NCBI GenBank assembly: GCA_035530075.1
Contig: DATKVM010000005.1
Location: 22,823-86,822, forward strand
From: Patescibacteria group bacterium
GTDB taxonomy: Bacteria > Patescibacteriota > Microgenomatia > UM-FILTER-40-11
Direction of reading: 5' to 3'
DNA: 64,000 nt
The notes beneath the pieces are model-generated. The model ran no database searches and was not told the DNA's origin. It saw only the letters and a program-made list of their open reading frames with translations. How positions within the stretch are numbered: the stretch's first letter is position 1; every line of letters begins with the position of its first letter. Shown here one piece after another: positions 1 to 64,000 of the stretch. A program made the position numbers and the translations under genes.

Positions 1-379
1 GGAAAGAGGTCGAGCGGTAGAGGAAAGAGCCAGAGAAGCTTTTTGGAATTTTATTGGTTCCTCCGATTGCCCCCCTTGGCTAACCGGCTATCTCCCCGCT
101 CAAGGCACCTTGGCTGATGAAGACGGAGGCGTTGATGGTTATGTTTTCACCGATATGGACGAGATTGAAATTCAAATTAAATCTTCCCCCAAAGGAGTCG
201 CCTGGGCCAAAAAAACCCATCCTAAAGTACCGGTTTTTTGCGTTGAGTCAACCTATTTTTCCGATAGCGAAATTATGGCCATTTTCCTTCCCCGACTGAG
301 AAAAATAAGAAACCGGCGGTATAACCAAGCCCGCCGCCAAACTCAATCCTCAACCTTCTCTCTTTGCTTGAAAAAATGA
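1..379 (+). CDS. C-terminal fragment of an unidentified protein; the ORF is open to the window edge in this frame
   Basis: The frame of ORF 110..379 stays open back to nt 2 with no stop, so the gene starts upstream of the window. No recognisable motif. Confidence 0.3.
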   Translation, partial: ERGRAVEERAREAFWNFIGSSDCPPWLTGYLPAQGTLADEDGGVDGYVFTDMDEIEIQIKSSPKGVAWAKKTHPKVPVFCVESTYFSDSEIMAIFLPRLRKIRNRRYNQARRQTQSSTFSLCLKK

Positions 380-477
380 GCCTATCAACTTTTTTTTGCT
401 TGAAAAAATAAGCTTGATAGTAATAATCTTTACGCGGCTCTTTACAGCTGTATCTTGAGCCCTTCAAGGAGGGGACA

Positions 478-894
478 ATGTTTAAGGGAAAAGCCAAAAC
501 TAGCTTGACCCTTGAGAACATCAGCAACTTCCTCATGGAGGAACTGATAAAGGCAGAGACGGTGGGGGTAAGCAAAAGAGAAATCCGCACCCTCCTCTTT
601 CGGGGCCGAGAACAAGATGCCCCCCAAATCAGAAGTCTTTTGCGCACCACCATTAAGTCCCTGCCCGCCGTCAGCGTCGGCGACCGCTGGTACTTAGAGG
701 AATTCGCTCCTCGCAAGAAACCAGAACTACCCACTCCGGCGGAGGAACCAGTAGAAGAAGTGGAAGAAAAGGAAATCGCGGTGCCGCGGACGGAGAGATA
801 TCAGCACATCTCTTTCATCCGCATGAAAACCCCTTACGGCATCGTATCCATGGAGGAAATCGACGCTAACGTCACCCTCGACTTCAACTACTAA
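478..894 (+). CDS. hypothetical protein
   Basis: 138 aa ORF with RBS-like GGAGGGG at ~469. No recognisable domain. Confidence 0.4.
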   Translation: MFKGKAKTSLTLENISNFLMEELIKAETVGVSKREIRTLLFRGREQDAPQIRSLLRTTIKSLPAVSVGDRWYLEEFAPRKKPELPTPAEEPVEEVEEKEIAVPRTERYQHISFIRMKTPYGIVSMEEIDANVTLDFNY

Positions 895-905
895 CAGCAA
901 ATAGA

Positions 906-948
906 GCACGGAGGGAAACCCCTACCTAAAAACTCTCCGTGCTCTCCC
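906..948 (+). terminator. hairpin with an 11 bp perfect stem (AGAGCACGGAG / CTCCGTGCTCT) downstream of the 478..894 gene
   Basis: Read directly. 21 nt loop, followed by a weak T-rich stretch. Confidence 0.35.
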
Positions 949-1007
949 AATTTCTAAATCTCCTCCGTCTTGCGCTCCCCGAAAAATCAGCATATATTTA
1001 ATTAAGA

Positions 1008-1694
1008 ATGCCGGCTCAAAAGCGCTCTTCTTCTGGTTTTACCCTTTTTGAACTGCTTATCGCCATCACTGTTTTGGCAGTCTTGTTTATCGGCAGTGCC
1101 TTGACTGCCAGCGCTCAATTGAGAAAAGCCCGCGACGGAAGAAGAAAGTCCGATATAAATCGCATAAAAATTGCTCTCTACGACTACTACTTTGACCAAG
1201 GCTGTTTCCCCGAAACTCTCCCCACTTGCGGCCAACCGCTGAAACTGGGGGAAACCGCCTACCTTAATAATTTTCCCTGCGACCCTCAGGGAAACCCTTA
1301 TGTTTATCAAACCGACCGGACTAATTGTCTTTGGTTTAAAGTTCTCACTAACTTAGAAAATGCGCGGGACCCCGATATTGACCGCATCGGTTGCCGGACC
1401 GGCTGCGGACCCGACTGCCAATATAACTACGGATTGGCCAGCACTAATATTACTGTCTACGATGGTTGCGTCAGATACTTTGCCTGCAATCCCGGAGGGC
1501 AATGCCAAGAATATGATAATCCCGAGCAAAGCCAGTGTCCCGTTACTTATAAAAATGACCCCAATTGCGCTGGCCTTTGTCCCACGAGTACTAAAAGCGG
1601 TCGTTGCAAGGATGCGAGCGGCAAGCAAGAGCCGGGAGCAAATGAGCCGCCAACCAAATCCCCTGAAGGGCCGGCCAAAAAAGGCCCCAAGTAG
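1008..1694 (+). CDS. type IV pilin / pseudopilin-like protein with prepilin N-terminal cleavage-methylation motif
   Basis: N-terminus ...SSGFTLFELLIAITVLAVL matches the G|FTLxE prepilin signal plus a hydrophobic helix. The C-terminal domain has 12 Cys and a K/P/E-rich tail. Confidence 0.75.
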   Translation: MPAQKRSSSGFTLFELLIAITVLAVLFIGSALTASAQLRKARDGRRKSDINRIKIALYDYYFDQGCFPETLPTCGQPLKLGETAYLNNFPCDPQGNPYVYQTDRTNCLWFKVLTNLENARDPDIDRIGCRTGCGPDCQYNYGLASTNITVYDGCVRYFACNPGGQCQEYDNPEQSQCPVTYKNDPNCAGLCPTSTKSGRCKDASGKQEPGANEPPTKSPEGPAKKGPK

Positions 1695-1743
1695 ACTCCT
1701 CTTACCCACTTATTACTGATTTTTTCTTTGATTTTTACCGGCG

Positions 1744-3165
1744 TTGTTTATCTTCGACTTCATGACTAATTTAAGACGCCATCTACCAAAGTTACTCTTG
1801 CTCCTCGGCTTACTGGCCTTCTCCGCCAGAAGCCAAACTCCGCCTTCGGCCTTAGCCCAAATTAGCAACTGGCAAAGAGGCGTCAGCGTGGAACCAACTT
1901 CCCCGACCACTTTCGGCGAAAACCCTTTTAAAGAATCATTGAGAAATTTAGCGGCCACCGGCGCCAATTCCGTCGCTCTCATTATTCCTTACTATCAATC
2001 CTCCCTGACGGCCACCGATTTGGACCGAGGCTGGAATACCCCCACCGATGAATCCTTAATTGAAGCAATCAATTACGCTCATTCCATTGGTTTAAAAGTA
2101 ATGCTCAAAGTCCACCCGGAAGTTAAAACTAACGAATGGCGCGGTTTTATCAATCCGGACGACCGGGCCGGCTGGTTTAATAATTACGGCCAGATTTTAG
2201 AACACTATGCCGCCCTGGGGCGCGATTACGCCGTCGAAGAAATCTGCCTGGGGGCAGAGCTTTTCAAAGTCACTTCACCCAGCAGTAATTCCACTAATAC
2301 CGAAAACTGGAATCAGCTCATTGATCGAGTCAAAGAAACTTACTCCGGTCAGCTAACTTACAGCGCTCAACATACTTATCCGCGGGAAGCCGAGGAAATC
2401 GAGTTTTGGAACCGGCTCGACCATATCGGCTTTGCCGCTTACTTCGCTCTTGCCCCCGACGACCCCGATCCTTCTTTGGAAACGCTTAAGAACGCTTGGG
2501 ACAAAGTCAACACCGAGGCCATCGCTCCGCTGGCCCAAAAATGGAATAAACCGGTTTTGCTTACCGAAATTGGTTATCGAAGTATGGATAATACTCATGC
2601 CGACCCTTGGGACTGGGGCCGCGATGGCAACGTTAACGAAGAAGAACAGGCCCGCAATTACGAAGCCCTGCTTTCTTACTGGAACGACCAATCCTCCATG
2701 GCCGGAGTTTATTTTTGGAAATGGGAAGCGGATCCGAATGCCGGCGGCAACGCGGATACGGGCTATACGCCTCAAAATAAACAAGCTCAAGAAGTCCTAA
2801 CTACTTGGTTTGGCGGTAATGCCTTAACGCCCACGCCCACTGAGGAAATCACTCCCACTCCAAGCGCTGAACCCACTCCCTCTGAAGAACCGGAGCCAAC
2901 TCTCCCTCCCGAAGAGGAATTAACCCCGACTCCTACCGAAGAACCGGAGCCAACCCCGACCGAAACTGTCCCCACCCCAACCTTGCCGCCGTCTGAACCG
3001 ACTCTTCCGCCAACACCAACCAGCCCGCCTCAACCTCACCATCCCTGCTGTCCTCAGATTGATTGGCCCAGTCTTCCCGCTTGGCCCGCTCTACCCGAAC
3101 CGCCAGCTCGCCCGGAACCACCCGCCACCCCCGATTTATCAAAGCTAATGAGCCTCTTTTATTAA
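1744..3165 (+). CDS. secreted clan GH-A (cellulase-superfamily TIM barrel) glycoside hydrolase with a Pro/Thr/Glu-rich C-terminal linker
   Basis: Signal-peptide-like N-terminus (LLLLLGLLAFSARS). Putative acid/base motif ICLGAEL and nucleophile motif LLTEIGY. PT-rich low-complexity tail TPTPTEEPEPTPTE... Confidence 0.55.
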   Translation: MFIFDFMTNLRRHLPKLLLLLGLLAFSARSQTPPSALAQISNWQRGVSVEPTSPTTFGENPFKESLRNLAATGANSVALIIPYYQSSLTATDLDRGWNTPTDESLIEAINYAHSIGLKVMLKVHPEVKTNEWRGFINPDDRAGWFNNYGQILEHYAALGRDYAVEEICLGAELFKVTSPSSNSTNTENWNQLIDRVKETYSGQLTYSAQHTYPREAEEIEFWNRLDHIGFAAYFALAPDDPDPSLETLKNAWDKVNTEAIAPLAQKWNKPVLLTEIGYRSMDNTHADPWDWGRDGNVNEEEQARNYEALLSYWNDQSSMAGVYFWKWEADPNAGGNADTGYTPQNKQAQEVLTTWFGGNALTPTPTEEITPTPSAEPTPSEEPEPTLPPEEELTPTPTEEPEPTPTETVPTPTLPPSEPTLPPTPTSPPQPHHPCCPQIDWPSLPAWPALPEPPARPEPPATPDLSKLMSLFY

Positions 3166-3169
3166 GTTG

Positions 3170-3436
3170 ATGGAAAATAAAAAGACCACTGTCATTATTA
3201 AAAACCATGCTTTTAATCCTGCCGAGACGCAAGTGGCCGTGGGCCAAATGGTAATTTGGCGAAATGAGGATCTCGTTCCCCACACCGTCGTCAGTGACCC
3301 CGACGGCAGTATTTTCAAAAGCGGGATAATTGTCTACAGAACAACCACCTCCTTTACTTTTGATAAGGCGGGAGAATACCCTTATCACTGCAGCATCCAC
3401 CCCAATATGCACGGCAAAGTCACTGTCAAAGAGTAA
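3170..3436 (+). CDS. small cupredoxin (type-1 blue copper protein, plastocyanin/amicyanin-like) with no evident signal peptide
   Basis: Ligand pattern His (VPHTVV) plus C-terminal YHCSIHPNMHG (Cys-x2-His-x2-Met). The track ORF begins 3167 at TTG; the first ATG is at 3170. Confidence 0.6.
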   Translation: MENKKTTVIIKNHAFNPAETQVAVGQMVIWRNEDLVPHTVVSDPDGSIFKSGIIVYRTTTSFTFDKAGEYPYHCSIHPNMHGKVTVKE

Positions 3437-3437
3437 T

Positions 3438-3908
3438 TTAAGGGTTAAGCTGGACAATAGAAAAGTTAAGCGCGGCCGCAAAACCAACCCAAATTAAGTA
3501 GGGCAAAAGGAGCCAGGCCGCCGTCCGGGAAACCCGCCCGAAAACAAGGACAGTCGCCAAAATGGCCAGCCAAAGAAAAACTATCTCCACGAAACCGGCC
3601 AAGGGGTTTTGCAGACCAAAAAACAAATAAGTCCAGAGAACATTTAGGCCTAACTGCAGTAAAAATATCCCCAAACCGAGTCTGACCTCTCTTCTATTTA
3701 ACCCTGCCTGCCAAACTAAGTAAGCGGCAATCCCCATAAGCAGGAAAAGCAAAGTCCAAACCGGGGCAAAAAGAAAATTAGGCGGGCTAAAAATTGGCTG
3801 GCGCAAGGAAGGATACCAAGTCGAAAGTGAAGGGGCAGCAAAAATGGCGCCAACCACTCCGGCCAGCTCGCTGACAAAAATGGCGATAACTAATTTTACC
3901 CAGTTCAC
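3438..3908 (-). CDS. tspO: TspO/MBR family tryptophan-rich sensory protein
   Basis: WYPSLRQPIFSPPNFLFAPVWTLLFLLMGIAAYLVW and five predicted TM helices match the TspO signature. Confidence 0.8.
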   Translation of the reverse strand: MNWVKLVIAIFVSELAGVVGAIFAAPSLSTWYPSLRQPIFSPPNFLFAPVWTLLFLLMGIAAYLVWQAGLNRREVRLGLGIFLLQLGLNVLWTYLFFGLQNPLAGFVEIVFLWLAILATVLVFGRVSRTAAWLLLPYLIWVGFAAALNFSIVQLNP

Positions 3909-3953
3909 AAAAAAGACTTTAATCAGAAAGGCTAAAAAAGTAAAGCAAAATTA

Positions 3954-5279
3954 TTAAACCCGACAGGGTAATTTTGATTGAAGCATAACGATGTTTTCCG
4001 CCCCTTGCCGAAAAAGATTGGGTAACTGATAGGCTTTATGCATGGAATCCGCTAATTTTCCTTCGGAGATTAAATTCACAATTTGCCTCCGGGCTTTCCT
4101 GACCTTCAAAACTCGGCCAATGCCATTTCTGATAAATCTTTTTCTGATATTTTCTTCCCACTCGCCCCAAGGAGTCAAAAACAACAAGAAACAACCCGCC
4201 ACTGCCGCATCATAAGTCATATCACCGGACGGTTTAGTGATAAATCCCTGAGCCCAAGGAAAAACGTATTTAATCAGATTTTCGTTGGCGTCAATAATTG
4301 AATCTTCATACAAAATGCGAATAACCGCTTCTTCATTATCCAAATTGCCAATATTAATATGCTGCTTTCGGGCAAAATCTTCAAAAAAATCTCTAAAATC
4401 ACGATGTGTCCCCGCGTAAAGAAAAAGCCTTATTCTTTCCGGCGCTCTTAATAACGGAGCCAGCGACTGAAGGACTTTTTTAATTTCCCCTAAGTTGGTC
4501 CCTAAGCCGCCAGTAGTCACGGCCAGATTAATCGGTTTTCCTTTTTCAATCTTTTTTTCTTTTTTTCCTATCTTTATGATTCTTGGATCAACAGGCGGAC
4601 CGCTTACGACAACCTGATCGTCGGCAATGGTCTTTTTCTGCCTTTGCGCCTCTTTCATAAAATCTTTTTTGGTCTCTTCATCAAAAACGGCATAAATTAT
4701 GTTTTCGGAAGGCAAACAGCCCAGATATTGAGGCCTGACATGAGGATCAGTTACTACCTGCACTACTTTCTTCCCGTTCTTAACCAAAATATTACCCGCT
4801 TCATAATGAAGGGAAATAATAGGGCAACGGGTCTCCTCGGTCAGATACAAAAGCGGTTCAACTACCGCCTCGGTTATGGGAAGTTTATTTCTCACTATCG
4901 TTTCGACTTTATTCTTGAGCCACTTAAGTGTCCGGTGTCTGGCTATTAAACGCCCAACCGTTTCTATAAGTTCAACTTTGCCCCAATTTCGCTCACTAAC
5001 ATAATTAGTCGGATCGGAGAAATGAGCGGTTTTCCTCAGTTTTTTTGCCGCCTCATAAACAGCTACCGCCATCGAATAATGGGCCCGGGAAAAAACTACA
5101 TCGTCCGCCGTATGATACAAAGCCCGATAGCGGTGGGCCAATTCTTTCCTAAAGGTCGCCGAAACGGTCACAATGGGCACCTGAACGGGATGGAATAAAG
5201 TTCTTTCTTGCTCCAAGGCCGAGAGTAAATCCATTTTTTCCCTATCTAAAGATTTGTTCGGTTCCGCCAAAGTGCTCAT
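3954..5279 (-). CDS. GT-B fold glycosyltransferase, GT28/MGDG-synthase-like (putative glycolipid synthase)
   Basis: C-terminal domain begins INLAVTTGGLG and contains ITKPSGDMTYDAAVAGCFLLF, typical of MurG/MGDG-synthase C-terminal halves. Confidence 0.45.
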   Translation of the reverse strand: MSTLAEPNKSLDREKMDLLSALEQERTLFHPVQVPIVTVSATFRKELAHRYRALYHTADDVVFSRAHYSMAVAVYEAAKKLRKTAHFSDPTNYVSERNWGKVELIETVGRLIARHRTLKWLKNKVETIVRNKLPITEAVVEPLLYLTEETRCPIISLHYEAGNILVKNGKKVVQVVTDPHVRPQYLGCLPSENIIYAVFDEETKKDFMKEAQRQKKTIADDQVVVSGPPVDPRIIKIGKKEKKIEKGKPINLAVTTGGLGTNLGEIKKVLQSLAPLLRAPERIRLFLYAGTHRDFRDFFEDFARKQHINIGNLDNEEAVIRILYEDSIIDANENLIKYVFPWAQGFITKPSGDMTYDAAVAGCFLLFLTPWGEWEENIRKRFIRNGIGRVLKVRKARRQIVNLISEGKLADSMHKAYQLPNLFRQGAENIVMLQSKLPCRV

Positions 5280-5344
5280 AGCTTATGATTATATTTAATT
5301 AAGTAGCAAAAAAACAGGGGAAGTTAGTTACTCTTAAAGTGGTT

Positions 5345-5938
5345 TTATCCAAAAACGACTCTTACGGCTTCATCCTCATAAGCAGGTTCTTTTGTTTCAG
5401 GAATTCTATAACTGTGATCAGCTCCCTCGACAGATAAATAACTTACATCTTTTGATATCGCCCCACTCATGTCGTTTTTAACAGCCTCAATATCTCCAAA
5501 CTTATCTCTACTTCCTTGAATAATCACAATTTTCCCCGGAAATTTTTTCAAATCAATATATCCAATATCGTACCCAAAGATAACAAGGCCAAACTTCCCT
5601 ATTTGATCTTTATCAATCTTTTTTAAGTAATATCCTGCAACCACACCGCCTAAAGACTTCCCTATCAATCTGATATTTTTATACTCATTTGAGCGACAAA
5701 AATCCAGCACCGATTGTAAAGTGTCAATTTCTTCAATCAGTTCTGGTCCGGATGAATTCTCTTCACCTCTTTCAATATACGGAAAATTGAATGCAACCAC
5801 ACTGTTACCTCTTTTCCTCGAAGCATCCACAATTTTACTAATTAGACTAGAATCCATCCCTTGGGAACCTCCATGCAAAACAACATCAAGAGTTTTAGCC
5901 TTATTTTTATAAAAATATTTTAGATTAGGCAAGTTCAT
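5345..5938 (-). CDS. alpha/beta hydrolase (GxSxG serine hydrolase, dienelactone-hydrolase-like)
   Basis: Nucleophile elbow GKSLGG and a C-terminal His. Lower GC than the core genes. Confidence 0.55.
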   Translation of the reverse strand: MNLPNLKYFYKNKAKTLDVVLHGGSQGMDSSLISKIVDASRKRGNSVVAFNFPYIERGEENSSGPELIEEIDTLQSVLDFCRSNEYKNIRLIGKSLGGVVAGYYLKKIDKDQIGKFGLVIFGYDIGYIDLKKFPGKIVIIQGSRDKFGDIEAVKNDMSGAISKDVSYLSVEGADHSYRIPETKEPAYEDEAVRVVFG

Positions 5939-6007
5939 ATTTTGCTGATATCAGTATAATCTCTCAATGGGAAACATCGGTCTTGAACCATTTCAGCCTA
6001 ATAACAT

Positions 6008-6838
6008 TTAAACAAGAAATGTGCCTGGAAAAATAGCATTAATTTCATTCTTTAGTTTTTTAATTGCCTCTATTGCAAAAACTTTATTTATTGTTGTAAC
6101 TTTTTTTCCTGCGTAGTTCAAGGAAGAACCTATATGCCAAATTTCGGCATCGCCATCAAGACATATATACCTATCATGAATTTTAATACTGGATTTTACA
6201 TTGGTATTTGAATGTATCATTTTTACATTTTCTGCGTCTTGGACAATTTTTCTGCAATTTTTTGTATAAAGAGATAATATTATTTCTGGTTTTATTTCAG
6301 ATAAAAGATACGCTAACTCCTTTGTCGTCCAAAAATTATCAATTACAAGGATAGATTTTCTAGCTTTTTTGAAAATTTTCTTGAACCAATCCTGGGCTTG
6401 AATTTGGTCATTACTACCAAGCACTATTTGAGGTGGAATTTCTTCCTTATCAAAATTGAATGATGTTGCATCCCCTTTAATAACATTAAACTTTCTTAAG
6501 TAATTATTTACTCCATCTTCGAATATTATTTCAATTTTATACTCACCATAATTATCTATTGGCCATATTAATGGAAAACAAATACTCTTTTCTAAATTAT
6601 CGTCAGGTTGTTTTGGAAAATCGAAGCTATTAAGTAGACTACCATCTGGTTTATAAAAATTAAGTTTCTTTTTTATTTTTGCCGATTCTGCAGAAATCCA
6701 TACAACAATATACCCTTTAAAAAGATAGTTTACATGAGGAATCGCAATTTGTTTTTGAGGTAAAACATCAAGTAAATTAATTCTTCCGTAAGAACCTTCA
6801 GAAACGTGCTCGCAAAATAATGAAAAAAACACTCTCAT
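6008..6838 (-). CDS. hypothetical protein with a variant PLD-like (HxR...D...GSSLN) C-terminal motif
   Basis: IHDRYICLDGDAEIWHIGSSLN resembles the PLD HxK-x4-D-x6-GSxN motif with K to R and altered spacing. The N-terminal ~150 aa are unrecognised. Very AT-rich. Confidence 0.35.
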   Translation of the reverse strand: MRVFFSLFCEHVSEGSYGRINLLDVLPQKQIAIPHVNYLFKGYIVVWISAESAKIKKKLNFYKPDGSLLNSFDFPKQPDDNLEKSICFPLIWPIDNYGEYKIEIIFEDGVNNYLRKFNVIKGDATSFNFDKEEIPPQIVLGSNDQIQAQDWFKKIFKKARKSILVIDNFWTTKELAYLLSEIKPEIILSLYTKNCRKIVQDAENVKMIHSNTNVKSSIKIHDRYICLDGDAEIWHIGSSLNYAGKKVTTINKVFAIEAIKKLKNEINAIFPGTFLV

Positions 6839-7057
6839 AAATACAACTCCTCAGAAAATAGGGGTGCCCGTCTTGGCTGAGCTTACGGGTCTAGTACCAT
6901 TTAGTCCCATAAGCAACTATTCTCAGTGTATCACATTCAAGGCTAAATGAGACAGTATAAAAAGGGAAACTCCCCGCCGTTATCAAGAACACGATGGAGT
7001 AACTTCTTATTACTCTTAAGAATAGTTAACATTTTGGTAAGATTATCGCATATTTTA

Positions 7058-7066
7058 TGCTATAAT
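7058..7066 (+). promoter_or_regulatory. extended -10 element TGCTATAAT upstream of the Nudix operon
   Basis: Exact TGnTATAAT ~25 nt upstream of the ATG at 7090. The same nonamer precedes rnpB. Confidence 0.4.
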
Positions 7067-7089
7067 ACGGCAAGTTTAATTTAAGGCTT

Positions 7090-7473
7090 ATGATTACAAT
7101 ATCCGCGATTTTAATTACTAGTAACGGAAAATATTTATTGGTACAAGAGAATAAACCAGATGATATAGGGTGGACTATTCCGGCAGGAAAAGTGCGAGAT
7201 CAAGAAAGCCCCGAAGAGGGCGCTATTCGAGAGGCTAAGGAAGAAACGGGATTAGAGGTAAAAATTGACGATTTAATTGATACTTTGGAATTTAGTGAGA
7301 AAAATACAATAATGAAAGTCTATAAAGCTAGAGCGATTGGCGGGAATTTAAGGCTAAATGATAAGGAATGCATGGGCATGGGCTGGTTTGACTGGGAAGA
7401 AATTAAACATCTTAGTTTAAGAAGGAAATTCATCAAAGATGTAATTGAAAAGGACATTAATCGTAGGGAGTGA
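7090..7473 (+). CDS. NUDIX hydrolase
   Basis: Nudix box GKVRDQESPEEGAIREAKEETGLEV (Gx5Ex7REUxEExGU). Confidence 0.75.
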   Translation: MITISAILITSNGKYLLVQENKPDDIGWTIPAGKVRDQESPEEGAIREAKEETGLEVKIDDLIDTLEFSEKNTIMKVYKARAIGGNLRLNDKECMGMGWFDWEEIKHLSLRRKFIKDVIEKDINRRE

Positions 7474-7477
7474 TAAT

Positions 7478-8608
7478 ATGGGGAATCCAGAGAAATCACC
7501 ACAAATTACTCAAGAAGAAGTTTTAGAAAAATGGGGTTTGAAACCATTTCCTGTGGGTGAAATATACTCGCCATTACCCGAATCTGCATTCAGTAAGGAA
7601 GTGGGTGAGAAGGTCAGCCAAGTCAGAGTTAGCGTTCCCGGAAGATTAAATTGCTTGATTAAGGACCCTGTTGCCCTTGTAAGAAGAGAAGCGACCGGTG
7701 AATTCAATTATGGAGAAATATCTTTTGGGATAGATTTAATGACACATGCTGAAGCCAGAACAGCTAAGGGGAATAGTATTATTATTGCAGAAAGTACTAA
7801 TCGCCCTAGTTTAGTACGACACTTTGCTGAAATTGTGAGAAAATCTATCGATTATGACGGTGGAATTTATATTGAAGCAAATAACGATTTTCCGTATTCG
7901 CACATTGGGATTGGTTCTTCGGCGGCGCTTGCCACCGCTACGACTTTAGCTATTAATAAACTTACGGGTGAACCCATTAAAACAGAGGCTCTTCCTTTAT
8001 TTTTAGCAAGAAATTATGGCGAAGAAATTGTAGACGACCCCAACCTCCTAGTTCCCGTTCAGTGTACGGGAGGAACTTCCTTAATGGCTTTACATGGCGG
8101 GCTAATAGCTGTAGAAAATAGCGAAGTCGTGCAGAGGATGGAAATCCCAGATGGGCTAAATTATGTATTAGCTATTCCAAGTTTTCCCAGACCAGACGCA
8201 AAAGGTGCTATGGCTAGAGAAATTGATGCCGTTTTTCAGCATATTTTAGAATCTGCTCGACATATGCAACCCTTTTTTGCTCAAAGATTTCAAGAGGTTA
8301 GGAGGGCTATGTCTTTGTCTGATATTAGGGCGGTGGGGAAAGCAATTGAAGAAGTCGATTCAGATGAAGTAATAATGCAGGGGTACGAAAACATGTTTCC
8401 AGGCATTGGCGAACAATACAAAACCGTGAGAGATTCATTGCAAGAATATCAACCAGTTTGTACTTTTATTTCCTCTGCAGGCCCTAGTTTTATAACACTT
8501 TGTGACTCAGAAGTATTGAAGGGAATTATGAACACTCACCATCAGATAGGTTTTCAAGAGGTGATAGCTTCAAAACCAGTTAATCAAGGCTTTAGGTATG
8601 AGAAGTGA
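7478..8608 (+). CDS. GHMP-kinase superfamily protein, beta-ribofuranosylaminobenzene-5'-phosphate synthase-like
   Basis: GHMP motif 2 IGIGSSAALATATT, motif 3-like SSAGPSFITL, and N-terminal VPGRLNCLIKDP resembling the PSRLHFGLID motif of beta-RFAP synthase/MptG-type members. Start moved to the ATG at 7478 behind RBS AGGGAG; the track start 7445 would overlap the Nudix gene. Confidence 0.55.
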   Translation: MGNPEKSPQITQEEVLEKWGLKPFPVGEIYSPLPESAFSKEVGEKVSQVRVSVPGRLNCLIKDPVALVRREATGEFNYGEISFGIDLMTHAEARTAKGNSIIIAESTNRPSLVRHFAEIVRKSIDYDGGIYIEANNDFPYSHIGIGSSAALATATTLAINKLTGEPIKTEALPLFLARNYGEEIVDDPNLLVPVQCTGGTSLMALHGGLIAVENSEVVQRMEIPDGLNYVLAIPSFPRPDAKGAMAREIDAVFQHILESARHMQPFFAQRFQEVRRAMSLSDIRAVGKAIEEVDSDEVIMQGYENMFPGIGEQYKTVRDSLQEYQPVCTFISSAGPSFITLCDSEVLKGIMNTHHQIGFQEVIASKPVNQGFRYEK

Positions 8609-9209
8609 GGTAGAAAGGTATGTTATAACTGGTGCTCCTCGCTCCGGCAAAACCACCGTAGTCAGAGAACTAGGGAAAAGACATAAAACGTTTGAAGAAC
8701 CAGTTGTGAGAGTTGTTAAGCAGCGGGTAGAGCAACTCAAGGGAGATCAACAAATTGATATTCCTAAACACAGCATCCCTCTTGAAATACTTTTTCCTGA
8801 TAAGAGAGAATTCCTTGCAAGTAGTCAAAGACTATTTTTGTTTGATTACGATGAATCCCAAGCATACGATTTATCTTTCTTTGATCGAGGCCTCCCTGAT
8901 CTTATTGTCCTGCATGAGTTGTTAGACGTTCCAATTCCTGCAGATTTAATAGATGTTATTAAGGACCACAGATATAGCAATAGGGTTTTTATTTTTGATT
9001 TATTAGAAAGAGAAATTTTTCAAGAACATAGAAATAAAAGGCCCAATATGTTTAATTCCTATGAAGAATGTTTACGAATTAGAGACAGAATTATGGATGT
9101 ATATCACCAAAGCGGATACTCTATTACTTTAGTTCCTTTTGATTCAGTTGAAAACAGAGAGTTGTTTGTCATGAGAAAGCTTGAAGATAATCTATCAGTA
9201 AAATTTTAA
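8598..9209 (+). CDS. P-loop NTPase, small nucleoside/nucleotide-kinase-like (AAA_28/AAA_33-like)
   Basis: Walker A GAPRSGKTT at residues 12-20. Size and layout resemble small P-loop kinases. Overlaps the upstream gene by 11 nt. Confidence 0.5.
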   Translation: MRSEVERYVITGAPRSGKTTVVRELGKRHKTFEEPVVRVVKQRVEQLKGDQQIDIPKHSIPLEILFPDKREFLASSQRLFLFDYDESQAYDLSFFDRGLPDLIVLHELLDVPIPADLIDVIKDHRYSNRVFIFDLLEREIFQEHRNKRPNMFNSYEECLRIRDRIMDVYHQSGYSITLVPFDSVENRELFVMRKLEDNLSVKF

Positions 9210-9466
9210 GCCGCACGGAACAAGTATAATGTCCTTAGCTAGCCTCAAGGAAAAATCCTTTTTTTGGCGAACAGTTGTATCTTCATGACCGGAAGGTCGT
9301 ATCTTCGAGGGTAAAAAAGACCGCTGAATAACAAGGGTACGGTCCGAAACTTTCTAAAATAAAATGACACTTAGTAAGCAATATCGGGCTTTTTTAGAGC
9401 TTACGGTCGCTTGGTGTCCAGTCGTGCTGAGCGGGCCGGTCTAGACCCTTTTGAGCCCATAACTAA

Positions 9467-10237
9467 TTACGCCAACCTTTGAAAAATACAATCTTCTAAA
9501 TTAGCCCTGTAAAAAGCAATCCTTTTCCCAATACATTCTCCGATTAATTTGTTCACATATTTGTCACGGGCGTATTTCCCATTCTCAAATAAAGCATCAC
9601 TTTCTTTTTCCAGTAATTCGTAATATTTGAAGAATTGTTCTATGGGCAAAACAAATGAATCATTTCCTCTAACAAAAGCAAAAATCTCATCATCAGAAAC
9701 AACAACCCCAATCTTATCTCTTTCGACAAGCAGAAAATTCGCAAAATCACCCTCGCTTGGAGGGTTTCCGGTTGGATGAACATGAACAGTCCCGACAAGC
9801 GTTTTACCTTTTTCTACAATGACGTTAAATATATCAAGATAACTTCCCGAATAATCGGCAGGTATTAAAATAAATTTTTTTTGTCCCTTTGTCTTCATTG
9901 GCACACTGTGAAGTTTTTCTCTAATTTCTCCATTCGAAGAATTGGTCAAATCCACAATATCAGTTTCAACCAAAATGACGGTGCCGACACTTAAATCTCT
10001 CAGTTTTATTCTGTTCAAAGGGTCAATAAACAAGACCCCAGAAACTTCTTTTCCTTCCAGATTGGGAATATCAGAAAAGCCTTGAGCTTTTGACCATTTT
10101 TTTAGTGCCAAAAAACCGTATTTTACTTCATCACCTAGATAAAAACGGTCCGGCATTTTTACTACTGACAAATTTTCATCAAGAAACTTGCCGTCAGAGA
10201 TGTTGCCATTTTTTACCTCGGTTTGATTTTCTGGCAT
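9467..10237 (-). CDS. JAB/MPN (JAMM/RadC-like) domain protein with an unknown N-terminal domain
   Basis: C-terminal VHVHPTGNPPSEGD is close to the HxH-x7-S-xx-D JAMM motif but with one residue less. ATG start at 10237; the track starts at TTG 10243. Confidence 0.45.
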   Translation of the reverse strand: MPENQTEVKNGNISDGKFLDENLSVVKMPDRFYLGDEVKYGFLALKKWSKAQGFSDIPNLEGKEVSGVLFIDPLNRIKLRDLSVGTVILVETDIVDLTNSSNGEIREKLHSVPMKTKGQKKFILIPADYSGSYLDIFNVIVEKGKTLVGTVHVHPTGNPPSEGDFANFLLVERDKIGVVVSDDEIFAFVRGNDSFVLPIEQFFKYYELLEKESDALFENGKYARDKYVNKLIGECIGKRIAFYRANLEDCIFQRLA

Positions 10238-10348
10238 ATCCAAATTTTAGCACTTTTTCCTTCGGTTCCTTCGATTTCACCCAGGTCGAGTTCGCTCACC
10301 ACATTTGACTACTTTGGCTATAGCCATGGGCGAACGAAGTGAGTCGAA

Positions 10349-10422
10349 TGGCTGGGAGACTAGGATTCGAACCTAGATGAGATGCTTCAGAGGCACCTAT
10401 CCTACCGTTAGATGATCTCCCA
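10349..10422 (-). tRNA. tRNA-Gln (anticodon CUG), CCA encoded
   Basis: Reverse complement UGGGAGAUCAUCUAACGGUAGGAUAGGUGCCUCUGAAGCAUCUCAUCUAGGUUCGAAUCCUAGUCUCCCAGCCA. Has a U1-A72 acceptor, GGUUCGAAUCC T-arm and anticodon loop CUCUGAA. Confidence 0.8.
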
Positions 10423-10534
10423 ATGATTCCCTATCTGGAGTTATTTTACCAAAAAACAGCCTCTAAATGAAGCCCGAGAGGAATTTGACAAAAACCCAAA
10501 AAATAGATTAGTCTTAAAGAAGGAGGAATTATTT

Positions 10535-11191
10535 ATGAAAAAAGTAACTTTGGGCGTTTTTTGCTTAGCCCTTCTGACTTTATTAACTACCTCTAGCACT
10601 CAAGCGGTTCCTTCGGTCCAAACCAAGAATCAAACTCAGCTTCAGCAAACCACCGTCACCCCGACCGGGCAGACGGTCAAAAACCAAAATCAAGTCCAAA
10701 CCAGAAATGCCGGTGAGGAAGAACAGTTAAGAATTACTCTCCAGGAAGAAGAGGGCTCAACTCCCCCCGGCCAATTAAGAAGTGCCGAGCGCAAAAGTGA
10801 AGTCGCCAAAGCGGTCCAGTTGCTTCTTTCCGCCGCCGATCGCAGCGGCGGCATTGGTCCGCAAATCCGGGAAATTGCCCGGGCTCAAAACGAGGGCCAA
10901 ACTAAAGCGGAAGCCAATTTACTCCAAGCCCGGCGGGAAAATAAAGTCGCTCAGCTGATTTTAGGCTCGAATTACCAAAACCTGAAAGAGGCCAAAAAAG
11001 AATTAACCCAAATTGAGGCCCGGGCAAGAAAGCTTCAGCAGATTCAAACCAAGTTAACTAACCAAGGAGCTCAGCAGCAAATCCAAGAAGCCATCCAAAC
11101 CCTGGAAGTTCAAAAAACCGCTCTCCAGGAGGCCTTGCGGCAAGAGGAAAATAGCTTTAGCCTTTTTGGCTGGCTACTAAGGTTTTTCTAA
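10535..11191 (+). CDS. secreted Gln-rich coiled-coil protein (hypothetical)
   Basis: Signal peptide MKKVTLGVFCLALLTLLTTSSTQA, then Q/T/E-rich low-complexity sequence. Confidence 0.4.
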   Translation: MKKVTLGVFCLALLTLLTTSSTQAVPSVQTKNQTQLQQTTVTPTGQTVKNQNQVQTRNAGEEEQLRITLQEEEGSTPPGQLRSAERKSEVAKAVQLLLSAADRSGGIGPQIREIARAQNEGQTKAEANLLQARRENKVAQLILGSNYQNLKEAKKELTQIEARARKLQQIQTKLTNQGAQQQIQEAIQTLEVQKTALQEALRQEENSFSLFGWLLRFF

Positions 11192-11202
11192 GCTCAAAGC
11201 CG

Positions 11203-11868
11203 TTAGTTTTCTTCGGCCAGACAAGAAGATTCTTCCCGAAGGCGGGCAATATCTTTAATGATTAAGCGTCTTCCCTTCCCCGAAGTGAGGCCCTTTTTCT
11301 TTAACTTCAGCATTTGCAAAGTTACCGTTTCCCGGGTTAAACCGGTCATACTGGCAATCGTCCGGTGAGTTGGCGGTAGATCAAGTGTGAGTTCGGTTGT
11401 CCTCTTGGAACTGTCAGCCACTAGAGAAAGGAGAACCGAGACCACCTTCGTGTAGGCGTTACCCGACGCCAGATACTCAATCCTGGCCAATAAGCCCTGG
11501 AAAAGCTCGGTGATATTCTCCATTATTTCCAGAAAAACCTCCGGATCTTCCACCATTAGACTAATCAGTTCCTTTTTGGATATCGCATGGGCCTCGACTG
11601 GGGTGAGAGTTTCCGCATAATATCGGCTTTTAAGCCGGTTGGGGGCAAAGAATAAAGGCAGCAAGGAATGGGGTTTAAGAATAGCAATGGTTACTTCTTG
11701 GCCACTTTTGCAAATGGTATATATCCTAATGAAGCCAGATTTCAGAGAGTAAGATAAATCCAAAAAATCACCCGGTTGATAAATTACTTCATTTCTTTTG
11801 AACTTAATTAAACGGTACTTCTCCAGTAATTTATCAAAAGTTTTCCGATATTTCGTCTCCCGGTTCAT
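11203..11868 (-). CDS. Crp/Fnr family transcriptional regulator
   Basis: N-terminal cNMP-binding-like beta-roll and C-terminal HTH (RTIASMTGLTRETVTLQMLKLKKKG). Confidence 0.7.
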   Translation of the reverse strand: MNRETKYRKTFDKLLEKYRLIKFKRNEVIYQPGDFLDLSYSLKSGFIRIYTICKSGQEVTIAILKPHSLLPLFFAPNRLKSRYYAETLTPVEAHAISKKELISLMVEDPEVFLEIMENITELFQGLLARIEYLASGNAYTKVVSVLLSLVADSSKRTTELTLDLPPTHRTIASMTGLTRETVTLQMLKLKKKGLTSGKGRRLIIKDIARLREESSCLAEEN

Positions 11869-11972
11869 AATTTTTTAATTATTTAATGGTAATTACCATC
11901 TTTAATACATTTCCATAATCTTTTCAGTAATAAAAGACACAATATTATCTTGAAAGGGAAAAAGAAAGCAAT

Positions 11973-13406
11973 TTAAAGAAGTAAGCGGTTCAGTCTAGCC
12001 AAAGTTTCATCTTTACCCAAAATGACCGCTGACTGAGTAATCGGAGGAGTAAAGCGACTGCCAGTCAAAGCAATTCGGAAACTCATATAAAAATCGCCTG
12101 TCTGCCAACCCTCCTCGACGATTAATTTATTTAAGCTTAACTGGATTTCTTCGTTTTCCCATTTTTCCAGCTTTTCTAAAACCGCCGCCGCTTTGATTAA
12201 ATGTTCTTTATGGGGCAAATTGCCGAAGAGCTGGCGGTTAACCGTCGGCTTCACAAAGAAAAAGCCAGCTAAAACCGAAACTTCCGACAGTTTAACGATT
12301 CTTTCCCGGATAAGAGGAATTACTTTGTTCAAAATTTTTTCGTCAGCCCCCTTGGGGACAAACGGTTTTATTAATAAAAGTAAATCTTCGTCGGATTTTT
12401 GGCGAATATAGTGACCGTTAAACCAGTCTAATTTCTTGCGGTTAAAAACTGGATTAGCTGTTTGCAGTTGGCCGGCCTTGAAGTTGGCTACAAATTCCTC
12501 CAGAGTAAAGAGCTCCCGGTTATCTTTCGGTGCCCATCCTAAAAGCATAATGAAGTTTAAAAGTGCTTCCGGTAAATACCCTTCCGCCAAAAATTCTTCA
12601 ATCATTACGCTCCCTTTTCTCTTTGAAAGTTTTCCTCCCGCCGGATCAAGAATATCAGTTAAATGGCCAATTTTAGGCAATTCAAATCCCAAGTACTTAA
12701 AGAGCAATAGATGAACCGGCGTACTGGGCAACCAATCTCGCCCCCGGACAATATGAGAAACCTCCATCGCGTTGTCATCTACCACTACCGCTAAGTGGTA
12801 AGTCGGAAAGCCATCGGACTTCAAAAGCATTACTTCATCAATATTTTTAGTTTCCCAAGAAATTTCTTTATTTAAAACAAAGTCATTGAAAGAAACGGTT
12901 TCATTATCCGGAACTCTCAATCTGATTGCCGGTTTCTGGCCTGATTTTAGCTTCGCCTGGACTTCTTCCGGCGACAAATTCCGACAAGCATCTCTTAAAT
13001 TAATAGTTTTTTGCTCGTGTTCTTCTGCAATCGCTTCTTTTGTTTGCGGTGGACAAAAACAAAAGTAAGCATGACCGCTGGCCACTAGCTTTTCGGCAAA
13101 ATCTTTATAAATCCCCAAGGCCACTTTCTCCGACTGAATATAAGGCCCAAATTTACCGCCAACTACCGGCCCCTCATCCCAATTAAGACCAAAGATTCTT
13201 AAATCTTCTAATATTTTTTCGGTGGCCCCAGGCACGAAGCGGCTTCGGTCGGTATCTTCGATTCTTAAAATGAATTTCCCCTTCTCGCTTTTAGTCAAAG
13301 CATAAGCGTAAAGGGCAGTTCTCAAAGAACCGATGTGGAGAAATCCCGTCGGGCTCGGAGCAAATCTCGTTCTTACCTGCCTGCCGGCAGGCACGGTATC
13401 ATTCAT
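11973..13406 (-). CDS. gltX: glutamyl-tRNA synthetase
   Basis: HIGH motif (PSPTGFLHIGSLRTAL) and KMSKS-like KLSKRKG. Confidence 0.9.
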   Translation of the reverse strand: MNDTVPAGRQVRTRFAPSPTGFLHIGSLRTALYAYALTKSEKGKFILRIEDTDRSRFVPGATEKILEDLRIFGLNWDEGPVVGGKFGPYIQSEKVALGIYKDFAEKLVASGHAYFCFCPPQTKEAIAEEHEQKTINLRDACRNLSPEEVQAKLKSGQKPAIRLRVPDNETVSFNDFVLNKEISWETKNIDEVMLLKSDGFPTYHLAVVVDDNAMEVSHIVRGRDWLPSTPVHLLLFKYLGFELPKIGHLTDILDPAGGKLSKRKGSVMIEEFLAEGYLPEALLNFIMLLGWAPKDNRELFTLEEFVANFKAGQLQTANPVFNRKKLDWFNGHYIRQKSDEDLLLLIKPFVPKGADEKILNKVIPLIRERIVKLSEVSVLAGFFFVKPTVNRQLFGNLPHKEHLIKAAAVLEKLEKWENEEIQLSLNKLIVEEGWQTGDFYMSFRIALTGSRFTPPITQSAVILGKDETLARLNRLLL

Positions 13407-13466
13407 ATTTCCCTTGATTTTACCTCAATTCCTACCTATACTCAACCTATTTCGCCTGTATACTAG

Positions 13467-13524
13467 TTGAGTTCATACTCAATTAAAACCACTTAAAATT
13501 CTAGTCAATTGAGTATATACTCAA
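13467..13524. promoter_or_regulatory. two 16 bp palindromes TTGAGT-N4-ACTCAA (13467-13482, 13509-13524), 42 bp apart, in the gltX / 13531 divergent promoter region
   Basis: Read directly. An extra ACTCAA half-site lies at ~13440. The second palindrome ends 7 nt before the ATG at 13531. Confidence 0.4.
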
Positions 13525-13530
13525 CCATAT

Positions 13531-14583
13531 ATGGCCACTCTCACCGAGACGGCTTATTATTCCCGTCAAGCAATAAAATACGGTTCGATTGCCGTCGTCA
13601 TTTTATTAATTTTAAGAGGGGCTTTTTTATCCTTCCGGACCTACTGGAAAAAGGCTCATCCGCCACCGCCACCCGCGCCAACGGTTACTTTCGGCAAACT
13701 GCCTAAATTGGAATTTCCCGAAAGAAAGGACTTACCAAAACTAAGTTTTAAGCTGGAAACAATTTCCGGAACTCTGCCCAAATTAGCAACTCAAGCTAAA
13801 GTCTTCTTTATTCCTCAACCTTCTTCCAATTTACTGGCTTGGGACAATACTAAGGCCTGGGCCCGACAACTAGGCTTTAACCGTGAACCCGAAGCCATTG
13901 ATAGATATGAGTATCGTTTCACTTCGGAAACCAACCCACCCACTATTCTCGAAGTTCATGTTTTAAGCAAAAATTTCCGACTTTACTATGACTGGAAAAG
14001 CGATTTGGAAATTCTTTCGCAGGGTAACCCCCCCCAAGAAAAAGAAGCTATCGCCTTGGCCCGGGGGTTTCTACAAGGAGCGGGGGCCTTAAGTGAGGAC
14101 TTAAGTCAAGGACCAGCCGAAGTGACTTACCTTAAATATAAAGACGGCAACTTGACTAAAGCTCTTTTCTTCTCGGAAGCCAATTTCGCCAAAGTTAATC
14201 TTTTCCGCCAGGACCTAGACAATTTAAAAATTTTACCCGCGAATCCTAAAGACACTAATGTCTCGATTACTATCGGCCCTACTGGCAACCGTAACCGAGG
14301 AATTATCGAGGCTAAATACACTTATGCTTCAATCTCCCAAGCGAATTTCGCCACTTATCCTTTAAAGGATGTTAACGCTGCCTGGTCGCAGCTGACTGAC
14401 GGAAAAGCCTTCGTTGCCAATCTCGGTAATAATTCGGGAGAAAAAATTATTATTAGAAACGCCTACTTAGCTTATTACGATAGTGAAAACCCCCAAAACT
14501 TCCTGCAGCCCGTCATTGTCTTTGAGGGCGATAATGATTTTTATGCTTACGTGCCGGCCGTTAGCGAAACTTGGTTTGAATAA
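13531..14583 (+). CDS. membrane-anchored hypothetical protein
   Basis: N-terminal TM helix, PPPPAP stretch, no recognisable domain. Confidence 0.4.
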   Translation: MATLTETAYYSRQAIKYGSIAVVILLILRGAFLSFRTYWKKAHPPPPPAPTVTFGKLPKLEFPERKDLPKLSFKLETISGTLPKLATQAKVFFIPQPSSNLLAWDNTKAWARQLGFNREPEAIDRYEYRFTSETNPPTILEVHVLSKNFRLYYDWKSDLEILSQGNPPQEKEAIALARGFLQGAGALSEDLSQGPAEVTYLKYKDGNLTKALFFSEANFAKVNLFRQDLDNLKILPANPKDTNVSITIGPTGNRNRGIIEAKYTYASISQANFATYPLKDVNAAWSQLTDGKAFVANLGNNSGEKIIIRNAYLAYYDSENPQNFLQPVIVFEGDNDFYAYVPAVSETWFE

Positions 14584-14586
14584 GGG

Positions 14587-15561
14587 CTAACTTTTAGGCT
14601 TAACGGTCTCCCAGCTAAAATTGGTAAAAATCCACTCAATTAACTTTTGGGTTTCGCCGAAACGGTCTTGACTGCCGAGAACAACCGTCACGACTTTCTC
14701 GCCGTTCCTCTCGGTTAAAGCAATTAAGCATTCGCCGGCGTTTTGCGTCCAACCGGTTTTTACCCCTTTAACTCCTTCCAGCTTACCCACTAACTCGTTG
14801 GTGTTTTTCAAAAAATGATTAATCTCGCCGGAAACATCACTAACCGCCACCGCCGAAGTGGAAACAATCCGCACAAATATCGGGTTTTTAACTGCTTCTT
14901 GAGTTAATCTCGCCAAATCCCTGGCGGTAGAATAATGACCTGTCTCATCCAGGCCAATTGGGTTGACAAAGTGAGTATTATCAAGCCGTAAATCTTTCGC
15001 CTTTTGATTCATCGCTTCAACAAAAGCCCCGGTTCCCCCGGGAAAATTTTCCGCCAAAACTAAAGTGGCATCATTGCCCGAACCGACTAAAATACCATAT
15101 AAAAGATTTTCTACCGTTATTCGCTCCCCCGGCAAAAGTTTAATTAAGTTACCGCTAACGGTTATCCGGCCGACTGTCAAAATCTGATCCAAAGGATAGT
15201 GTTCCAGAGCCACCAAGGCCGTCATTATCTTGGTCGTTGAGGCAGGGAAAAGTTTTTGGTCCGCTTCTTCTTCGTAAAGTGGCACCATCGAATTAACATC
15301 CAAAGCTATCACCGAGCGGGCAGAAAAGGTGGGAAGTTCAGTCACCTTTTTATTGACCGGATAAGGAGCGGGGGTGGGTAAAAGAGTCCGAAAACCTAAT
15401 ATCCCCCTTAAGGTTAAAGCCGGTTTTGGAGGAGTCTTGACCATCGCCCGGCCAATCAACAAAAAAACCAGGATGGCCAAAAAGCCCATCAAGGAAAAAG
15501 ACAGCCTTTTCGGCCGAATATTAAGCTTCAACTTCGATAGAGAAAAAGAAGGAAAATTCAT
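14587..15561 (-). CDS. dacB: D-alanyl-D-alanine carboxypeptidase (peptidase S11, PBP5/6-like)
   Basis: SxxK (ASTTK), SxN (VGSGND) and KTG (GVKTGWT) motifs. Confidence 0.8.
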   Translation of the reverse strand: MNFPSFSLSKLKLNIRPKRLSFSLMGFLAILVFLLIGRAMVKTPPKPALTLRGILGFRTLLPTPAPYPVNKKVTELPTFSARSVIALDVNSMVPLYEEEADQKLFPASTTKIMTALVALEHYPLDQILTVGRITVSGNLIKLLPGERITVENLLYGILVGSGNDATLVLAENFPGGTGAFVEAMNQKAKDLRLDNTHFVNPIGLDETGHYSTARDLARLTQEAVKNPIFVRIVSTSAVAVSDVSGEINHFLKNTNELVGKLEGVKGVKTGWTQNAGECLIALTERNGEKVVTVVLGSQDRFGETQKLIEWIFTNFSWETVKPKS

Positions 15562-16943
15562 TTTTTGGCAATTTTCAGAGAAAGCTCTTTTAGCTGTTCT
15601 TCAGACACGGCGGTCGGCGCTTCCATAACGGCAGTTTGCCCGGAAGAGCTCATCGGGAAAGCAATCACCTCGCGCAAACTGGATTCTCCCAATAAAATCA
15701 TTAAAAATCGATCCAACCCCGGTGCAATTCCTCCATGAGGAGGAACGCCGTATCTAAAAGCCTTAAGCAAATGACCGAATTTTCTCTCTATCTCCTCTTT
15801 GGTATGGCACATTATTTCAAAAACTTTAGTCAAAATCGCTGGGTCAGTAATACGCAAGCTCCCTCCGGCAATCTCGTAGCCATTGAGGACCATATCGTAT
15901 TGATAAGATTTCAGCTCGCCGATATTCTTACCCGCCATTAAATCTGGAATGCCTTCCTCTTTCGGCGCCGTAAACGGATGATGCATCGCATCCCAGCGGT
16001 GTTCTCTTTCTTTCCATTCAAATAAAGGGAAGTCAATCACAAAACAAAAAGCCAGCTCATTTGGGTCATTTTTGTCTTTCCGCAAATCGGGTTTATCCGT
16101 GCCATGCTTTTCCATCACCTCGTCATAGGTTAAGCGGGGAAATTCCGAAAAAGTCAGTTTCTTTTCTGGAAAAAATTCTTTAACAATCGCCTTATAAAGA
16201 TTTTCAACTAACGATAAGATTTCTTCTCGATTGACAAATGACATCTCAATATCCAGTTGAGTAAATTCTCCATAAGCTCGGTCCGCTCGCGGATCTTCGT
16301 CACGGAAACAACGGGCAATTTGAAAATATTTTTCAAAACCGGCTATCATTAAAAGCTGTTTATATTGTTGTGGCGATTGGGGAAGGGCATAAAAACAGCC
16401 AGGCTGTAACCTTGAAGGCACCAAAAAATCTCTTGCACCTTCAGGAGTAGCTTTGGTCAGAATTGGAGTCTCAATTTCCACAAAGTCTTTTGCGTTCAAA
16501 TAATCGCGGATGAATTTAATTACCTGATGGCGTGTCCGAAGATTACGTGTCATCCGTGGCCGGCGTAAATCAAGATAGCGATATCTTAAACGAACCTCTT
16601 CATTAATATCCAGTCCTTCTGTATCTGTCGGAAAGGGTAACTCGGCCGCTTTGGCCAAAATCTTTAGCTCTTTAGCCTCAATTTCCATGGCCCCCGTAGG
16701 CAATTTTGGGTTAACCAGATTAACCGGCCGCTCTTTAACCACTCCTCTTACTTCGATTGCCCATTCCGGCCGTAGCTGCCGCGCCTCTTCCAAACCAACC
16801 ATCACTACTTGAACTAAACCGCTGCGGTCACGCAAATCAATGAAAACAATCTTTCCGTGGTCACGGCGGGTATTCACCCAACCCTGAAGAAGAACTTCCT
16901 TACCCACTTTTCGAGGAGTCTCCGTCACCAAAGTTCTTTCCAT
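15558..16943 (-). CDS. aspS: aspartyl-tRNA synthetase, short archaeal/type-2 form (possibly non-discriminating)
   Basis: OB-fold N-terminus, class II motif 2 FRDEDPRADRAYGEFTQLDIEM, motif 3 GGIAPGLDRFLMILLG. Confidence 0.8.
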   Translation of the reverse strand: MERTLVTETPRKVGKEVLLQGWVNTRRDHGKIVFIDLRDRSGLVQVVMVGLEEARQLRPEWAIEVRGVVKERPVNLVNPKLPTGAMEIEAKELKILAKAAELPFPTDTEGLDINEEVRLRYRYLDLRRPRMTRNLRTRHQVIKFIRDYLNAKDFVEIETPILTKATPEGARDFLVPSRLQPGCFYALPQSPQQYKQLLMIAGFEKYFQIARCFRDEDPRADRAYGEFTQLDIEMSFVNREEILSLVENLYKAIVKEFFPEKKLTFSEFPRLTYDEVMEKHGTDKPDLRKDKNDPNELAFCFVIDFPLFEWKEREHRWDAMHHPFTAPKEEGIPDLMAGKNIGELKSYQYDMVLNGYEIAGGSLRITDPAILTKVFEIMCHTKEEIERKFGHLLKAFRYGVPPHGGIAPGLDRFLMILLGESSLREVIAFPMSSSGQTAVMEAPTAVSEEQLKELSLKIAKK

Positions 16944-17008
16944 AGGCTGATTTTACACCTTTAGCCACTCCTTGACAACGCTGATGACCCTTGAGGAAAG
17001 GGCGCTAG

Positions 17009-18487
17009 TTAAACCCTTGCCGAACAATGCCTGGCAATATGTCTTCGGGCCTGTTGAGTCACCACAAATCTTAACCACTTTTCCGAAGGCCTCCCTCCTT
17101 CTTTATTTATTATTTTGACCAAATCACCGCTCCTAAGCTTATAATCTAAGGCCACCATTTTCCCATTGATGATTGCCGCCTGTGTCTCGTTACCTAAAGA
17201 AGAATGGATCGCATAAGCAAAATCAACCGGGGTGGCGCCCTGTGGTAAATCATAAACATCTCCCTTGGGCGAAAAAACAAAAATCCGGTGAGCCAAAGCA
17301 TCAAATTTCAAAGCTTCCATGAATTCCTGGGAACCCACTACTTCTTTCTGCCAAGAAACTAATTGTTTTACCCAAGCAAGTTTATTGCCGGGAACAAAAA
17401 ACCCCTCATCGCGCCTACTCTGGTTCACTTTAGACTTATTCTTCTCATTGGCATAAAACCAATGTGCAGCAATTCCATTTTCCGCCTCCTCATGCATTTC
17501 GAAAGTTCGGATCTGGATTTCCAAAATTCTTTCATCTAAGGAAAAAACCTTCGTATGAAGCGAACGGTAACCATTTGGTTTTGGCTGGGCAATAAAATCG
17601 GAAATGCCCTGATTAGGAACTGGTTTCCAGTGAGAGTGGATAATCCCCAAAGCCGCATAACAATCACGGACTGTTTCCACCAAAATTCTCATTGCTACTA
17701 AATCGTAAACTCGCGAAATATCCCTATTGATTTCTGGGCGCAAGAGCTTTTGCCAGAGACTATAAAGATGTTTTGGCCGGCTAGTTATCTTTGCCCGAAT
17801 GCCTTCTTTTGCCAACTCTTTGTAAATTACTCGAGTTGATTTCTTCAAAAATTCCTCTGCTTTCCGATAATGGGGCTTGGAATAATTAATCACCCACTGG
17901 TAATCCTGGGGGAAAACATAGGGAAAAGCCAAATCTTCCAACTGCCCTTTAATTTCTCCCATTCCCAACCTTTCCGCCAAAGGGCCATAGACTTCCAGGG
18001 TTTCTTTGGCATTTTTAAATTGTTTTTCCAACGGCAAATACTGCAAAGTCTGCATATTATGCAATCGATCGGCCAACTTGACCAAAATTACCCGTAAATC
18101 TTTGGCCATAGCCAAAAGCATTTTACGTAAATTCTCGACAAATTCCTCATCCGAAGAACCTCTCAGTTTAATTTGACTAATTTTGGTCACTCCCTCAACT
18201 AAACCGGCTATTTCCCGCCCGAATTCTCTTTCCAGTTCTGATAGGGAAACATTACTATCTTCTACTACATCATGCAAAAGACCAGCGGCAATCGAGACTG
18301 AACCTAAATGGTAATCAGCTAAAATATTGGCAACCGCTAAAGGGTGAATAATTACTGGCTCGCCGGAATATCTTTTTTGGCCAGCATGAGCAATCATTGC
18401 AAATTCGTAAGCTTTTCTGATAAGGCTAAAATCGGCGTCAGAGTTATGATTCTGAACCTTAACGATTAAACTGTCCAGATCATTCAT
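17009..18487 (-). CDS. rel: short RelA/SpoT-family (p)ppGpp synthetase/hydrolase (HD + synthetase + TGS domains)
   Basis: HD motif HPLAVANIL...LLHDVVED, synthetase region RILVETVRDCYAALGIIHSHWKP, C-terminal TGS-like segment. 492 aa, with no ACT domain. Confidence 0.8.
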   Translation of the reverse strand: MNDLDSLIVKVQNHNSDADFSLIRKAYEFAMIAHAGQKRYSGEPVIIHPLAVANILADYHLGSVSIAAGLLHDVVEDSNVSLSELEREFGREIAGLVEGVTKISQIKLRGSSDEEFVENLRKMLLAMAKDLRVILVKLADRLHNMQTLQYLPLEKQFKNAKETLEVYGPLAERLGMGEIKGQLEDLAFPYVFPQDYQWVINYSKPHYRKAEEFLKKSTRVIYKELAKEGIRAKITSRPKHLYSLWQKLLRPEINRDISRVYDLVAMRILVETVRDCYAALGIIHSHWKPVPNQGISDFIAQPKPNGYRSLHTKVFSLDERILEIQIRTFEMHEEAENGIAAHWFYANEKNKSKVNQSRRDEGFFVPGNKLAWVKQLVSWQKEVVGSQEFMEALKFDALAHRIFVFSPKGDVYDLPQGATPVDFAYAIHSSLGNETQAAIINGKMVALDYKLRSGDLVKIINKEGGRPSEKWLRFVVTQQARRHIARHCSARV

Positions 18488-18488
18488 C

Positions 18489-20207
18489 TTAGAACCCTTT
18501 CAAGACAGCTTTTCCTTCAAAACCATGATTGGGGACTTTGATGTCTTTGACCTTCAATTCTAATTTTTTCTCGCCCCGCCACTCATTAAGAGTTAAAGAA
18601 AAAGCTACCGCCACTTTTTCACCCCGGACTAATTGACCTGCTAAAGCCCCCTGATTAAAAGCAATCGCCGTCAAACTCCTCCCCCGGCCACCGCTTTCCT
18701 CGGGAACGGCTCTCACCGTCAAGCGCAAATGCTTGCCGAAATTCCCCACTAAACGGAAATCTTCAACTATGGCCGCACCGGCAAAAACCGGTTCAAAATT
18801 TCCCAAACCGAAAGGGGCCAATTTCCTAATATTTTCCCAAAGGTCCATTGAAATCGCCGAAAGCGGCAGCTCCAAGTCAATCTTTAAGGTTTTCTCCAAC
18901 ATCTCCGCCCCGATTTCTTTCTCCGCCAGCTCGAGTAATCTTTGTTTTAAAAGCTCAATTTTTGCTGTCTCCACCGTAAAGCCCGCTGCCATCGGATGGC
19001 CACCGGCATCAACCAAAAGCTCATTTTGCGTCCTAATCGCCTCAATAATATTAAAGCCGCTAATTGAGCGGGCCGACGCTTTTGAATAAACTTCGCCGAT
19101 AGAAAGAACCACTGCCGGCCGATAAAATTCTTCCACTAATTTTCCCGCCACTAAACCGATTATTCCCTGATTGTAGGATTCATGGCCAACAAAAATAATT
19201 TTAGACCTTGGGTCTTGGTCATTGGTCATTTTTACCGCCGCCCTCGCCGTTTCCTCGGTTAAAAGCTGCCTTTCCCGATTAGTTGTCCCTAATTTCAGGG
19301 CTAATTCTCGGGCTTTTTCCGAGCGGGGAGTGCACAAAAGCCGAAGCGATTCCAAAGCGTGTTCCATCCGCCCCATCGCGTTTAACCGGGGAGCAATGAT
19401 AAACCCGACTTCATAAGTCCCAATTTCCCCTCTTTTTAAACCAGCCTCTTCCATAATCGCCAAAAGCCCACATCGTTTAGTTCGATTTAAAGCTTCAAGG
19501 CCAAATTTAACCAGACTGCGATTAACCCCCAATAGGGGTTCTAGGTCGGCGATGGTCGCCAGGGCCACTAAATCTAAGTAGGCTTCCCCGTCGGCTATTT
19601 TTTCTGCCGTTAAAAGCTCTTTGGCAACAAACCAGGCAATCGCGGCGGCGCTAACTTTATCGGTGTGAACGACAGCCGGACCAGCCGGCCATTCTTCTCC
19701 CGGTTGATGATGGTCGCAAACAATAACATCAATTCCCAAGCTTTTAGCAAACTTTACTTTCTCCGCCGCGGTTATGCCCTGATCTACCGCGATTATTAAT
19801 CCCAGTTCTTTATTTTCCTTTTTTAATCTTTCGATAGATTCTTTATTTAAGCCATACCCTTCACTTACTCTTTCCGGAATATAAGGTAAAACTTTTTTGG
19901 TTAATCGGTAAAGGGTTTCCCACAAGATTGCCGTCGCGCAGATACCGTCAGCATCATAGTCGCCGTACACTACAATTGCTTCTTCTTTCTTAATTGCCTT
20001 CAAAATTCGAGAAACCGCTTTTTTAATTTCCTTCTCGTCTATCCCTAAATCCTTCGCCGTCATTTTGTTTGGCTGAACCGGGCTTAAAAATTCCTCAATT
20101 TCGCGCTCAGTTTTTAACCCCCGGTTTTCCAGCAAAGCTTTAATAACGGCGCCATTTTTATCTTTCGGAACCTGAACATTAGACTGATTTAAAATTGTCC
20201 ATTTCAT
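18489..20207 (-). CDS. recJ: single-stranded-DNA-specific exonuclease RecJ (DHH/DHHA1)
   Basis: DHH motifs VVYGDYDADGICATAIL and CDHHQPG, DHHA1 GGHPMAAG. Confidence 0.85.
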   Translation of the reverse strand: MKWTILNQSNVQVPKDKNGAVIKALLENRGLKTEREIEEFLSPVQPNKMTAKDLGIDEKEIKKAVSRILKAIKKEEAIVVYGDYDADGICATAILWETLYRLTKKVLPYIPERVSEGYGLNKESIERLKKENKELGLIIAVDQGITAAEKVKFAKSLGIDVIVCDHHQPGEEWPAGPAVVHTDKVSAAAIAWFVAKELLTAEKIADGEAYLDLVALATIADLEPLLGVNRSLVKFGLEALNRTKRCGLLAIMEEAGLKRGEIGTYEVGFIIAPRLNAMGRMEHALESLRLLCTPRSEKARELALKLGTTNRERQLLTEETARAAVKMTNDQDPRSKIIFVGHESYNQGIIGLVAGKLVEEFYRPAVVLSIGEVYSKASARSISGFNIIEAIRTQNELLVDAGGHPMAAGFTVETAKIELLKQRLLELAEKEIGAEMLEKTLKIDLELPLSAISMDLWENIRKLAPFGLGNFEPVFAGAAIVEDFRLVGNFGKHLRLTVRAVPEESGGRGRSLTAIAFNQGALAGQLVRGEKVAVAFSLTLNEWRGEKKLELKVKDIKVPNHGFEGKAVLKGF

Positions 20208-20246
20208 GCTTAATTTATATCATTACAAGTAGTATAATTCTAGCAT

Positions 20247-21617
20247 ATGAGACAAACTCTTCCCGAAGAATTAGCTAAAAAAGTTCCGGTTCCAGTATTC
20301 ACTATCTTCGAGAAATTTCGCCAAACAGGCTTTGAAATTTATCTCGTTGGCGGCGCCGTCCGCGATTTGCTTCTTAATCGGGAAATTCATGATGCCGATT
20401 TTACCACTAATGCCCGGCCGGAAGAAATCCAAAAAATCTTTCCCGAGAGTTTTTATGACAATATTTTCGGAACCGTCAGACTAATGGTTAAAACCGGGAA
20501 GGACGAGGAAAAATATGAAATCACCACTTACCGGACAGAGATGGGTTATACCGACAAAAGACGACCGGATCAGATTTTTTGGGGAAAAACGCTCGAAGAT
20601 GATTTAAAAAGAAGAGAGTTGACAATTAATGCCATGGTGATTGGCCCGACGAGGGAACAGCCGTTGGAATTAGTCGATCTTTTTGGTGGCCAGGAGGATT
20701 TGGGAAAGAAAATTATCCGGGCCGTTGGTAATCCCGACGAGCGATTCTCTGAAGATGCTTTGCGGATGATGCGGGCTATTCGCTTTGCCAGCCAGTTGGG
20801 CTTTGCTATTGAGCCCAAAACCTTCGCCGCCATTCAAAAAAACGCTAAACTCATCAAATTTATTTCCTGGGAAAGAATCCGCGATGAGCTTTTGGGGATA
20901 TTGGCCAGTGATTTTCCCAGCGACGGGATTACCCTGCTTTACAGCGCCTGTTTGCTGGAATATATTCTTCCCGAGCTAATTCCCGCTTACGGCGTGGCTC
21001 AAGCCAAACACCATATATATGATGTCTGGACTCACTCTTTAATGTCTTTAAAATCAACTCCCAGCCAAGACCCGCTAGTGCGTTTGGCGACTTTAATCCA
21101 TGATATTGGCAAGCCGGTGGTAGCGAAAGGCATTGGCGAAGCCCGCACTTTTCACAATCACGAAGTAGTCGGTGCCCATTTGGCGGAAAAAATCGCCAGA
21201 CGGCTTAAGTTTTCCAAAAAAGACGAAGAAAAACTGGTAACTTTAGTCCGCCGGCATCAGTTCACCGTTGACGAGCGGCAGACTGATGCCGCCATCCGCC
21301 GATTTATTAGAAACGTCGGCAAAGAAAATCTGGCTGATATTTTAGCCCTGAGAATTGGCGACCGACTGGGTGGAGGAGCGAAAGAAACTTCCTGGCGCTT
21401 GGAAAAATTCAAAAAAAGGCTTGAGGAAGTCCAAAAGCAACCTTTTACCGTTGCCGACATAAAAGTCAACGGCTTTGACGTGATGAAAATTTTAGGCCTT
21501 AAACCCGGTCCGGAAATAGGCAAAATTTTAAACCGGCTTTTTGAAGAAGTGGTGGAGAAAAAAACCCCCAATGAAAGAGAAGCCCTTTTAAAAAGACTCA
21601 AAGAAATTAAGCTCTAA
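20247..21617 (+). CDS. cca: CCA-adding tRNA nucleotidyltransferase (PcnB family) with HD domain
   Basis: Pol-beta NTase head YLVGGAVRDLLLNREIHDADFTT and HD motif IHDIGKP. Confidence 0.7.
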   Translation: MRQTLPEELAKKVPVPVFTIFEKFRQTGFEIYLVGGAVRDLLLNREIHDADFTTNARPEEIQKIFPESFYDNIFGTVRLMVKTGKDEEKYEITTYRTEMGYTDKRRPDQIFWGKTLEDDLKRRELTINAMVIGPTREQPLELVDLFGGQEDLGKKIIRAVGNPDERFSEDALRMMRAIRFASQLGFAIEPKTFAAIQKNAKLIKFISWERIRDELLGILASDFPSDGITLLYSACLLEYILPELIPAYGVAQAKHHIYDVWTHSLMSLKSTPSQDPLVRLATLIHDIGKPVVAKGIGEARTFHNHEVVGAHLAEKIARRLKFSKKDEEKLVTLVRRHQFTVDERQTDAAIRRFIRNVGKENLADILALRIGDRLGGGAKETSWRLEKFKKRLEEVQKQPFTVADIKVNGFDVMKILGLKPGPEIGKILNRLFEEVVEKKTPNEREALLKRLKEIKL

Positions 21618-22509
21618 CTAGTCGGCGGTTCACTTTGAGTGCTTTTAGGTCTTGCCAAACCACCAAAAGCGGCGCGGCGGTGAAGGTGGAAGAATAAGTG
21701 CCGGAAATGGTGCCAATAAGGAGAGCTAGAGTAAACCATTTAATGGTTGAACCGCCTAAAAGATAAAGGGCAATGAGCATAAAAATAATCGTCATTGAAT
21801 TATTAATGGACCGGGAAAGGGTTTCCGTGATTGCCTTATTCACCAAACTCTCAAAAGGAACTGCTGGGAATTTCTTTTGCGACTCCCGAATCCGATCGTA
21901 AACCACTACCGTATCATGAACGGAAAAAGAAAGCACGGTTAAAACGGCCGTCACAAAAAGGGTATCCGCTTCCACCCCGGCAAAATGCCCCAACAAGCTA
22001 AAAGTTCCTAAAAGCACCAGCGAATCATGAAACATCGCCAAAATAGCGGAGACACCAAACATTGGGTCTTTAAATTGCCGCCAAACATATAAAAGAATAA
22101 AACTCGCCGCCAAGACAATGGCCACTACCGTTTTACGAATAAGCTCCTTACCTAAAATTGGACCGACTGTCTCAAACCGAAGTTCTGCCGGCTTTTCTGC
22201 CGCTACCTCGGCTACTGCCGCAATTAGCGAGATCGCTTTCTCTCGCTCCATTGGTTTGGCTCGAAGAAGAAGGCGGTTTTCTCCCGAAAGTTGGACCGAA
22301 GAAATTTCTTCTTCTTGCTCACTCACCGCTTTAGTAATTTCCTTATACGTTCCCTCGTCAATTTTTTTCTGAAACTGCAGTTCCAAAATGGAACCGCCGG
22401 TAAAATCAATCGACGGCTTTAAACCCCAACGAAAAAGCGAGAATAATCCCGGCAAAATCACCAGCGCCGAGATAAAAAAGTAAAGCCATTTAAATTTCAT
22501 AAAATTCAT
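21607..22509 (-). CDS. secF: protein translocase subunit SecF
   Basis: Six-TM architecture and SecF-like conserved segments, immediately downstream of secD. Confidence 0.8.
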   Translation of the reverse strand: MNFMKFKWLYFFISALVILPGLFSLFRWGLKPSIDFTGGSILELQFQKKIDEGTYKEITKAVSEQEEEISSVQLSGENRLLLRAKPMEREKAISLIAAVAEVAAEKPAELRFETVGPILGKELIRKTVVAIVLAASFILLYVWRQFKDPMFGVSAILAMFHDSLVLLGTFSLLGHFAGVEADTLFVTAVLTVLSFSVHDTVVVYDRIRESQKKFPAVPFESLVNKAITETLSRSINNSMTIIFMLIALYLLGGSTIKWFTLALLIGTISGTYSSTFTAAPLLVVWQDLKALKVNRRLVRA

Positions 22510-22513
22510 ACTT

Positions 22514-23854
22514 TTACCCCTGGTACAAAATTCTCACTAAATTTCTAGTCACCACAATTCCCGTAAATAAAGAAACGGCAATTCCCAAGGCCAAAGTTAA
22601 AGCAAAGCCTCTAACCATTCCCGACGCGTTTAAGAAATTCCAATTAAAGGGATTAAACAAAATAAAAGCGGTGATTAAAGTACAGATATTCGCGTCGCGA
22701 ATTGAATCCCAGGCGCGGCCAAAACCCAGCTCCATCGCCATCGACAAAGCTTTCCCCGTCCTTATCTCTTCTTTCATTCGCTCAAAAATTAGAATGTTTG
22801 AATCGACCGCCATTCCCACTGAAAGTAAAAACCCGGCCACTCCCGGTAAAGTTAAAGTGACTCCGACCAGCTTATAAATTGCCACTGTTATTAAGGCGTA
22901 ACTTATCAGCGCCAAATCGGCCAAACCCCCCAGCTTGCCATAGTAAGCCCACATAAACGCCATTACCAAGGCCAAGCCGATAATTCCCGCCCGAATTGAC
23001 TTTTGGACTGATTCTTCTCCCAGCGTCGCCCCCACATTCCGCTGCTCGATTAGTCTAATCGGCACCGGCAGTGCCCCGGCATTCAATTGAACCGACAGCT
23101 TCTGCGCCTCCTGGCGAGTAAAGCCGCCTTTAATCACCGCCTGGCCGGTTGTAATCGGCTCTTCCACTTTAGGAGTCGAAATGGGCGTCTCGTCTAAAAA
23201 TATCGCGACTATCCGACCGGTATTTTTAGTCGTAATTTCTCCAAATTTTTTGGCTCCTTCGGCGTTAAATTCTAAACCAACGACGGGACTGCCGGTATTG
23301 GGGTCAAATTGCACTGAAGCTTTCTTTAAGTCTTTGCCCGTCAAATTGGTCTTGAGAAGGAACTCGCCACTTTTGGAAGCGGCTTCTTGATCGGGATTTT
23401 CTTCCCAAAATTCTAATTGGGCGGTTTTGCCAATTAAATCGATGGCCTGATTGGCATCCTTTACTCCCGGCAATTCCACCACTAGCCGATAATCCTTGTC
23501 TGTTCTGGCCGTTTGGACAGTGGCTTCGCTCACTCCAAAAAAATTGACCCTTTTCTCAATATTTCGCTGAGCGGCCAAAAGGGCCTCCTCGCGATTGGCC
23601 TCTTCTACCCCGTTCATATCAGCGGTGAAAACCAAATGAGTTCCCCCTTGCAAATCCAAGCCTTTTTTGATTTCTAGCGGCCGACGGAAATTAATCGGAC
23701 CAATTTTAAAATCTAGGTTTTCAAAAGAGAGCTTTTGGTCAATTTTCAATTGACCGAGGGAAAAACGCAAATGAAAATCCTTCGGTAAATCAATAAAAAA
23801 GGAAAAAAGAACCAAAAAAATTATTAGCCAGAGAATCGACTTTTTTTTCTGCAT
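22514..23854 (-). CDS. secD: protein translocase subunit SecD
   Basis: Periplasmic domain plus C-terminal six-TM bundle with SecD-like conserved segments. Confidence 0.8.
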   Translation of the reverse strand: MQKKKSILWLIIFLVLFSFFIDLPKDFHLRFSLGQLKIDQKLSFENLDFKIGPINFRRPLEIKKGLDLQGGTHLVFTADMNGVEEANREEALLAAQRNIEKRVNFFGVSEATVQTARTDKDYRLVVELPGVKDANQAIDLIGKTAQLEFWEENPDQEAASKSGEFLLKTNLTGKDLKKASVQFDPNTGSPVVGLEFNAEGAKKFGEITTKNTGRIVAIFLDETPISTPKVEEPITTGQAVIKGGFTRQEAQKLSVQLNAGALPVPIRLIEQRNVGATLGEESVQKSIRAGIIGLALVMAFMWAYYGKLGGLADLALISYALITVAIYKLVGVTLTLPGVAGFLLSVGMAVDSNILIFERMKEEIRTGKALSMAMELGFGRAWDSIRDANICTLITAFILFNPFNWNFLNASGMVRGFALTLALGIAVSLFTGIVVTRNLVRILYQG

Positions 23855-23870
23855 CTTCCGAACATTCTTT

Positions 23871-24086
23871 TCAGCTTTTAGGCCGCTTTGCTTTTCTTCT
23901 AGTTTTAAGAAAATTTTCCGAAAGCGGCAGCTGTTTCATCCCGGAAAAAAGGTAAGTAATTTCCCCTTTCTCTGTTTTAATCTCTAATTCTACCTCATCA
24001 CCCGGCCGGATGCCAACCAAATCGACAAATTCCCAAGGAATAGTCACCGCTAAGGAATTTCCCGTTTTAATTACTTTCTGGGCCAT
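23871..24086 (-). CDS. AbrB/MazE/SpoVT-type swapped-hairpin DNA-binding protein (antitoxin-like)
   Basis: VIKTGNSLAVTIPWEFVDLVGIRPGDEVE is typical of the family. No toxin gene is adjacent. Confidence 0.45.
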   Translation of the reverse strand: MAQKVIKTGNSLAVTIPWEFVDLVGIRPGDEVELEIKTEKGEITYLFSGMKQLPLSENFLKTRRKAKRPKS

Positions 24087-24106
24087 TTTTACCCAATCGT
24101 CGGCAA

Positions 24107-24682
24107 TTACCTCATTAGTTCCTCTTCATCGCCGATAATCATTACTTTGGTACTACTCAAAATCCCCAACAAAAACGGATCTCTCCTTTTTTTGCGAAAC
24201 TCAAATTCCTCGTTAGCCATCACTGTATAATTAATCTCCTGGTCTCTTTTCTCTTCTTCCGCTTTCACTAAAGCCGCCAGTTCCACCATGACCACCTCTC
24301 CCACAACTAAAATATCAACTTCTTCTTCTTTACGCGGCAATCGACGGACAAATTTTCCCGAAAAGACACAAAAGGTAATCTTCCCAATTCGGTTTCGATT
24401 TTTAATAATCTGTTCTCCCAAGCCGGTTTCCTTAGCCACCATGGCGAGGAGTTGGTCATAAAGAGAGTAGTTGGGATTAAGCCAATAATAGAGACGGTTA
24501 CCACGCGGCTCTTTCTTCAGGAGTCCCACTTCTTCCAAATGTTGGAGTTCTCGGCGAACAGCATTAATTTCCTCTCCGATTTTTCTCACTAAATCACGTA
24601 CGTGGTAAAGCCCCGCCGAGTTGGCAAAAAACAAATCCAGGAGCTTAACCCGAACTTTGGAAACAACAATGTCTTTCAACAT
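24107..24682 (-). CDS. hypothetical winged-helix-like regulator
   Basis: N-terminal HTH-like segment. Weak. Confidence 0.3.
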   Translation of the reverse strand: MLKDIVVSKVRVKLLDLFFANSAGLYHVRDLVRKIGEEINAVRRELQHLEEVGLLKKEPRGNRLYYWLNPNYSLYDQLLAMVAKETGLGEQIIKNRNRIGKITFCVFSGKFVRRLPRKEEEVDILVVGEVVMVELAALVKAEEEKRDQEINYTVMANEEFEFRKKRRDPFLLGILSSTKVMIIGDEEELMR

Positions 24683-24723
24683 CTCTTTCTGAAGGGCAGG
24701 AATTAGCTTATCTGAAACAAGTT

Positions 24724-25959
24724 TTAATAGTTAACCTTGCCGGTGGTAGGCAGAATTTCAATCCAAACCAAACCGCGATTGAACTTAATCTCCTTTCCCC
24801 GATCATCAAAAAACAGCGTTCTGTCTGTCCGCGATTTTTTCGACCACTTGCCTTCAATCACTTGTCCGTCCAGGAAAATTAAAGCTTTCCCGGTTCCGAT
24901 AGTCTCATAGAGCAAGTGTTTATGTTCGTCCACCGGCCCTTTTTCTTGAGCAAACTGAATTACCACATTTTTTGCCGCTAGTTGCTCTTTAGTATTAAAG
25001 TCAGTGTGCGGCTCTCCGCCATTATACCTTTTGTAGGCATTGCTCGCTTTGTCATATTCCCAACGAACTCGGTAAGCTTTATAATCGCGCCAGAAATCAA
25101 ACTCCGGTGAAACGGAACCGGCCGACGGGGAGTCGTCTTTAAATTGCCAAGAACGGAAATTTTTATCCCAGGAGACCCCTTTGTAATTAACGCTAGTTAA
25201 CTTTCTCTCCGCGGCGGTCGCCCAGAGCGCTTCGCTGCTGCAATACATTGAATGCTCGGTCGCCACCGGATGGCCAAGGCGGTCCGGTTCTCGTCGACAA
25301 ACGCGGAAACCCAAGGCAAACTGGTCCAAATCAGAGCGAGTTTCTTTGTTCTTCCATCCATAAGTGCCGATTTGGCAAAGCGCTTTGGCTTTGGGGTCAA
25401 CTGTCGGATCATTGCATTGGCCGGCGCCGCCGACATGAGTATATAAAGGATAGTCACCATATTCTGAAACCCAATCCAAAAAGTAAGTGCGGGCCGAGCG
25501 AACTGGACCCAAATCATAATCGCCTTGCAGAGCATAAGCCGCTTGACCGCAGTAAAAGACCGCCATTAAGCGGGTTATCGCCCCTTCCGCCACTGCCTCG
25601 TAAACAACATCCGCTCGACTTAAGCCGGATTGCGGCCGGGATTCTTCGTGGTTTTCAATCATTACCAGAAGCGGTCGCCTCCCTTCCCATAAATTCTTCT
25701 CCGTCTTCGTATATTTTGCCCCATTGAGAGGACAGGCTTGATCTTTCGGCCCGGTTAATACCGGAAAGCGAGAACCGGCTCCCGGAGTTGTGGTTGCCGT
25801 CGGCGTCGGACTCTCGAAAATTGAAGACCGGTTTTTTAGAAAACCAAAAGCGACTACCGAAACCCCGGCAGACAATAAATAAACCCCGACTAACAAAAGG
25901 ACCAAGTTTAGTTTTTTATTCATAAGGAAAGACCTTGCTATATTATAATAACTTTTCAC
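24724..25959 (-). CDS. DUF3048-family (YerB-like) secreted/membrane-anchored protein
   Basis: N-terminal TM anchor and LLVMIENHEESRPQSGLSRADVVYEAVAEGAITRLMAVF, which resembles the DUF3048 N-domain. Confidence 0.5.
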   Translation of the reverse strand: MKSYYNIARSFLMNKKLNLVLLLVGVYLLSAGVSVVAFGFLKNRSSIFESPTPTATTTPGAGSRFPVLTGPKDQACPLNGAKYTKTEKNLWEGRRPLLVMIENHEESRPQSGLSRADVVYEAVAEGAITRLMAVFYCGQAAYALQGDYDLGPVRSARTYFLDWVSEYGDYPLYTHVGGAGQCNDPTVDPKAKALCQIGTYGWKNKETRSDLDQFALGFRVCRREPDRLGHPVATEHSMYCSSEALWATAAERKLTSVNYKGVSWDKNFRSWQFKDDSPSAGSVSPEFDFWRDYKAYRVRWEYDKASNAYKRYNGGEPHTDFNTKEQLAAKNVVIQFAQEKGPVDEHKHLLYETIGTGKALIFLDGQVIEGKWSKKSRTDRTLFFDDRGKEIKFNRGLVWIEILPTTGKVNY

Positions 25960-26459
25960 TTCTTGCCTTTTTTCTGAGCCTCGACGACAGCTTGCACTTC
26001 CTCCTTAGAAAATTCGTATCCCGTTTCTTTTCCCTGAGTTACCGGTTTGGCAAAAACCCGAGTGGAATCGCGACTGTGTAAACTAGTGATAACAAAACCA
26101 TTATTGTAATTGTCTAAAAGCGCCAACACAAAGCTTTGATTGCCCCCCGTATCGGCAAAAGGATTATAGCGAACTAAACCAATTTTTTGAATATGGCTGT
26201 TGCCTTCAATCTTCAGCTCTTCCAGCTTCTTTTCCAACTCAGCGCTTAATCCCTCTCCTTTTTTGATCGCCGTTAAGACTTCGTCTAAAAGGACTTTTAA
26301 ATCCTTTTCGCTTACTCCTTTAGTTAAACGGGCAAAAGTTTTATAAACCCGAATCAAAAGAAAGGTAAGTGCTCCCAGCCAAGTAAAAACCAACAAAACC
26401 GTCACCAAAAATGTTGTTTCCGCAAAGTCCGGCATCTTTAGCAATTGTAAGAGCAACAA
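25956..26459 (-). CDS. DUF4446-family membrane protein
   Basis: N-terminal TM helix and SLHSRDSTRVFAKPV-type C-terminal segment. Confidence 0.5.
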   Translation of the reverse strand: MLLLQLLKMPDFAETTFLVTVLLVFTWLGALTFLLIRVYKTFARLTKGVSEKDLKVLLDEVLTAIKKGEGLSAELEKKLEELKIEGNSHIQKIGLVRYNPFADTGGNQSFVLALLDNYNNGFVITSLHSRDSTRVFAKPVTQGKETGYEFSKEEVQAVVEAQKKGKK

Positions 26460-26537
26460 ATATCAAAGTCAATCCTTCGACAAGTTCACCCTGAGCGTAG
26501 CCGAAGGGCTAGACAAATTTTTTTCTCTTGTGATATA

Positions 26538-26858
26538 TTGAACGCGATGGGAAAAAAAACGAAAAAAGAGAAAATTATCGCCGATTTAAGGAGAAAGGTC
26601 CAAGCGGTTCAATCCCAAGCTTCTCCGGCTCCGGCGAATAAAACCCCTCTTTTATCGGCCATAGATGAACCCAAAAAAGATAATTTTCCTCTCAAACCAA
26701 CATTTCAAACTCCATCTCTCTATATCTATCCCGTTCAACTAATTCGAAAAGACTTGACAAAAACTTTTCTCTTGTCCATACTGGCAATCAGCCTCGAGGT
26801 AGCTTTGTTTTTGCTTCTCGAGAAACACTTGGTTCTGCCCTTCAGAATCAGTTTTTAG
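26538..26858 (+). CDS. hypothetical small protein with C-terminal TM helix
   Basis: ORF only. Confidence 0.3.
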   Translation: MNAMGKKTKKEKIIADLRRKVQAVQSQASPAPANKTPLLSAIDEPKKDNFPLKPTFQTPSLYIYPVQLIRKDLTKTFLLSILAISLEVALFLLLEKHLVLPFRISF

Positions 26859-26879
26859 GAGGGAGGTGAAGGAGAGACT

Positions 26880-27023
26880 ATGACAACTATGTACTGCGTG
26901 AAGTGCCGCGGCAAAAAGGAAGTCGCCAATCCGGAAAAAGTAACCATGAAAAACGGTAAACCGGCGATGAAAGCTAAATGTCCTGATTGCGGCACTCAGA
27001 TGTTCAAAATTGGCGCTGCCTAA
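26880..27023 (+). CDS. 47 aa zinc-ribbon protein (DUF5679-like), below the ORF-track length cutoff
   Basis: MTTMYCVKCRGKKEVANPEKVTMKNGKPAMKAKCPDCGTQMFKIGAA has CxxC...CxxC. Strong RBS GGAGGTGAAGGAGAG upstream, terminator downstream. Confidence 0.55.
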   Translation: MTTMYCVKCRGKKEVANPEKVTMKNGKPAMKAKCPDCGTQMFKIGAA

Positions 27024-27044
27024 ATTGGGATTTTTGAGAAATCA

Positions 27045-27072
27045 AACCCCCCGTCAGGAAGCGGGGGGTTTT
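27045..27072. terminator. bidirectional rho-independent terminator (CCCCCCG-N8-CGGGGGG, T-run) between the zinc-ribbon gene and comM
   Basis: Read directly: aaaCCCCCCGtcaggaagCGGGGGGtttt. Confidence 0.6.
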
Positions 27073-27093
27073 GGGTCTTAAAGGAGCTTTTTC

Positions 27094-28629
27094 TCATTGA
27101 TCTATCTCCTTTGGCCGATATTGTAAAGCTTCAGCTAAATGGGCGGGCGTAATCTCCTCCTCTCCGGCCAAATCGGCAATTGTCCGCGAGATTTTAATTA
27201 AACGGTAATATGACCGGGCGGAAAGCTGAAACTGGACCACGGCTTGACGTAACAAATTTAAACACGCCTGAGAAAGAGGGCAAAATTCTTTAGTGTCCCT
27301 AGTCGACATTTCGGTGTTGCAAGTAATTTTAGTCTGCCTAAACCTCCGGGTTTGAATATCGCGAGCCGCCTGAACTTCCTGCTTTATCTTTTTTGAGCTT
27401 TTCGCCGCCGGTTGGGAACCGTTGGTGATTAATTTCTCGACCTTCACGGCGGGGACATCAAGATGTAAGTCAATCCGATCTAAAATCGGGCCGGAGACCC
27501 GCTTGCGGTAGCGCTCAATTTGACCGGGTAGGCAGCGGCATTTCTTTTCATTACTGCCAAAAAAGCCGCAAGGGCAAGGGTTAGCGGCTGCCACCAAAAT
27601 AAATTTAGCGGGAAAAACTAAGGTGCCAGCCGCCCGAGAAACAGAAACAATACCGTCCTCTATTGGCTGGCGCAAGGCTTCCAAAACATGGCGGGGGAAC
27701 TCGGGAAATTCGTCCAAAAAGAGTATCCCCCGATGAGCCAAGGAAATTTCCCCTGGCCCAGGCCGACTGCCACCCCCAATCAAACCAATTCGGCTAACGG
27801 TATGATGAGGAGCGCGGAAAGGGCGAAATTTAATCAGCGATTCCCCCGCCGGCAGATTGCCGGTTATCGAATATATCTTAGTTACTTCTAAGGCTTCCCC
27901 CTCGGTCAAATCCGGTAAGATTCCCGGTAGAGCTCGAGCCAGCATTGTCTTGCCTGCTCCAGGAATCCCCCGTAAAAAAATATTATGCCCCCCAGCCGCC
28001 ACAATCGTCATCGCTCTTTTGGCCTGCTCTTGACCGGCGATATCGGCAAAATCAAATTCCACTTCCACTCGAACTTGAATTTGGGAAAACTTAAGCGTCG
28101 GCTGCGGCTGAATTTCTCCTAGCCCACAAAAATGTTTAAATAAATCCAAAAGAGAGGTGACCGGTAAAATAGTAATCCCTTCAACCACGGCCGCTTCTCG
28201 GGCATTGACCGCCGGGACAATAATTTGAGCAAAATCCTTTTCTTTGGCCAAAAGCGCCATCGCCAAAATTCCGTTAGTGTGGCGCAGAGAACCATCCAAA
28301 GAGAGCTCCCCTAAAATGAGTGTCTTGGTCAAATCTTTCTGCACCTGACCAGAGGCCAACAAAATTCCCACTGCCATGGGTAAATCAAAAGCCGGGCCCG
28401 CTTTAGGCAAATCAGCGGGAGAAAGGTTAACGGTTAAACGGCGGTCAGGAAAATCCAGACCAGAATTCTTAATCGCGCTTCTGACTCTTTCTCTGGCTTC
28501 TTCAATCGCTTTATCAGGCAAACCGACAATGGTAAAGGAGGGCAAGCCCGAAGCGGCAATATCGATTTCTACTTCGATGGGGACTGAATCCAAGCCAACG
28601 GTTGCTCCAGAAAAGATGCGCGCTATCAC
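27094..28629 (-). CDS. comM: YifB/ComM-family Mg-chelatase-like AAA+ ATPase
   Basis: N-terminal Lon-protease-like domain, then Walker A GIPGAGKT, then a C-terminal ChlI-like domain. Confidence 0.85.
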   Translation of the reverse strand: MIARIFSGATVGLDSVPIEVEIDIAASGLPSFTIVGLPDKAIEEARERVRSAIKNSGLDFPDRRLTVNLSPADLPKAGPAFDLPMAVGILLASGQVQKDLTKTLILGELSLDGSLRHTNGILAMALLAKEKDFAQIIVPAVNAREAAVVEGITILPVTSLLDLFKHFCGLGEIQPQPTLKFSQIQVRVEVEFDFADIAGQEQAKRAMTIVAAGGHNIFLRGIPGAGKTMLARALPGILPDLTEGEALEVTKIYSITGNLPAGESLIKFRPFRAPHHTVSRIGLIGGGSRPGPGEISLAHRGILFLDEFPEFPRHVLEALRQPIEDGIVSVSRAAGTLVFPAKFILVAAANPCPCGFFGSNEKKCRCLPGQIERYRKRVSGPILDRIDLHLDVPAVKVEKLITNGSQPAAKSSKKIKQEVQAARDIQTRRFRQTKITCNTEMSTRDTKEFCPLSQACLNLLRQAVVQFQLSARSYYRLIKISRTIADLAGEEEITPAHLAEALQYRPKEIDQ

Positions 28630-28669
28630 TAGTTAGATTATTCACAAAACTTTTTGCCTTTGCAAGAAA

Positions 28670-29473
28670 TCAAACTCGGAAGGAGAGGAAAAAAGCCAAA
28701 GCGCCAATGGCCAAACAGTAAAAACCAAAGAGATAAAACTTTTCCGACTTAAGGGATTTTTGCAATAAAAGCAAGGCAAAATAGCCCACCACTCCGGCCA
28801 TCAGCATCGACAGAATCGGGAGAGGGGAGAAAGCTTGAGCGAAACCATCTTCCTTAATTTCCAATATCGTTGCCCCTAAAATAGCAGGAATGGCGAGCAA
28901 AAAAGATAATTTAAAAGCTGTTTGTTGGGAAAAATCTCTGATTAAAACGGCGCTAATAGTTGAGCCCGATCGGGAAATGCCCGGGAGTAAGGCCATCGCT
29001 TGAAAAATTCCCACAAACAAAGAATCTCTCCAAGTTATTTTTTTCGGGCGGTCTTTAATTTTCAGTTTGGAGGTCAAAAGGAGCAAAGCGCCAAAAAGGG
29101 CCCAGGCCACTCCTACTAGCCATAAGGAATCAAAAGTCGCCTTGAGTTTAGCGTTGAAAATAAGTCCAGCAAAGGCGGCCGGAATCGAGCCCAGAATAAT
29201 AAAAGACCAAGCGTTAATCTGCTTTTCCCAATTAAAGACTAGGTCCCAAATTTCTTTCCGGAAAAAAATAACAATTGAGCCAAGGGTCCCTAAGTGCAGC
29301 AAAACATCGAAAAAAACCGGCGGCCCCGCGATGGCCAAAGCTTTCTGAAAAAACACTAAATGGCCAGAGGAGGAAATCGGTAAAAACTCGGTTAGGCCTT
29401 GAACCGAAGCTAAAAAAATGGCCTCAAAGAAAGTCATCAAATTGATTTTACGCTCGAGATCTGCTATAATCAA
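28670..29473 (-). CDS. uppP: undecaprenyl-diphosphate phosphatase
   Basis: FLASVQGLTEFLPISSSGHL, the BacA/UppP signature, and a multi-TM architecture. Confidence 0.85.
   Translation of the reverse strand: MIIADLERKINLMTFFEAIFLASVQGLTEFLPISSSGHLVFFQKALAIAGPPVFFDVLLHLGTLGSIVIFFRKEIWDLVFNWEKQINAWSFIILGSIPAAFAGLIFNAKLKATFDSLWLVGVAWALFGALLLLTSKLKIKDRPKKITWRDSLFVGIFQAMALLPGISRSGSTISAVLIRDFSQQTAFKLSFLLAIPAILGATILEIKEDGFAQAFSPLPILSMLMAGVVGYFALLLLQKSLKSEKFYLFGFYCLAIGALAFFLSFRV
29462..29470 (+). promoter_or_regulatory. extended -10 TGCTATAAT for rnpB
   Basis: Exact nonamer ~15 nt upstream of the proposed RNase P RNA 5' end. Confidence 0.4.
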
Positions 29474-29484
29474 GCCGTCAAGAG

Positions 29485-29781
29485 CCGGGAAATAGCCCCG
29501 CCTATGGCGGGGAGGAAAGTCCAGACAGCAGAAAGCAGGGTGATCAGTGAAAACTGATAGGATGTACCATCTGGTGCGTCCCTAGTTAGAGCAACAGTGA
29601 CGATGCGGGTGGCGCCGCGTGAAACGACCAAGCGACTGGGTTCCCGATGTTACATCGGGAGGCAATCCTCCCCGCTGCAATCTTCGATTAACTCGTTTGA
29701 GGATGCTTTCCCGAGAGTTGAAGTTAAGAGCACGCGCCCTTCCGTAGCTTTGTGCGAAGGAGGGTCTAGAGAGATTATTTC
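29485..29781 (+). ncRNA. rnpB: RNase P RNA (bacterial type, reduced)
   Basis: GGAGGAAAGUCCAGACAGCAGAAAGCAGGGUG parallels E. coli M1 GGAGGAAAGUCCGGGCUCCAUAGGGCAGGGUG (P4 5' strand and J-region). GUUAAGAGCACGCGCC parallels GUAAGAGCGCACC. Terminal GGAAAUA...UAUUUCC can form P1. The overlapping 99 aa ORF is judged spurious. Confidence 0.6.
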
Positions 29782-29818
29782 CTTAAAACAGAATCTGGCT
29801 TACGAGCTTTTGACAATT

Positions 29819-30805
29819 TTAAGCTCGATTAAACCTTTTGGAGTGAGAAATTTCCGCCGTAATTTCTTCCAGAGCAATAAAAATCGGCACCGCTAAAATC
29901 GCTCCCCCGACCCCCGCCAACTTAAAACCAATGGCCAGGGAAATAATCGTAATTAAAGGGTTTATCCCCACCACTTGTTTCATTACCCGAGGAACTAAGA
30001 TGGTATTTTCAATTTGCTGAACTAAAAAACCGAGGGCAGCGGCGGCTACGGCATGAAAGGGAGAAATCGTCAACCCAATTATTACCGCCGGAAAAGTTGA
30101 TAAAATTGGTCCCACATTAGGAATAATTTCCAGCAAAAAAGCCAGAATTGCCAGCGGCAGGGCATAAGGCAGGCCAATTAAGCGAAAGCCGATGTAAGTT
30201 AAAATTCCGACGAAAGTCATTAAAACAATTTCGCCTCTCACCCAACCGCCCAAACGCACCTCAATTTTGTCAATTACTTTTTGCACTTTGGATTCATTTC
30301 CCTCGCCAAAAAGAAGCTTCAAGTAATAGTCGAGATTTTGCCTTTCCATTAAAAGGTAAAAAGTAATGACTCCCAAAGCCAAAACGCCGACTAAGTTAGA
30401 AAAAAGGCTGAAAATAAATTTAATTAAATTGGCGGGAATGGTGGAAAATTGAGTCAATTGAGTGGCAATCATCTTCTCATCAATGCCCAAGAACTGGAAT
30501 TGCCGAAAGAAATTGGGCAATTGGTTAATTAAGCTAGAAGTCTGTTCCACTAGCGGCGGCACTATTCCCCCAACCCCAAAAGCTAAAATAGCTAAAATCG
30601 CAAAATAAGTCAGGAGTATCGCTAACCAGCGAGGAAATCTAAGCTGCTCTAGCCTTTTGACTGAAGGGTTGAGGGCTGACATTAAGATTAAGGCAATAAA
30701 GAGGGCTAAGATAATCGAACGAATTTGGAAAAGCAGCCAAATAAAGGCAACAAAAATGGTGGTAAAGACAATTGTCCGGTAAGAAATCTCTATCTTCCGA
30801 GGCAT
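29819..30805 (-). CDS. AI-2E family transporter (PerM/YhhT-like)
   Basis: Eight-TM architecture and conserved C-terminal segment. Confidence 0.7.
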   Translation of the reverse strand: MPRKIEISYRTIVFTTIFVAFIWLLFQIRSIILALFIALILMSALNPSVKRLEQLRFPRWLAILLTYFAILAILAFGVGGIVPPLVEQTSSLINQLPNFFRQFQFLGIDEKMIATQLTQFSTIPANLIKFIFSLFSNLVGVLALGVITFYLLMERQNLDYYLKLLFGEGNESKVQKVIDKIEVRLGGWVRGEIVLMTFVGILTYIGFRLIGLPYALPLAILAFLLEIIPNVGPILSTFPAVIIGLTISPFHAVAAAALGFLVQQIENTILVPRVMKQVVGINPLITIISLAIGFKLAGVGGAILAVPIFIALEEITAEISHSKRFNRA

Positions 30806-30808
30806 AAT

Positions 30809-31729
30809 TTAAATATACCAAGCTTTAACTAACATTTCCACTTTTTCTTGCCACCCTTCTTCGTCAACATCAAACCATTTGCCCTGAACCTGTCGAAGGG
30901 TTTTTCTAAACCAGGTCATTTGCCGCCGAGCATAATTATGCTCATCATACTTCCAGCGCTGAATTACTTCATCTCTTGCGGCCTTCCCCTCAAAATAATC
31001 TCGCCATTCCCGATAGCCAATGGTGCTCCCCAAAACGGAATTATCCCAATCGTAACCTTCACCCAAAAGTTTTTTAATTTCTTCCTCCGCCCCCATTCTC
31101 ACTCTCTCCTCCGCTCGCTCATCTATTCTTCGATAAAGAACCTGAAGCGGCGCCGTCAGTCCAATTAATAGTTTGTCTAAATTTTTGAATTTTGAACTAT
31201 CACTTTTAACTTTTAACTTTGAATTTTGAACTCGAGTGGCAATCTCGATTGCGCGTATTAGCCTTCGGGGATTTTTTCTGTCAGACTCATTCATCCTTCG
31301 ACTTCGCTTAGGGTCAAGCTTTTCTAATGTTTTAAACAATAAATCAACGGAACAATGAAACAATCGTTCTCTTAGTTCCCAATTCGGCTCAATCCCCATT
31401 GTCCCAATTCCCTCCAAAGCCGCCTGCACATAAAAACCGGTTCCCCCGACTAAGATAGGAAGTTTCCCTCTTTTCCAAATATCCTGAATTGCCCCCCAAG
31501 CCAAACGATAAAAATCCGCGACGCTAAATTTTTGGTTCGGCTCCACCACATCATAAAGCCAAATTTTCACCCTTTCGGCCGTTTCTTTCCCGGTAATAAT
31601 ATCCATTCCTTTGTACACTTGCCTGGAATCCGCGGAAACAATCTCAGCGTTAAACTCTTTGGCCAGTTTAACCGCCAAGGAAGTTTTCCCGGTCGCTGTT
31701 GGCCCGGCAATAGTTAATATTTTATTCAT
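30809..31729 (-). CDS. miaA: tRNA dimethylallyltransferase
   Basis: P-loop IAGPTATGKTSLAV and SADSRQVYKGMDIITGK. Confidence 0.85.
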   Translation of the reverse strand: MNKILTIAGPTATGKTSLAVKLAKEFNAEIVSADSRQVYKGMDIITGKETAERVKIWLYDVVEPNQKFSVADFYRLAWGAIQDIWKRGKLPILVGGTGFYVQAALEGIGTMGIEPNWELRERLFHCSVDLLFKTLEKLDPKRSRRMNESDRKNPRRLIRAIEIATRVQNSKLKVKSDSSKFKNLDKLLIGLTAPLQVLYRRIDERAEERVRMGAEEEIKKLLGEGYDWDNSVLGSTIGYREWRDYFEGKAARDEVIQRWKYDEHNYARRQMTWFRKTLRQVQGKWFDVDEEGWQEKVEMLVKAWYI

Positions 31730-31732
31730 CGG

Positions 31733-32734
31733 TCACTTTTTGTTTATTAAATTTTCCAAAACTTGCCAGCGTCTTTTCTTTTCTTTATAAAGAACATTAT
31801 CCTCCATTTTGAAAGCAGCTGTTTGCTCCCGAGGGGAATACATCGCAATGTAAGCTTTGACAAAACCCACCCTTTTTGCTAGTTCCACGGTATGCTGAAA
31901 TTGTTCTTCGGTTTCGCCGGGAAAGCCGACAATAATATCCGTGCCGATTTTAATCTCAGGAATGGCTTTTCTAATTTTTTTAACTAAAGCCAGATACTCT
32001 TTGGCCGTGTAATGACGATTCATTTTTCTAAGAATTTCGTCGTCGCCTGACTGAACGGGTAGATGCAAATAGCGGTCAATTTTAGGTAAACTCATTGCTT
32101 TGATAATTTCGTCATTTAAATCCCAAGGATTGGAAGTAATAAAAGAAATTTTTTCTATCCCGGGAACCTCGTGTAAAGCCGTAAGCAGCTTCGCAAAAGA
32201 AGGTTCAAAACTATTGACGTTCTGCCCCAGGAGAGTAATCTCCTTATATCCCCGCTTAGCCAATTCCTCCACTTCACAAACAATCTCCTCAAATGGCCGG
32301 GAAACTTCTCGTCCCCGAGCATAAGGGACAACACAATAAGTGCAAAAATTATTACAGCCGTTGGAAATCGGCACCCAGGCATGGGTTTTTGACTCTCGGA
32401 TTTTTAGTCCCGCCGTAAAATCCTCTACCCGCTTAAACTCATCCACCGCCGGTAGTTTTTTCCAGAGCCATGGCCGGGGATACCTTAACATACACCCGGT
32501 CAAAATTATTTTTAGTTTTGGGTTTTTAGTTTTTAGTTTGGCCAAATTGTTGACCAATCCAAATACTCGGTTATCGGCCGATTGCCTAACGGAACAAGTA
32601 ACAATAACTACTTCATCCGCTTCTTCAATTGCTCTCGCTTTCCCCCACCCATTCGCCTCATACCACCCCGCTATCCTCTCGCTATCCGCCAGGTTCATCT
32701 GACAACCAAAAGTCCGAATGAAATATTTTTTCAT
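31733..32734 (-). CDS. miaB: MiaB-like radical-SAM methylthiotransferase with no TRAM domain
   Basis: N-terminal MTTase TFGCQMN, radical-SAM CNNFCTYC. 333 aa with no C-terminal TRAM. Adjacent to miaA. Confidence 0.6.
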   Translation of the reverse strand: MKKYFIRTFGCQMNLADSERIAGWYEANGWGKARAIEEADEVVIVTCSVRQSADNRVFGLVNNLAKLKTKNPKLKIILTGCMLRYPRPWLWKKLPAVDEFKRVEDFTAGLKIRESKTHAWVPISNGCNNFCTYCVVPYARGREVSRPFEEIVCEVEELAKRGYKEITLLGQNVNSFEPSFAKLLTALHEVPGIEKISFITSNPWDLNDEIIKAMSLPKIDRYLHLPVQSGDDEILRKMNRHYTAKEYLALVKKIRKAIPEIKIGTDIIVGFPGETEEQFQHTVELAKRVGFVKAYIAMYSPREQTAAFKMEDNVLYKEKKRRWQVLENLINKK

Positions 32735-32764
32735 TTATTTAAAAACCAAACCCTTCAACCGAAG

Positions 32765-33412
32765 TTACTTTTCCTGAAACCCCTTTAGAATCAGGGTTTT
32801 GGAAAGCGGAGGAGTTTCGGCGGCGACCACAGTTACTGGCTGGTTGCTTCCGGCTTCGACCAGCAAGCGATTTTTTAATTCCGCCCCGGCATTGGCCACC
32901 AAATTCAAGACATATTCCACTCCCGAATCAACTTTGAGAAAATACTCACCAGCTGTCTTTCTTATTAGTCCCGAATAGGGATGGGTAGTATCAGCCGTTT
33001 TCAGCTGACCTTTTTGGCATTGGTCTTGATAAAATTGCCACTCTTCACACTCCGTTCCGTCGTCGAATTGGCAAATTCCTAAAGTCCCAGCTGTTTCTTC
33101 GACCGTTTTAAGTTTCCCCCCCTTATTTAAACAATTTTGGGCGGCGGGATTAGCCAGAGTCGATTTCTCACCGGAAGCTCTTTCTCCCTCTTTTTGGCAG
33201 GGGTAACTGGGCATTGGCGCCGATGGCTTGCCATGCTTGACCCATTCTCCATTTTTACAAATCCAAGTGTCTTCCGGAAACCAAAGCCGAGTCAACCCCC
33301 AAAAAAGTAAGACCAGAACGGGGAGCGATAAAAGAAAGATTATGACTTTTTTCATACCCCTATGATAACACAAGACCTCAACTGGAGGCCGAAGCATAGT
33401 GACCCAAGGCAT
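32765..33412 (-). CDS. secreted DUF333-family (putative hemolysin-like) protein
   Basis: Signal/TM N-terminus. NPAAQNCLNKGGKL...GICQFDDGTECEEWQFYQDQC matches DUF333 repeats. Confidence 0.45.
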   Translation of the reverse strand: MPWVTMLRPPVEVLCYHRGMKKVIIFLLSLPVLVLLFWGLTRLWFPEDTWICKNGEWVKHGKPSAPMPSYPCQKEGERASGEKSTLANPAAQNCLNKGGKLKTVEETAGTLGICQFDDGTECEEWQFYQDQCQKGQLKTADTTHPYSGLIRKTAGEYFLKVDSGVEYVLNLVANAGAELKNRLLVEAGSNQPVTVVAAETPPLSKTLILKGFQEK

Positions 33413-34163
33413 ATCGCCAAAATTTAAAGGCGCCAGTCAGAGCCAAAAAAGCTATAACCAAAGACAAGACCAACCAAGGCCAAGAAAGCAAACCCAGCAA
33501 GGCCTTGGCAGGAACGGTAATTAAGACCACCACCGGTATTGTAAAAGTAAGAATTCCCCGCACTAATCGGGGGTAAATGTCGGTTGAGAAACGAGCCATA
33601 CTGGTCAAATCCCGATAAACCCAAATTAAATGATCAATTTCGGTCGTCAGAATACAAACCGCGCAAATAAAAAGATGAAAAGCAAAGGAAAGAAAAAGGC
33701 TATTAATTATTAAGACAGAAAAAAGCGCTAAGTTTGAAAAGTTAAAAAGATTATTAATTCCTAAAAACCAAAGAAAATAAAACCAAAGAGGAACTAAGGT
33801 AATTAAGTCTAAGATATCAGTCCAACCGAAAATCGGCCGAAAAAATGAAGGTAGGGGCTTAAGCAAATCGAGGTCATAATCGCCGGAAACAATTAGCGGC
33901 CGGAAGTGATAAACTCCCCGGAATAAAAACTGCGTCAGAATATCAATTAAATTGAAAACCAAAAAGAAAATAATAATGGCTTCTTTTCCATATTCCCCTA
34001 AACTTCCTGATGTGGAAAGAATTTTAAAAAGAAAAACAAAAAAGAGAAGAAAACGAATAATCTTCCCCAAAAGGAAAAGCAAGGCCGACCAAGGATTTAT
34101 CAGCTGCGATTGAGCTGCCCTTGAGCTAATCATTAACCAAATTTTTAAAAGCCTCATCATCCC
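33378..34163 (-). CDS. ABC-2 family transporter permease (type B, paralog of 35976..36785)
   Basis: Six-TM permease. Start set at the ATG overlapping the upstream stop (ATGATGA); the track's longer N-terminus is rejected. Confidence 0.5.
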   Translation of the reverse strand, partial: GMMRLLKIWLMISSRAAQSQLINPWSALLFLLGKIIRFLLFFVFLFKILSTSGSLGEYGKEAIIIFFLVFNLIDILTQFLFRGVYHFRPLIVSGDYDLDLLKPLPSFFRPIFGWTDILDLITLVPLWFYFLWFLGINNLFNFSNLALFSVLIINSLFLSFAFHLFICAVCILTTEIDHLIWVYRDLTSMARFSTDIYPRLVRGILTFTIPVVVLITVPAKALLGLLSWPWLVLSLVIAFLALTGAFKFWRYALGHYASASS

Positions 34164-34954
34164 CCAAAAGCACCGTATTTTCTCGTCCCTTTTTGCCAGA
34201 GGGACATACTTAAATAGTAAAATGCCGCTCCCCAAATAAAAGTAACTAAAATCGAGCTTAAAGCCACCCTGACGGAAACTTGCCCTAGCCAAATTTTCAG
34301 GGGAGAAAAAATAAGATAAGGGAAAGGGGTTAAGTAAAAAAGTTTCGCCACTGATGATGGTAAAATATCAATCGGGAAAATCACTCCCGAAAAAAAATCC
34401 AATAATACTACTCCCAAAAGCCAACGAGTAGCCCATATTTCTTCGGTCCAAAATGCCGTGAGGGAAATCGCTAAGCTCAGGAAAAAGTAAAGAAAAAAGG
34501 AAATTATCAGCTGGAGAATGAACAATCCCCACTCTAAAAAAGTTTGGGGAAAATAAAAAGAAAAATTTAAAAGCATTATCAACACTCCAATTTCCAAAAC
34601 CGCAAAAAGCAAATTTAGGGCTTTGTCGGCCATATCACGGGCCAGGAGAAATTTGAAAAGACCAATCGGTCTTAACAAATATTTGGAGAGCTCTCCGCTT
34701 CTTAACTGAGGGGCTAAGTCGGCTGTCCTCGAGGCTAAAATTAGACCGTCGAGAAAAACTACGCCGAGAAGATAAGTAAACATTTGGGCTCTTTCATAGC
34801 CAAAGAGAGTTTTTTGATTGCCATAAACAGCCAACCAAAAAAAGAGCAAAGTCAAAGTAAAGACTAAACTCCTAAACCGCCAGAGAAAAAAGTTTAGCCG
34901 ATAAGCTAAATATTCCTGAAGAGTTAGTTTAAAGATTTGCCGGTATTTTCTCAC
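34157..34954 (-). CDS. ABC-2 family transporter permease (type A, paralog of 36766..37611)
   Basis: Six-TM permease. Shares LLRPIGLFK / LLKPTSYLK and C-terminal R(K/R)Y motifs with the 36766 gene. Confidence 0.5.
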   Translation of the reverse strand: MRKYRQIFKLTLQEYLAYRLNFFLWRFRSLVFTLTLLFFWLAVYGNQKTLFGYERAQMFTYLLGVVFLDGLILASRTADLAPQLRSGELSKYLLRPIGLFKFLLARDMADKALNLLFAVLEIGVLIMLLNFSFYFPQTFLEWGLFILQLIISFFLYFFLSLAISLTAFWTEEIWATRWLLGVVLLDFFSGVIFPIDILPSSVAKLFYLTPFPYLIFSPLKIWLGQVSVRVALSSILVTFIWGAAFYYLSMSLWQKGTRKYGAFGG

Positions 34955-35937
34955 GCCACATCTTTACCGGTAAACACTTCTCTAATAATCTCTTCAATCG
35001 GCACCTCTTCAATATTTAAATCCGCTACCGGGAAATGCTGCAAAAGCTCCGCCGCTGCCAAAGATGCGGCCTCTCTTTTAACGGAAAAAACCACTCTCGG
35101 AAAGGCATATTCTTTAACCTTTCCCACTTTCTCTAACTTTTTAGCGTCTATTTCGTGAGATAAAACCGCGGAGATAATTTTATGGTCAGCATACTTATGA
35201 GTAATTTCTGAAAGCTGGCCGTCAAAGATGAGTTTACCTTTATCAATAATTATTACTCGCCGACAAAGCTCTTTAACATCATCCATATAATGGGAAGTCA
35301 AAATAATGGTGGCTTTTTTAAGCCGGTTATATTCTCTAACAAAGTCGCGCATTTTCTTTTGGGATACCACATCCAAACCAATCGTCGGCTCATCTAAGAA
35401 TAAAACTTTCGGACTATGAAGCAAGGCCGCAATCAATTCGCACTTCATTCGCTGACCCAAAGAAAGCTTCCTTACCTGGACCTTCAGGATATCTTCCACT
35501 TCCAACATTTGCACTAACTCCTCTAGAGTTCCTTCATATTGCTTCTTGGGAATTTCGTAAATTTCCCGATTGAGATTAAAAGTTTCCAGGGCCGGTAAAT
35601 CCCACCAAAGCTGATTTTTTTGCCCCATCACCAGAGAAATTTGTTTTAAAAACTCGTTTTTCCGGTCCCAAGGGGTAAATCCCAAAACCGAAACATAACC
35701 ATCGGTTGGGTAAAGCAAGCCGGAGAGACATTTAAGAGTGGTGGTTTTGCCCGCCCCGTTAGGGCCAATAAACCCCACCAACTCCCCTTCGTCAATATTA
35801 AAAGAAATATTATCCACCGCTTTGACCTTCTCGTAGCGGCGATTAAATAAAGATTTAACCGATCCCGCTAGCCCCGGCTCTTTCCGGTGAACTTCATAAT
35901 ACTTCTTTAAATTAGAAACAATAATCGTCGACGCCAT
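34951..35937 (-). CDS. ABC transporter ATP-binding protein
   Basis: Walker A GPNGAGKTT, signature LSLGQRMK, Walker B LFLDEPT. Confidence 0.85.
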   Translation of the reverse strand: MASTIIVSNLKKYYEVHRKEPGLAGSVKSLFNRRYEKVKAVDNISFNIDEGELVGFIGPNGAGKTTTLKCLSGLLYPTDGYVSVLGFTPWDRKNEFLKQISLVMGQKNQLWWDLPALETFNLNREIYEIPKKQYEGTLEELVQMLEVEDILKVQVRKLSLGQRMKCELIAALLHSPKVLFLDEPTIGLDVVSQKKMRDFVREYNRLKKATIILTSHYMDDVKELCRRVIIIDKGKLIFDGQLSEITHKYADHKIISAVLSHEIDAKKLEKVGKVKEYAFPRVVFSVKREAASLAAAELLQHFPVADLNIEEVPIEEIIREVFTGKDVA

Positions 35938-35975
35938 CTTTACTTAGAATAACAATTAGTCCTTAAATAGGCAAA

Positions 35976-36785
35976 TTAACTCGAGGCAGATTGATATTTT
36001 TTTAAACCTGCCCGCCAGATAAGGGTAGAAATTAAGTAAAACCAAGCCACCATAACTACCCCCAATAAAGCATAATAGCTAGGGAGCTTATTGAGCAATA
36101 TTGCCGTTGGAACATAGGCAAAAAATAATATCGGCAGGAAAAACAGAAGGAAGAACCGGAAAAGATTACTATAAATATCGGCCGGATAGCGGTCAAAATC
36201 CGTCGCTTCCAGCAACCAATCAACGAAAGTCTCGGCATTAACGAAAAAAAGGCTCAGGCTGGAAAGAGAAAAGTAAATAAAATAAACCAAAAGCCAACCG
36301 CAAAAAAGAGAAACCAGGAAAGACAAAAATTGCGTTATGCTGGTTTCGATGGTTAAATGGGATAAAGAAACCGAAAGAACGACAATGGTGTTAACTAGAC
36401 TGCCGATTGAAGTAAAATCAAGCGAGCTGAAAGAAACTAAAAAGCGGTGGTTGGCGGGCCGAATTAAGACTCGGTCAAAAGTGCCTTGGCGAACATCTTG
36501 AACAAACTTCTCCAAATTGTCAGCAAAAATCATCCAAGTTCCTAAAAAAATTAACTCGTGAATGCCTAAAAGAAGCATTATTTCCCAAAAGCTCCAGCCG
36601 CCGATTTCTTTTGTTCCCCTAAAAATAACAGAGATAAAAATAATCGTCGTCGCCATCCAGACAATTGGGGTTATTCCCAAAAGCAAACTATTAGCTCGGT
36701 AAATAACCACTTCCATAACACTCAACTTTATAAAATGAGTGTAAAGCTTCAAGTATCGCCAAAATTTACTGACCAACGGCTTCAT
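35976..36785 (-). CDS. ABC-2 family transporter permease (type B)
   Basis: Six-TM permease, homologous to 33378..34163 (FDRYPADIYS / FSTDIYPRL, ...YQSASS / ...YASASS). Confidence 0.5.
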   Translation of the reverse strand: MKPLVSKFWRYLKLYTHFIKLSVMEVVIYRANSLLLGITPIVWMATTIIFISVIFRGTKEIGGWSFWEIMLLLGIHELIFLGTWMIFADNLEKFVQDVRQGTFDRVLIRPANHRFLVSFSSLDFTSIGSLVNTIVVLSVSLSHLTIETSITQFLSFLVSLFCGWLLVYFIYFSLSSLSLFFVNAETFVDWLLEATDFDRYPADIYSNLFRFFLLFFLPILFFAYVPTAILLNKLPSYYALLGVVMVAWFYLISTLIWRAGLKKYQSASS

Positions 36786-37611
36786 AGCGCCTCAAGCCCC
36801 TTTTCCAAATAAATTTCATTAAGATAAAAAGTCCCAGAATCCAAATTAAAACTGTAATTAAACCGCTAATAGCTTCCCACATTTCCAATTGGCCCAAATA
36901 AAGTTTAATTGGGAAATAGGTCGTGTATTGAAAAGGCAAAGCTAAACCGATTTTTTGTAAAAACGGAGGCATGACATCCAAGGGAACTAAACCCCCGGCA
37001 AAGAAATTAAAAATCATAAACATTGCCGAGCGGAACAAGCGAACATCGGTTAACCAGAAAGCAAAAGAGGCAGTAAAAACGTTGGTCAGGAAATTAATCA
37101 CCAACGAAAAGAATAAAAAACTCAAGAATAAGACGAATTGCTCCAGGCCCGAAAAAACCACAATCTTTGGCAACAGCAGAAAAAAAATAATTATCATTCC
37201 CAATCGAATGAAAAATTCAAAACTCCGGTCAGCCAAAAAAATCGACAGCCACCATTTTAAATAACTAGTGGGCTTAAGAAGATATAAGGACATTCTGCCT
37301 TCCTTTATTTCCCAAGCCATTTGGCGACCGATATTTTGCCTTTGGGTAAAATGAAGGAATTTCGTCATTAAAACGTAAGTCATCATTGAAGAAAAGGTAT
37401 AGCCATTAAAATTATCCCTTCCACTAAAAACTGCTTTCCAAATAAAAAACATCACTATGAAAGTGATAATCCCCATTCCCAAATGACCAATAAAATCCGC
37501 CCGATATTCGAAAGATTTCTCCCAATTAATCTTAAAAATCGCCCAATATTTGCCCATTAAAGCAATTCTAGCAGAAAAACCCCTTAGGACCTGTCGCCAA
37601 GAAGACTTCAT
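36766..37611 (-). CDS. ABC-2 family transporter permease (type A)
   Basis: Six-TM permease, homologous to 34157..34954. Confidence 0.5.
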   Translation of the reverse strand: MKSSWRQVLRGFSARIALMGKYWAIFKINWEKSFEYRADFIGHLGMGIITFIVMFFIWKAVFSGRDNFNGYTFSSMMTYVLMTKFLHFTQRQNIGRQMAWEIKEGRMSLYLLKPTSYLKWWLSIFLADRSFEFFIRLGMIIIFFLLLPKIVVFSGLEQFVLFLSFLFFSLVINFLTNVFTASFAFWLTDVRLFRSAMFMIFNFFAGGLVPLDVMPPFLQKIGLALPFQYTTYFPIKLYLGQLEMWEAISGLITVLIWILGLFILMKFIWKRGLRRYEAVGQ

Positions 37612-37880
37612 TTAACCGATTTTTTGAGGCTGCGGCCGGGGGTAAAACGGGCGGCCCGGTGGGATTTAACTACCTGCCGAGCTTTAGTTTGAGGATTAAC
37701 GACCGTTTTATCTTTGACTAAAACACTTTTGAAAGTGCCAAAACCGGAAAGAACCACTTTCTCGCCCTTACTTAAGGCTCTTTCAACTTCATTAAGCATC
37801 GTTTCCACCGCTTCCTTTGAAGCTTTCCTGGTCAAATGGGCCTTAACCGAAACAACGCTGATTAAATCAATTTTCTTCAT
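37608..37880 (-). CDS. hupB: HU-family DNA-binding protein
   Basis: GFGTFKSVLVKDKTVVNPQTKARQVVKSHRAARFTPGRSLKKSV, the HU/IHF beta-arm signature. Confidence 0.85.
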   Translation of the reverse strand: MKKIDLISVVSVKAHLTRKASKEAVETMLNEVERALSKGEKVVLSGFGTFKSVLVKDKTVVNPQTKARQVVKSHRAARFTPGRSLKKSVK

Positions 37881-37933
37881 AATATCTAAAGCTAAAATTA
37901 GTTTAGCAAAAAAAATGCCAAAGTCAAGGTCAA

Positions 37934-39442
37934 TTACTTCGCCACTCCAACTGTCCGAGTTTCTCGAATGGCCGTTACTTTAATTTGCCCCGCCCATTTA
38001 GCCTCTTCTTCCAGCTTTTTGATGATTTTGTCCACCAAAACTGTCATTTCCGCGTCAGTGACTTTTTCCGGCTCAACAATCACTCGAACTTCCCGACCTG
38101 CTTGATAGGCCGCCACTTCGGCCACCCCCGGAAAAGACCGAGCAATTTCTTCAATATTGGTCATCCGCTTAACATAATCTTCATGGGGCTCATAACGAGC
38201 ACCCGGCCGGGAACCAGAAATAGCATCCGCCACCCAAACCACTGCCGATTCGACCGAAGAAAACGGCCGGTCCTCATGGTGTTCAGCCACGCAATCAATG
38301 ACTCTCTCCGGAATACGGTATTTTTTCAAAAGGTCAACTCCCAACTGAATATGGTTGCCCTCTTCATCAGTAATGACTTTCCCGATATCATGAAGCAAGC
38401 AAGCTAACCTCACCACGGCCACATCCAACTTAAGTTCACTGGCAATAGCAATACCAATCCGCGTTTCTTCTAAGGTATGAACAATCATATTCTGACCGTA
38501 AGAGAAACGGAACTTATAACGGCCTAAAAGTTTGACCAAATCTGGATGAAGATTATAAACCTTCACGGAATGGCAAAGCCTTTCTCCTTCTTCAAATAAA
38601 ATCCGCTCCACTTCCTGCTTAGTTTTGGCGACTACCTCCTCAATTCTTTGAGGCTGAATCCGGCCGTCTTTAATTAATTTTTCCAGCGCTTGCCTCGCGA
38701 CTTCTCTCCTGACGGGGTCAAAAGATGAAAGGCGAATATCCAAACTTTCGTCTAACTCCACTTCGACGCCGGTAGCAACTTCAAAACTCCGGATATTTCT
38801 TCCTTCTTTCCCAATAATCCGCCCTTTCATCTCTTCATCTGGGAGCTTAATGACAGAAACCGTGTATTCGGCGGCATAATCAACTGCTCCATGTTTCATG
38901 GCATCTACCAAAATCTCCTTAGCTTTTTCCTGGGCGGTAGCTTTGATTTCTTCTTCCGTTTCAACAATTCTCTTGGCCACTTCCTCAGCTAGCCTTTTTT
39001 CCGTTGCTTCCAAAATCAGTTTTTTCGCTTCTTCCCGATCGAGAGCCGCTATTTTCTCCAGCTTCTGAAGCTGTCGCTGACGGATATCCTCCAAATCAGC
39101 CATTCTTTTCTCTAAATCCGCTTTTTGTTGAGTAAGCAGCTTTTCTCTCTCTTCAATTGCCCCGACTTTGCGGTCAACTTCTGCCTCTCGCTGAAGCGCC
39201 TCGTTTTTAAGTCGGAAAGCTTCTTCTTTAATTTTGGCCGCTTCCTCTTTAATCCTCGCTGCTTCTTCCCGTGCTTGGGCTAACAACTCTCGAGCTTGGG
39301 TTTCATAAACGGAAAGGTTAACGCTAGTTTTAGCAATTTTGGCTTTCTCTTCCGGAGCTTTGGTTTCTTCCAGCTGGGCCAGCCGTTTTTCCAACTGCTG
39401 TTGTTTTCTAATTAAGTCGCTTATCTTATCCAAGAGTGACAT
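37934..39442 (-). CDS. rny: ribonuclease Y
   Basis: N-terminal coiled coil, KH domain (GKEGRNIRSFEVATGV), HD domain (LLHDIGK). Confidence 0.85.
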   Translation of the reverse strand: MSLLDKISDLIRKQQQLEKRLAQLEETKAPEEKAKIAKTSVNLSVYETQARELLAQAREEAARIKEEAAKIKEEAFRLKNEALQREAEVDRKVGAIEEREKLLTQQKADLEKRMADLEDIRQRQLQKLEKIAALDREEAKKLILEATEKRLAEEVAKRIVETEEEIKATAQEKAKEILVDAMKHGAVDYAAEYTVSVIKLPDEEMKGRIIGKEGRNIRSFEVATGVEVELDESLDIRLSSFDPVRREVARQALEKLIKDGRIQPQRIEEVVAKTKQEVERILFEEGERLCHSVKVYNLHPDLVKLLGRYKFRFSYGQNMIVHTLEETRIGIAIASELKLDVAVVRLACLLHDIGKVITDEEGNHIQLGVDLLKKYRIPERVIDCVAEHHEDRPFSSVESAVVWVADAISGSRPGARYEPHEDYVKRMTNIEEIARSFPGVAEVAAYQAGREVRVIVEPEKVTDAEMTVLVDKIIKKLEEEAKWAGQIKVTAIRETRTVGVAK

Positions 39443-39598
39443 AATCGTCCTCCTTTTTAGTTTTTAACTCTTGGAGTAAAACGCCACAGAAGCTTACCAA
39501 GCTAAGCTTGGTCGTTCGGAGAAAAAATGATTGGTTTTCAGAACTCTCATTTTCTGCCTTAAGTTTACTTCTATGAGTTTTACCTCAATTGCCCCATT

Positions 39599-40228
39599 TT
39601 ACCTTTTTTTGAGGATTTTCGCAACCGTTTCTTCAATTGTCTCGAAAGAAAAGCCTTTTTGAGCCAAAGCGGCATAGAGCTTTTGCTTAACTTCCCCGGG
39701 TGGCAAATTTGTCAACCGCACCAGCTTTTTTTGAGCCAGTTTTTCCGCCAGCTGAATATCGACTTCCTTCGGCCGCTCCTCCGCCAAGAGTCGTTTAATC
39801 AACTCCTCGGCAATTCCTTTGCGCCGCAATTCATATTTAACCAAACGCACCCCACTCGGCCGGAAAGTCGAACGCTGTTCAATCCACCATTGAGCAAAAG
39901 CTTCGTCATCAATAAGTTTTAGCGCCTTTAACTTTTGCCTGACCATCTTGCGCGTCTCTTCGCCAACTTTTTTCCGAAGCAGATATTCGTTAATTTCAAA
40001 TTCGCTTCGGGGCCGAAAAGAAAGAAATTTAAGCACTTTATCAAAGATGCTCCCTAGCTCACTTTCTTTAATTAGTTCTTCCACTCTCTCTCGGGAAATT
40101 TCTTGATCGGCGTGCAAACCCTCCTTCACTAAAGTTTCGGAGGGTAAGGAAAAGGCAAACTTGCCGTCTAGAAAGATATTGAATTTCTCTTTTTTCTTTT
40201 GCGGTTTAATCGCAGTAATAACGGGCAT
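39599..40228 (-). CDS. recX: recombination regulator RecX
   Basis: Immediately downstream of recA; RecX-like three-helix repeats. Confidence 0.7.
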   Translation of the reverse strand: MPVITAIKPQKKKEKFNIFLDGKFAFSLPSETLVKEGLHADQEISRERVEELIKESELGSIFDKVLKFLSFRPRSEFEINEYLLRKKVGEETRKMVRQKLKALKLIDDEAFAQWWIEQRSTFRPSGVRLVKYELRRKGIAEELIKRLLAEERPKEVDIQLAEKLAQKKLVRLTNLPPGEVKQKLYAALAQKGFSFETIEETVAKILKKR

Positions 40229-41341
40229 TTAGGCTTCTTCCATTTCTCCCCCAATGACTTTCTCTTCGACTGCTTTCCCGCTTTTAACTTCTTTCCAAAT
40301 TTTTTCTTCAATTTCCTTAATCATCTTTTGATTTTCCCCTAAGAAGGAAATTGCTGCCTGCTTGCCCTGGCCAAGCATCGTTTCTCCATAGCGGTAAAAA
40401 GCTCCGGATTTGGAGATAATTTCTAAATCCACCGCGACATCAAAAATTCCCGCCGTCCTGGAAATCCCACCATTCGCCAAAATATCAAACTCAGCCACTT
40501 TAAAAGGCGGGGCGACTTTATTTTTAACGATTCTCACCCGGTGGCGGGAACCAATCGCTTCATCGCCTTCTTTAATGGTTTCTATTTTACGGCTGTCCAT
40601 TCGCACCGAAGCGTAAAACTTCAAGGCCAGTCCGCCCGAAGTCGTTTCCGGATTGCCAAACATCACCCCGATTTTTTGGCGCAATTGGTTAGTAAAAACA
40701 ACGATCGTCTTGGACTTAGAAATAGCCCCCGTCAGTTTGCGTAGAGCTTGGGACATTAGTCTTGCTTGAACCCCTACCATAGCGTCTCCCATTTCTCCTT
40801 CAATCTCAGCTCTTGGAACCAAGGCCGCCACCGAATCAACCACAATCACATCCAGAGCGCCGCTACGAACCAAAGTTTCCACAATTTCCAAAGCCTGCTC
40901 GCCCGTATCCGGCTGGCTGACTAAAAGCTCATCCAAATTTACACCCAGTTCTTGCGCCCAGATAGGATCAAGTGCATGCTCAGCGTCAACAAAAGCCGCC
41001 GCTCCCCCGGCTTTCTGCGCTTGAGCAATAATAGAGAGAGCCACGGTAGTTTTACCGGAAGCTTCCGAGCCGTAAATTTCCACAATTCTTCCGCGGGGAA
41101 CACCGCCTATCCCTAAAGCAATATCTAAAGCGATTGAACCAGTAGAAATAACCTCCGCTCCCATCTTCCCGGTTGGGCTTTCGCCTAAACGCATAATCGA
41201 ACCTTTACCATATTGCTTTTCGATTTGTTCCATGGCTATCTTAATGGCTTGAAGTTTCCCTGAAGCATTATCGGTCATCTTGCCTCCCCCTTGGCCCGCC
41301 GTAGTTTTAACGAAGGCGGCTTCATCGCTTTTGGTCTTCAT
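40229..41341 (-). CDS. recA: recombinase RecA
   Basis: Walker [11 protein letters not shown]1/L2 loops, and near-identity to the RecA core throughout. Confidence 0.95.
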
Positions 41342-41543
41342 AGTAAACTCTCCAAAACAAAAATCAACTTATAAAGAAAATTACTCAGCCAAATTCACTT
41401 ACATTCTGGCACAGAAAATGATAAAATTCAAGGGCAAGACAGTGTCTCGTTCGAAAAATCAATCATTTACATTCGACCAGAAGTAAAGAGGATTGAGAAC
41501 AGGAAGATTTTTGCAAAGAAACCCTCGGTTTCTTTGCATGAAA

Positions 41544-41616
41544 CGGGGAATGGCGCAGTTGGTAGCGCGCACGCATGGGGTGCGTGAGGTCGTGGGTTCA
41601 AGTCCCGCTTCCCCGA
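41544..41616 (+). tRNA. tRNA-Pro (anticodon GGG), no encoded CCA
   Basis: CGGGGAAUGGCGCAGUUGGUAGCGCGCACGCAUGGGGUGCGUGAGGUCGUGGGUUCAAGUCCCGCUUCCCCGA. Has a C1-G72 acceptor, anticodon loop AUGGGGU with G37, and T-arm GGUUCAAGUCC. Confidence 0.8.
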
Positions 41617-41649
41617 CTAGAAAAAATAATTTGATAAAACCAAAAGACT

Positions 41650-42372
41650 ATGGCTTCTGAGGTAACACCCGTTAAAAACGATGAGGTAGAGCCCGTAATA
41701 GAGTTGGTAATCAGGCCGCCAACAGCCGATGAAGAATATGACAGGGTAGCGTCCTATCTTCGCAAGCTGCCATGGTATAATGAAAACGGATACAAGTTGC
41801 CTCTTCCGACTCATCCAGCGTTCCAGCAATTAGCTCAACCTGGCGCAGACCTTGCCGTGTTAGACCTGGAAGAAACGAGAAGGCTATTCGCCCAAGAAGT
41901 ATATGACCCAACTGCCTATGAAGCCCGCCTAAGAGCAGTAGAAGCCGACCGCTTTGTTATTGAAGAGGCATATTTAAGGTTTCGGGAATTAAATAAACGT
42001 TGGGGGGTTAAAGTTTTTCCCCGATATGAAATTACCCTCACTCAATTTGGTGCGGGTGGTAGCTATGATTCGGAAAAAGGGAGAGTCATTATATTGACCA
42101 GTTCTAGGCATTCACCAAAGAGAATAGCGATACATGAAGGCGTACATATCGGTATAGAGGACGGTATTGTTCAAAAGTATGGACTTTCGCACTGGGAAAA
42201 GGAAAGAACCGTAGATAAGATTTGTAGTATAAGATTTGGCGATTTACTTCCCAACTACGACTTCCAAGCTCGAGGAGATATAAGGATTGACCCATATGTT
42301 ACTTCTGAAACAATCAGACAACTACCACAAGCCATGGAAAGATACGTTAAAGATTTTCCCCGCACTCAATAA
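41650..42372 (+). CDS. hypothetical protein with a possible HExxH zincin-like motif, immediately after tRNA-Pro
   Basis: IAIHEGVHIGIEDG contains HExxH. Nothing else is recognisable. GC looks higher than in neighbouring genes. Confidence 0.35.
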   Translation: MASEVTPVKNDEVEPVIELVIRPPTADEEYDRVASYLRKLPWYNENGYKLPLPTHPAFQQLAQPGADLAVLDLEETRRLFAQEVYDPTAYEARLRAVEADRFVIEEAYLRFRELNKRWGVKVFPRYEITLTQFGAGGSYDSEKGRVIILTSSRHSPKRIAIHEGVHIGIEDGIVQKYGLSHWEKERTVDKICSIRFGDLLPNYDFQARGDIRIDPYVTSETIRQLPQAMERYVKDFPRTQ

Positions 42373-42390
42373 ATATACCCTTTGACAGTT

Positions 42391-42410
42391 TGGTCGCCCT
42401 GAGGCGACTA
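42391..42410 (+). terminator. hairpin terminator GTCGCC-CTGA-GGCGAC after the 240 aa gene
   Basis: Perfect 6 bp stem with tetraloop, followed by a T-rich tract. Confidence 0.4.
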
Positions 42411-42420
42411 ACCTATCTAT

Positions 42421-42484
42421 TTTAAATACTTCTCGATATTCTCCTGGTGTTCTTTATAAGTCTTGGCTGTATGGATTTGTTTGT
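42421..42484. repeat. degenerate copy of the mltG 3' end; upstream member of a 64 bp imperfect direct repeat pair (partner 43939..44002)
   Basis: ~87% identical over ~62 bp. The reverse complement encodes NKQIHTAKTYKEHQENIEKYL, the same C-terminal peptide as mltG, and the differences are mostly synonymous. Confidence 0.6.
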
Positions 42485-42517
42485 TTAGAAAGTAAAATAA
42501 TATGAGATAATCGTTTT

Positions 42518-43933
42518 ATGAGTGGGCTTTTTGGAGTTGTTGATAAGAAAAATTGTCCTAGAATTTTATTTTACGGCACCGATTATCAATCTCATTTGGG
42601 AACTCAAAAAGCGGGCTTAGCAATCATTAATCGTCGAATCGAGCGAGCTATCCACAATATCTCCACTTCCCAGTTCAAATCAAAATTTATTGAAGAGATC
42701 TCTTTAATGAAAGGGGCGCTTGGCATTGGCGTAATCAGTGATTCCGACTTCCAACCGATTATTATTTCTTCCTCTTTTGGAACATTTGCCCTGGCAACGG
42801 CTGGCTTTTTAGCCAATAAAAATGAGCTGGCTAAAGAGATTATGAAAGATGGAGGAAGTTTTTCAGAGTTAAGCGGCGGTGAAATTAATGCCACTGAAGT
42901 AGCTGGCAAAATTATCGCTCAAAAAGGCAATTTAGTAGAAGGAGTTAAAGCCCTTTTTGAAAAAATGAAGGGTTCGTTTAGCCTTTTGATTTTGGCCAAA
43001 GAAGGAATTTATGCTGCCCGAGATAAATTTGGCCGAACCTCGCTTTCGGTGGGTAAAAATGATAAGAGTTTAGCCGTCACTTCGGAAACTTGCGCTTTTC
43101 CCAATCTTGGCTACCAAAAGATAAAGGAGCTTTCCCCCGGCGAAATTGTCCTTTTGAGCAAAAGTGGCCAATTAATAGGAAAAGAGAAGAGTTCTTCTCC
43201 AGAAAAAGAAAAAATTTGTGCTTTTCTTTGGATTTATACTGGCTATCCTGCCTCTTCCTATGACGGGTTTTCAGTGGAAGCAGTCAGAGAACATTGCGGC
43301 GCTAATTTGGCTAAGGAAGATAGTGCTAAAGCCGATTTTGTCACGGGTATTCCCGATTCAGGCATTGCTCACGCTATCGGTTATGCCATGACTTCAGGTC
43401 TTCCTTACCGCCGCGCTTTGGTTAAATACACCCCTGGTTACGGTCGGAGCTACACTCCACCTTCGCAGGAAACCAGAGACTTGATCGCCCGAATGAAGCT
43501 TATCCCGATTAAAGAAATTATTGAAGGCCAGAAAATCATTATCTGCGACGATTCTATTGTCCGTGGCACTCAGCTTAAAAGTCAGGCAATTGAAAAGCTT
43601 TGGCAATGTGGGGCCAAGGAAATTCATGTCCGGATTGCTTGCCCGCCCTTGATGTTCCCCTGCCCCTATCTTCTTTCTACTCGCACCAAGAAAGAATTGG
43701 CTGCCAGAAGGGCAATCAAAAATACGTTTGGGGGTAGAAAAAATAGGCGAGAAATTAAAAACTTCTTGAGCGAAAAAGACCCTGGATATCAAAAGATGGT
43801 AAATTACCTGCGGCAGGAACTCAATGTCACTTCACTTAAGTTTCAAACCGTAGAAAATATGATCAAGGCCATCGGTCTTCCCCAGCATCGCCTTTGCCTT
43901 TTTTGTTGGCTTGGCAATAACCATCAGCCTTAA
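42518..43933 (+). CDS. PurF-like amidophosphoribosyltransferase homolog with Ser in place of the Ntn catalytic Cys (probably glutaminase-inactive) and an intact PRTase domain
   Basis: Aligns with B. subtilis PurF along its length (SETCAF, ADFVTGIPDSGI, PRPP loop IIICDDSIVRGTQLK). The N-terminus is MSGLFGVV rather than (M)CGI/VxG. The HNGN oxyanion motif is replaced by TAGF. Confidence 0.7.
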   Translation: MSGLFGVVDKKNCPRILFYGTDYQSHLGTQKAGLAIINRRIERAIHNISTSQFKSKFIEEISLMKGALGIGVISDSDFQPIIISSSFGTFALATAGFLANKNELAKEIMKDGGSFSELSGGEINATEVAGKIIAQKGNLVEGVKALFEKMKGSFSLLILAKEGIYAARDKFGRTSLSVGKNDKSLAVTSETCAFPNLGYQKIKELSPGEIVLLSKSGQLIGKEKSSSPEKEKICAFLWIYTGYPASSYDGFSVEAVREHCGANLAKEDSAKADFVTGIPDSGIAHAIGYAMTSGLPYRRALVKYTPGYGRSYTPPSQETRDLIARMKLIPIKEIIEGQKIIICDDSIVRGTQLKSQAIEKLWQCGAKEIHVRIACPPLMFPCPYLLSTRTKKELAARRAIKNTFGGRKNRREIKNFLSEKDPGYQKMVNYLRQELNVTSLKFQTVENMIKAIGLPQHRLCLFCWLGNNHQP

Positions 43934-43934
43934 A

Positions 43935-44948
43935 TCATTTCAAATACTTTTCAATATTTTCCTGGTGTTCTTTATAAGTTTTGGCGGTGTGGATTTGTTT
44001 ATCGGCCGAATGAAGATAATAAAAAGCTTCCGTCTCGGCCGGATAAACCGCCGCTTTAATCGCAGCCAGGCCTGGGCTGCAAATCGGTCCCGGCGGCAGC
44101 CCCTCATGAAGGTAAGTATTATATAGCGAGCTGATTTTTCTGACCACGCCAGCAGGCAAAAAAGGCCAGAAATTGAAGTTATCAGGGTCAGTGGTTTTCT
44201 GTTTTAAATCTTCCGTAACCATCGCATACTGGACCGTTGCATCAATTTCCAACCTCATCCCTTTATTTAAGCGGTTCCAAATAATCCCAGCGATAATGGG
44301 TTTGTCGGTCTCACCCCCACTTTCCCTTTCAATTAAAGAAGCAATTTTCAGGGCGGTATCATTTCTGACATTCTGAGCCAAAAGGTCTTTTTGTAATTGA
44401 GCGTCAAACTTTTCGTTGAAATTAACACGGAGTCGGCTGATAACTTCCGCCGGGTCGGCATCAACATCGACAAGATAAGTGTCGGGAAAAAGATAACCTT
44501 CCTCCGCCGCTAAAATAAAACCTTGAGCAATTCCGTCTGACCAGCCCAAAACCTTTTGCAAAATTACCGCCGTCTGCTCCTTTCTTTTCCCCGGCGGGAT
44601 CAGTACCCACTTCTGATAAGGGCCAGCCGCTAAAGCTTGGGCCAACTCATAAGCATTCATACTTTTAGAAAGTAGATAGCCCCCGGGAGCAATCCTTTGA
44701 CCTGGCTCGGGGCAATCCTTTTTTTGCCAACAAATAAATTCTAAAACCAACTGAAAAATTCGGGGAGACTTCAAGAAGCCTTTTTCTTTCAAAGCAGTGA
44801 CTGTTTGCTCCTCCCGACTATTAAGCGGGACAATAAACCGTTCCTCTTCCCAGCTTTTTGCCGGCCCAAGGAACAAAAAGAAAAAGATGCCCGCCACCCC
44901 CAGCAGCAAACTAACTAAAAGCAAAGCAATAAAATAGCCAATTTTCAT
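43935..44948 (-). CDS. mltG: endolytic murein transglycosylase MltG (YceG-like)
   Basis: N-terminal TM helix and the YceG-like domain. Confidence 0.8.
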   Translation of the reverse strand: MKIGYFIALLLVSLLLGVAGIFFFLFLGPAKSWEEERFIVPLNSREEQTVTALKEKGFLKSPRIFQLVLEFICWQKKDCPEPGQRIAPGGYLLSKSMNAYELAQALAAGPYQKWVLIPPGKRKEQTAVILQKVLGWSDGIAQGFILAAEEGYLFPDTYLVDVDADPAEVISRLRVNFNEKFDAQLQKDLLAQNVRNDTALKIASLIERESGGETDKPIIAGIIWNRLNKGMRLEIDATVQYAMVTEDLKQKTTDPDNFNFWPFLPAGVVRKISSLYNTYLHEGLPPGPICSPGLAAIKAAVYPAETEAFYYLHSADKQIHTAKTYKEHQENIEKYLK

Positions 44949-44992
44949 TCCTCCCAGTTTAACATTTAAGGCTCTTTTTGTATAATGGGGCC

Positions 44993-45417
44993 ATGGATGT
45001 TGAAAGAAACACGCGCCGCTTTATTTGTTTGGGAATTGTCCTTAATGAAAAAATGAAGTCTTAATGGTCCGCCGAGTCAAAGAAGAAATGGGTGAGAAGA
45101 ATCGAGTCTTGAGCTGGGCTTTCCCGGGCGGTCGGCCGGAAGAAGGAGAAAGCCGAGGCCAGTGTGTTAAAAGGGAAGTTTTGGCCGAAACCGGTTACCA
45201 TGTTTCTCCTTTAAGAGAAATTTCTTTACGCTATCACCCTGATTTGCCGGTTATTATTGTTTACTTTCTTTGCCGCCTGGAAGAACCTCAGCCAATACAG
45301 GAACCGAGCGAGCCTCACGAAATTGCGGAAACCTGCTGGGTAAGAATTCAAGAATTAATGGCCCTAATTACAACTTCTCTTGACCCTCAAGTAGCTAAAG
45401 AATTAAAACTGGTTTAA
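44993..45417 (+). pseudogene. NUDIX hydrolase interrupted by a frameshift in an A6 tract (45048-45053)
   Basis: Frame 1 from the ATG at 44993 gives MDVERNTRRFICLGIVLNEKMKS*. Frame +1 continues with ...VLMVRRVKEE...FPGGRPEEGESRGQCVKREVLAETGY (Nudix box). An A7 tract would give one continuous ~140 aa Nudix protein. An extended -10 TGTATAAT lies at 44979-44987. Confidence 0.6.
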
Positions 45418-45418
45418 A

Positions 45419-45943
45419 TTACTCCCGGCAACAATCAATCGCCTTTTTAATTACTTCGCCCAGTTTGGCCATAAAGCTGTGAGTGCTGTCATTTTCAATT
45501 TCCTTTTCGACCGTCTTTTCCAAATCACCAGTTTTAAGAAGCTTTAAATTCAGTCCCCAGAAAAGCTCATAAAGAGAATGGGCCATTTGAAAATATTCCT
45601 TGGCCTCCTTTTTATCCCCTTTGCTTAAGCTTTTGGTACCCACTTCCAAAAGCCTCATTGACCCGGCCAACAAATGCTTGGACAAGCACCATTCTTCTCC
45701 CTCATAGTCCTTAATCAGCTTTTTCAAAAGCCCTTTGCGCATTTCCCGCACTTGATTCAAAAGCTCAAGGTAACCTTCTTTTTTGGTCTTGCCAAAAGTA
45801 AAGAAGAGATGCTCTTCGATGGAAATAAGATTCATTACCGCCACCGAAAGATCCTCTCCCGAAGAAAGGTCAAGTTTTTCGCCTTTTTCAGCCGCTTTAA
45901 CTTTCGCTAAGAGTTCCTGAATTTCCTTATCTTTGTTCATCAT
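45419..45943 (-). CDS. hypothetical protein
   Basis: ORF only. Confidence 0.35.
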   Translation of the reverse strand: MMNKDKEIQELLAKVKAAEKGEKLDLSSGEDLSVAVMNLISIEEHLFFTFGKTKKEGYLELLNQVREMRKGLLKKLIKDYEGEEWCLSKHLLAGSMRLLEVGTKSLSKGDKKEAKEYFQMAHSLYELFWGLNLKLLKTGDLEKTVEKEIENDSTHSFMAKLGEVIKKAIDCCRE

Positions 45944-46476
45944 TTAATTCCCAAACGACATAATTGAAAAGCAAAAGCCGTTGCAAAAATCAAAAAGAAC
46001 AAGGGGGCGACTACCCGCTGATAGGGAAAAAGCGCTTTCCCCGGCTCTTTTTTATTCAATTTTCGCAAAAGAAAATCGGTGCCGTAGCCTAGTAAAAAAG
46101 CCACCGAGCCAAAAATTATCCCTGAAAGTAGTTTATCATGACCGTGAATTTTGCAGGTGGGATGGCCGATAAAACCGGTTTGCTTTAAGCTCAAAACCGT
46201 GGTTATCCATAAAAAAGCCGAAAGTAGCCACTTAAACCCGCGAAAATCGAATCTTTTGAGGTATTTAGCGGTAGCCATCCAAAGTCCGAAAGAAAGCGTC
46301 AAGCCTCCTGCCCAAATGCCGATAATTAAATCATCGACTCCCAAATAATGAGATAAAAGCACCCCTCCGCCAATCGCCACCGTACAAACGGGACAAACCG
46401 CCTGGATGGGAGCCGCCGCCAGGAAGGCGAAGCCTAAAATCAAAAATGTCAGAGCAGCTAAGATAGTCAACATTCT
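45940..46476 (-). CDS. membrane protein with intramembrane CPVC motif (possible VKOR/DsbB-like thiol oxidoreductase)
   Basis: Start placed at the ATG at 46476 to avoid overlapping rpsI. Multi-TM, with CPVC and a HPTCKIHGHD loop. Confidence 0.3.
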   Translation of the reverse strand, partial: RMLTILAALTFLILGFAFLAAAPIQAVCPVCTVAIGGGVLLSHYLGVDDLIIGIWAGGLTLSFGLWMATAKYLKRFDFRGFKWLLSAFLWITTVLSLKQTGFIGHPTCKIHGHDKLLSGIIFGSVAFLLGYGTDFLLRKLNKKEPGKALFPYQRVVAPLFFLIFATAFAFQLCRLGIK

Positions 46477-46480
46477 TGTC

Positions 46481-46882
46481 TTACCGTTTCGGCGATTGCT
46501 TTCTCGCTCGCGCGCTCTGGGCCAAACCGAATTTCCTTCTTTCCTTTTCCCGCGGATCACGAGTCAATAAACCGGCCGACCGCAAAATTGGCTTGTATTT
46601 TTCGTCGGCGGAAACCAAAGCACGACTTAGACCTAAAACAAAGGCCCCCACTTGACCCTTTGGACCACCACCGGTAATTTTAGCGGTGGCATGGTACTTA
46701 CCAATGTTACTCGTCAATTCTAAGGGTCTTAAATAGGAAGGGGAAGGGATATCCTTGAAGTATTCCCCAATCGGCTTGGTGTTAATTGTCATCTCGCCCT
46801 TGCCCTTATACAAGCGAACTCGGGCAATGCTTCTTTTTCTTCGCCCAACTGCTGCTTGATAATCTTTTTTAGTTGCTACCAT
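46481..46882 (-). CDS. rpsI: 30S ribosomal protein S9
   Basis: Conserved S9 core, C-terminal ...RKQSPKR. Confidence 0.9.
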   Translation of the reverse strand: MVATKKDYQAAVGRRKRSIARVRLYKGKGEMTINTKPIGEYFKDIPSPSYLRPLELTSNIGKYHATAKITGGGPKGQVGAFVLGLSRALVSADEKYKPILRSAGLLTRDPREKERRKFGLAQSARARKQSPKR

Positions 46883-46883
46883 A

Positions 46884-47309
46884 TTATTTTTCCTTTTTTA
46901 CCATAAATTTATCTTGATATTGATGCTCTGGCCCCGCAAAAACGTGTAGCTTTTTAAGCCAAAGTGCCCGTAATTTATTTTTGGGCAGCATATTGGCAAC
47001 CGCCCGCTCCACCATTCTCTCCGGAAAGGTCTCTCTCATCCGAAAAGCAGGAACTTCTCTTAACCCACTGGGGTAGCCGGAAAAAGATTGGTAAACTTTT
47101 TGAGTTTCTTTCTTGCCGGTCAAAATAACCTCTTTAGCATTAACCACGACGATATGGTCCCCACAATCGAGATTTCTGACAAAGCAAGCTTTATTCTTGC
47201 CCATCAAAAGGGGGGCAATCCGAGAAGCCAAACGGCCTAAAACCTGGCCTTTGGCATCAATTAAATGCCATTTTCTTTCAATTGCTTCTTTTTTAGTGGC
47301 TCGAATCAT
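46884..47309 (-). CDS. rplM: 50S ribosomal protein L13
   Basis: KWHLIDAKGQVLGRLAS N-terminus. Confidence 0.9.
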   Translation of the reverse strand: MIRATKKEAIERKWHLIDAKGQVLGRLASRIAPLLMGKNKACFVRNLDCGDHIVVVNAKEVILTGKKETQKVYQSFSGYPSGLREVPAFRMRETFPERMVERAVANMLPKNKLRALWLKKLHVFAGPEHQYQDKFMVKKEK

Positions 47310-47800
47310 TCCCTTTCCTCTCTTTTCTTTGGCAAAACTTTCCTTTCGGTTTCTTTTTTAACCTCTTTGGTTACTTTCGGCTCTTTTGGCGCCGGGACTT
47401 CTTTGACCTTCTCGGCCGCTACCGGTTTTCCGGCCATTTTGGTTAAATCTTCGGTAAACATCAATTTTGCCATTTCGGCGGCATCTCCTCCCCGACGACC
47501 GAGATGAACAATTCGCAAATATCCCCCTTTTCTATCTTTGAAAAGAGGAGCGATACCCATTACCAGTCGATTAACCAAAGCCCTTTTTCCCAAAAAGCGC
47601 AAAATTAACCGCTGGTCGGTGAGCGTCCCTCTTTTAGCCTTAGTCACCAATTTTTCAGCTTGAGGTTTAATTGCTTTAGCTTTGGGCAAAGTAGTCACAA
47701 TTTCGCCTTTTTCCACTAAAGCACCCACCAAGCCCCGAAAAAGAGCTTTTCTTTGATTTTTAGTGCGACTAAAATGACGACCGAAAACACGCTTCCTCAT
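47306..47800 (-). CDS. rplQ: 50S ribosomal protein L17 with K/E-rich C-terminal extension
   Basis: L17 core, plus a ~50 aa lysine/glutamate-rich tail. Confidence 0.85.
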   Translation of the reverse strand: MRKRVFGRHFSRTKNQRKALFRGLVGALVEKGEIVTTLPKAKAIKPQAEKLVTKAKRGTLTDQRLILRFLGKRALVNRLVMGIAPLFKDRKGGYLRIVHLGRRGGDAAEMAKLMFTEDLTKMAGKPVAAEKVKEVPAPKEPKVTKEVKKETERKVLPKKREERE

Positions 47801-47804
47801 CGGG

Positions 47805-48719
47805 TTAATCCTCCAAAGTAATTCCTTTTTCGACTAGCGCCGCTTCGATAATCTTTAAAGACTTGCCGCCCAAATTTTTGATTTTGGCAACCTTTTTCCG
47901 ACCGGCCCTTTGCAAGTCGGCCGCATTCTTGATTCCCACTTTTAAAAGGGCATTAACAATCCGTGTCGGCAATTCTAACTCTTCAATTGAGAGCGAAGAT
48001 TCCTCCGCTAAGGCTTTTTCCGCTTTGGGAGCTTCCTCTTCCACTTCTTTAGGGTTCACCACTTGGTCAAAGAAAGCCGCCAGCGTTCGAGCCGCCTCTA
48101 AAAGCGCCTCTTTGGGAGAAATCGAACCATCGGTCCAAACCTCTAAAGTTAATTTATCAAAGTTAGTGACTCGACCAACTCGAGTTGCTCCAACATGATA
48201 ATTAACTCTTTGAACCGGAGTAAAAATTGCATCCAGGGGAATAATGCCAATTTCTCCACCTTCTCTTTCCTCAAAAGGAACATAACCATAACCGGAATCG
48301 ACTAAAAATTCCCCCTTCAGCCGAGAAGATTTATCCGCCAGGGCTCCTAGAACCAAGTCCTCATTAACAATTTCCACCCCCGCCGGTACTTCAAAATCAG
48401 CCGCCGTTACCGGTCCCGGACCAGTCTTGTCCAGAGTAATTTTTACCGGCTTGTCGCCAGCGTATTTGACCTTGACCTGCTTTAAGTTCAGCGTTAACTG
48501 AACAATATCTTCTTCCAACCCTTTTAGGGTAGAGAAAAGATGCTTGACTCCAGAAATTTTCGCCTGGACAATGGCCGCCCCCGGTAAGCTACTTAAAAGG
48601 ACTCGGCGCAGGGCGGTCCCCAAAGTTTGTCCGTAACCTTGCTGCAAAGGTTCAAGAGTGAAAATGCCAAAATCAGCACTTTCTTTCTCGGTCTTAATTT
48701 GGAAGGTGGGTGTAATCAT
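47805..48719 (-). CDS. rpoA: DNA-directed RNA polymerase subunit alpha
   Basis: NTD dimerisation motifs and a C-terminal alpha-CTD helix-hairpin-helix. Confidence 0.9.
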   Translation of the reverse strand: MITPTFQIKTEKESADFGIFTLEPLQQGYGQTLGTALRRVLLSSLPGAAIVQAKISGVKHLFSTLKGLEEDIVQLTLNLKQVKVKYAGDKPVKITLDKTGPGPVTAADFEVPAGVEIVNEDLVLGALADKSSRLKGEFLVDSGYGYVPFEEREGGEIGIIPLDAIFTPVQRVNYHVGATRVGRVTNFDKLTLEVWTDGSISPKEALLEAARTLAAFFDQVVNPKEVEEEAPKAEKALAEESSLSIEELELPTRIVNALLKVGIKNAADLQRAGRKKVAKIKNLGGKSLKIIEAALVEKGITLED

Positions 48720-48768
48720 ATGAACTCCTTACAAATTTTTTTAAATTTAATATTAATGACTGCCTAAT

Positions 48769-49389
48769 TTACCTCGAATAATACTCGACAATTAACTGCT
48801 CGCTAATGTCGGTCTCAATTTCTTCCCTTTTGGGCAAGTGAATTAACTTGCCTGCCGGACCTTTTCGCTCCAACCACTCGGGAATTTTTATTTCCTTTTT
48901 GTCCAGCATCACTTTTACTTTCACCAAAGTCAGAGCTTGTTCGCTTAAGGTGATTACTTGACCAGGCTTAACTCTAAAAGAGGGAATATTTACCACTTGA
49001 TTATCAACTTTTACGTGCTTATGACTCACTAATTGCCGGGCCGCTCGCCGAGAGGGAGCAAAACCCAACCGATAGACCAAATTATCCAAACGGCTCTCCA
49101 AAATCTGCAAAAGGGCTTCACCGGTGGCTTCTCTCACCTTCCTCGCTACCCCAAAATACTTTTTTAACTGAGCCTCTTCCAAGCCATATATCCTTTTTAG
49201 CTTTTGTTTTTCGGCCAAGCGGACACCAAAGTCGGACGCTCTCCTTCTTCTTTTGGCCCCGTGCTGACCGGGTAAAACCGCTCCCTTGCGGTCAATCGGA
49301 CATTTAGTAAAACAGCGCTCGCCTTTCAAAAAGAGTTTTCCCCCGGCGGCTCGACACAAGCGACACTTAATTGAATAACCTCTCATCAT
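48769..49389 (-). CDS. rpsD: 30S ribosomal protein S4
   Basis: N-terminal zinc-ribbon-like CRLCRAAGGKLFLKGERC, then an S4 domain. Confidence 0.9.
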   Translation of the reverse strand: MMRGYSIKCRLCRAAGGKLFLKGERCFTKCPIDRKGAVLPGQHGAKRRRRASDFGVRLAEKQKLKRIYGLEEAQLKKYFGVARKVREATGEALLQILESRLDNLVYRLGFAPSRRAARQLVSHKHVKVDNQVVNIPSFRVKPGQVITLSEQALTLVKVKVMLDKKEIKIPEWLERKGPAGKLIHLPKREEIETDISEQLIVEYYSR

Positions 49390-49392
49390 CGA

Positions 49393-49758
49393 TTAAACTC
49401 TCCTTGGTTTCCTCGGCTTAACTCCGTTATGGGGAATAGGGGTGACATCAGCTATTAAGTCAATTTTCAAATTGGCCGCCCGAATCGCTCGCAGTGCCGC
49501 GTCTCGACCGGCACCAGGGCCTTTAATATAAACCTCGACTTCCTTGACTCCCATTTGCTTAGCGCGCATGAGAGCTTTTTCCGTCGCGATAGTGGCCGCG
49601 TAAGGAGTAGACTTGCGGGCTCCCTTAAAACCTAATGAACCGGCCGATTCCTGCAAAAGAACATCGCCGTCTAAGTTGGCAATGGAGACCACCGTGTTAT
49701 TAAAGGTGGCTAAAATATTAACTTTGGCTTTAGGTTGAACTGTCGTCTTTTTTATCAT
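49393..49758 (-). CDS. rpsK: 30S ribosomal protein S11
   Basis: Conserved S11 core. Confidence 0.9.
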   Translation of the reverse strand: MIKKTTVQPKAKVNILATFNNTVVSIANLDGDVLLQESAGSLGFKGARKSTPYAATIATEKALMRAKQMGVKEVEVYIKGPGAGRDAALRAIRAANLKIDLIADVTPIPHNGVKPRKPRRV

Positions 49759-49770
49759 CTTTTTCCCTTA

Positions 49771-50196
49771 CTAAGCCGCCGTGGCCTTAGTTTTTGTAGC
49801 TCCTAATCTTTCTTTCTTAGCAATCTCTTCTTTTTTCAAAGCGCCGATAGTCATTCTCTTTCCTCTCTTAGTCCGAGCGTTGCTTCTGGTTCGCTGGCCA
49901 CGAACCGGCAGATTAGCTAAATGGCGCCGACCGCGATAGCAAGAAATTTGTTTTAATCTTTTGATGTTTTCCTGAACCTCTTTACGCAAATCTCCTTCTA
50001 CTTTCAAAGCTTTATCAATCGTTTTTTGCAAAGCGGCGACTTCCCCTTCAGTCAAGTCTTTTGCTCTCTTGGCCGGGTCAATTTTAGCTATAACCAAAAT
50101 TTTGCCCACATTACTCCGCCCGATACCATAAATGGCCGTTAAGGCAATATCGGTTCTTCTGGCTTCTGGGATATCAACTCCGGAAATTCTTGGCAT
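49771..50196 (-). CDS. rpsM: 30S ribosomal protein S13
   Basis: Start at the ATG MPRISGVDIP rather than the track's TTG at 50211. Confidence 0.9.
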   Translation of the reverse strand: MPRISGVDIPEARRTDIALTAIYGIGRSNVGKILVIAKIDPAKRAKDLTEGEVAALQKTIDKALKVEGDLRKEVQENIKRLKQISCYRGRRHLANLPVRGQRTRSNARTKRGKRMTIGALKKEEIAKKERLGATKTKATAA

Positions 50197-50207
50197 ACTT
50201 ATAAATG

Positions 50208-50321
50208 TCAACCTTGTCTCTGTTTATGTCTTGGGTTCTTGCACACAATATAAATTCGCCCCCGACGACGAACAACTTTACACTGACGACATCTCTTTCT
50301 GGTCGATGATTGGACTTTCAT
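50208..50321 (-). CDS. rpmJ: 50S ribosomal protein L36 (37 aa)
   Basis: Translated by hand: [37 protein letters not shown]. Below the ORF-track cutoff. Confidence 0.85.
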
Positions 50322-50348
50322 TTTGCTCTCTCCTTAGATAAACCGAGC

Positions 50349-50567
50349 TTACTTCCCGCGATAAACGATTCTCCCTTTATTCGGGTCATAGGGGGTAACC
50401 ACAAATTTCACCCAATCGCCCGGCAAAATGCGGATACGGTGTATGCGCATCTTCCCCGATAGCGAGCAAAGATACTGCCGCTTATCCGGTGTTTCCACCC
50501 GAAAAGTGGTATTGGGTAAATTTTCAATGACGGTCCCTTCTAATTCGACTTCGTCTTTTTTTAGCAT
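50349..50567 (-). CDS. infA: translation initiation factor IF-1
   Basis: S1-like OB fold; highly conserved sequence. Confidence 0.9.
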   Translation of the reverse strand: MLKKDEVELEGTVIENLPNTTFRVETPDKRQYLCSLSGKMRIHRIRILPGDWVKFVVTPYDPNKGRIVYRGK

Positions 50568-50591
50568 ACAAAACAGCCCCTCTTCCCTGGC

Positions 50592-51368
50592 TTACCCTTT
50601 TTCGGAAAACCGAACCGGGGTTAACACGAGGGGTCCGCTTTCCGTGACTGCTATCGTTTTCTCAAATAGCCCCGCTATTTTACCATCTTTGGTAGAAATA
50701 GTCCAGCCATCGCTTTCTAAAACTATTTCTCCGGTACCCTGACCGTAAATGACCTCAATTGCCAGCGTCATTCCTGGCTCAAGAGGAAAGGTTTTCAAAA
50801 GAGGTTCTTTAAGTACTCCCGGGATAAGCGGCTCTTCGTGCAGCTTCCGTCCAATTCCGTGCCCAGTTAAGACCTCCACCGGGTGAAAACCGGCTCCCTC
50901 TATTACCCTCTGGATTGCTTCACTAATATGGCCGACTCGATTGCCGGGACAAGCCGCTTCAATCGCCATCACCAAGGCTTTTTCGCCCGCCTGGAGAAAT
51001 TTAGAAAACCGCGTCTTACCTCCCACTTCAATTGTCCAAGAAAGATCGGTATTCCAGCCCCGCCAAAGCATCCCCGAATCAATCTTCAGCAAATCTCCTG
51101 GCCGGATAAGCTTTTCCTTCTTCGGGATGCTGTGAACGACCTCGTCATTCAGACCAACACAGGAGGTCCAATGATAACGGGGTACCCGCTTGAAAGATGG
51201 CTCCCCCCCCGCCTCCACAATTCGATTTTCAATCCAAGAATCAATTTCTAAAGTACTAACTCCGGGTTCAATCTTTCCCAGAACCTCATCTAAAATTCGA
51301 CCCAATTTTTCCCCTCCCTCGGCCATTACTTTGATTTCTTCCGGCGATTTTAAGGGAATTTTAGCCAT
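50592..51368 (-). CDS. map: type I methionine aminopeptidase
   Basis: Pita-bread fold metal ligands (D..D..H..E..E pattern). ATG start at 51368; overlaps the adk stop. Confidence 0.85.
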   Translation of the reverse strand: MAKIPLKSPEEIKVMAEGGEKLGRILDEVLGKIEPGVSTLEIDSWIENRIVEAGGEPSFKRVPRYHWTSCVGLNDEVVHSIPKKEKLIRPGDLLKIDSGMLWRGWNTDLSWTIEVGGKTRFSKFLQAGEKALVMAIEAACPGNRVGHISEAIQRVIEGAGFHPVEVLTGHGIGRKLHEEPLIPGVLKEPLLKTFPLEPGMTLAIEVIYGQGTGEIVLESDGWTISTKDGKIAGLFEKTIAVTESGPLVLTPVRFSEKG

Positions 51369-52026
51369 TAGCAATTAGCCTACGCTTTTTCAGTCTTTCA
51401 ACAATATCCTCAAAAATCACTTCAATCGGCCGGTTGCCATCAACTTCCTCCACCAGACCTCTTTGTCGGTAATACTCAATCATCGGCAAGGTTATTTCTT
51501 CAAATTGACTTAACCCGACCGCCGTTTTCTCTGATGTCTCGTCACTTCTCTTAATTAATTTTCCTCCGCAAAAATCGCAAAGCCCTTCAGTTTTTGGGGG
51601 ATTAGTTAAAAGATTATAAACTTTCCCGCATTTCTCGCACGTTCGGCGGTTTTGTAACCTTTTAAATATCTCTTCCCGTGGCAAAGTTAAATTAATAACC
51701 ACATCAATTTTCAGTCCTTTTTTCCCCATAAAGTCTTCAAAATATTGAGCTTGCGGAAGTTTTCGGGGAAAACCATCAAAAAGAATTCCATCAAGCCTCC
51801 CAATGCCATCAAGATATTTGTTAACCACCTCAACCACAATATCATCAGTAACTAAAGTTCGGCTATCAAGAAATTTCTTGACTTTCTCGCCTAAAGGTGT
51901 TTCTTCCTCCGCCACCGAGCGCAATAAACTGCCCATCTCGACATTGGCTAACTCAAACTTCTCAATTAACTTTTCCGCCTGGGTTCCTTTGCCGGAAGCA
52001 ATTGGACCAACTAAAAGAATATTCAT
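51361..52026 (-). CDS. adk: adenylate kinase with zinc-binding lid
   Basis: P-loop GPIASGKGTQ and lid CEKCGKVY...CDFCGG. Confidence 0.9.
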   Translation of the reverse strand: MNILLVGPIASGKGTQAEKLIEKFELANVEMGSLLRSVAEEETPLGEKVKKFLDSRTLVTDDIVVEVVNKYLDGIGRLDGILFDGFPRKLPQAQYFEDFMGKKGLKIDVVINLTLPREEIFKRLQNRRTCEKCGKVYNLLTNPPKTEGLCDFCGGKLIKRSDETSEKTAVGLSQFEEITLPMIEYYRQRGLVEEVDGNRPIEVIFEDIVERLKKRRLIANG

Positions 52027-52057
52027 CTTAGAACTTTTCTAAAAACTTTTCCGATTC

Positions 52058-53353
52058 CTAGAATTTTTCTAGGAATTTCTCATAACCGCGCATTTGGACC
52101 ATATTTTCAATCACCCTAAAGGTTTCTAAAATAACGGAGACGACAATTAAAATTCCGGTCCCGCCAATGGTAAAAGTGCTAATCCCCGTTAATTGCTGAA
52201 CCAAAGAGGGCAAAATGGCTACTAGCCCCAAAAAGATTGCCCCCGCAAGAGTAATTCGGGTAAGAATGAAGTTGAGATAATTGGCCGTCGAGCTACCCGG
52301 TCTAATACCGGGGATAAAACCACCATGTTTCTTAATCTCCTCGGCAATTTTATTAGGATTAAAAATCACCGCCGTATAAAAATAAGTGAAACCGACAACC
52401 AGGAGGAAGTAACTTAAGTTATAAATCATTCCTCCGGGGTTGAAAATATTAGCTAAGGTTTTGGCGGCGGCGGCCACTGCCTGGTTGGGCACTTGAGCCA
52501 AAAACCGGCCGACCATCGAAGGTAACAAAACCAACGAAACGGCAAAGATAATGGGAATAACTCCCGCTTGGTTAATTTTTAAAGGTAGGAAAGTCGTCTG
52601 ACCACCGTACATCTTACCGCCGGTAATTCTTTTAGCGTATTCTATTCTAACCTTACGCACTGCTTCATCAATAAAAATCACTCCGGCAATAACCGCCAAC
52701 GAAAGGGCAAGAAAAATCAGGAGATTAAAAACATTAGCTGCCTCTAAAGTGACGGCTGTCTGGCCAAAGGCAACCGGTAATCGGCCAATAATACCGGCGA
52801 AGATAATCAGAGAAATACCGTTCCCAATTCCTTTCTCGGTAATTAATTCTCCCAACCACATTAAAAAAATCGTTCCGCTAACCATCGTCACCACTGCCGC
52901 CAACACTGAAAGTGGGCTAACTTGGCTAATAATATTCTGGCTGCGTAAAAGAGCGAACATTCCAATCGCTTGTAAGGCTGCCAAAGGAACCGTCAAAATG
53001 CGAGTGTACTGGTTAATTTTTTCCCGACCGTATTCTCCCTCTTTAGAAAGCTCTTCCAGGCGCGGAAAAACAAGGGTTAAAAGTTGAAAAATAATGGAGG
53101 CGTTAATATAGGGCCCTAATCCCAAAGCCATTACGGAAAAGTTGGCTAAAGTACCACCCGAAAAAATATCTAAGAGTCCCAAAAATTGGTTGGAAGCAAA
53201 AAGTTGTCTTAAAGCTAGGAGATTAACACCGGCAAGAGGAATGTGAGCAATCAGGCGAAAAAGGAAAAGGATAAAACCGGTAAAAAGCAGCTTCTGCCGT
53301 AAATCGGGAACCTTAAAAGCGGTTCTTAATTCGTTGATGATCCCTTCGACCAC
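52058..53353 (-). CDS. secY: preprotein translocase subunit SecY
   Basis: Ten-TM architecture and conserved SecY segments. Confidence 0.9.
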
Positions 53354-53354
53354 C

Positions 53355-53861
53355 TTACTTTTCCTCCGATTGGGGCTTTCTTAATTTTTTTACCACAGTC
53401 TTTTTTTTCACTTCCTCGCTAACCACTTTCCCACCGGCTTTCTCGATTTTTTCCTGAGCTCCCCGAGAAACCGGCAAAGAAACTACTAAGGGCACTTTTA
53501 TTTCACCTTCGCCTAAAATCTTAACTTTCGTCTCTTCCGGCAAAATTTTAGCCAATATCCCCTTCGCTTTCAAAGAGGCTAAATTTACTTCTTCGTCTGC
53601 CTGAAAAAGATTAAGGTATTTTAAGTTTACCACCACTGACTCCCCTTGTGGTTTAAGCTTGCCTTTGCCACGAACTAAAGGCAATCGCTTAAGCCAGGAT
53701 TTCTTAAACTTCGTCCCTTGAAAAAAAAGCCCGACTTTTCCCCTCGCCTTTTGGCCCTTGGCTCCACGAGTAGAAGTATGGCCGCCGCGGCCTGAACCAT
53801 AGCCTCGGCCAATTCTCTTTTTTCCCCTCTTGGTGGTCTTTGATAAAGCGGCTAAATTCAT
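53355..53861 (-). CDS. rplO: 50S ribosomal protein L15
   Basis: [27 protein letters not shown]. Confidence 0.85.
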
Positions 53862-54331
53862 TTGCCCTCCTTAACTGTTCGCAACTGCTTCAAGGCCTCC
53901 AAAGTCGCGTAAACATTAGAGGCTTTATTACTAGTGCCCAAAACTTTTGAGGAAATATCCCTAATTCCAGCTGCTTCCACTACCGCCCGGACAGCCCCGC
54001 CCGCGATAACTCCCGAACCGACTGGCGCTGGCTTTAAAAGCACTTTCGCCGCTCCTCTCTTTATTCGAACATCGTGAGGAATAGTGGTCCCCTTGAGCGG
54101 GACAGTAATTAAGTGCCTTTTCGCATAATCAATGGCCTTGGCAATCGAGGAGGAAACATCTTTAGCCTTGCCTAAGCCAACCCCAACTCGGCCCTTTCTA
54201 TCGCCCACGACAACCAAAACTGAAAAGCTGATTTTGTTACCACCTTTAGTCTTCTTGGAAACTCGGTTGACTTGGACAACCTTTTCCTCAAATTCTTTTT
54301 CCGCCTTGGGGATAAAATTATCTCTTCGCAT
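53858..54331 (-). CDS. rpsE: 30S ribosomal protein S5
   Basis: Conserved S5 core. Its stop overlaps the rplO start by 4 nt, with no rpmD between. Confidence 0.9.
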
Positions 54332-54338
54332 ATTCTTT

Positions 54339-54704
54339 TTAGAAAATTAAACCTCCCTGTCGCAAACCTTCGGCAAAAGATTTAATCCGACCATGATAGC
54401 GATAAGCTCTCCGGTCGAAAACAATCTCTTTCACTTTCCTTTTCAAGGCTTCTTGGGCGAACTGCTCACCGAACTCTCGAGCCCGGTCGGTTTTAGCTCT
54501 CGACTCTGCCTTCATCATCAGTTTTTTGTCGCTTAGGCCCAAGACCGTCTGGCCGCTTTTCAAGTCAATAATTTGGGCAAAAAGGTAGCGGTTCGAGCGA
54601 GAAACGGAAAGCCGATAGGCTTTACCGCCTATCTTTCCCCTCACTCTTAATTGCCTTCTTCTGGCTCGTAAATCCTTCTCTTCCATTTTATTTTCCTCCC
54701 GCAA
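54339..54704 (-). CDS. rplR: 50S ribosomal protein L18
   Basis: Conserved L18 core. Confidence 0.85.
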
Positions 54705-55248
54705 CTCCCGCCTTAGCCGCAGCCGCTTTCCCCGGTTTAAGCCGCAATTTTTCGCCTAAAAAGCGAATTCCTTTGCCTTTATAAGCATCCGGCTTTCTTA
54801 TTTTCTTAATTTTATCGGCGGTGCGACCAACTAAATCCTTGTCGATACCGCTGACTTTGATTTTATTTTCTTGAACCGTTAGCGTAATTCCCGGCGGTGA
54901 AACAAAGCGGACCGGATGGGAATAGCCAACGAATAAGACCAAAGTTTCCCCTTCCATTTGCGCTCGATAACCAGTGCCAACAATTTCCAGTTCTTTGCTA
55001 AAACCGGCGGTGGTCCCGAAAATCGCGTTGGCAATCAAACGAGCTAAGGTTCCGTGCATTGCCTTGGTCTTTTTATCCTCAGCCAACCTTCTTACCCTCA
55101 CTTGATTGGGCTCAATTTCCACCGCTAGCTTCTCCGGCAAAGCCAGCCTAATTTCGCCTTGAGGCCCCCGCACCAAAAGCTGCCGCCCCTCTTGAGAAAG
55201 GCTTACACCATCTTTAATCATAATCGGTCTTTCGCCAATTTTAGACAT
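54688..55248 (-). CDS. rplF: 50S ribosomal protein L6
   Basis: Two-domain L6. Confidence 0.9.
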   Translation of the reverse strand: MSKIGERPIMIKDGVSLSQEGRQLLVRGPQGEIRLALPEKLAVEIEPNQVRVRRLAEDKKTKAMHGTLARLIANAIFGTTAGFSKELEIVGTGYRAQMEGETLVLFVGYSHPVRFVSPPGITLTVQENKIKVSGIDKDLVGRTADKIKKIRKPDAYKGKGIRFLGEKLRLKPGKAAAAKAGVAGGK

Positions 55249-55251
55249 TTT

Positions 55252-55644
55252 TTAAATTAATCGACAAATAACTTCGCCACCTAAGTTTTTTTTAATCGCT
55301 TCCTTACCCGTCATTAAACCGGCCGGGGTCGAAATGACCGTTATCCCCAAACCTCGGCGCAAGATGCTAATATCTTTAGCTCGGCAATAAACCCGACGAC
55401 CGGGCTTGGAAATAATCTTTACTTCAATCGGCCTAACCTGACCTTTTTCCTCACTTAAAGTCAAACGTAGCTCTTTAACCGCTCCTTCCCCAATCACTTC
55501 CACTTTTTCCACTAGCCCTTCTTTTTCCAAAACTTTAGCTAAGTTTTCTTTTAAGTGTGAATAAGGCGCCATCACGCTCTTTTGGCGAGCCAAAGTGGCG
55601 TTTTTGATTCTAATTAATAAATCGGCAATTGGATAATTAACCAT
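55252..55644 (-). CDS. rpsH: 30S ribosomal protein S8
   Basis: Conserved S8 core. Confidence 0.9.
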   Translation of the reverse strand: MVNYPIADLLIRIKNATLARQKSVMAPYSHLKENLAKVLEKEGLVEKVEVIGEGAVKELRLTLSEEKGQVRPIEVKIISKPGRRVYCRAKDISILRRGLGITVISTPAGLMTGKEAIKKNLGGEVICRLI

Positions 55645-55648
55645 ATTT

Positions 55649-55864
55649 TTACCAACTGGCTTTTTTAACTCCGGGGATTTCTCCTCGACTGGCTAACTTG
55701 CGGAAACAAAGCCGGCATAGTCCAAATAAACGCAAATAACCCCTCGGTCGCCCACATAAAGAACAACGAGAATGGGCCCGAGTTTCATATTTTAGCATTT
55801 TTCGGTTTTTTTCTCTCACAATTTTCGATTTTCTGGCCACTGTGACCTCCGTTTTATCCGCCAA
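55649..55864 (-). CDS. rpsZ: 30S ribosomal protein S14 type Z (zinc-binding)
   Basis: CSLCGRP...CRLC zinc motif, ~61-71 aa. Confidence 0.85.
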
Positions 55865-55899
55865 AATTTTAATGTCGGCGGAAGCTTTAGCGAAGGGGG

Positions 55900-56448
55900 T
55901 TATTCCTTCACCAAAGGCATACCTAACTTAGTTAATAACATTCTGGCTCTTTTATCATCAGTTGCATTAGTCACAATCGTCACCTGCAGTCCCCGAACCT
56001 TATCGATTTTGCCAAAATCGATTTCCGGGAAAACAATCTGTTCGCTAATCCCCAGGCTGTAGTTACCCCGACCGTCAAAACCCGAGAGGCTCAAGCCACC
56101 AAAGTCTCTTACCCGAGGTAGAACAACAGTAAAAAGCTTTTCCAGAAAGGTAAAAGCTCGTTTACCTCTTAAGGTCACGCATAGACCAATCGGCTGGCCT
56201 TTACTCAGCTTAAAGCCAGCGATTGACTTTTTCGCTCGACAAAGTTTAGGCTTCTGGCCGGAAATTACCGCCAGTTGCTCCCCCACCGATTCAATTACCT
56301 TTTTGTCTTCCTTTGCCTCCTTAAGGCCAATATTCAAGACTACCTTGATAATCCGCGGTACGGCCAGCGGGCTTTTTACTCCCAACTCCTTCTGGAGATC
56401 GGGAATAACCTCTTGACGATATTTCTCAACTAAACTTTTTACTTCCAT
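55900..56448 (-). CDS. rplE: 50S ribosomal protein L5
   Basis: Start set at the [13 protein letters not shown] behind RBS AAAAGAGG. The track's longer N-terminus would overlap rplX. Confidence 0.85.
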
Positions 56449-56461
56449 TTTTACCTCTTTT

Positions 56462-56776
56462 TTAAATTTGAGCCCGACAACGACGGCAAATCCGGACCTT
56501 CCCCTCGGCCGTCCCGGCATAAAGGGGTCGGGTGATTTTAGCACACTTTGGGCAAATTAGAGCCACTTTAGTCCCGGCCAAAGGCCGACTTTGGCTGATA
56601 ATTCCTCCCGCTTTATCATTTTCCCCTCTGGGCTTAGTGTGTTTTTTATAGAGATTCAATCCCGCCACTAAGACCGTCCCTTTCTTGGCAAAAACTTGGT
56701 CAATACTCCCTGTTTTACCTCGGTCCTTGCCGAGCAAAATTTTGACTTTATCACCTTTTTTTAATTTCATTTTCAT
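56462..56776 (-). CDS. rplX: 50S ribosomal protein L24
   Basis: KOW motif KKGDKVKILLGKDRGKTG. Confidence 0.85.
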   Translation of the reverse strand: MKMKLKKGDKVKILLGKDRGKTGSIDQVFAKKGTVLVAGLNLYKKHTKPRGENDKAGGIISQSRPLAGTKVALICPKCAKITRPLYAGTAEGKVRICRRCRAQI

Positions 56777-56815
56777 CTCCTGATAGTCTTTTCGCCTTTT
56801 TTGGTTTTCGACTTT

Positions 56816-57184
56816 TTAGTACATCTCCTTCGCTTGGGAGGCAATTTTAGTAAAATCAGCTTCTCTCACTTCCCGGGCAATTGGGCCAAAAATCCGGGTT
56901 CCCCGTGGGTTACCGTCTTTGTCAATAACGACTCCGGCATTATCATCAAAGCGAATGTAGCTCCCATCCGGCCGGCGAACTGGTTTTTTGGTTCGAACAA
57001 CTAAAACTCGCACAATTTCGCTATCTTTAACCACCCCATTAGGATCAGCTTGATCAACTACCGCCGCCACAATATCACCAAGCGCGCCGGTTGCTCGCTT
57101 GAAACCCCCGTAGATGTGAATCACTCTTAATCTCTTCGCTCCGGTATTATCGGCGGGGGTGAGAATAGTTCTTAGCTGAATCAT
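56816..57184 (-). CDS. rplN: 50S ribosomal protein L14
   Basis: MIQLRTILTPADNTGAK N-terminus. Confidence 0.9.
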   Translation of the reverse strand: MIQLRTILTPADNTGAKRLRVIHIYGGFKRATGALGDIVAAVVDQADPNGVVKDSEIVRVLVVRTKKPVRRPDGSYIRFDDNAGVVIDKDGNPRGTRIFGPIAREVREADFTKIASQAKEMY

Positions 57185-57471
57185 TTTTCTTTTACCTCCC
57201 GTTTTTTGCCGGCCACTTTCTTGGCTTTGACCGGTTCGGCGTCTGGACTTAAAATTTCCGTTACTTTAAAACTGATTGTCCGGGAAAAAGGCCGGGTTTC
57301 CGTAATTCTGACCAGTTGGCCCACCTGAGCTCCTAACTCATTGTTAGCGTGAATTTTCCTCTTGCTAGTCAATATCTTGCCATAAAGAGGGTGGCGGTAT
57401 TTACGTTCAACTAAAACAGTTACCGCCTTAATCATCCGGTCAGAAATGACTTTACCTTTAAATGTTTTCAT
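57181..57471 (-). CDS. rpsQ: 30S ribosomal protein S17
   Basis: Conserved S17 OB fold. Confidence 0.85.
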   Translation of the reverse strand: MKTFKGKVISDRMIKAVTVLVERKYRHPLYGKILTSKRKIHANNELGAQVGQLVRITETRPFSRTISFKVTEILSPDAEPVKAKKVAGKKREVKEK

Positions 57472-57670
57472 TGGGGAACCTCTTTTCTTGGATGATTGTT
57501 TTTATTACCGCCAGTTCATCCGCTTTGTTTCTGGCTAAACTAGTATTTTTTGTCTTCCCCAACTTAATTTCCATTCTGAGCCGCAAAATCTCTGCCTGCC
57601 TTTTTTCGGCTTCCCCGGCTAGTTCGGCTAAAGTTTTGTTCCTGATTTCTAACTTTTGCTTCTTTTTCAT
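57458..57670 (-). CDS. rpmC: 50S ribosomal protein L29
   Basis: Conserved L29 helical hairpin. Confidence 0.8.
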   Translation of the reverse strand: MKKKQKLEIRNKTLAELAGEAEKRQAEILRLRMEIKLGKTKNTSLARNKADELAVIKTIIQEKRFPNENI

Positions 57671-57678
57671 TTTTCCCC

Positions 57679-58086
57679 TTACTCTCTTTTTACAAATTTA
57701 GTCTTAATCGGCAACTTATCTGCGGCTCTTTTAAGAGCTTGAGCGGCTATCTCTTCGTTGACTCCGGCCAGTTCAAAAATAAGTTTTCCCGGGGTTACCG
57801 CCGCCACAAACCCTTGAACATCACCCTTGCCTCCGCCCATTCGGACACCAGCCGCTTTAGCCGTAATCGGGCGATCGGGAAAGATTCTAATCCAAACTTT
57901 ACCTTCTCTTTTGGTAAAATGGGCAACTGCTTTCCTGGCCGCCTCAATTTGAGCCGCCGAAACTTTACCGTGAGTGATTGCCTTGAGACCATATTCACCA
58001 AAGCTTACCCTTGCCCCTCGAGTAGCTAAACCACGATTTTTTCCCCGGAAAGTTTTCCGATATTTTTGTCTTTTAGGCGCTAACAT
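57679..58086 (-). CDS. rplP: 50S ribosomal protein L16
   Basis: Conserved L16 core. Confidence 0.9.
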
Positions 58087-58747
58087 TTTCTTCTCCTTGA
58101 TGAATCCAAACTTTTACACCGACATAACCGGAACGAGTGAGGGCCGGCACTTCGGCAAAATCAATTTTTGCCCTTATGGTTTGCAGGGGAACTTTCCCTT
58201 CGGTAAAAGTTTCCCGCCGGGCAATCTCGGCTCCGGCAATTCGGCCAGCAAGGATAATTTTAATTCCCTTGGCTCCCGCTGACATGGTCCTCTCAATCGC
58301 TTTTCTCACCACGTACCGATGCGGCATTCTTTTTTCAATCTGCTCGACAATCCTTTGGGCCACAAACATTGCTGAAAGGTCAGGATTCTTAACCTCCTCT
58401 GGAGAAACTTCCAAATTCTTTTCCGGTTCAGGAATCGAAACCATCTTCGCCAGCATCTTTTTCAGCTCTTCCAAACCGCTTCCTCCTCGACCAATCACTA
58501 CTCCCGGCCGAGTCACTTGGGGAACAACTCTAATTTTGTTAATTGACCTCTCAATTTTGACTCCCACTATCCCTGCCAACTTGAGCTTATTCATCAAAAA
58601 TTTTCTTAAAGCGATGTCTTCCAGCAAAACTTTTTTGAAATCTCTCTTGCTGGCATACCAATTAGAGCTCCAAGTATAAAGGCTGCCAATTCGAAAACTA
58701 ATAGGATGAACTTTTTTTCCCACTGTGCCCTCCGTTTTATCCGCCAT
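58073..58747 (-). CDS. rpsC: 30S ribosomal protein S3
   Basis: KH domain plus the S3 C-terminal domain. Confidence 0.9.
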
Positions 58748-58783
58748 AGCCTTGGCAACGGCGGAAGTTTTGACGAAGGAGGA

Positions 58784-59230
58784 TTACTCCGCCTTCACCT
58801 TACTTTTTACTTTTTTACTAACTGCTTTCTTTTTAACTTCTGCCACTTTCGGCGCCTTTGCCGGCTCTTTTTTAACCTCAACCGGCTTCTCTTCCCCCGT
58901 CGCTAAAGTCAAAAAAATATGAGCCGTTTTCTTCCTGATAATGCCTCGGTCAAAACGAGCTCCGTGAGAGCGGTCAATTCTTTTAAAAACCGGTCCTTCG
59001 CCCACTTCGATCGTTTTAATCACGAACTTCTCCGGACTCAGCTTTAGATTGTTTTTGGCATTAGCCAGCCCCTGCTGGACCACTTTGCGCAAAAACTCAC
59101 TCCCTTCTTGGGGATAAGCTTTAAGTCTAACCAGGGCCTTTTCCGCCCTCATTCCTGGCAAGCCTCTCGTCAGCATTCTTAGCTTCCGGGGGCTTACTCT
59201 TAAATACTTGGCGCTGGCTTTCACTTCCAT
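58784..59230 (-). CDS. rplV: 50S ribosomal protein L22 with Lys-rich C-terminal tail
   Basis: Start set at the ATG MEVKASAKYLRVSPRK, 1 nt after the rpsS stop. Lys/Ala/Val-rich tail. Confidence 0.85.
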   Translation of the reverse strand: MEVKASAKYLRVSPRKLRMLTRGLPGMRAEKALVRLKAYPQEGSEFLRKVVQQGLANAKNNLKLSPEKFVIKTIEVGEGPVFKRIDRSHGARFDRGIIRKKTAHIFLTLATGEEKPVEVKKEPAKAPKVAEVKKKAVSKKVKSKVKAE

Positions 59231-59231
59231 C

Positions 59232-59516
59232 TTATGTTTTCTCCATTGTTCGTTTGACCACTTGCCCGTGGCCTCTAAAGGTCCGGGTAGCGGCAAACTC
59301 GCCCAAACGATGACCAACCATATCTTCAGTCACAAAAACTTCAATAAAGGCCCGGCCATTATGAATGGCAAAAGTATGGCCGACAAACTCAGGGGAAATC
59401 TGGGAAGACCGCGCCCAAGTTTTAATGGCTTCCTTTTTCCCACCCTCTTTCTGAGCGAGAACTTTCCTTAGTAAATTCTTATCAATGTATGGTCCCTTTT
59501 TAGCTGATCTTGCCAT
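59232..59516 (-). CDS. rpsS: 30S ribosomal protein S19
   Basis: [12 protein letters not shown]... N-terminus. Confidence 0.9.
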
Positions 59517-59521
59517 CTTAG

Positions 59522-60286
59522 TTACCTCACTGCAATGTTAGTGCCTTTCCTGCTTTTCAAGATAAACTTATGGCTGTATTTTACTCTCCGGCGAGTCTTT
59601 TTGCCCCTGGCGATTTTCCCCCATGGAGTCTTGGGGCTAGGCATACCAATACCGCTGCGTCCTTCTCCGCCCCCGTGGGGGTGAGAACGAGGGTTTTGGG
59701 CAACCCCTCTGACCGAGGGCCGAATCCCTCTTCGGCGGCTGTCGCCCGCTTTTCTTAATTTCTTTAATTTCTCTCCGGCATTTCCTAACTGGCCAATCGT
59801 CGCCCAAGCCTCCAAGAGAATTAATCTAATTTCTCCTGATGGCAGCTTAACTTGAGCCATCTGGTCCTCCTTGGCCAAAATCGTGGCCATCGTGCCGGCG
59901 CCTCGGACAATTTGGCCACCTTTTCCCACGGTGAGCTCAAGATTGTGAATGGGTGTTCCTATCGGAATTTGGCGTAAAGGTAAACTATTACCAATCTTAA
60001 TTTCGGCCTCTCGGCTGGCCATAATCTCATCGCCTGGTTGCAAACCCTCTGGCGCTAAAATATACCTTCTTTCGCCATCGGGATAAACTATCAAGGCAAT
60101 CTCTACGTTGCGAGTTGGGTCATACTCTAAAGCCTCAACTCGACCTTTCATCTCCCTTTTATCCCTCTTAAAATCAATTTTCCGCAAAAACCGTTTGCTG
60201 CCTCCCCCGCGATGGCGCACTGAAACTTGACCCCGGCTATCGCGGCCACCTCTTCTCCCAATCATTGTTTTTAATTTTTTGTTCAT
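59522..60286 (-). CDS. rplB: 50S ribosomal protein L2
   Basis: Start set at the ATG MNKKLK behind RBS AAGGAG (read from the sequence). The track start at 60322 would overlap rplW. Conserved RHRGGG and C-terminal HPHGGGEG. Confidence 0.9.
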
Positions 60287-60296
60287 TAGGTTCTCC

Positions 60297-60581
60297 TTAA
60301 GCCCCCGTTTCAAAAAGGTCAATTTTCTGGCCTTCTTTAATTAAAACGATGACCTTTTTCCAATCAGGTAACTGCCGCATTTTCCGGCTTCTTAAAGACC
60401 GTCTACTTTTACCCTTAACCGTCATCGTTCTGACGGCCAGAACATTAACTTTAAAGGTCTTCTCGATGAACTCTCTTAGCTCGTTTTTGTTTTTCCCCAG
60501 CGGAACGCCGAAGGTATACCAATTCTTCTTAGCCAGCTCCAGCGTCCTTTCGGTTATTACAGGCTTAATGTTATTCATCAA
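60297..60581 (-). CDS. rplW: 50S ribosomal protein L23
   Basis: Conserved L23 core. Confidence 0.85.
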   Translation of the reverse strand: MMNNIKPVITERTLELAKKNWYTFGVPLGKNKNELREFIEKTFKVNVLAVRTMTVKGKSRRSLRSRKMRQLPDWKKVIVLIKEGQKIDLFETGA

Positions 60582-61227
60582 CCCCCCTTCGCCCGTTAAA
60601 ACGGGCTTCTAGAGCCTTCAGGGCCGCTTCTGTGATCAAAACCAAATCTGCCAGTAAGAGGAAGTAAGGGTTCAAAGATTCCGTGTTTGAAACCGTGACG
60701 GCCTTTAAATTCCTCAAAGCTAGCCGGCCCTCTTCGCCCTTAGCCAAAAGAAAGACAATTTTACCTTCACTTTTTAAGCTTTGGCGAACTTTAGCCAGAA
60801 AGGCCGCCGCCTCTTTGGTTTTTTTCAAGTTCAAATCTTTCACTAAATAAATTTTCTTCTCCTTGGCCTTCTCGGCTAAAACCGCCAAAATCGCCCTTCG
60901 ACCCATTTTTCGGTTCAGCTTTTGGTGATAGTTTTGACCGCCAGTTGGGCCATGGGCAACTCCTCCGCCAACAAAGATTGGGGCTTGTCGGTCGCCATGG
61001 CGAGCGCGTCCCGTCCCCTTTTGCCGCCAAATTTTAGCCGTACTGCCACTCACTTCACCGCGGGTCTTAGCGTGCGCCCGAGCACGACGTTGATTCGCCA
61101 AAAAGACCCTCACTGCTTGAGTCACTAAATTAACTTTCCCGCTAACTTCGCTTGCCGCCGGGGCAAAAACAGCCTCACCGGCCACTTCTCCTTGAGAATT
61201 AATAATCGCAATCTTTAAGTTTTTCAT
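60571..61227 (-). CDS. rplD: 50S ribosomal protein L4
   Basis: Conserved L4 core. Confidence 0.9.
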
Positions 61228-61682
61228 TTGGTTGCCTTTTCTATCTTTTTTAAGGTTAACCAGCTTTTTTTGACTCCGGGAACCGCGCCCCGGACATACA
61301 AAGTGTTATTTTCTCCATCAACTCTAGCGACCAAGAGGTTTTTCACCGTCGTTCTCGCTTGTCCCATTCGACCAGCCATTCTTTTCCCCCGCAAAACTCG
61401 GCCGGGCGTAGTGGTGGATCCAATGGAGCCAGGTGCTCTTTCCCGGTCAGATTGACCATGAGTGCGTGGTCCTCCGGCGAACCGGTACCTCTTGACCACC
61501 CCAGCAAAACCTTTACCTTTAGAAACGCCAATCACGGTGACCTGATCACCGGGTTGGAAAATTTCACTTAGCTTACCTTCTTTTCCCACCAGAGCAGTCA
61601 CCGGGAAATTTTTCCCGGCCTCATCAAAGAAGGTCTGCATTTCTCCTTTTTGGGCAATAATCTTTTGGTTTGTTGCGGTCAT
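61224..61682 (-). CDS. rplC: 50S ribosomal protein L3 (short form, 152 aa)
   Basis: Conserved L3 segments ([23 protein letters not shown]). Confidence 0.85.
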
Positions 61683-61809
61683 AAAAAAATTAAGAGCGCC
61701 GGAAGCGCCCTTGACTCTCTTCTGAAATATGAATATTTAAGAAATCACACCTCCAAACGTATACCTAATTTTAGTATATTTTGCCTAAAATAGCAATGGA
61801 CTGCCCGCT

Positions 61810-62118
61810 TTACATTTTAATCTCGATGTCCACCCCCGCCGGCAACTCCATATGCTGCAAGCTTTCAATGGTTTTTTGGGTCGGCTCGGTAATATCGATT
61901 AGCCGCTTGTGGGTCAGCATTTCAAATTGCTCTCGAGCGTCCTTATCTGTATGAGGGCTTGTGGTCACGACAATCAATTTCCTCTCTGTTGGCAGAGGAA
62001 CCGGACCAACGATTTTCGCTCCGGAAAGCAAAGCCGTTTCCACAATCTTAGCGGCCGCCTCATCAACGACGCGGTGGTCGTAAGACTTAAGTCTGATGCG
62101 AATTCGTCCTTTTTGCAC
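61810..62118 (-). CDS. rpsJ: 30S ribosomal protein S10 (GTG start)
   Basis: [16 protein letters not shown], the S10 signature. Confidence 0.9.
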
Positions 62119-62184
62119 TTTTTTAAAGGTTCTTTCCGGCCACTTCGAGCTAATTTCTAAATTATTATCGGTTATTCTTCTTAG

Positions 62185-62218
62185 CCATTAAAAATCCCCC
62201 TATCGCCATCGGGGGATT
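62185..62218 (-). terminator. rho-independent terminator or attenuator between tuf and rpsJ (GAAUCCCCC-N10-GGGGGAUU, then U-run on the minus strand)
   Basis: Read directly: 8 bp stem with a U-rich 3' tail on the transcribed strand. Confidence 0.55.
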
Positions 62219-62226
62219 CTACTCTC

Positions 62227-63420
62227 TTAAGCAAGAATCTTGGCAATTGCCCCGGCACCGACAGTATGACCGCCTTCTCTGATAGCGAAGCGCTGTCCTT
62301 CCTCCATCGCCACTGGAACAATCAGTTCAATTGTCATTTTGGCATTGTCCCCGGGCATAACCATTTCCACACCCTCGGGGAGAGTAACATTGCCGGTTAC
62401 ATCGGTTGTCCCAACGTAAAATTGGGGCCGGTAGCCACTAAAGAACGGGGTGTGACGACCGCCTTCTTCTTTAGTTAAAATGTAAACTCCCGCCTCGAAT
62501 TTGGTATGGGGAGTGATACTTCCGGTTTTAGCCAGAACTTGACCCCTTTCGACATCGTCTTTTTCAATTCCTCGAAGCAAAAGTCCGACGTTATCTCCGG
62601 CTTGACCTTCGTCAAGGGATTTACGGAACATTTCTACTCCGGTAATGACGGTCTTGGCCGTCGGCCGAATACCAATAATCTCCACTTCCTCATTAATCTT
62701 AATTTTGCCTCGGGCAATTTTCCCGGTGGCCACGGTTCCTCGGCCTTTGATGGAAAAAACATCCTCAATCGGCATCAAAAACGGTTTGTCAAGGTCGCGG
62801 GGAGGAGTAGGAATGTATTCATCAACCTTGTTCATTAACTCCAAAATTCCCTTTTCCGCTTCCGCATCCCCATTTAAAGCCTTTAGCGCCGAAACTCTGA
62901 CAATCGGAGTTTCATCACCGGGGAATTGATATTTCTTTAAAAGTTCCCGGATTTCCATTTCAACCAAATCTAAAAGTTCCGGGTCATCGACCATATCAAC
63001 CTTGTTTAAGGCGACAACCAGGGCGGGAACATTAACCTGTCGAGCAAGCAAAATATGCTCCCGAGTTTGAGGCATCGGGCCATCCGGAGCAGAAACCACC
63101 AAAATTGCTCCATCCATTTGGGCGGCACCGGTAATCATGTTTTTGATGTAATCGGCGTGACCCGGACAATCGATGTGAGCATAATGCCTTTTTTCGGTTT
63201 CATACTCTATGTGAGTAATATTGATGGTAACGCCTCTTTCTTTCTCTTCAGGAGCGTTATCAATATCAAAAAAGCCATATGCCTTAGTCGTAGCTCCTGG
63301 TTGCTTGGCTAAAACGGTGCTAATCGCCGCTGAAAGGGTCGTTTTCCCATGGTCAACATGACCAATAGTTCCAACGTTCAAATGCGGCTTCACTCTCTTG
63401 AATTTTTGTGCGTCTGCCAT
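62227..63420 (-). CDS. tuf: elongation factor Tu
   Basis: G1 [10 protein letters not shown]3 DCPGH, G4 NKVD. Near-identical to EF-Tu throughout. Confidence 0.95.
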
Positions 63421-63518
63421 TTTTAGCGCCTCCTAGTACAAAAAATATTAATAATTTTTAATGCCCTCTTAAAACAATTCCCAAGAAAGGGCAATGGTAA
63501 CTGACTACTATATCAAAC

Positions 63519-64000
63519 TTAAATTCTTTTTGCAACAATTAAGTCGGTGATGTTTTTAGGCACTTCCTGATAATGGGATGGCTCCATATAATAACTCGCT
63601 CTTCCCTGGGTTAAACTACGTAAAGTGGTCGAATAGCCGGAAATCTCCGCCAAGGGGACCAGAGCCATAATAATTCTCGCTACACCTCGAACTTCGGTGC
63701 CTAAAATTTGGGCCCGGCGAGCCGAAAGGTCGCCAATCACTGTCCCCATAAATTCTTCCGGAGTCGTGACCTCCACTTTCATAATCGGTTCCAACAGGGT
63801 TAAATTCGCTTGCCGAGCGGCGGCCTGCAAAGCTTGGGAGCCGGCAATTTTAAAGGCAATTTCTGAAGAATCAACTTCGTGATAGGACCCGTCATAAACC
63901 ACCACTCTCATATCTACCACCGGGAAACCCGCCAAAACGCCGTTTTCCATCGCTTCTTTAACCCCCTTTTCAATCGGAGCAATAAACTCGTTCGGAATCG
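63519..64000 (-). CDS. fusA: elongation factor G, C-terminal part (5' region lies beyond the window)
   Basis: EF-G domain IV/V sequence ...[27 protein letters not shown]... The ORF is open to the window end. Confidence 0.85.

Follow-up and report, generated by a model that had tools for sequence, protein, structure and literature searches.

A probable decayed composite island at the 3' end of a tRNA-Gln gene in a Patescibacteria genome

Classical islands linked to tRNA genes are integrated by tyrosine integrases, and their attL and attR sites duplicate the 3' end of the tRNA. In the staphylococcal SCC and SCCmec elements, integration is carried out by the large serine recombinases CcrAB at the 3' end of rlmH/orfX, and tandem elements and recombinase-less pseudo-SCC elements are separated by repeated integration-site sequences.

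The block described here lies beside an intact tRNA-Gln gene in a MAG of the Patescibacteria (Microgenomates/CPR), an ultra-small bacterium, within a 64-kb stretch of DNA that we analysed as a whole (the window). The architecture of the block resembles the SCC composite islands more closely than it does a tyrosine-integrase tRNA island or an integron. With classical tRNA islands it shares a position directly 3' of an intact tRNA, foreign composition, accessory or defence-type cargo, a site that varies between relatives and tandem accretion of insertions. It differs from them in lacking a tyrosine integrase and a direct repeat of the tRNA 3' half, and its sites have only a ~6-nt core in common with the tRNA and are tied to the end of a serine recombinase gene. 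As in SCC, a single conserved gene appears to have received serial insertions at its 3' end, direct short copies of the site separate the cargo, some blocks have no recombinase, and the sites are associated with a large serine recombinase (LSR; here in locus L075). Differences from SCC are that a tRNA gene of a CPR bacterium serves as target, that the genome retains no recombinase, that sites and cargo are unrelated in sequence to those of SCC, and that the role of the LSR is putative.

We favour, at somewhat better than even confidence, a decayed composite island formed by serial site-specific integration at tRNA-Gln. It is highly likely that the block was acquired horizontally and is a composite island at a tRNA-Gln hotspot; for serine recombinases as its builders we would put the chances at about half. 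The features of the locus are:

5345..5938, minus strand: 197-aa alpha/beta hydrolase, cargo of module D (Abhydrolase_11, Pfam 1.1e-19; GC3 0.278)
5974..6006, minus strand: motif copy (c), degenerate and without the core (independent profile E = 5e-4; alignment)
6008..6838, minus strand: 276-aa PLD-like protein, cargo of module C (N-terminal beta-rich domain and variant PLD-like C-terminus)
6861-6873, minus strand: truncated X arm, 13 nt, AGACGGGCACCCC (identical to the tRNA-Gln flank in L096)
6874..6915, minus strand: motif copy (b), end of module B (independent profile E = 1.3e-6)
7090..9209, plus strand: three-gene operon, cargo of module B (Pfam; tight gene spacing and overlap)
7090-7473, plus strand: Nudix hydrolase (NUDIX 5.5e-20)
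7478-8608, plus strand: GHMP-fold protein (ATG start; GHMP_kinases_N 7.6e-8; matches database protein P0001)
8598-9209, plus strand: AAA_28 P-loop kinase-like protein (AAA_28 4.5e-19)
9367..9423, minus strand: X right arm (nhmmer; independent profile E = 0.007, weak; translations)
9425..9465, minus strand: motif copy (a), TTATGGGCTCAAAAGGGTCTAGACCGGCCCGCTCAGCA, ends module A (independent profile E = 6.8e-13)
9467..10243, minus strand: 258-aa JAB/MPN-like protein, cargo of module A (by eye, HVHPTGNPPSEGD and upstream EVSGVLF)
10267..10348, minus strand: Y right arm, immediately after the tRNA 3' end (nhmmer; profile without window sequences E = 4e-8)
10349..10422, minus strand: tRNA-Gln, anticodon CTG (ARAGORN; Rfam tRNA 55.5 bits; junction comparison)

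The block stands apart in composition. Its GC content is 36.5% over 5345-10348 (36.7% over 5940-10348) against 44.6% in the remainder of the window, and the 4.4-kb sliding window with the minimum GC of the whole 64 kb begins at 5601. GC3 is 0.20-0.34 in the six genes of 5345-10243 (window mean 0.44, sd 0.06); these have the six lowest values among the 73 window genes and are contiguous, for which we calculate a chance of ~68/C(73,6), or ~4e-7. Both flanking genes, p441 (3954-5279; GC3 0.425) and p218 (10535-11191; 0.498), are ordinary in GC3, which puts the start of the block at ~5290-5345, with the alpha/beta hydrolase inside it. In tetranucleotide usage corrected for base composition, 5001-10000 is the top outlier (z = 4.2; r = 0.76 vs a mean of 0.93). 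An earlier note on this DNA had described an island of ~30% GC starting at ~5.9 kb (5940), called the hydrolase somewhat AT-rich as well, and proposed sliding GC and tetranucleotide usage as checks. Both measures do deviate from the window background, and GC content does fall, though by less and over a slightly longer stretch than claimed: only the PLD-like gene, the lowest-GC gene of the window, reaches ~30% (29.0%, GC3 0.20), the GHMP gene has 40.5%, and GC3 moves the start to 5345, placing the hydrolase, AT-rich as had been noted, compositionally within the island.

The surroundings of the site are conserved and its contents are not. The p461-p324-p350-gltX block is syntenic across Microgenomates, and the gltX-crp-tRNA-Gln flank is kept in L001 and L073, the nearest relatives (GluRS 70-71%; ~70% identity is the closest compared outside the genome's own population). 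Past tRNA-Gln these two hold restriction-modification genes, one set Type III-like (N6_N4_Mtase and ResIII) and one Type I-like (N6_Mtase and Methylase_S); neither has any of the window's island genes at the orthologous site, and those genes were not found in any of 120+ related gltX loci. In six of eight relatives, the 5 kb 3' of tRNA-Gln is 3-6.5 GC points lower than the part of the locus that lies upstream. The island is also carried by each of the three further assemblies from this population (~100% identical), so that it is present in 4/4 overall. On these comparisons, the 3' side of tRNA-Gln is a hotspot with variable accessory cargo. The same genes at the same locus with matching composition, which would have spoken against the island proposed by the earlier note, were not seen in relatives among the loci compared.

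Three of the four modules, all except the hydrolase, recur singly in other, unrelated contexts, where sequence comparison indicates that they move independently. For module A, L143 is 81% identical in nucleotides to window positions 9426-10360 in a different gene context; the match runs from the end of motif (a), at whose 3' end homology stops, to 12 nt inside the tRNA 3' end, and L143 has no tRNA at the matching place, only a tRNA-Gln remnant. For module B, L048 carries a copy with 87-89% nucleotide identity over 7055-8041 and 8927-9209, the match spanning exactly 7055-9209 with an 886-bp internal deletion, and the only other gene common to L048 and the window is 61% identical in amino acids. 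The Nudix-GHMP-AAA_28 trio is also present in L050-52 and L056-57, in contexts unlike that of the window. In L058 and L060 the module C gene stands by itself, with 29-31% GC where the flanks have 40-42%. The earlier proposal of a foreign island of non-housekeeping genes 3' of the tRNA thus agrees with the composition, the variable site, the occurrence of modules elsewhere and the att-like repeats; its single island, while horizontally acquired, is better described as a composite of about four modules than as one element.

The functions of all the cargo are predictions. The PLD-like protein has no Pfam match in its C-terminus, which the earlier note had called a PLD variant; it does match two PADLOC PDC-S05 HMMs (6e-23 and 2.6e-19, residues 126-267). 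The residues invariant in alignment A6 are H221-D-R...D228...GSSLN241, with the PLD catalytic Lys replaced by Arg. Like PDC-S05 genes, this one is solitary and very AT-rich and occurs in varied contexts; unlike them, its HxK motif reads HxR, and the match is confined to the C-terminal 140 residues, leaving the N-terminal half unmatched. One PDC-S05 representative gave E. coli protection from T7, T5 and T4, and that validated protein has a different (RhuM) domain (bioRxiv 10.1101/2024.09.26.614923). The PLD-like protein may therefore be regarded as a candidate single-gene antiphage effector of the PDC-S05 type. The JAB/MPN-like assignment keeps its motifs by eye, and the HMM scores fall below threshold (Prok-JAB E = 0.017, under the Pfam threshold; BilC E = 0.02); the family is tiny, with 3 cluster representatives in 5.8 billion.

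Pfam HMMs identify all three operon genes as the Nudix, GHMP and P-loop NTPase proteins first recognised by eye. Proteins of the GHMP family are exceedingly uncommon (72 representatives at E <= 1e-30 among 1.84 billion). The window protein keeps kinase-like motifs II and III and matches homoserine kinase (5e-13) better than beta-RFAP synthase (3e-8 and 7e-3), whereas the best NCBIfam match of most of its nearest relatives scanned is beta-RFAP synthase; one family member is named 'predicted sugar kinase' by JGI. This likeness to ForT/beta-RFAP synthase (MptG), the COG1907 branch of the superfamily, has limits: scores are far under the family cut-offs (33 bits vs 328; 15.6 vs 113.5), methanopterin or formycin pathway genes are not nearby, and the partners are Nudix and AAA_28. 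Other family members are fused to an adenylate-kinase-like P-loop domain (one protein) or to SAM-methyltransferase and PrnB-like domains (one of these fusions having a HEPN/Toprim N-terminus).

The operon's function is probably nucleotide-related, and the nucleotide-based, defence or small-molecule chemistry suggested earlier for the cargo is plausible. As a tentative proposal, which we hold at rather less than even confidence, the GHMP-fold enzyme, being ForT/beta-RFAP-synthase-like, would make or phosphorylate a small molecule linked to ribose-5-phosphate, in effect an unusual nucleotide; the NMP-kinase-like AAA_28 protein could phosphorylate the product further, and the Nudix hydrolase could hydrolyse its diphosphate form. 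A less likely alternative, and the strongest of the competing readings, is that the operon serves metabolite or nucleotide salvage in a CPR cell unable to synthesise nucleotides, with no part in defence or toxicity, the island being a mixed bag of fitness genes. It would suit the neighbours of GHMP homologues in DPANN archaea and another lineage (adenylate kinase, PfkB kinases, HAD phosphatase, APH/fructosamine kinase, PNP, phosphoribosyltransferase, guanylate kinase, OMP decarboxylase) and the weak PADLOC results for the trio (domain-level only for Nudix, no match for GHMP, and a chance-level mad8 match, E = 0.024, for AAA_28). However, the site holds restriction-modification systems in relatives and a PDC-S05-like gene adjoins the operon, the rarity of the family is unlike a generally useful route, and the methyltransferase and PrnB-like fusions point to specialised small-molecule chemistry.

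The modules are separated by repeats. Read in the direction of the tRNA, the order is tRNA-Gln, Y arm, JAB-like gene, motif (a), X arm, operon, motif (b), truncated X arm, PLD-like gene, motif (c) and alpha/beta hydrolase. Profiles built from other genomes only find the 45-nt motif three times in the 64 kb, each time in the island, on the tRNA strand and at a module boundary, the copy between the PLD-like gene and the hydrolase being weak. In all seven loci showing both, the motif follows tRNA-Gln on its 3' side and on the same strand, at a distance of 0.03-4.4 kb. Three left arms (the motif, the tRNA-Gln 3' end and an arm Z) join interchangeably to two kinds of right arm, X and Y:

tRNA-X: L001, L075, L083, L096/L020
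tRNA-Y: the window, L043; tRNA remnant in L143
motif-X: the window, twice
motif-Y: L006/L134
Z-X: L079 and L075
Z-Y: L084

The core common to the tRNA, motif and Z junctions is CAGCC(A); tRNA-Gln, whose 3' end ...CCCAGCCA holds it, appears to be the anchor or an attB-like left arm. The motif was not found in the other contexts of the operon and the PLD-like gene, so these may have entered modules by other routes.

A link to a recombinase comes from L075, where positions 8989-10503 encode an intact 504-aa LSR with Resolvase, Recombinase and Zn_ribbon_recom domains. The L075 motif is the reverse complement of this gene's last six codons, stop codon and 3' UTR: the stop is the TAG within the motif's TCTAGA, and the motif's 3' part, reverse-complemented, reads YWLSEPV-stop. 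In L084 a 36-aa fossil of the LSR C-terminus adjoins the motif, and the link is based on this fossil and the one intact gene. An LSR-like ORF in L079 does not terminate at a recognised site. The window copies retain the same frame and stop as the L075 gene end (reverse complements VLSGPV-stop for motif (a) and GCPSWLSLRV-stop for motif (b)), and the window X arm may be a relic of the 3' coding end of a recombinase gene. Judged from these alignments, the window repeats are related to LSR sites and not simple duplications of the tRNA 3' end. The integrase remnant or partial tRNA-Gln repeat that the earlier note proposed to look for at the distal boundary was not found: 5280-5344 has no repeat or att-like match, our search for exact direct repeats of the tRNA 3' end gave none, and the window has no recombinase gene of either type. 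What was found instead is degenerate att-like repeats at three internal boundaries.

That the block is an integron-like cassette array (CALIN), with the motif as attC, the tRNA-Gln 3' end as attI and a tyrosine integrase elsewhere, is improbable. Single-gene units each followed by a motif in one orientation, the absence of a local recombinase and a JAB cassette common to two arrays are all as in CALINs, and L143 has four genes in a row with a motif copy after each (two strong, two weak). Against this, no secondary structure is conserved in the motif (0 compensatory pairs, -0.13 kcal/mol), motif plus arm folds no better as single-stranded DNA than shuffled sequence does (z -1.75 to +1.35), and the attC hairpin, the R''/R' boxes (RYYYAAC/GTTRRRY) and IntI are missing; the operon module is oriented opposite to the array, and the L075 motif forms the 3' end of a serine recombinase gene instead of standing alone as a hairpin site. 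Still less credible is native AT-rich lineage DNA without integration, made of weakly expressed or fast-evolving genes with generic intergenic repeats (terminators, REP-like elements or operators of the neighbouring Crp-family regulator): the lack of an integrase and of an exact att duplication, fixation in 4/4 assemblies and a perfect 10-bp palindrome in the motif (GGTCTAGACC) that could suit an operator would fit, but the shift in GC3 is abrupt and limited to six contiguous genes whose tetranucleotides deviate too, the genes are missing from the 120+ related loci, three modules lie in unrelated contexts (one at 87% nucleotide identity vs ~61% in amino acids for a common core gene), the motif is island-only in the 64 kb and 3' of tRNA-Gln in 7/7 loci, and without site-specific recombination it is difficult to explain how arms were swapped at a fixed core.

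A composite island built by serial integration, our preferred reading, builds on the foreign composition, the variable site in relatives, the independent mobility of three of the four modules, the repeats with their junction combinations and the motif-LSR link in L075. Small elements would have integrated repeatedly at the 3' end of tRNA-Gln(CTG), in an order that would leave the newest nearest the tRNA. The 45-nt motif and X arm would be fossil attachment-site arms of LSR-carrying elements, crossover would have taken place in the CAGCC(A) core that is also the 3' end of the tRNA, and we infer that an LSR made these particular junctions. The recombinase genes would since have been lost from this genome, with the cargo alone remaining, so the island is probably immobile.

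Base composition sets the island apart from the rest of the window. In the region 5345-10243 lie six genes with GC3 values of 0.20-0.34, against 0.44 ± 0.06 for the 73 genes, of which they are the six lowest and contiguous; the flanking genes are normal (0.425 and 0.498), and 5001-10000 shows the most deviant tetranucleotide usage when normalised for base composition (z = 4.2). The compositional anomaly is therefore real and sharp-edged, and it runs from the alpha/beta hydrolase gene (5345) on, not from 5940, where the earlier note had placed the start. The lowest-GC 4.4-kb window across the whole 64 kb also falls in the block (start 5601). The drop in GC that had been read by eye stands, while the figure of about 30% is true only of the PLD-like gene (29.0%; the GHMP gene has 40.5%): 5940-10348 has 36.7% and 5345-10348 36.5%, compared with 44.0% for the window and 44.6% for the remainder. 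In essentials, that first observation was right.

Features in and around the island
3954-5279, minus strand: 441-aa protein directly left of the island; composition normal; DUF6938 at 0.0027, below threshold
5345-10348: island
10349-10422, minus strand: tRNA-Gln(CTG), intact
10535-11191, plus strand: 218-aa protein between crp and tRNA-Gln, with a signal-peptide-like N-terminus and Q-rich coiled-coil-like sequence; GC normal, no family match, not conserved in the relatives L001 or L073
33378-37611: second stretch of lowered GC (genes 37-39%)

GC3 is normal in the last of these stretches; unlike that of the island, its GC drop thus comes from amino-acid composition and not from foreign origin.

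The first island gene begins 105 nt downstream of tRNA-Gln, and an Rfam search of 5200-10600 returned nothing beyond the tRNA. The GHMP protein is identical to one from a Patescibacteria MAG (322-kb contig). Loci from other genomes and metagenome contigs are designated here by L and a number; the closest, L046, L047 and L142 (99.99-100% identical), are of the same population, and all carry the island; four samples represent this population (ERZ27256810, SRR8554505, JGI 3300031578 and the NCBI MAG). Other Microgenomates relatives in the genome and metagenome collections reach at most 71% identity in GluRS (11973-13406). The p461-p324-p350-gltX block is syntenic in dozens of them, and in the nearest, L001 and L073, crp and then tRNA-Gln come directly after gltX, as in the window. 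Past tRNA-Gln, neither matches the window: L001 has an N6_N4 methylase and a ResIII helicase (Type III-like R-M), and L073 an N6 methylase and an S subunit (Type I-like R-M). The island is absent from the same site in all relatives found at this distance (GluRS ≤71%), which have other cargo there, and in six of eight relatives the 5 kb 3' of tRNA-Gln lies 3-6.5 GC points below the upstream part of the locus. The differing R-M cargo and the lowered GC identify the tRNA-Gln site as a recurrent variable, defence-type hotspot. It was also observed that gltX and tRNA-Gln(CTG) lie within 0-10 kb of each other in many Microgenomates (window 10349-13406, loci L001-L141), a linkage which may reflect functional pairing of a non-discriminating GluRS with its tRNA-Gln substrate.

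The locus resembles tRNA-linked genomic islands in that it adjoins a tRNA 3' end, is of foreign composition and occupies a site that varies among relatives, all of which supports the genomic-island reading of the earlier note. It differs from them in being without an integrase and without a tRNA-derived direct repeat, two traces which that note had proposed to look for at the distal boundary. Neither turned up: the six island proteins have no integrase or recombinase Pfam domain, and tblastn of the 64 kb with a CPR tyrosine integrase and with a large serine recombinase (LSR) from locus L075 returned nothing. The 15- and 23-nt tRNA-Gln ends have no further copy at up to three mismatches, local alignment to the tRNA end found none in intergenic regions, and a general repeat search of 3000-11000 gave nothing meaningful.

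What does recur is a 45-nt motif (consensus TTATGGGnnnAAAnGGTyCTAGACCGGCCCGCTCAGCCA) which has only the core CAGCC(A), the 3' end of both, in common with tRNA-Gln. Three copies lie in the window, (a) at 9425-9465, (b) at 6874-6915 and (c), which is degenerate, at 5974-6006; all lie at module boundaries on the same strand as the tRNA, in direct orientation between the blocks, and no other copy was found in the 64 kb. When profiles were built from other genomes alone, they matched the window copies at E = 7e-13, 1e-6 and 5e-4, and in 7/7 loci showing both, the motif is 0.03-4.4 kb 3' of tRNA-Gln on the same strand. A single match in a viral contig, within a coding region and without the rest of the motif, was judged to be chance.

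The island has a mosaic make-up: three of the blocks, all but the hydrolase, are found separately in other contexts. The Nudix-GHMP-AAA_28 operon recurs as a unit with unrelated neighbours in other CPR contigs (L050-52, L056-57). A degenerate copy was seen at L048:7907-11108 (JGI 3300033156, 271-kb contig), in a different Microgenomates genome, between tRNA-Val and tRNA-Ile, another tRNA-flanked variable spot. The L048 operon is 87-89% identical to the window in nucleotide sequence exactly over 7055-8041 and 8927-9209, with an internal 886-bp deletion that fuses GHMP and AAA_28 into an ORF of 284 aa. Since the sole other gene common to L048 and the window is 61% identical at the amino-acid level, this similarity suggests that the operon was recently transferred laterally on its own. 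The PLD-like gene is solitary among core genes in L058 and L060, at 29-31% GC in flanks of 40-42%. The JAB-like gene, always found by itself, has three cluster representatives only in 5.8 billion proteins; that of L143, in a different context, is 81% identical in nucleotide sequence over window 9426-10360, and the homology stops on one side at the motif just 3' of the JAB stop codon and on the other 12 nt inside the tRNA 3' end (GTCTCCCAGCCA vs GTCCCCCAGCCA), where L143 has a remnant region in which Rfam finds no tRNA. L143 is also the most cassette-array-like case observed: its positions 1-3300 (Logan SRR22388265) hold consecutive same-strand genes for a Ser_hydrolase, an IMP cyclohydrolase, the JAB-like protein and a SAM-methyltransferase, with a motif copy within ~12 nt after each (two strong, two weak); what is left of a degraded tRNA-Gln 3' end immediately precedes the JAB-like gene.

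To the right of the core, two sequence families are found, X (AGACGGGCACCCCAGTGACC...GAAAAGCCC) and Y (TTCGACTCRCTTCG...GCTATAGCC). Three left arms, the tRNA end, the motif and a third sequence Z, pair with them at CAGCC(A) in 10+ loci.

Junctions of left and right arms at the CAGCC(A) core
tRNA-X: L001, L075, L083, L096/L020
tRNA-Y: window, L043; plus the tRNA remnant in L143
motif-X: window, twice; the second cut to 13 nt identical to the L096 tRNA flank
motif-Y: L006/L134
Z-X: L079, L075
Z-Y: L084

Such swapping of arms at a fixed core is the kind of footprint that site-specific recombination leaves. An attC-like hairpin site is unlikely, as the motif lacks a conserved secondary structure and folding of the composite sites is no better than that of shuffles; no RYYYAAC/GTTRRRY boxes were seen by eye, and the locus is not an integron. 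RNAalifold shows no covarying stem, and the motif was dismissed as a structured RNA.

The motif can be connected to a serine recombinase through L075. Beside the distal motif copy of this locus, a 504-aa ORF (8989-10503) has Resolvase, Recombinase and Zn_ribbon_recom domains and is thus an LSR. Its stop codon is the TAG within the TCTAGA of the motif, and its C-terminal end, YWLSEPV, is encoded by the reverse complement of the 3' part of the motif and the core. A 36-aa fossil of the LSR C-terminus lies beside the motif of L084, and a second such fossil beside a Z arm in L075. In the reverse complements of window copies (a) and (b) the frame and stop are kept (...VLSGPV* and ...GCPSWLSLRV*), and translation of the X arms, once frameshifts are allowed for, gives a related C-terminal peptide (GLFEASRSLGCPSWL in L096). 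On this basis, the arms are read as attP-like: the motif would be the P arm, and X (or W) the P' arm, of sites overlapping LSR-gene 3' ends. At L075:8964-10801, the LSR gene itself lies between two copies of its 3' end in inverted orientation (8964-9123 and 10576-10714), of which one continues into the motif and one into a Z arm; the arrangement may be an invertible segment or a trace left by several recombination events in succession. The L075/L084 flank, considered as an IS inverted repeat, is actually this duplicated 3' end. In L079, the end of an LSR-like ORF coincides with no recognised site.

The window itself has no LSR gene detectable by tblastn with the L075 protein, which in its own locus lies beside the motif. 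The layout would be explained by tandem accretion, in the order tRNA / Y-JAB-motif / X-operon-motif / X'-PLD-motif / hydrolase, with the recombinase bodies since deleted. That an LSR built it is suggested by one intact gene and one fossil.

We also characterized the cargo proteins by profile. The Nudix protein matches PF00293 at 72.2 bits, and its translation has an intact Nudix box, GKVRDQESPEEGAIREAKEETGL (pattern GX5EX7REUXEEXGU). The GHMP protein, whose database entry begins at ATG 7478, matches GHMP_kinases_N above the Pfam threshold, is positive in the GHMP fold test and keeps motifs II (GIGSSAA) and III (SSAGPS); its sequence-profile match to PDB kinases is weak (4e-4). In an exhaustive HMMER search of 1.84 billion representatives, relatives numbered only 291 at E ≤ 1e-3, 161 at E ≤ 1e-10 and 72 at E ≤ 1e-30. 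Most of the nearest relatives that were scanned have beta-RFAP synthase as their top NCBIfam match, far below cut-off, and the window protein likewise scores below the curated cut-offs of TIGR00144 and NF040726 (15.6 bits against 113.5, and 33.1 against 328). Six relatives are fused to SAM-methyltransferases, two to PrnB-like domains (in one case with a HEPN/Toprim N-terminus as well) and one to an adenylate-kinase-like P-loop domain; this last fusion speaks for a functional connection to the neighbouring AAA_28 protein. A PDB sequence search with the AAA_28 protein gave nothing.

Homologues 47-55% identical to the GHMP protein occur in Aenigmatarchaeota and other contigs, next to genes for nucleotide/sugar kinases, HAD phosphatase, DUF447, PNP and phosphoribosyltransferase; with occurrence in both DPANN and CPR, the family is distributed across domains. 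L049 (8693-11116) and L055 (2139-6901), from Aenigmatarchaeota and related contigs, hold a homologue 52-55% identical plus a 31%-identical paralogue, beside PfkB, adenylate kinase, APH/fructosamine kinase, DUF447, HAD and deoxyhypusine synthase genes. The operon is part of a very small uncharacterised clade, sister to ForT/beta-RFAP-synthase enzymes, in which DPANN archaea share. At somewhat below even chances, we tentatively propose that the operon synthesises and turns over an unusual compound linked to ribose-5-phosphate. Plain salvage is a slightly less likely alternative, and a role in defence or as a toxin is a further possible one. A mini-mevalonate/IDI pathway is dismissed, the Nudix protein being too small and the single GHMP protein having no decarboxylase partner, as is NadR-type NAD salvage, for which the basis is only generic AAA_28 and Nudix similarity.

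PDC-S05 HMMs match the C-terminal 140 residues of the PLD-like protein at 6e-23, a partial match of residues 128-267 to profile positions 163-301 of 306. One PDC-S05 representative, with a RhuM domain, protected E. coli against T7, T5 and T4 (bioRxiv 10.1101/2024.09.26.614923). The PLD-like protein has no Pfam PLD match, and in place of the catalytic motif HxKx4D...GSxN it reads H221-D-R223-x4-D228...G237-S-S-L-N241; the change of the HxK Lys to Arg is invariant in 7/7 homologues. Its predicted structure (pLDDT 60) is too poor for a fold search. The JAB-like assignment is sub-threshold (Prok-JAB, 15.4 bits against a cut-off of 25); HVHPTGNPPSEGD is present, with 6 spacer residues against 7 in E...HxHx7Sx2D, and EVSGVLF lies upstream. 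PDB sequence searches with both proteins gave nothing.

SCC-type composite islands are made by LSRs at the 3' end of a conserved gene and include blocks without a recombinase. The architecture of the island appears closest to these: it has repeated direct-orientation site copies between blocks and hybrid sites around a common core, and differs in having no LSR. The kind of feature is well known but this variant of it is not, namely a recombinase-less multi-module tRNA-Gln island in a CPR bacterium with putative serine-recombinase-type site fossils. A narrow literature search on Patescibacteria turned up no paper on integrons, or on LSR elements, with tRNA genes as targets. The operon enzyme family is rare and uncharacterised, counting roughly 70-290 cluster representatives among 1.8 billion proteins, in CPR bacteria and DPANN archaea. 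On a rather improbable reading, Microgenomates have an undescribed cassette-accretion system, in which small LSR-driven elements target the tRNA-Gln 3' end and leave SCC-like recombinase-less arrays, and the Nudix/ForT-like GHMP/NMP-kinase-like operon carried here would make a non-canonical ribonucleotide for antiviral defence or as a toxin.

CPR bacteria, with their tiny genomes, are regarded as poor in mobile elements and defences. The Microgenomates tRNA-Gln hotspot, with its R-M or rare enzyme modules, offers a handle on how they acquire accessory functions, and its putative fossil serine-recombinase sites could give new LSR/att pairs of genome-engineering interest. If the operon makes a modified nucleotide, it would represent new chemistry for nucleotide-based defence or symbiont metabolism. 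Should none of this be so, the locus is still a clean, ordinary example of a tRNA-gene genomic island.

Follow-up and report, generated by a model that had tools for sequence, protein, structure and literature searches.

A co-inherited Nudix, GHMP-fold and AAA_28 gene cassette of Patescibacteria with a possible role in ribotide metabolism

Beta-RFAP synthase and ForT/PyfQ are PRPP-dependent aryl or heteroaryl ribotide synthases built on the GHMP fold and, to our knowledge, enzymes of this fold that take PRPP in place of ATP are known from two settings only, methanopterin biosynthesis and the C-nucleoside antibiotics. The majority of accessory genes in Patescibacteria are without a functional assignment. 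In ForT, Arg19 binds both the 5'-phosphate and the pyrophosphate of PRPP and is essential, His99 binds the pyrophosphate, and the remaining ligands of the 5'-phosphate are Thr106, Gly134-Arg135, Ser139 and Ser142, two of which, Thr106 and Arg135, ForT requires to bind PRPP (PMC8183095). We analysed a 64,000-nt stretch of patescibacterial DNA (hereafter, the window) and identified a cassette of three genes, the middle one of which encodes a GHMP-fold protein. The features of the cassette are as follows.

7058–7066, + strand: extended -10-like TGCTATAAT, read from the sequence; possible cassette promoter
7090–7473, + strand: Nudix gene (ORF, 127 aa)
7478–8608, + strand: GHMP-fold gene (376 aa; start ATG 7478)
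8598–9209, + strand: AAA_28 P-loop kinase-fold gene (203 aa; start ATG 8598)

The longest open reading frame of the GHMP-fold gene begins at TTG 7445; the alignment of its homologues begins, in all of them, at the Met encoded by ATG 7478, and GGGAG lies eight nt before this codon. With the start at ATG 7478, the gap after the Nudix stop codon is therefore 4 nt. The AAA_28 homologues likewise begin with MRSEVERY or MKREIERY, and the ATG at 8598 overlaps the GHMP stop codon (8608) by 11 nt. These coordinates bear out the original prediction of three co-directional genes, the first two 4 nt apart and the last two overlapping by 11 nt, and the peptides quoted in it (VPGRLNCLIKDP, IGIGSSAALATATT and SSAGPSFITL) are all found in the translation. 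Such packing exceeds chance: every close homologue shows the same gene order and similarly close spacing, for example overlaps of 4 and 11 nt in locus L008 and as an 11-nt overlap and a 23-nt gap in locus L005. The predicted extended -10 is indeed present, with TGCTATAAT lying 24 nt 5' of the Nudix start codon, but it is neither enriched nor accompanied by a -35: the window contains three copies of TGNTATAAT where 1.4 would be expected (at least three copies were seen in 17 of 100 shuffles), the count of promoter-like sites in the cassette region is not above chance, and a consensus scan gave no acceptable -35 for TGCTATAAT. For these reasons, a cassette promoter at TGCTATAAT is plausible rather than demonstrated.

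The linkage of the three genes is obligatory among close relatives. A survey of 70 related loci found the order Nudix-GHMP-AAA_28, with variable flanks, in all eight Patescibacteria lineages whose GHMP homologue is 56% identical or more, and throughout clade A the Nudix gene lies directly 5' of the GHMP gene. The three proteins have diverged in parallel (identities of, for example, 84/83/87%, 67/70/66% and 56/62/57%), and in two lineages in which the cassette is decaying (L010; L017/L041-43) the GHMP and AAA_28 genes have been deleted or frameshifted together, with the Nudix gene intact. Its recurrence in eight independent lineages and this parallel divergence support the trio as a conserved unit; the linkage to Nudix and P-loop partners holds in the closest clade but not among homologues of about 50% identity, which have other partners. 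A single co-inherited operon is the best explanation for the three genes.

In line with the foreign island first proposed, the composition of the region is deviant, its G+C content is low, and it adjoins a tRNA gene. A search for island borders turned up no att-type direct repeat matching the 3' end of tRNA-Gln, and no integrase is present. A phage origin, or a role as an auxiliary metabolic gene, was rejected: viral contigs yielded relatives of neither the GHMP nor the AAA_28 protein, and the GHMP protein has no PHROG family.

The reading that we tentatively favour combines a PRPP-dependent aryl or heteroaryl ribotide synthase with a nucleotide or nucleoside kinase and a MutT-type Nudix hydrolase; the cassette probably makes or salvages a non-canonical ribonucleotide. 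The GHMP protein would not be a classical kinase: its phosphate loop, Arg56 and His142 would hold the pyrophosphate of PRPP, as in beta-RFAP synthase and ForT, and the enzyme would move ribose 5-phosphate to a (hetero)aromatic acceptor, probably amine-bearing, yielding X-ribose-5'-P and PPi. The AAA_28 protein would work on the same ribosyl scaffold and could convert a free riboside X-R into X-RMP, like the ribosylnicotinamide-kinase (RNK) domain of NadR or a deoxynucleoside kinase (dNK), or alternatively X-RMP into X-RDP, like a nucleoside-monophosphate kinase. The Nudix protein would return a di- or triphosphate or dinucleotide form to X-RMP. The analysis establishes which domains and folds the proteins have, that the three genes are obligatorily linked, and in what contexts their relatives occur; that PRPP is used, what kind of acceptor is involved and in which order the steps run are parts of the scheme that we infer.

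The main competitor, which we judge somewhat unlikely, is an ATP-dependent kinase cascade. Here the GHMP protein would be a true small-molecule kinase acting, for example, on the anomeric or a primary hydroxyl of a sugar or on an amino-alcohol, the P-loop kinase would add a second phosphate or phosphorylate a nucleoside, and the Nudix protein would cleave the diphosphate so formed. It counts against such a cascade that the second kinase would require a role of its own.

At the fold level, the GHMP protein belongs to the superfamily. It matches GHMP_kinases_N (PF00288) at 7.2e-8 (33 bits against a cut-off of 22.3), carries HIGIGSSAA and SSAGPS, and has the GHMP fold in an AF2 model (pLDDT 89). 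A Foldseek search with this model matches MK, IspE, HSK, GalK, MDD and ForT at E values of 1e-14 to 1e-17; ForT has the best TM-score (0.65–0.66), and by E value mevalonate kinase, IspE and homoserine kinase lead, which favours the kinase cascade. Scores against curated models are all far below the cut-offs. The best NCBIfam match is homoserine kinase, with 48.9 bits against 194; shikimate kinase has 35.6 against 126.85 bits and mevalonate kinase 26.5 against 403, distances that count against the cascade and fit the earlier expectation that the protein would not cluster with a characterised kinase. Neither beta-RFAP synthase model is reached (NF040726, equivalog, 33.2 against 328 bits; TIGR00144, subfamily, 15.7 against 113.5), and by these scores the protein lies outside every characterised family. 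The failure of both beta-RFAP synthase models was counted against the ribotide reading.

The family profile of the GHMP protein retrieves about 290 clusters. A narrow alignment was used for the locus scan, the broad one being too diverse, and a profile word-index search with the broad alignment gave few new members. Among 89 family members, 70 match the beta-RFAP synthase model NF040726 (best E value 2.7e-30) and 79 match a homoserine-kinase model, the latter a point in favour of the kinase cascade. Against solved structures, the family profile finds homoserine kinase 4p52 at 4.9e-14 and ForT at 1.7e-13, and this parity was likewise set down on the debit side of the ribotide reading. The clade is deep, unannotated and about equidistant from homoserine kinase and ForT/beta-RFAP synthase; in the literature on COG1907 and on a link between RFAP synthase and phosphoribosylanthranilate isomerase (PRAI), we found no description of this GHMP family. 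Assignment to the beta-RFAP synthase branch is therefore only partly sustained: the wider family bridges to NF040726 and ForT has the top TM-score, but the curated thresholds are missed. The VPGRL motif does not by itself mark that branch, because mevalonate kinase and galactokinase have Lys or Arg at the same place; the GSSAA of motif II and an invariant Glu resemble what is seen in kinases. Two further candidates were rejected. A mevalonate-pathway reading (mevalonate kinase, an animal-type P-loop phosphomevalonate kinase and a Nudix/IDI protein) fails on the mevalonate kinase score (26 bits against 403), on the lack of a conserved catalytic Asp, on the full hydrolase box in the Nudix protein and on the AAA_28 protein, which does not belong to the phosphomevalonate-kinase family. 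For a pantoate kinase or CoA reading, no such model was matched at E <0.01.

In the GHMP protein, motif I is VPGR56L, motif II is H142-IGIGSSAA and motif III is S332-SAGPS, and the family-specific invariants are H115 and N179-YG-E182-E (NYGEE). Arg56, invariant in the 89 family sequences, aligns with ForT Arg19 in a profile alignment to 6yqq/8aoz; a cationic residue is found at this position in true kinases as well. His142, conserved in at least 90% of the 89 sequences, aligns with ForT His99. These two residues speak for the ribotide reading, as do the NF040726 matches, the profile match to ForT and ForT's top TM-score. A conserved His ahead of the glycine loop characterises ForT and RFAP synthase, is not known from the kinases and argues against the cascade, as does the failure to find a conserved catalytic Asp of the mevalonate-kinase/galactokinase type in the family alignment. 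In support of the cascade, ForT Thr106 is replaced by Ala149, so that motif II (GxGSSAA) is of the kinase type; motif III resembles that of homoserine kinase; and the invariant Glu182 falls roughly in register with the Glu through which homoserine kinase binds Mg-ATP. The profile alignment to ForT ends at residue 133, where the family-specific segment NYGEE...VQCTGG follows, and no counterpart of Gly134-Arg135 was aligned. The protein lacks one 5'-phosphate ligand of ForT, Thr106, and probably a second, Arg135; together with Arg19, these are the three residues on which PRPP binding by ForT depends. The change from Thr106 to Ala149, the NYGEE insertion in place of Gly134-Arg135 and the kinase-like Glu182 were all counted against the ribotide reading.

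The Thermodesulfobacteriota homologues (46–51% identity) are followed directly downstream by a divergent PRAI-family gene in about 15 of 15 loci (in locus L025 the two overlap by 4 nt), and wherever the contig extends far enough, an aromatic-type O-methyltransferase gene is found upstream. The PRAI-like protein of this sister clade retains the catalytic Asp and, in its C-terminal part, the phosphate-binding motifs; it has Tyr for the catalytic Cys, and its score of 87 bits falls short of the cut-off of 215. Its coupling to the GHMP gene is more simply explained by phosphoribosyl transfer than by the kinase cascade. An archaeal homologue (33% identity) is accompanied by genes for PRAI, a U32-like protein and a PLP decarboxylase; two GHMP relatives are fused to PrnB, whose product is an aryl-amine; and other distant relatives are fused to methyltransferase domains. 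Taken together, these contexts point to an aryl-amine product that bears ribose 5-phosphate and strengthen the case for PRPP as the putative substrate, although function may differ between clades only 50% identical. Nucleotide-kinase-fold partners recur independently, as the AAA_28 protein, as an adenylate-kinase (ADK) domain fused to the GHMP relative P0167, and as an ADK gene in the Aenigmatarchaeota clusters; for the cascade, the ADK domain of P0167 could recycle ADP. Distant Bacillota relatives adjoin a HAD phosphatase gene and a gene for a PLP enzyme of the CobD/HisC-like type, enzymes that act on phosphorylated substrates; both neighbours speak for the cascade, the PduX-CobD pair being a parallel for a kinase beside a CobD/HisC-like enzyme. 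This Bacillota context, which would suit a kinase too, was also entered against the ribotide reading.

The AAA_28 protein matches Pfam AAA_28 (PF13521) over the full model length at 4.5e-19 (69.7 bits against a cut-off of 27) and is a member of that family. Its invariant elements are a P-loop (G12-APRSGKTT), E34-P-V, D96-R-G-L-P-D and the basic, lid-like R146/K148/R149; P-loop, E-P-V, D-R-x and basic lid come in the same order as in dNK and TMPK enzymes. Sequence-only PDB searches gave no match to any solved kinase, and no NCBIfam model was matched. With the AF2 model (pLDDT 87), Foldseek retrieves thymidylate, adenylate and deoxynucleoside kinases at E values of about 1e-5, and the top TM-score, 0.64, belongs to the NadR ribosylnicotinamide-kinase domain (8x7f). 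The predicted structure and these matches place the protein in the nucleoside/nucleotide-kinase fold, in keeping with the small P-loop kinase first proposed. The subfamily is found only within this cassette.

The Nudix protein matches Pfam NUDIX (PF00293) at 5.5e-20 (72 bits against a cut-off of 21.1) and belongs to the superfamily. Its translation contains a complete Nudix box, G32-x5-E38-x7-R46-E47-x2-E50-E51-x-G53, followed by L54. In both the PDB and NCBIfam, its best matches are MutT-like (d)NTP pyrophosphohydrolases, every score falling well short of the equivalog cut-off, and no substrate-specific equivalog among the NCBIfam models was reached. We class the protein as a small MutT-type hydrolase.

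Two more readings of the cassette were weighed. A role in defence or antagonism, which we consider very unlikely, would have a ForT-like synthase make a toxic or antiviral nucleotide analogue, the kinase activate it and the Nudix protein provide self-protection. ForT-type enzymes do make antiviral C-nucleotides (PMC8183095). The cassette is accessory, has variable flanks, has been lost in some lineages and lies in a low-G+C region adjoining a tRNA gene, all of which would suit such a role. The upstream neighbour matches the PADLOC candidate defence family PDC-S05 at 6e-23, but that neighbour is not conserved at other loci; the Nudix protein matches PDC-S07 at 4e-14, probably through generic Nudix similarity. 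Against this reading, the GHMP and AAA_28 proteins match no PADLOC or PHROG family, the cassette has no enzymes of special-base synthesis, and viral contigs gave no relatives. An NAD-type salvage converging on NMN, with the GHMP protein as a non-homologous nicotinamide/nicotinate phosphoribosyltransferase, the AAA_28 protein as a ribosylnicotinamide kinase and the Nudix protein as an NAD(H)/ADP-ribose pyrophosphatase, is the least probable, even though the AAA_28 family includes the NadR kinase domain that gave the top TM-score, the Nudix protein weakly matches NAD diphosphatase and NadM-Nudix models, and Patescibacteria rely on salvage: those Nudix matches are far under the cut-off (NAD diphosphatase, 33 bits against 158), the extra NADH-pyrophosphatase domains are missing, and an NMN adenylyltransferase is absent from the cassette. 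The partners in the sister clade, an isomerase of the PRAI-like type and an aromatic O-methyltransferase, cannot use a pyridinium ribotide, and one would hardly expect an essential cofactor to depend on an accessory cassette that decays in some lineages.

The ribotide synthase reading can be carried further, to a version that we regard as quite unlikely. The GHMP protein would represent a third functional branch beside the kinases and RFAP-synthase/ForT, catalysing aryl-amine ribosylation that depends on PRPP or a related pyrophosphoryl-sugar; in Patescibacteria, the kinase and the Nudix protein would build from its product a non-canonical nucleotide or cofactor-like ribotide that is needed by these reduced symbionts or used against others, and the sister clade would carry a non-homologous TrpD-TrpF replacement. 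If true, a third PRPP-using clade of about 290 clusters, with an invariant active-site motif of its own (NYGEE, His115), would widen the chemistry of the fold considerably and imply aryl-ribotide metabolites yet to be found. The GHMP clade spans Patescibacteria, DPANN archaea, Thermodesulfobacteriota and gut Bacillota, and because two of its carriers, Eubacterium ramulus ATCC 29099 and Lachnotalea glycerini DSM 28816, are in culture, the wider family is accessible to experimental work. A nucleotide module of three enzymes that are always inherited together, and that is easy to clone, offers a concrete way into what Patescibacteria salvage or make.

Among known systems, TrpD-TrpF offers an analogy for the sister clade, in which translational coupling joins a putative PRPP-using aryl-amine ribosyl transferase to a barrel of the PRAI family. 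Unlike TrpD-TrpF, the transferase is of the GHMP fold and not the TrpD fold, the PRAI-like protein stays below the cut-off with Tyr for Cys, and there are no other trp genes nearby; the pairing of GHMP and PRAI-like genes is absent from the window's own cassette. NadR (its RNK domain), dNK, TMPK and ADK share the family or the predicted fold of the AAA_28 protein, which, unlike NadR with its HTH, NMN adenylyltransferase and kinase domains, is a stand-alone single domain of 203 aa. Homoserine kinase (ThrB), mevalonate kinase, IspE and archaeal shikimate kinase share with the GHMP protein the fold, the three motifs, GSSAA and, approximately, the position of the Mg-binding Glu; the homoserine-binding H-x-D-N motif of homoserine kinase is missing, and the gene context is unrelated to threonine or isoprenoid synthesis. 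In contrast to beta-RFAP synthase (MptG/MJ1427/MTH0830) and ForT/PyfQ, the GHMP protein is extended at the N-terminus by a conserved stretch of about 45 residues and carries NYGEE and His115, and its cassette is without methanopterin or formycin pathway genes. It shares with these enzymes the GHMP fold, the Arg of P-x-R-L, the His before the glycine loop and a motif III of the SS-x-GP type, and the partners found in related clades likewise suggest a chemistry of aryl-amine and ribose 5-phosphate.

Three genes on the forward strand make up the cassette, and their reading frames, spacing and Pfam domains confirm the original prediction of a Nudix - GHMP - P-loop NTPase trio:

7090–7473, + strand: Nudix gene, 127 aa; Pfam NUDIX, 5.5e-20
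7445 or 7478–8608, + strand: GHMP-fold gene, 387 aa from TTG or 376 aa from ATG; Pfam GHMP_kinases_N, 7.2e-8
8598–9209, + strand: P-loop gene, 203 aa; Pfam AAA_28, 4.5e-19

Because the ATG at 7478 has GGGAG eight nt upstream and the homologues all align from this methionine, the first two genes in reality lie 4 nt apart and the second and third overlap by 11 nt, as had been proposed. The start of the P-loop gene at 8598 is supported by homologues with the N-terminus MRSEVERY or MKREIERY. The proposed extended -10-like element, TGCTATAAT, is present at 7058–7066 and is a plausible candidate for the promoter of the cassette, but this pattern is not enriched in the window (three occurrences versus 1.4 expected, with three reached in 17 of 100 shuffles), and a consensus scan revealed neither a -35 partner nor an excess of promoter-like sites.

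A Patescibacteria MAG contains an identical protein, annotated as hypothetical. Between about 5200 and 10300, the G+C content is 0.28–0.40, as opposed to about 0.45 elsewhere in the window. The following features accompany the cassette:

6008–6838, − strand: upstream neighbour, a very AT-rich gene (G+C about 0.28) encoding 276 aa
9467–10243, − strand: ORF converging on the cassette, 258 aa, with a JAB/MPN-like 'HVHPTGNPPSEGD' motif and no match in Pfam or NCBIfam
10349–10422, − strand: tRNA-Gln(CTG) at the edge of the low-G+C stretch, its 3' end toward that stretch

Composition and position support the earlier description of a foreign island but mobility genes do not; no integrase was found for the low-G+C stretch and no att-type direct repeat of the tRNA-Gln 3' end. 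PDC-S05, a candidate defence family in PADLOC (6e-23), and the VPA1262 N-terminal domain model both match the C-terminal half of the 6008–6838 protein; the protein contains an HxK/D-like stretch, 'HDRYICLDG...GSSLN'.

In a tblastn census with the window's proteins over 70 loci from public assemblies, all loci with a GHMP protein 56–93% identical to the window's have the Nudix gene directly upstream and the AAA_28 gene directly downstream, contig permitting. Eight distinct cassette lineages are represented (the window, loci L027, L029, L031 and L010, and the L008, L017 and L005 groups). The three proteins have diverged to similar degrees (84/83/87%, 67/70/66%, 69/72/69% and 56/62/57% identity). 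Their genes remain tightly joined: L008 has overlaps of 4 and 11 nt, and L005 has one overlap of 11 nt and one gap of 23 nt. The flanks vary, with a transposase and a glycosyltransferase, a large surface protein and HicA, or unrelated small genes. Two lineages show decay, the Nudix gene being intact in both: in L010:8001–8855, an in-frame deletion joins the GHMP N-terminus to the AAA_28 C-terminus (protein P0024), and in L017:5568–7405, as in L041–L043, the GHMP gene is frameshifted and the AAA_28 gene truncated. Given the shared order, parallel divergence, varied flanks and decay, the cassette is an accessory, co-inherited module. The AAA_28 subfamily itself is found almost only within it. 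L017 comes from a Gammaproteobacteria bin, possibly in error. Just before the cassette, the 62%-identity lineage (L005, L006 and L007) has a second, larger Nudix gene (177 aa; L005:6769–7302) and an ORF of 66 aa.

No curated family claims the window's GHMP protein, which scores below every listed cut-off, including those of homoserine kinase (49 bits versus 194), archaeal shikimate kinase (36 versus 127), beta-RFAP synthase (33 versus 328) and TIGR00144 (16 versus 113.5). A mevalonate-like reading was rejected, the mevalonate kinase model giving 27 bits versus a cut-off of 403. A profile of 19 close relatives found barely any sequence match among solved structures (E about 4e-4). The AF2 model (pLDDT 89) has a clear predicted GHMP fold; by E-value its first structure matches are mevalonate kinase, IspE and homoserine kinase (about 1e-17 to 1e-16), and its query-normalised TM-score is highest to ForT, a PRPP-dependent C-nucleotide synthase (6yqq and 8aoz; 0.65–0.66 versus 0.59–0.63 for the others). 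Searched exhaustively with a profile, 1.8 billion representatives yielded a family of 290 clusters at E <1e-3. The beta-RFAP synthase model is matched by 70 of 89 family members (best 2.7e-30) and the homoserine kinase model by 79 of 89 (best 3.3e-13); the broad family profile matches homoserine kinase 4p52 (4.9e-14) about as well as ForT (1.7e-13). These near-equal matches place the protein in a deep, unannotated clade between homoserine kinase and beta-RFAP synthase/ForT. The original interpretation is partly supported: the protein does not cluster with any characterised kinase, but linkage of its homologues to Nudix and P-loop partners is conserved in the closest clade and only there. No description of the cassette or the clade was found in the libraries and literature searched.

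More distant relatives occur in other gene clusters:

L025:2880–5776, for example: O-methyltransferase - GHMP - PRAI-like cluster, invariant in loci L002, L013, L014, L025, L026, L032–L040 and L044
L024:3702–12512: eight-gene operon around a distant GHMP member in Eubacterium ramulus ATCC 29099
L021: the same operon, conserved in Lachnotalea glycerini DSM 28816, like E. ramulus a cultured gut member of Bacillota

The homologues in the first of these (46–51% identity) belong to Thermodesulfobacteriota and "delta proteobacteria" MAGs. A PRAI-family gene lies directly downstream in about 15 of 15 loci, overlapping the GHMP gene by 4 nt in L025, and a Methyltransf_2-type O-methyltransferase gene lies upstream whenever the contig extends that far. 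The PRAI-like protein is divergent (87 bits versus a cut-off of 215), with the catalytic Cys replaced by Tyr (QIYG), and retains the catalytic Asp (ILDT) and the C-terminal phosphate-binding motifs. Judging from these retained residues, it very probably binds a ligand bearing ribose- or ribulose-5-phosphate, and the cluster seems to be a pathway, not yet described, that follows a TrpD/TrpF-like logic. On its flanks in L025 are LuxE, LuxC and a B12-radical-SAM gene.

The Bacillota operon encodes an MfnA-like PLP decarboxylase, a U32-like protein, the GHMP protein, a CobD/HisC-like PLP enzyme, a Cof-type HAD phosphatase, a SAM methyltransferase and two radical-SAM enzymes (MiaB-like and B12-radical-SAM). 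An archaeal homologue (L018, 33% identity) neighbours genes for a U32-like protein, a PLP decarboxylase, an AMP-binding enzyme and PRAI. Aenigmatarchaeota homologues (52–54% identity; L001:5700–11370 and L004:1118–6901) are accompanied by a paralogous GHMP gene of the family, the two being 31% identical, and by a ribokinase-like PfkB, an APH/fructosamine-kinase-like protein, DUF447, a HAD phosphatase, adenylate kinase and deoxyhypusine synthase; this gene set is kept in two contigs despite rearrangement. Six family members are fused to SAM methyltransferases, two to PrnB and one to adenylate kinase. The fusions to PrnB-like monodechloroaminopyrrolnitrin synthase are P0062 and P0071, the former with an additional HEPN/Toprim N-terminal domain. 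Some themes recur across these contexts: PrnB, the aromatic O-methyltransferase, the aromatic amino-acid decarboxylase and U32 point to aromatic or aryl-amine substrates, the PRAI-like and PfkB proteins point to a ribose-5-phosphate moiety, and AAA_28 and ADK are partners of nucleotide-kinase fold. Indirectly, these contexts fit beta-RFAP-synthase/ForT-type chemistry better than a plain kinase.

The Nudix protein of the cassette carries the full catalytic box and resembles small MutT-type (d)NTP pyrophosphohydrolases; no substrate-specific family assignment was reached for it. The AAA_28 model (AF2, pLDDT 87) matches thymidylate, adenylate and deoxynucleoside kinases (E about 1e-5), with its top TM-score, 0.64, to the NadR kinase domain. 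Invariant in it are the P-loop, E34-P-V, D96-R-G-L-P-D and a basic lid, whose order parallels that of the catalytic motifs in deoxynucleoside and thymidylate kinases. Among the readings considered, we tentatively favour a pathway of PRPP-dependent ribotide synthesis, in which the GHMP enzyme would join PRPP to an aromatic or heteroaromatic acceptor, the AAA_28 kinase would phosphorylate the corresponding riboside or convert the ribotide to its diphosphate, and the Nudix enzyme would convert dinucleotide forms or higher phosphates back to the monophosphate.

In the ForT-PRPP structure, Arg19 spans the 5'-phosphate and the pyrophosphate; the pyrophosphate is also bound by His99 and the glycine loop, and the 5'-phosphate by Thr106, Arg135, Ser139 and Ser142. 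Binding of PRPP requires Arg19, Thr106 and Arg135, and its pyrophosphate sits where homoserine kinase places the beta/gamma phosphates of ATP (PMC8183095). In the profile alignment, ForT Thr106 corresponds to Ala149 of the window's protein, giving a kinase-like GSSAA motif. This motif speaks for an ATP-dependent kinase cascade, the chief rival and somewhat less likely. Sequence alone does not discriminate between an ATP kinase and a PRPP transferase. NAD-type salvage and a defence or antimetabolite role are minor alternatives. The alignment to ForT ends at residue 133, after which the family has an invariant N179-Y-G-E182-E and then VQCTGG; Glu182 aligns roughly with the region of the Mg-binding Glu of homoserine kinase. 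Arg56, in the VPGRL motif of the original argument, is invariant in 89 of 89 sequences and corresponds to ForT Arg19. The motif is not diagnostic on its own because kinases such as mevalonate kinase and galactokinase likewise have Lys or Arg there. ForT His99 corresponds to His142, kept in at least 90% of the 89 sequences, and this histidine before the glycine loop is the one signature that is clearly of ForT/RFAP type.

Follow-up and report, generated by a model that had tools for sequence, protein, structure and literature searches.

A PurF-like gene between two copies of the mltG 3' end in an uncultivated Microgenomates genome

In the genome of an uncultivated member of the Microgenomates (Patescibacteria; GCA_035530075.1, contig DATKVM010000005.1), of which a stretch of 64,000 nt was analysed (the window), a PurF-like gene lies between the functional 3' end of mltG and a second copy of that 3' end, which we call the relic. 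Comparison of the two copies supports their descent from two functional mltG alleles that differed between donor and recipient. We judge it moderately probable that the relic is a recombination scar, the old 3' end of mltG having been pushed downstream when purF arrived, in the manner of homology-facilitated illegitimate recombination (HFIR) or of C-terminal displacement. The event itself is of an ordinary kind and is well preserved. The features of the locus are as follows:

40229..41341, minus strand: recA, which closes the variable interval on its far side and is conserved (the identical gene of locus L001 matches Pfam RecA_N/RecA_C)
41544..41617, plus strand: tRNA-Pro(GGG) (ARAGORN; Rfam tRNA, 61.9 bits)
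41650..42372, plus strand: gene for an HExxH protein of 240 aa and zincin-like fold, a cargo specific to this lineage and located between tRNA-Pro and the relic
42390..42411, plus strand: terminator-like hairpin between the 240-aa gene and the stop codon of the relic (terminator scan)
42417..42482, minus strand: relic (copy 1), a displaced mltG 3' end of 21 intact codons plus TAG, with neither 5' part nor start codon
42483..42517, plus strand: spacer with the predicted purF promoter (promoter scan)
42518..43933, plus strand: PurF-like amidophosphoribosyltransferase homologue (Pfam GATase_7), enclosed by both mltG ends
43935..44000, minus strand: copy 2, the 3' end of the functional mltG (21 codons and TGA), lying 1 nt away from the stop codon of purF
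43935..44948, minus strand: mltG (YceG family), 337 aa (Pfam YceG, E = 1.7e-67; TIGR00247, 128.8 bits, cutoff 103.4)

The loci used for comparison are labelled L001, L008, L009, L010, L014, L090, L091, L170, L172, L174-L177, L180 and L181.

Two mltG ends and the junction with purF

The repeat search returned one direct repeat of 64 nt (42419-42482 and 43937-44000; 57 of 64 positions identical, spacing 1518 nt). On the minus strand the codon alignment runs over 42417-42482 and 43935-44000, where both copies encode KQIHTAKTYKEHQENIEKYLK followed by a stop codon: copy 1 ends in TAG (42417-42419), copy 2 in TGA (43935-43937). An earlier note on this DNA, made from the sequence alone, had described an imperfect direct repeat encoding the MltG C-terminus around purF. 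The repeat search, the codon alignment and the recurrence of the copies in other contigs all show this repeat to be real, and its location was right, although the coordinates were 2 nt too high and eight differences were counted where there are seven. Both copies occur in six of the seven contigs listed for this population, which come from at least three data sources, so the repeat is no assembly artefact; the seventh contig begins at purF.

All seven differences in the 63 coding bases (six transitions and one transversion) are synonymous third-position changes, with none of the 42 first and second positions and seven of the 21 third positions differing between the copies. The probability of all seven falling at third positions is 2.1e-4, and that of the peptide being kept after seven random substitutions is at most 7e-5. 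The differences are scattered over the full length of the repeat, which includes an identical stretch of 20 nt, and the strong similarity ends at the first K codon (K1). The relic lies on the same strand as mltG, keeps its stop codon and has a TAA in frame 11 codons further upstream. When the first 12 codons of the tail were back-translated degenerately, the two copies were the only matches in the 64 kb, with 0 expected by chance.

The 89% identity of the copies is uninformative on age, because random synonymous encodings of the same peptide differ from each other by only 10.6 nt on average, with a probability of 0.09 for seven differences or fewer. More generally, when short coding repeats consist of two-fold degenerate codons, a high nucleotide identity is no sign of recent origin. 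Copy 1 is no recent copy of copy 2, since their divergence is near saturation and the 7 nt that separate them equal the distances from copy 1 to the alleles of L181 (7 nt) and L091 (7 nt). The distance between the copies also matches that between mltG alleles of different genera. Because the changes are synonymous only and the distance is like that of alleles from distant genomes, the copies descend from two functional mltG alleles, and the earlier note's proposal of two alleles instead of the decay of a simple duplication is borne out. A donor or recipient allele near either copy was not found among the relatives; even the closest ones are 5-8 nt away over the 63 nt, a distance that says nothing about the donor because synonymous sites are near saturation.

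The window and L009 have an identical junction of relic, spacer and purF, GGATTTGTTTGTTYRGAAAGTA (K1 of the tail and the spacer). In L009 the relic represents another natural allele, KQIHTAKTYKEHLENIKKYLQ and a stop codon; its residues L13, K17 and Q21 are found in functional alleles of purF-less relatives. The two loci thus share a relic-purF junction but have different undamaged tail alleles and different downstream genes. A TTTGTTT at the junction and upstream of purF in L008 is not significant as microhomology (P = 0.15-0.57). Further on in L009 there is a weak in-register TATTAT, which may or may not be decayed mltG.

Within the spacer, the promoter scan predicts a -35-like TTTAGA (42484-42489) and an extended -10 element TGAGATAAT (42503-42511) 6 nt upstream of the purF ATG. 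The element ATGAGATAAT is conserved ahead of that ATG in the window, L009, L008, L090 and L177, and the rest of the spacer (42483..42517) is common to the window and L009 only. Over purF itself the nucleotide identity of the window and L009 is 88% and rises to 96-98% in a tract at 43040-43520, and L009 is 94-95% identical to L091 over 42800-43040. In the flanks, the window and L009 are 69% identical in tRNA-Pro and 67-72% in the MltG C-terminus. The purF gene is therefore a recombination mosaic relative to L009 and L091, with a phylogeny at odds with that of its flanks.

Two further roles for the relic were considered and rejected. As a translated small ORF it would have to overcome a 1-nt indel, a TAA and the lack of a start codon in the window (in L009 the corresponding ORF is ATG-initiated and 33 codons long). 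As a structured RNA or purF riboswitch it fares no better: Rfam finds tRNA only, folding gives a z-score of -0.78, and no stable helix of note appears apart from the terminator hairpin at 42390..42411, which is the main stable helix when 42373-42517 is folded.

The mltG-recA interval in relatives

Two lineages (L175 and L181) have an empty site, in which the mltG stop codon is followed after 3-6 nt by the convergent tRNA-Pro and then by recA; the core proteins of L175 are 80-89% identical to those of the window. The tRNA-Pro belongs to this ancestral, empty arrangement. An empty target site in relatives is expected of integrative elements and equally of every recombination model. RecA is 82-91% identical in amino acid sequence across all relatives with synteny kept. 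Between the end of mltG and tRNA-Pro/recA the contents differ from lineage to lineage, and the interval is a hot spot of gene turnover, with the following cargo:

Window: the 240-aa zincin-like gene
L009: a 65-aa and a 180-aa gene
L008/L091: nothing
L090/L180: an HNH_repeat gene
L174: a 300-aa gene and an HNH_repeat gene
L010: a GATase1 gene and an HNH_repeat gene
L014: four other genes

The purF gene adjoins mltG in five lineages (window, L009, L008/L091, L177 and L090), at spacings of 1, 1, 9, 15 and about 330 nt. A relic stands beside purF in two of the five, the window and L009, and the other three have no second copy there; no significant remnant was found in L008, in L177 or beside purF in L090. 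L090 does have a decayed match to the stop-proximal half of the mltG tail directly after its tRNA-Pro (P = 0.003-0.007). The tail ancestrally lies at that position, and the match is consistent with new material entering on the mltG side and leaving older tails in place. The earlier note held that finding both copies as the ancestral arrangement in related genomes would speak against an insertion. One relative (L009) does have both copies, and the arrangement is not ancestral.

Several other leads from the relatives were followed. Linkage of purF with the tail allele ending in IEKYLK and a stop codon, perfect in the first nine genomes, was rejected, as this allele occurs without purF in L181 and in many GTDB loci. 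Homologues of the 240-aa gene were of no use as a guide to the layout of a donor, their contexts being unrelated (HEPN/NTase and serine recombinase genes in L170, DnaB in L172). The hairpin region downstream of the relic in the window showed no homology to the DNA downstream of mltG in L174 and L176. The locus has recA as a neighbour.

Origin of the displaced tail

Under the explanation that we favour, the ancestral layout would have been mltG, a convergent tRNA-Pro a few bases past the mltG stop codon, and then recA. DNA from a relative, carrying the 3' part of mltG and a convergent purF, would have been taken up and would have paired with the resident mltG as a homologous anchor, while its other end joined just upstream of the last 21 codons of the resident gene. 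Copy 2, the imported tail, would thereby have become the end of the functional mltG, and copy 1, the resident tail, would have come to lie beyond purF together with its downstream terminator and neighbouring gene. The direction, with copy 1 resident and copy 2 imported, is the one we infer; a homologous anchor with an illegitimate join would be the mechanism, and transformation presumably the route of uptake. The purF segment would then have mltG-homologous DNA on both sides, and ordinary RecA-dependent recombination could transfer it to relatives or renew the relic with sequence from functional alleles. Such a second step appears to be required by the shared junction and the undamaged relics, and it would explain how the window and L009 came to share a junction with different intact tails and different downstream genes. 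Acquisition from a relative by recombination, as the earlier note had suggested, fits the comparative data. It also tells against the scar that L008/L091, L177 and L090 have no relic beside purF, which means either that the relic postdates purF or that three deletions have occurred. As a homology arm, moreover, the relic is short for recombination to be efficient, at 63 nt and about 85-90% identity.

The absence of a relic from three purF lineages is accommodated if purF stood beside mltG first and the relic came later with the cargo. In that case copy 2 would be resident and copy 1 imported: a purF-less relative would have supplied DNA with its mltG tail, terminator, 240-aa gene, tRNA-Pro and recA, and this DNA would have recombined via its tRNA-Pro/recA side and joined illegitimately at its other end just upstream of the purF promoter. 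The lineage closest to the window by tRNA-Pro (97%) and RecA (89%), L008/L091, has the purF-mltG pair and neither relic nor cargo, and the relic is seen only where cargo separates tRNA-Pro from purF (window, L009). The cargo gene ends 20-45 nt from the relic stop codon with a hairpin between them, as expected of a former convergent pair, and purF-mltG adjacency occurs in the more distant L090 and L177 and is therefore older than the relic. Yet no homologue of the 240-aa gene was found beside any mltG, and the junction common to the window and L009 with different cargo again demands a later recombination step. The tail remnant of L090, moreover, adjoins tRNA-Pro with the cargo on the mltG side, which fits entry from the mltG side. 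We regard this order of events as unlikely.

The HNH_repeat genes of the interval raise the prospect of a homing-endonuclease hot spot. A free-standing HNH_repeat endonuclease-like gene, since lost from the window, would cut near the junction of the mltG end and tRNA-Pro, and break repair from relatives would copy in adjacent DNA and yield mosaics and partial duplications. An HNH_repeat (PF18780) zinc-ribbon gene does lie near tRNA-Pro or recA in the divergent L010, L090/L180 and L174; that of L090 weakly matches a phage HNH endonuclease family (phrog_1271, E = 9e-8), and the tRNA-Pro genes of L174 and L090 are 96% identical where MltG is only 65% identical. The gene is absent, however, from the window, L009 and L008, domain searches identified no nuclease catalytic domain in the HNH_repeat protein, and no cleavage site is known. 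We consider this decidedly improbable as the origin of the relic; it is compatible with a recombination scar and not exclusive of it.

A direct repeat at a gene 3' end that flanks an insert, with the inner copy keeping the gene intact, is also what integrative elements at gene or tRNA 3' ends leave as attL and attR, and the earlier note had raised an integrase-type element of this kind. The purF gene would then be a small mobile unit that attaches at the final ~64 nt of mltG and relies on a recombinase encoded elsewhere, as for IMEX elements or integron cassettes. A single gene flanked by direct repeats, the identical relic-spacer junction in two hosts with differing flanks, and the 20-nt identical stretch as a possible core would all suit such a unit. 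In contrast to integrative elements, the "element" here is a single gene, and the genes within 6 kb either side (ABC2 membrane, HU, RNase Y, RecX, RecA, 240-aa zincin-like, PurF-like, YceG, NUDIX, ribosomal/RpoA genes and two hypotheticals) include no recombinase domain, integrase, Xer-like gene or transposase; the earlier note had advised a search for integrase or recombinase remnants nearby. Three of the five lineages with purF at this place have no second copy beside it, and the spacing varies from 1 to about 330 nt. Neither an inverted repeat nor an attC-like structure was found at the ends. The tRNA-Pro already stands in the ancestral empty site and is unduplicated; a search of the whole window found no partial copy of its 3' end. 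The insert is internally mosaic, as is typical of homologous exchange. A site-specific origin is thus very improbable.

The larger decayed element that the earlier note read into the neighbourhood does not hold up either, as tRNA-Pro is part of the empty site and the 240-aa gene is one cargo among several alternatives. No composition anomaly was seen in the region or the insert, and this HExxH gene, described as GC-rich, has a GC content of 0.41-0.46, equal to that of its neighbours.

We give very little credence to a local duplication of the mltG end (replication slippage, or tandem duplication of purF plus tail and then deletion, with later decay or intragenomic gene conversion): it is the usual source of direct repeats 1.5 kb apart, and two sites (ACT/ACC and CAC/CAT) group the copies by genome and not by type, but decay should hit all codon positions (observed, 0/42 first and second, 7/21 third), recent conversion would leave long identical tracts whereas the differences span the whole repeat, and the copies are as far from each other as from the alleles of other genera.

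Known systems and the PurF-like product

The recombination scar finds its nearest parallels in two known processes. HFIR is defined for natural transformation (PMC3240628) and known from Acinetobacter, S. pneumoniae and P. stutzeri. There as here, incoming DNA would be anchored by homology at one end (here mltG) and a foreign gene joined without homology at the other; in both, a recombinase gene is unnecessary, the homology boundary is abrupt, and donor and recipient alleles have diverged. Classic HFIR, in contrast, usually deletes recipient DNA adjacent to the anchor, whereas here the join inside the anchor gene would duplicate 63 nt; the event is also reconstructed here from genomes of uncultivated bacteria, with a candidate junction microhomology that is not significant. 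Within the Patescibacteria, natural competence and homologous recombination have been shown in Saccharibacteria (PMC10633639), competence in that group only.

Anchor-mediated insertion leaves displaced 3' fragments or orphan genes (PMC5361080), and C-terminal displacement has been described for rhs genes (PMC2935791, as cited by PMC5361080). As in rhs, CDI and T6SS effectors, a new 3' end and its linked gene would have taken over a conserved gene body, and the old 3' end persists downstream in the same orientation without its 5' part. The displaced tips of those systems, unlike the one here, specify toxins that differ from one another, and they are maintained with immunity genes. At the mltG locus the two tips encode one and the same stretch of 21 residues from a housekeeping transglycosylase, the linked gene is metabolic and convergent, and the orphan tip has no apparent selective role.

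A bolder possibility, which we think distinctly unlikely, is that the relic makes purF a portable, recombinase-free cassette between two copies of an exceptionally conserved housekeeping 3' end. If so, host RecA alone could insert or excise purF at the mltG end of any related Microgenomates genome, and each transfer would turn the tail of the new host into the next relic. That would account for relic alleles that are "fresh" and host-specific although the junction is shared. The homing-endonuclease-like gene found in the same interval in relatives might supply the breaks that drive the exchange. Should the relic act as a second homology arm in this way, the locus would be a simple natural example of cassette mobility by RecA only.

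The locus is a base-level record of the gain or swap of a single metabolic gene in streamlined, uncultivated Patescibacteria. The apparent route is recombination with relatives at a fixed hot spot, from an essential cell-wall gene to tRNA-Pro/recA, without mobile-element machinery.

The product of that metabolic gene matches B. subtilis PurF (1gph) with E = 4e-64 and scores 224.7 bits against TIGR01134, the equivalog model of glutamine PRPP amidotransferase, below its cutoff of 350. The N-terminal Cys is missing, as Ser2 aligns with the Cys1 nucleophile of mature B. subtilis PurF, and 112 of the 120 closest homologues have MSG[LIVF]FG at the N-terminus. In the alignment to 1gph, the PRPP-binding loop DDSIVRGT is present, and the four Fe-S cysteines of the B. 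subtilis-type 4Fe-4S cluster are kept at the positions of C236, C382, C437 and C440.

The repeat and its surroundings

A repeat search of positions 40000-46500 returned a single strong direct repeat, 42419-42482 and 43937-44000, with the two 64-nt copies lying 1518 nt apart and identical at 57 positions. When aligned by codon on the minus strand, copies 1 and 2 alike encode KQIHTAKTYKEHQENIEKYLK followed by a stop codon, TAG in copy 1 (42417-42419) and TGA in copy 2 (43935-43937). Copy 2 is the true end of a 337-aa YceG/MltG gene (Pfam E = 1.7e-67; TIGR00247 above cutoff). Copy 1 has neither a 5' part nor a start codon, and an in-frame TAA is found eleven codons upstream. A degenerate back-translation of the first 12 codons matched only the two copies in the window, with 0 matches expected by chance. 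Both copies are carried by 6 of the 7 assembled contigs shown for the window's population, and the seventh contig begins at purF.

Features of the locus in the window
Left side of the locus, minus strand: RNase Y, RecX and RecA, in that order
After RecA, plus strand: tRNA-Pro(GGG), the 240-aa gene and the PurF-like gene (purF, 42518-43933)
42417-42482, minus strand: copy 1, the mltG 3'-end relic upstream of purF
After purF, minus strand: MltG, ending in copy 2 (43935-44000)
45064-45417, plus strand: NUDIX gene, between mltG and two hypothetical genes
Beyond the NUDIX gene: the two hypothetical genes, then S9, L13, L17, RpoA and S4 (S9 to S4 on the minus strand)

By the source names of its closest proteins and its closest GTDB loci, the window's genome is assigned to Patescibacteria/Microgenomates, near Shapirobacteria. 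Against B. subtilis PurF, the PurF-like protein gives a 394-residue alignment (E = 4e-64) in which its PRPP loop and all four Fe-S cysteines are retained. Its TIGR01134 score (224.7) falls short of the cutoff (350), and it has Ser at the position of PurF's catalytic N-terminal Cys nucleophile. The start MSG[LIVF]FG is present in 112 of the 120 closest homologues (Patescibacteria, Actinomycetota). In some homologues a PurN-type formyltransferase domain (PF00551) is fused to the protein. The purF ATG lacks a Shine-Dalgarno sequence and is preceded, at a distance of 6 nt, by an extended -10-like TGAGATAAT (region 42503-42520) that is kept in five lineages (the window and the related loci L009, L008, L090 and L177). 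This motif appears to be the purF promoter, and the arrangement suggests a leaderless mRNA. The 240-aa protein is a member of a rare family in which the HExxH...E...D motif is invariant, and a zincin-like fold is confidently predicted for it.

Within 63 coding bases the copies differ at 7, all of them synonymous third positions. The probability of all 7 differences falling on third positions is 2.1e-4, and, even under a strong transition bias, 7 random substitutions would preserve the peptide with a probability of at most 7e-5; the divergence therefore built up under coding constraint. The 89% identity of the copies is no evidence for a recent origin. The tail peptide, i.e., the last 21 codons of mltG, uses mostly two-fold degenerate codons, and two random synonymous encodings drawn from this genome's codon usage differ by a mean of 10.6 nt (probability of 7 or fewer, 0.09). 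Copy 1 is 7 nt from copy 2 and equally 7 nt from the tails of the related loci L181 and L091, and copy 2 is 5 nt from L181 and 6 nt from L090. Overall MltG identity to the window is 62-65% for L090 and L181, and 70% full-length (about 80% over the C-terminus) for the L091 lineage. Because copy-to-copy and copy-to-relative distances are alike, the copies are as far apart as distant relatives' alleles. A simple local duplication with decay is excluded, as is recent gene conversion. An earlier note had read the copies as two mltG alleles, correctly in view of the synonymous-only differences and this allele-level distance; its description of the repeat was otherwise accurate, with coordinates 2 nt too high and a count of eight differences rather than seven.

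Empty and occupied sites among relatives

In L175, whose core proteins are 80-89% and MltG 72-77% identical to the window's, a convergent tRNA-Pro 3' end lies within a few bases of the mltG stop and is followed by recA. The same arrangement is found in L181 (MltG 65%), with a tail peptide identical to the window's. This empty arrangement is the simplest state and is probably ancestral. Every other lineage has different content between the mltG stop and tRNA-Pro/recA.

Content of the interval between mltG and tRNA-Pro/recA
L174: 300-aa gene and HNH_repeat gene
L010: class-I GATase gene and HNH_repeat gene
L014: nuclease, methyltransferase, NUDIX gene and MBL-fold gene
L090/L180: HNH_repeat gene and purF
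L008/L091: purF alone
L009: 65-aa and 180-aa genes and purF
Window: 240-aa gene and purF

On the other side of mltG, the NUDIX gene is present in the window, L010 and L012 and absent in L090, L174, L175, L176 and L181; that side is therefore variable too. In the L009 cargo (161-866) the 65-aa and 180-aa genes overlap, in a layout like that of a toxin-antitoxin pair. The 180-aa product carries an FIDTN motif that recalls PIN domains; Pfam gives no match for either protein, and PHROG none for the 180-aa one.

Five lineages (window, L009, L008/L091, L090/L180 and L177) have purF convergent with mltG, at spacings of 1, 1, 9, 15 and about 330 nt. Other Shapirobacteria-like genomes have purF (about 67-70% identity) beyond RNase Y, on the far side, and none of 80 GTDB mltG loci has purF adjoining mltG. 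An intact second tail beside purF is found in the window and L009 only. In L090, directly after tRNA-Pro (4035-4065), AAATACTTCTTGCAATCTTCGGGTTTTCTT matches the stop-proximal half of mltG tails over 30 nt with one indel and several mismatches (P = 0.003-0.007 against shuffles), at the place where empty-site genomes have the mltG tail. Judged by this match, the segment looks like a second, decayed tail relic at the ancestral tail position and supports the idea that old tails stay behind.

In the window and L009 alike, the relic is followed by the same 35/36-nt spacer and then the purF ATG, so this junction has a single origin. On the left side of the relic they have nothing in common, with unlike cargo and tRNA-Pro genes of 69% identity; the window's tRNA-Pro is 97% identical to that of L008. 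Right of purF, the MltG C-termini are 67-72% identical. PurF itself is closest between the window and L009 (89% aa, 88% nt), with four-fold-site identity of 0.78 vs 0.57 for the window and L008. In sliding comparisons of purF, the window and L009 reach 96-98% nt identity over 43040-43520 (other pairs 79-87%), L009 and L091 reach 94-95% over 42800-43040, and the 3' end is uniformly divergent. This mosaic indicates that purF was exchanged among these lineages by homologous recombination and has a history unlike that of its flanks.

The L009 relic encodes KQIHTAKTYKEHLENIKKYLQ and a stop, with three amino-acid differences, L13, K17 and Q21, all found in functional alleles of purF-less relatives: the tails of L174, L175 and L010 have HLENIKKYLE, and YLQ is the ending in L011 and L014. 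At the DNA level the L009 relic is closest to the L175 tail. No first- or second-position change in the relics departs from natural alleles, where several per relic would be expected had they been decaying since the junction formed; by this measure the junction looks older than the relics. L009 also has a faint in-register TATTAT to the right of the K1 codon, which could be chance or a further, more heavily decayed stretch of the relic.

Probable origin of the mltG 3'-end relic

The relic is best read as a scar of recombination, in an interval that is a hot spot of gene turnover. On this reading the conserved body of mltG runs on into a new 3' end, the linked purF comes next, and the old 3' end lies beyond purF with its orientation kept; copy 1 is still followed by its former convergent neighbour and terminator hairpin. 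Incoming DNA anchored in mltG would have brought the new 3' end and purF, and a non-homologous join inside the anchor gene would have left the old 3' end beyond purF. Homology-facilitated illegitimate recombination (defined in PMC3240628) is expected to give the same anatomy when the non-homologous join falls within the anchor gene. A parallel is the "C-terminal displacement" that PMC5361080, with reference to PMC2935791, describes for rhs and T6SS effector loci and that leaves orphan 3' fragments downstream.

After such an insertion purF would be bracketed on both sides by mltG-homologous DNA, and ordinary double-crossover recombination could then transfer it into a relative, whose own tail would become the stop-proximal part of the new relic, with the spacer junction inherited. 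We infer this transfer as a second step; it would explain why the window and L009 share a junction but have undamaged relic alleles specific to each host and unlike cargo, and why the purF tree is incongruent. In cultivated Saccharibacteria, both natural competence and homologous recombination have been demonstrated (PMC10633639). The event is of a known kind, and what is unusual is its clean preservation, in a poorly studied phylum.

Alternatively, purF may have been resident, as in L008, and the relic imported with the 240-aa gene from a purF-less donor via the tRNA-Pro/recA side. This reading agrees with relics being confined to loci that have cargo between tRNA-Pro and purF, and with a purF-mltG adjacency that is older than the relic; we consider it less likely than displacement of the resident tail. 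No compared tail is close enough to copy 1 or copy 2 to settle the direction, because synonymous sites are near saturation.

Divergent lineages have a zinc-ribbon gene with the "homing endonuclease associated repeat" PF18780 (HNH_repeat) between mltG and recA, next to either recA or tRNA-Pro (L010 10161-11063, minus; L090 4081-4929, plus; L174 8966-9682, minus). Its product may be homing-endonuclease-like and stimulate exchange at this interval, and the L090 copy weakly matches a phage HNH endonuclease family. The gene is absent from the window, and domain searches identified no catalytic domain.

The integrative element, one of the two readings offered in the earlier note, is not supported. 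A site-specific cassette is unlikely, given that the 6 kb on either side of the locus contain no recombinase gene, whether integrase, transposase or other, that 3 of the 5 occupied sites have no second copy beside purF, and that the purF-mltG spacing varies. The GC of the insert (0.36-0.46) is like that of its surroundings, and the 240-aa HExxH gene, previously called GC-rich, is not so by measurement.

Upstream of tRNA-Pro in L008, an 82-nt unit is duplicated 118 nt apart (2713-2794 and 2831-2912). It contains a hairpin whose copies differ on both stem arms with pairing kept (ATCTTCGAG..CTCGAAGAT vs ACTTTCGGG..CCCGAAAGT). The unit has GATTTTTGCAAAGAAACC at its end, and this sequence is also found before tRNA-Pro in the window (compare 41490-41543) and L009. 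L175 has a similar hairpin between tRNA-Pro and recA. The unit may be a structured or regulatory element.
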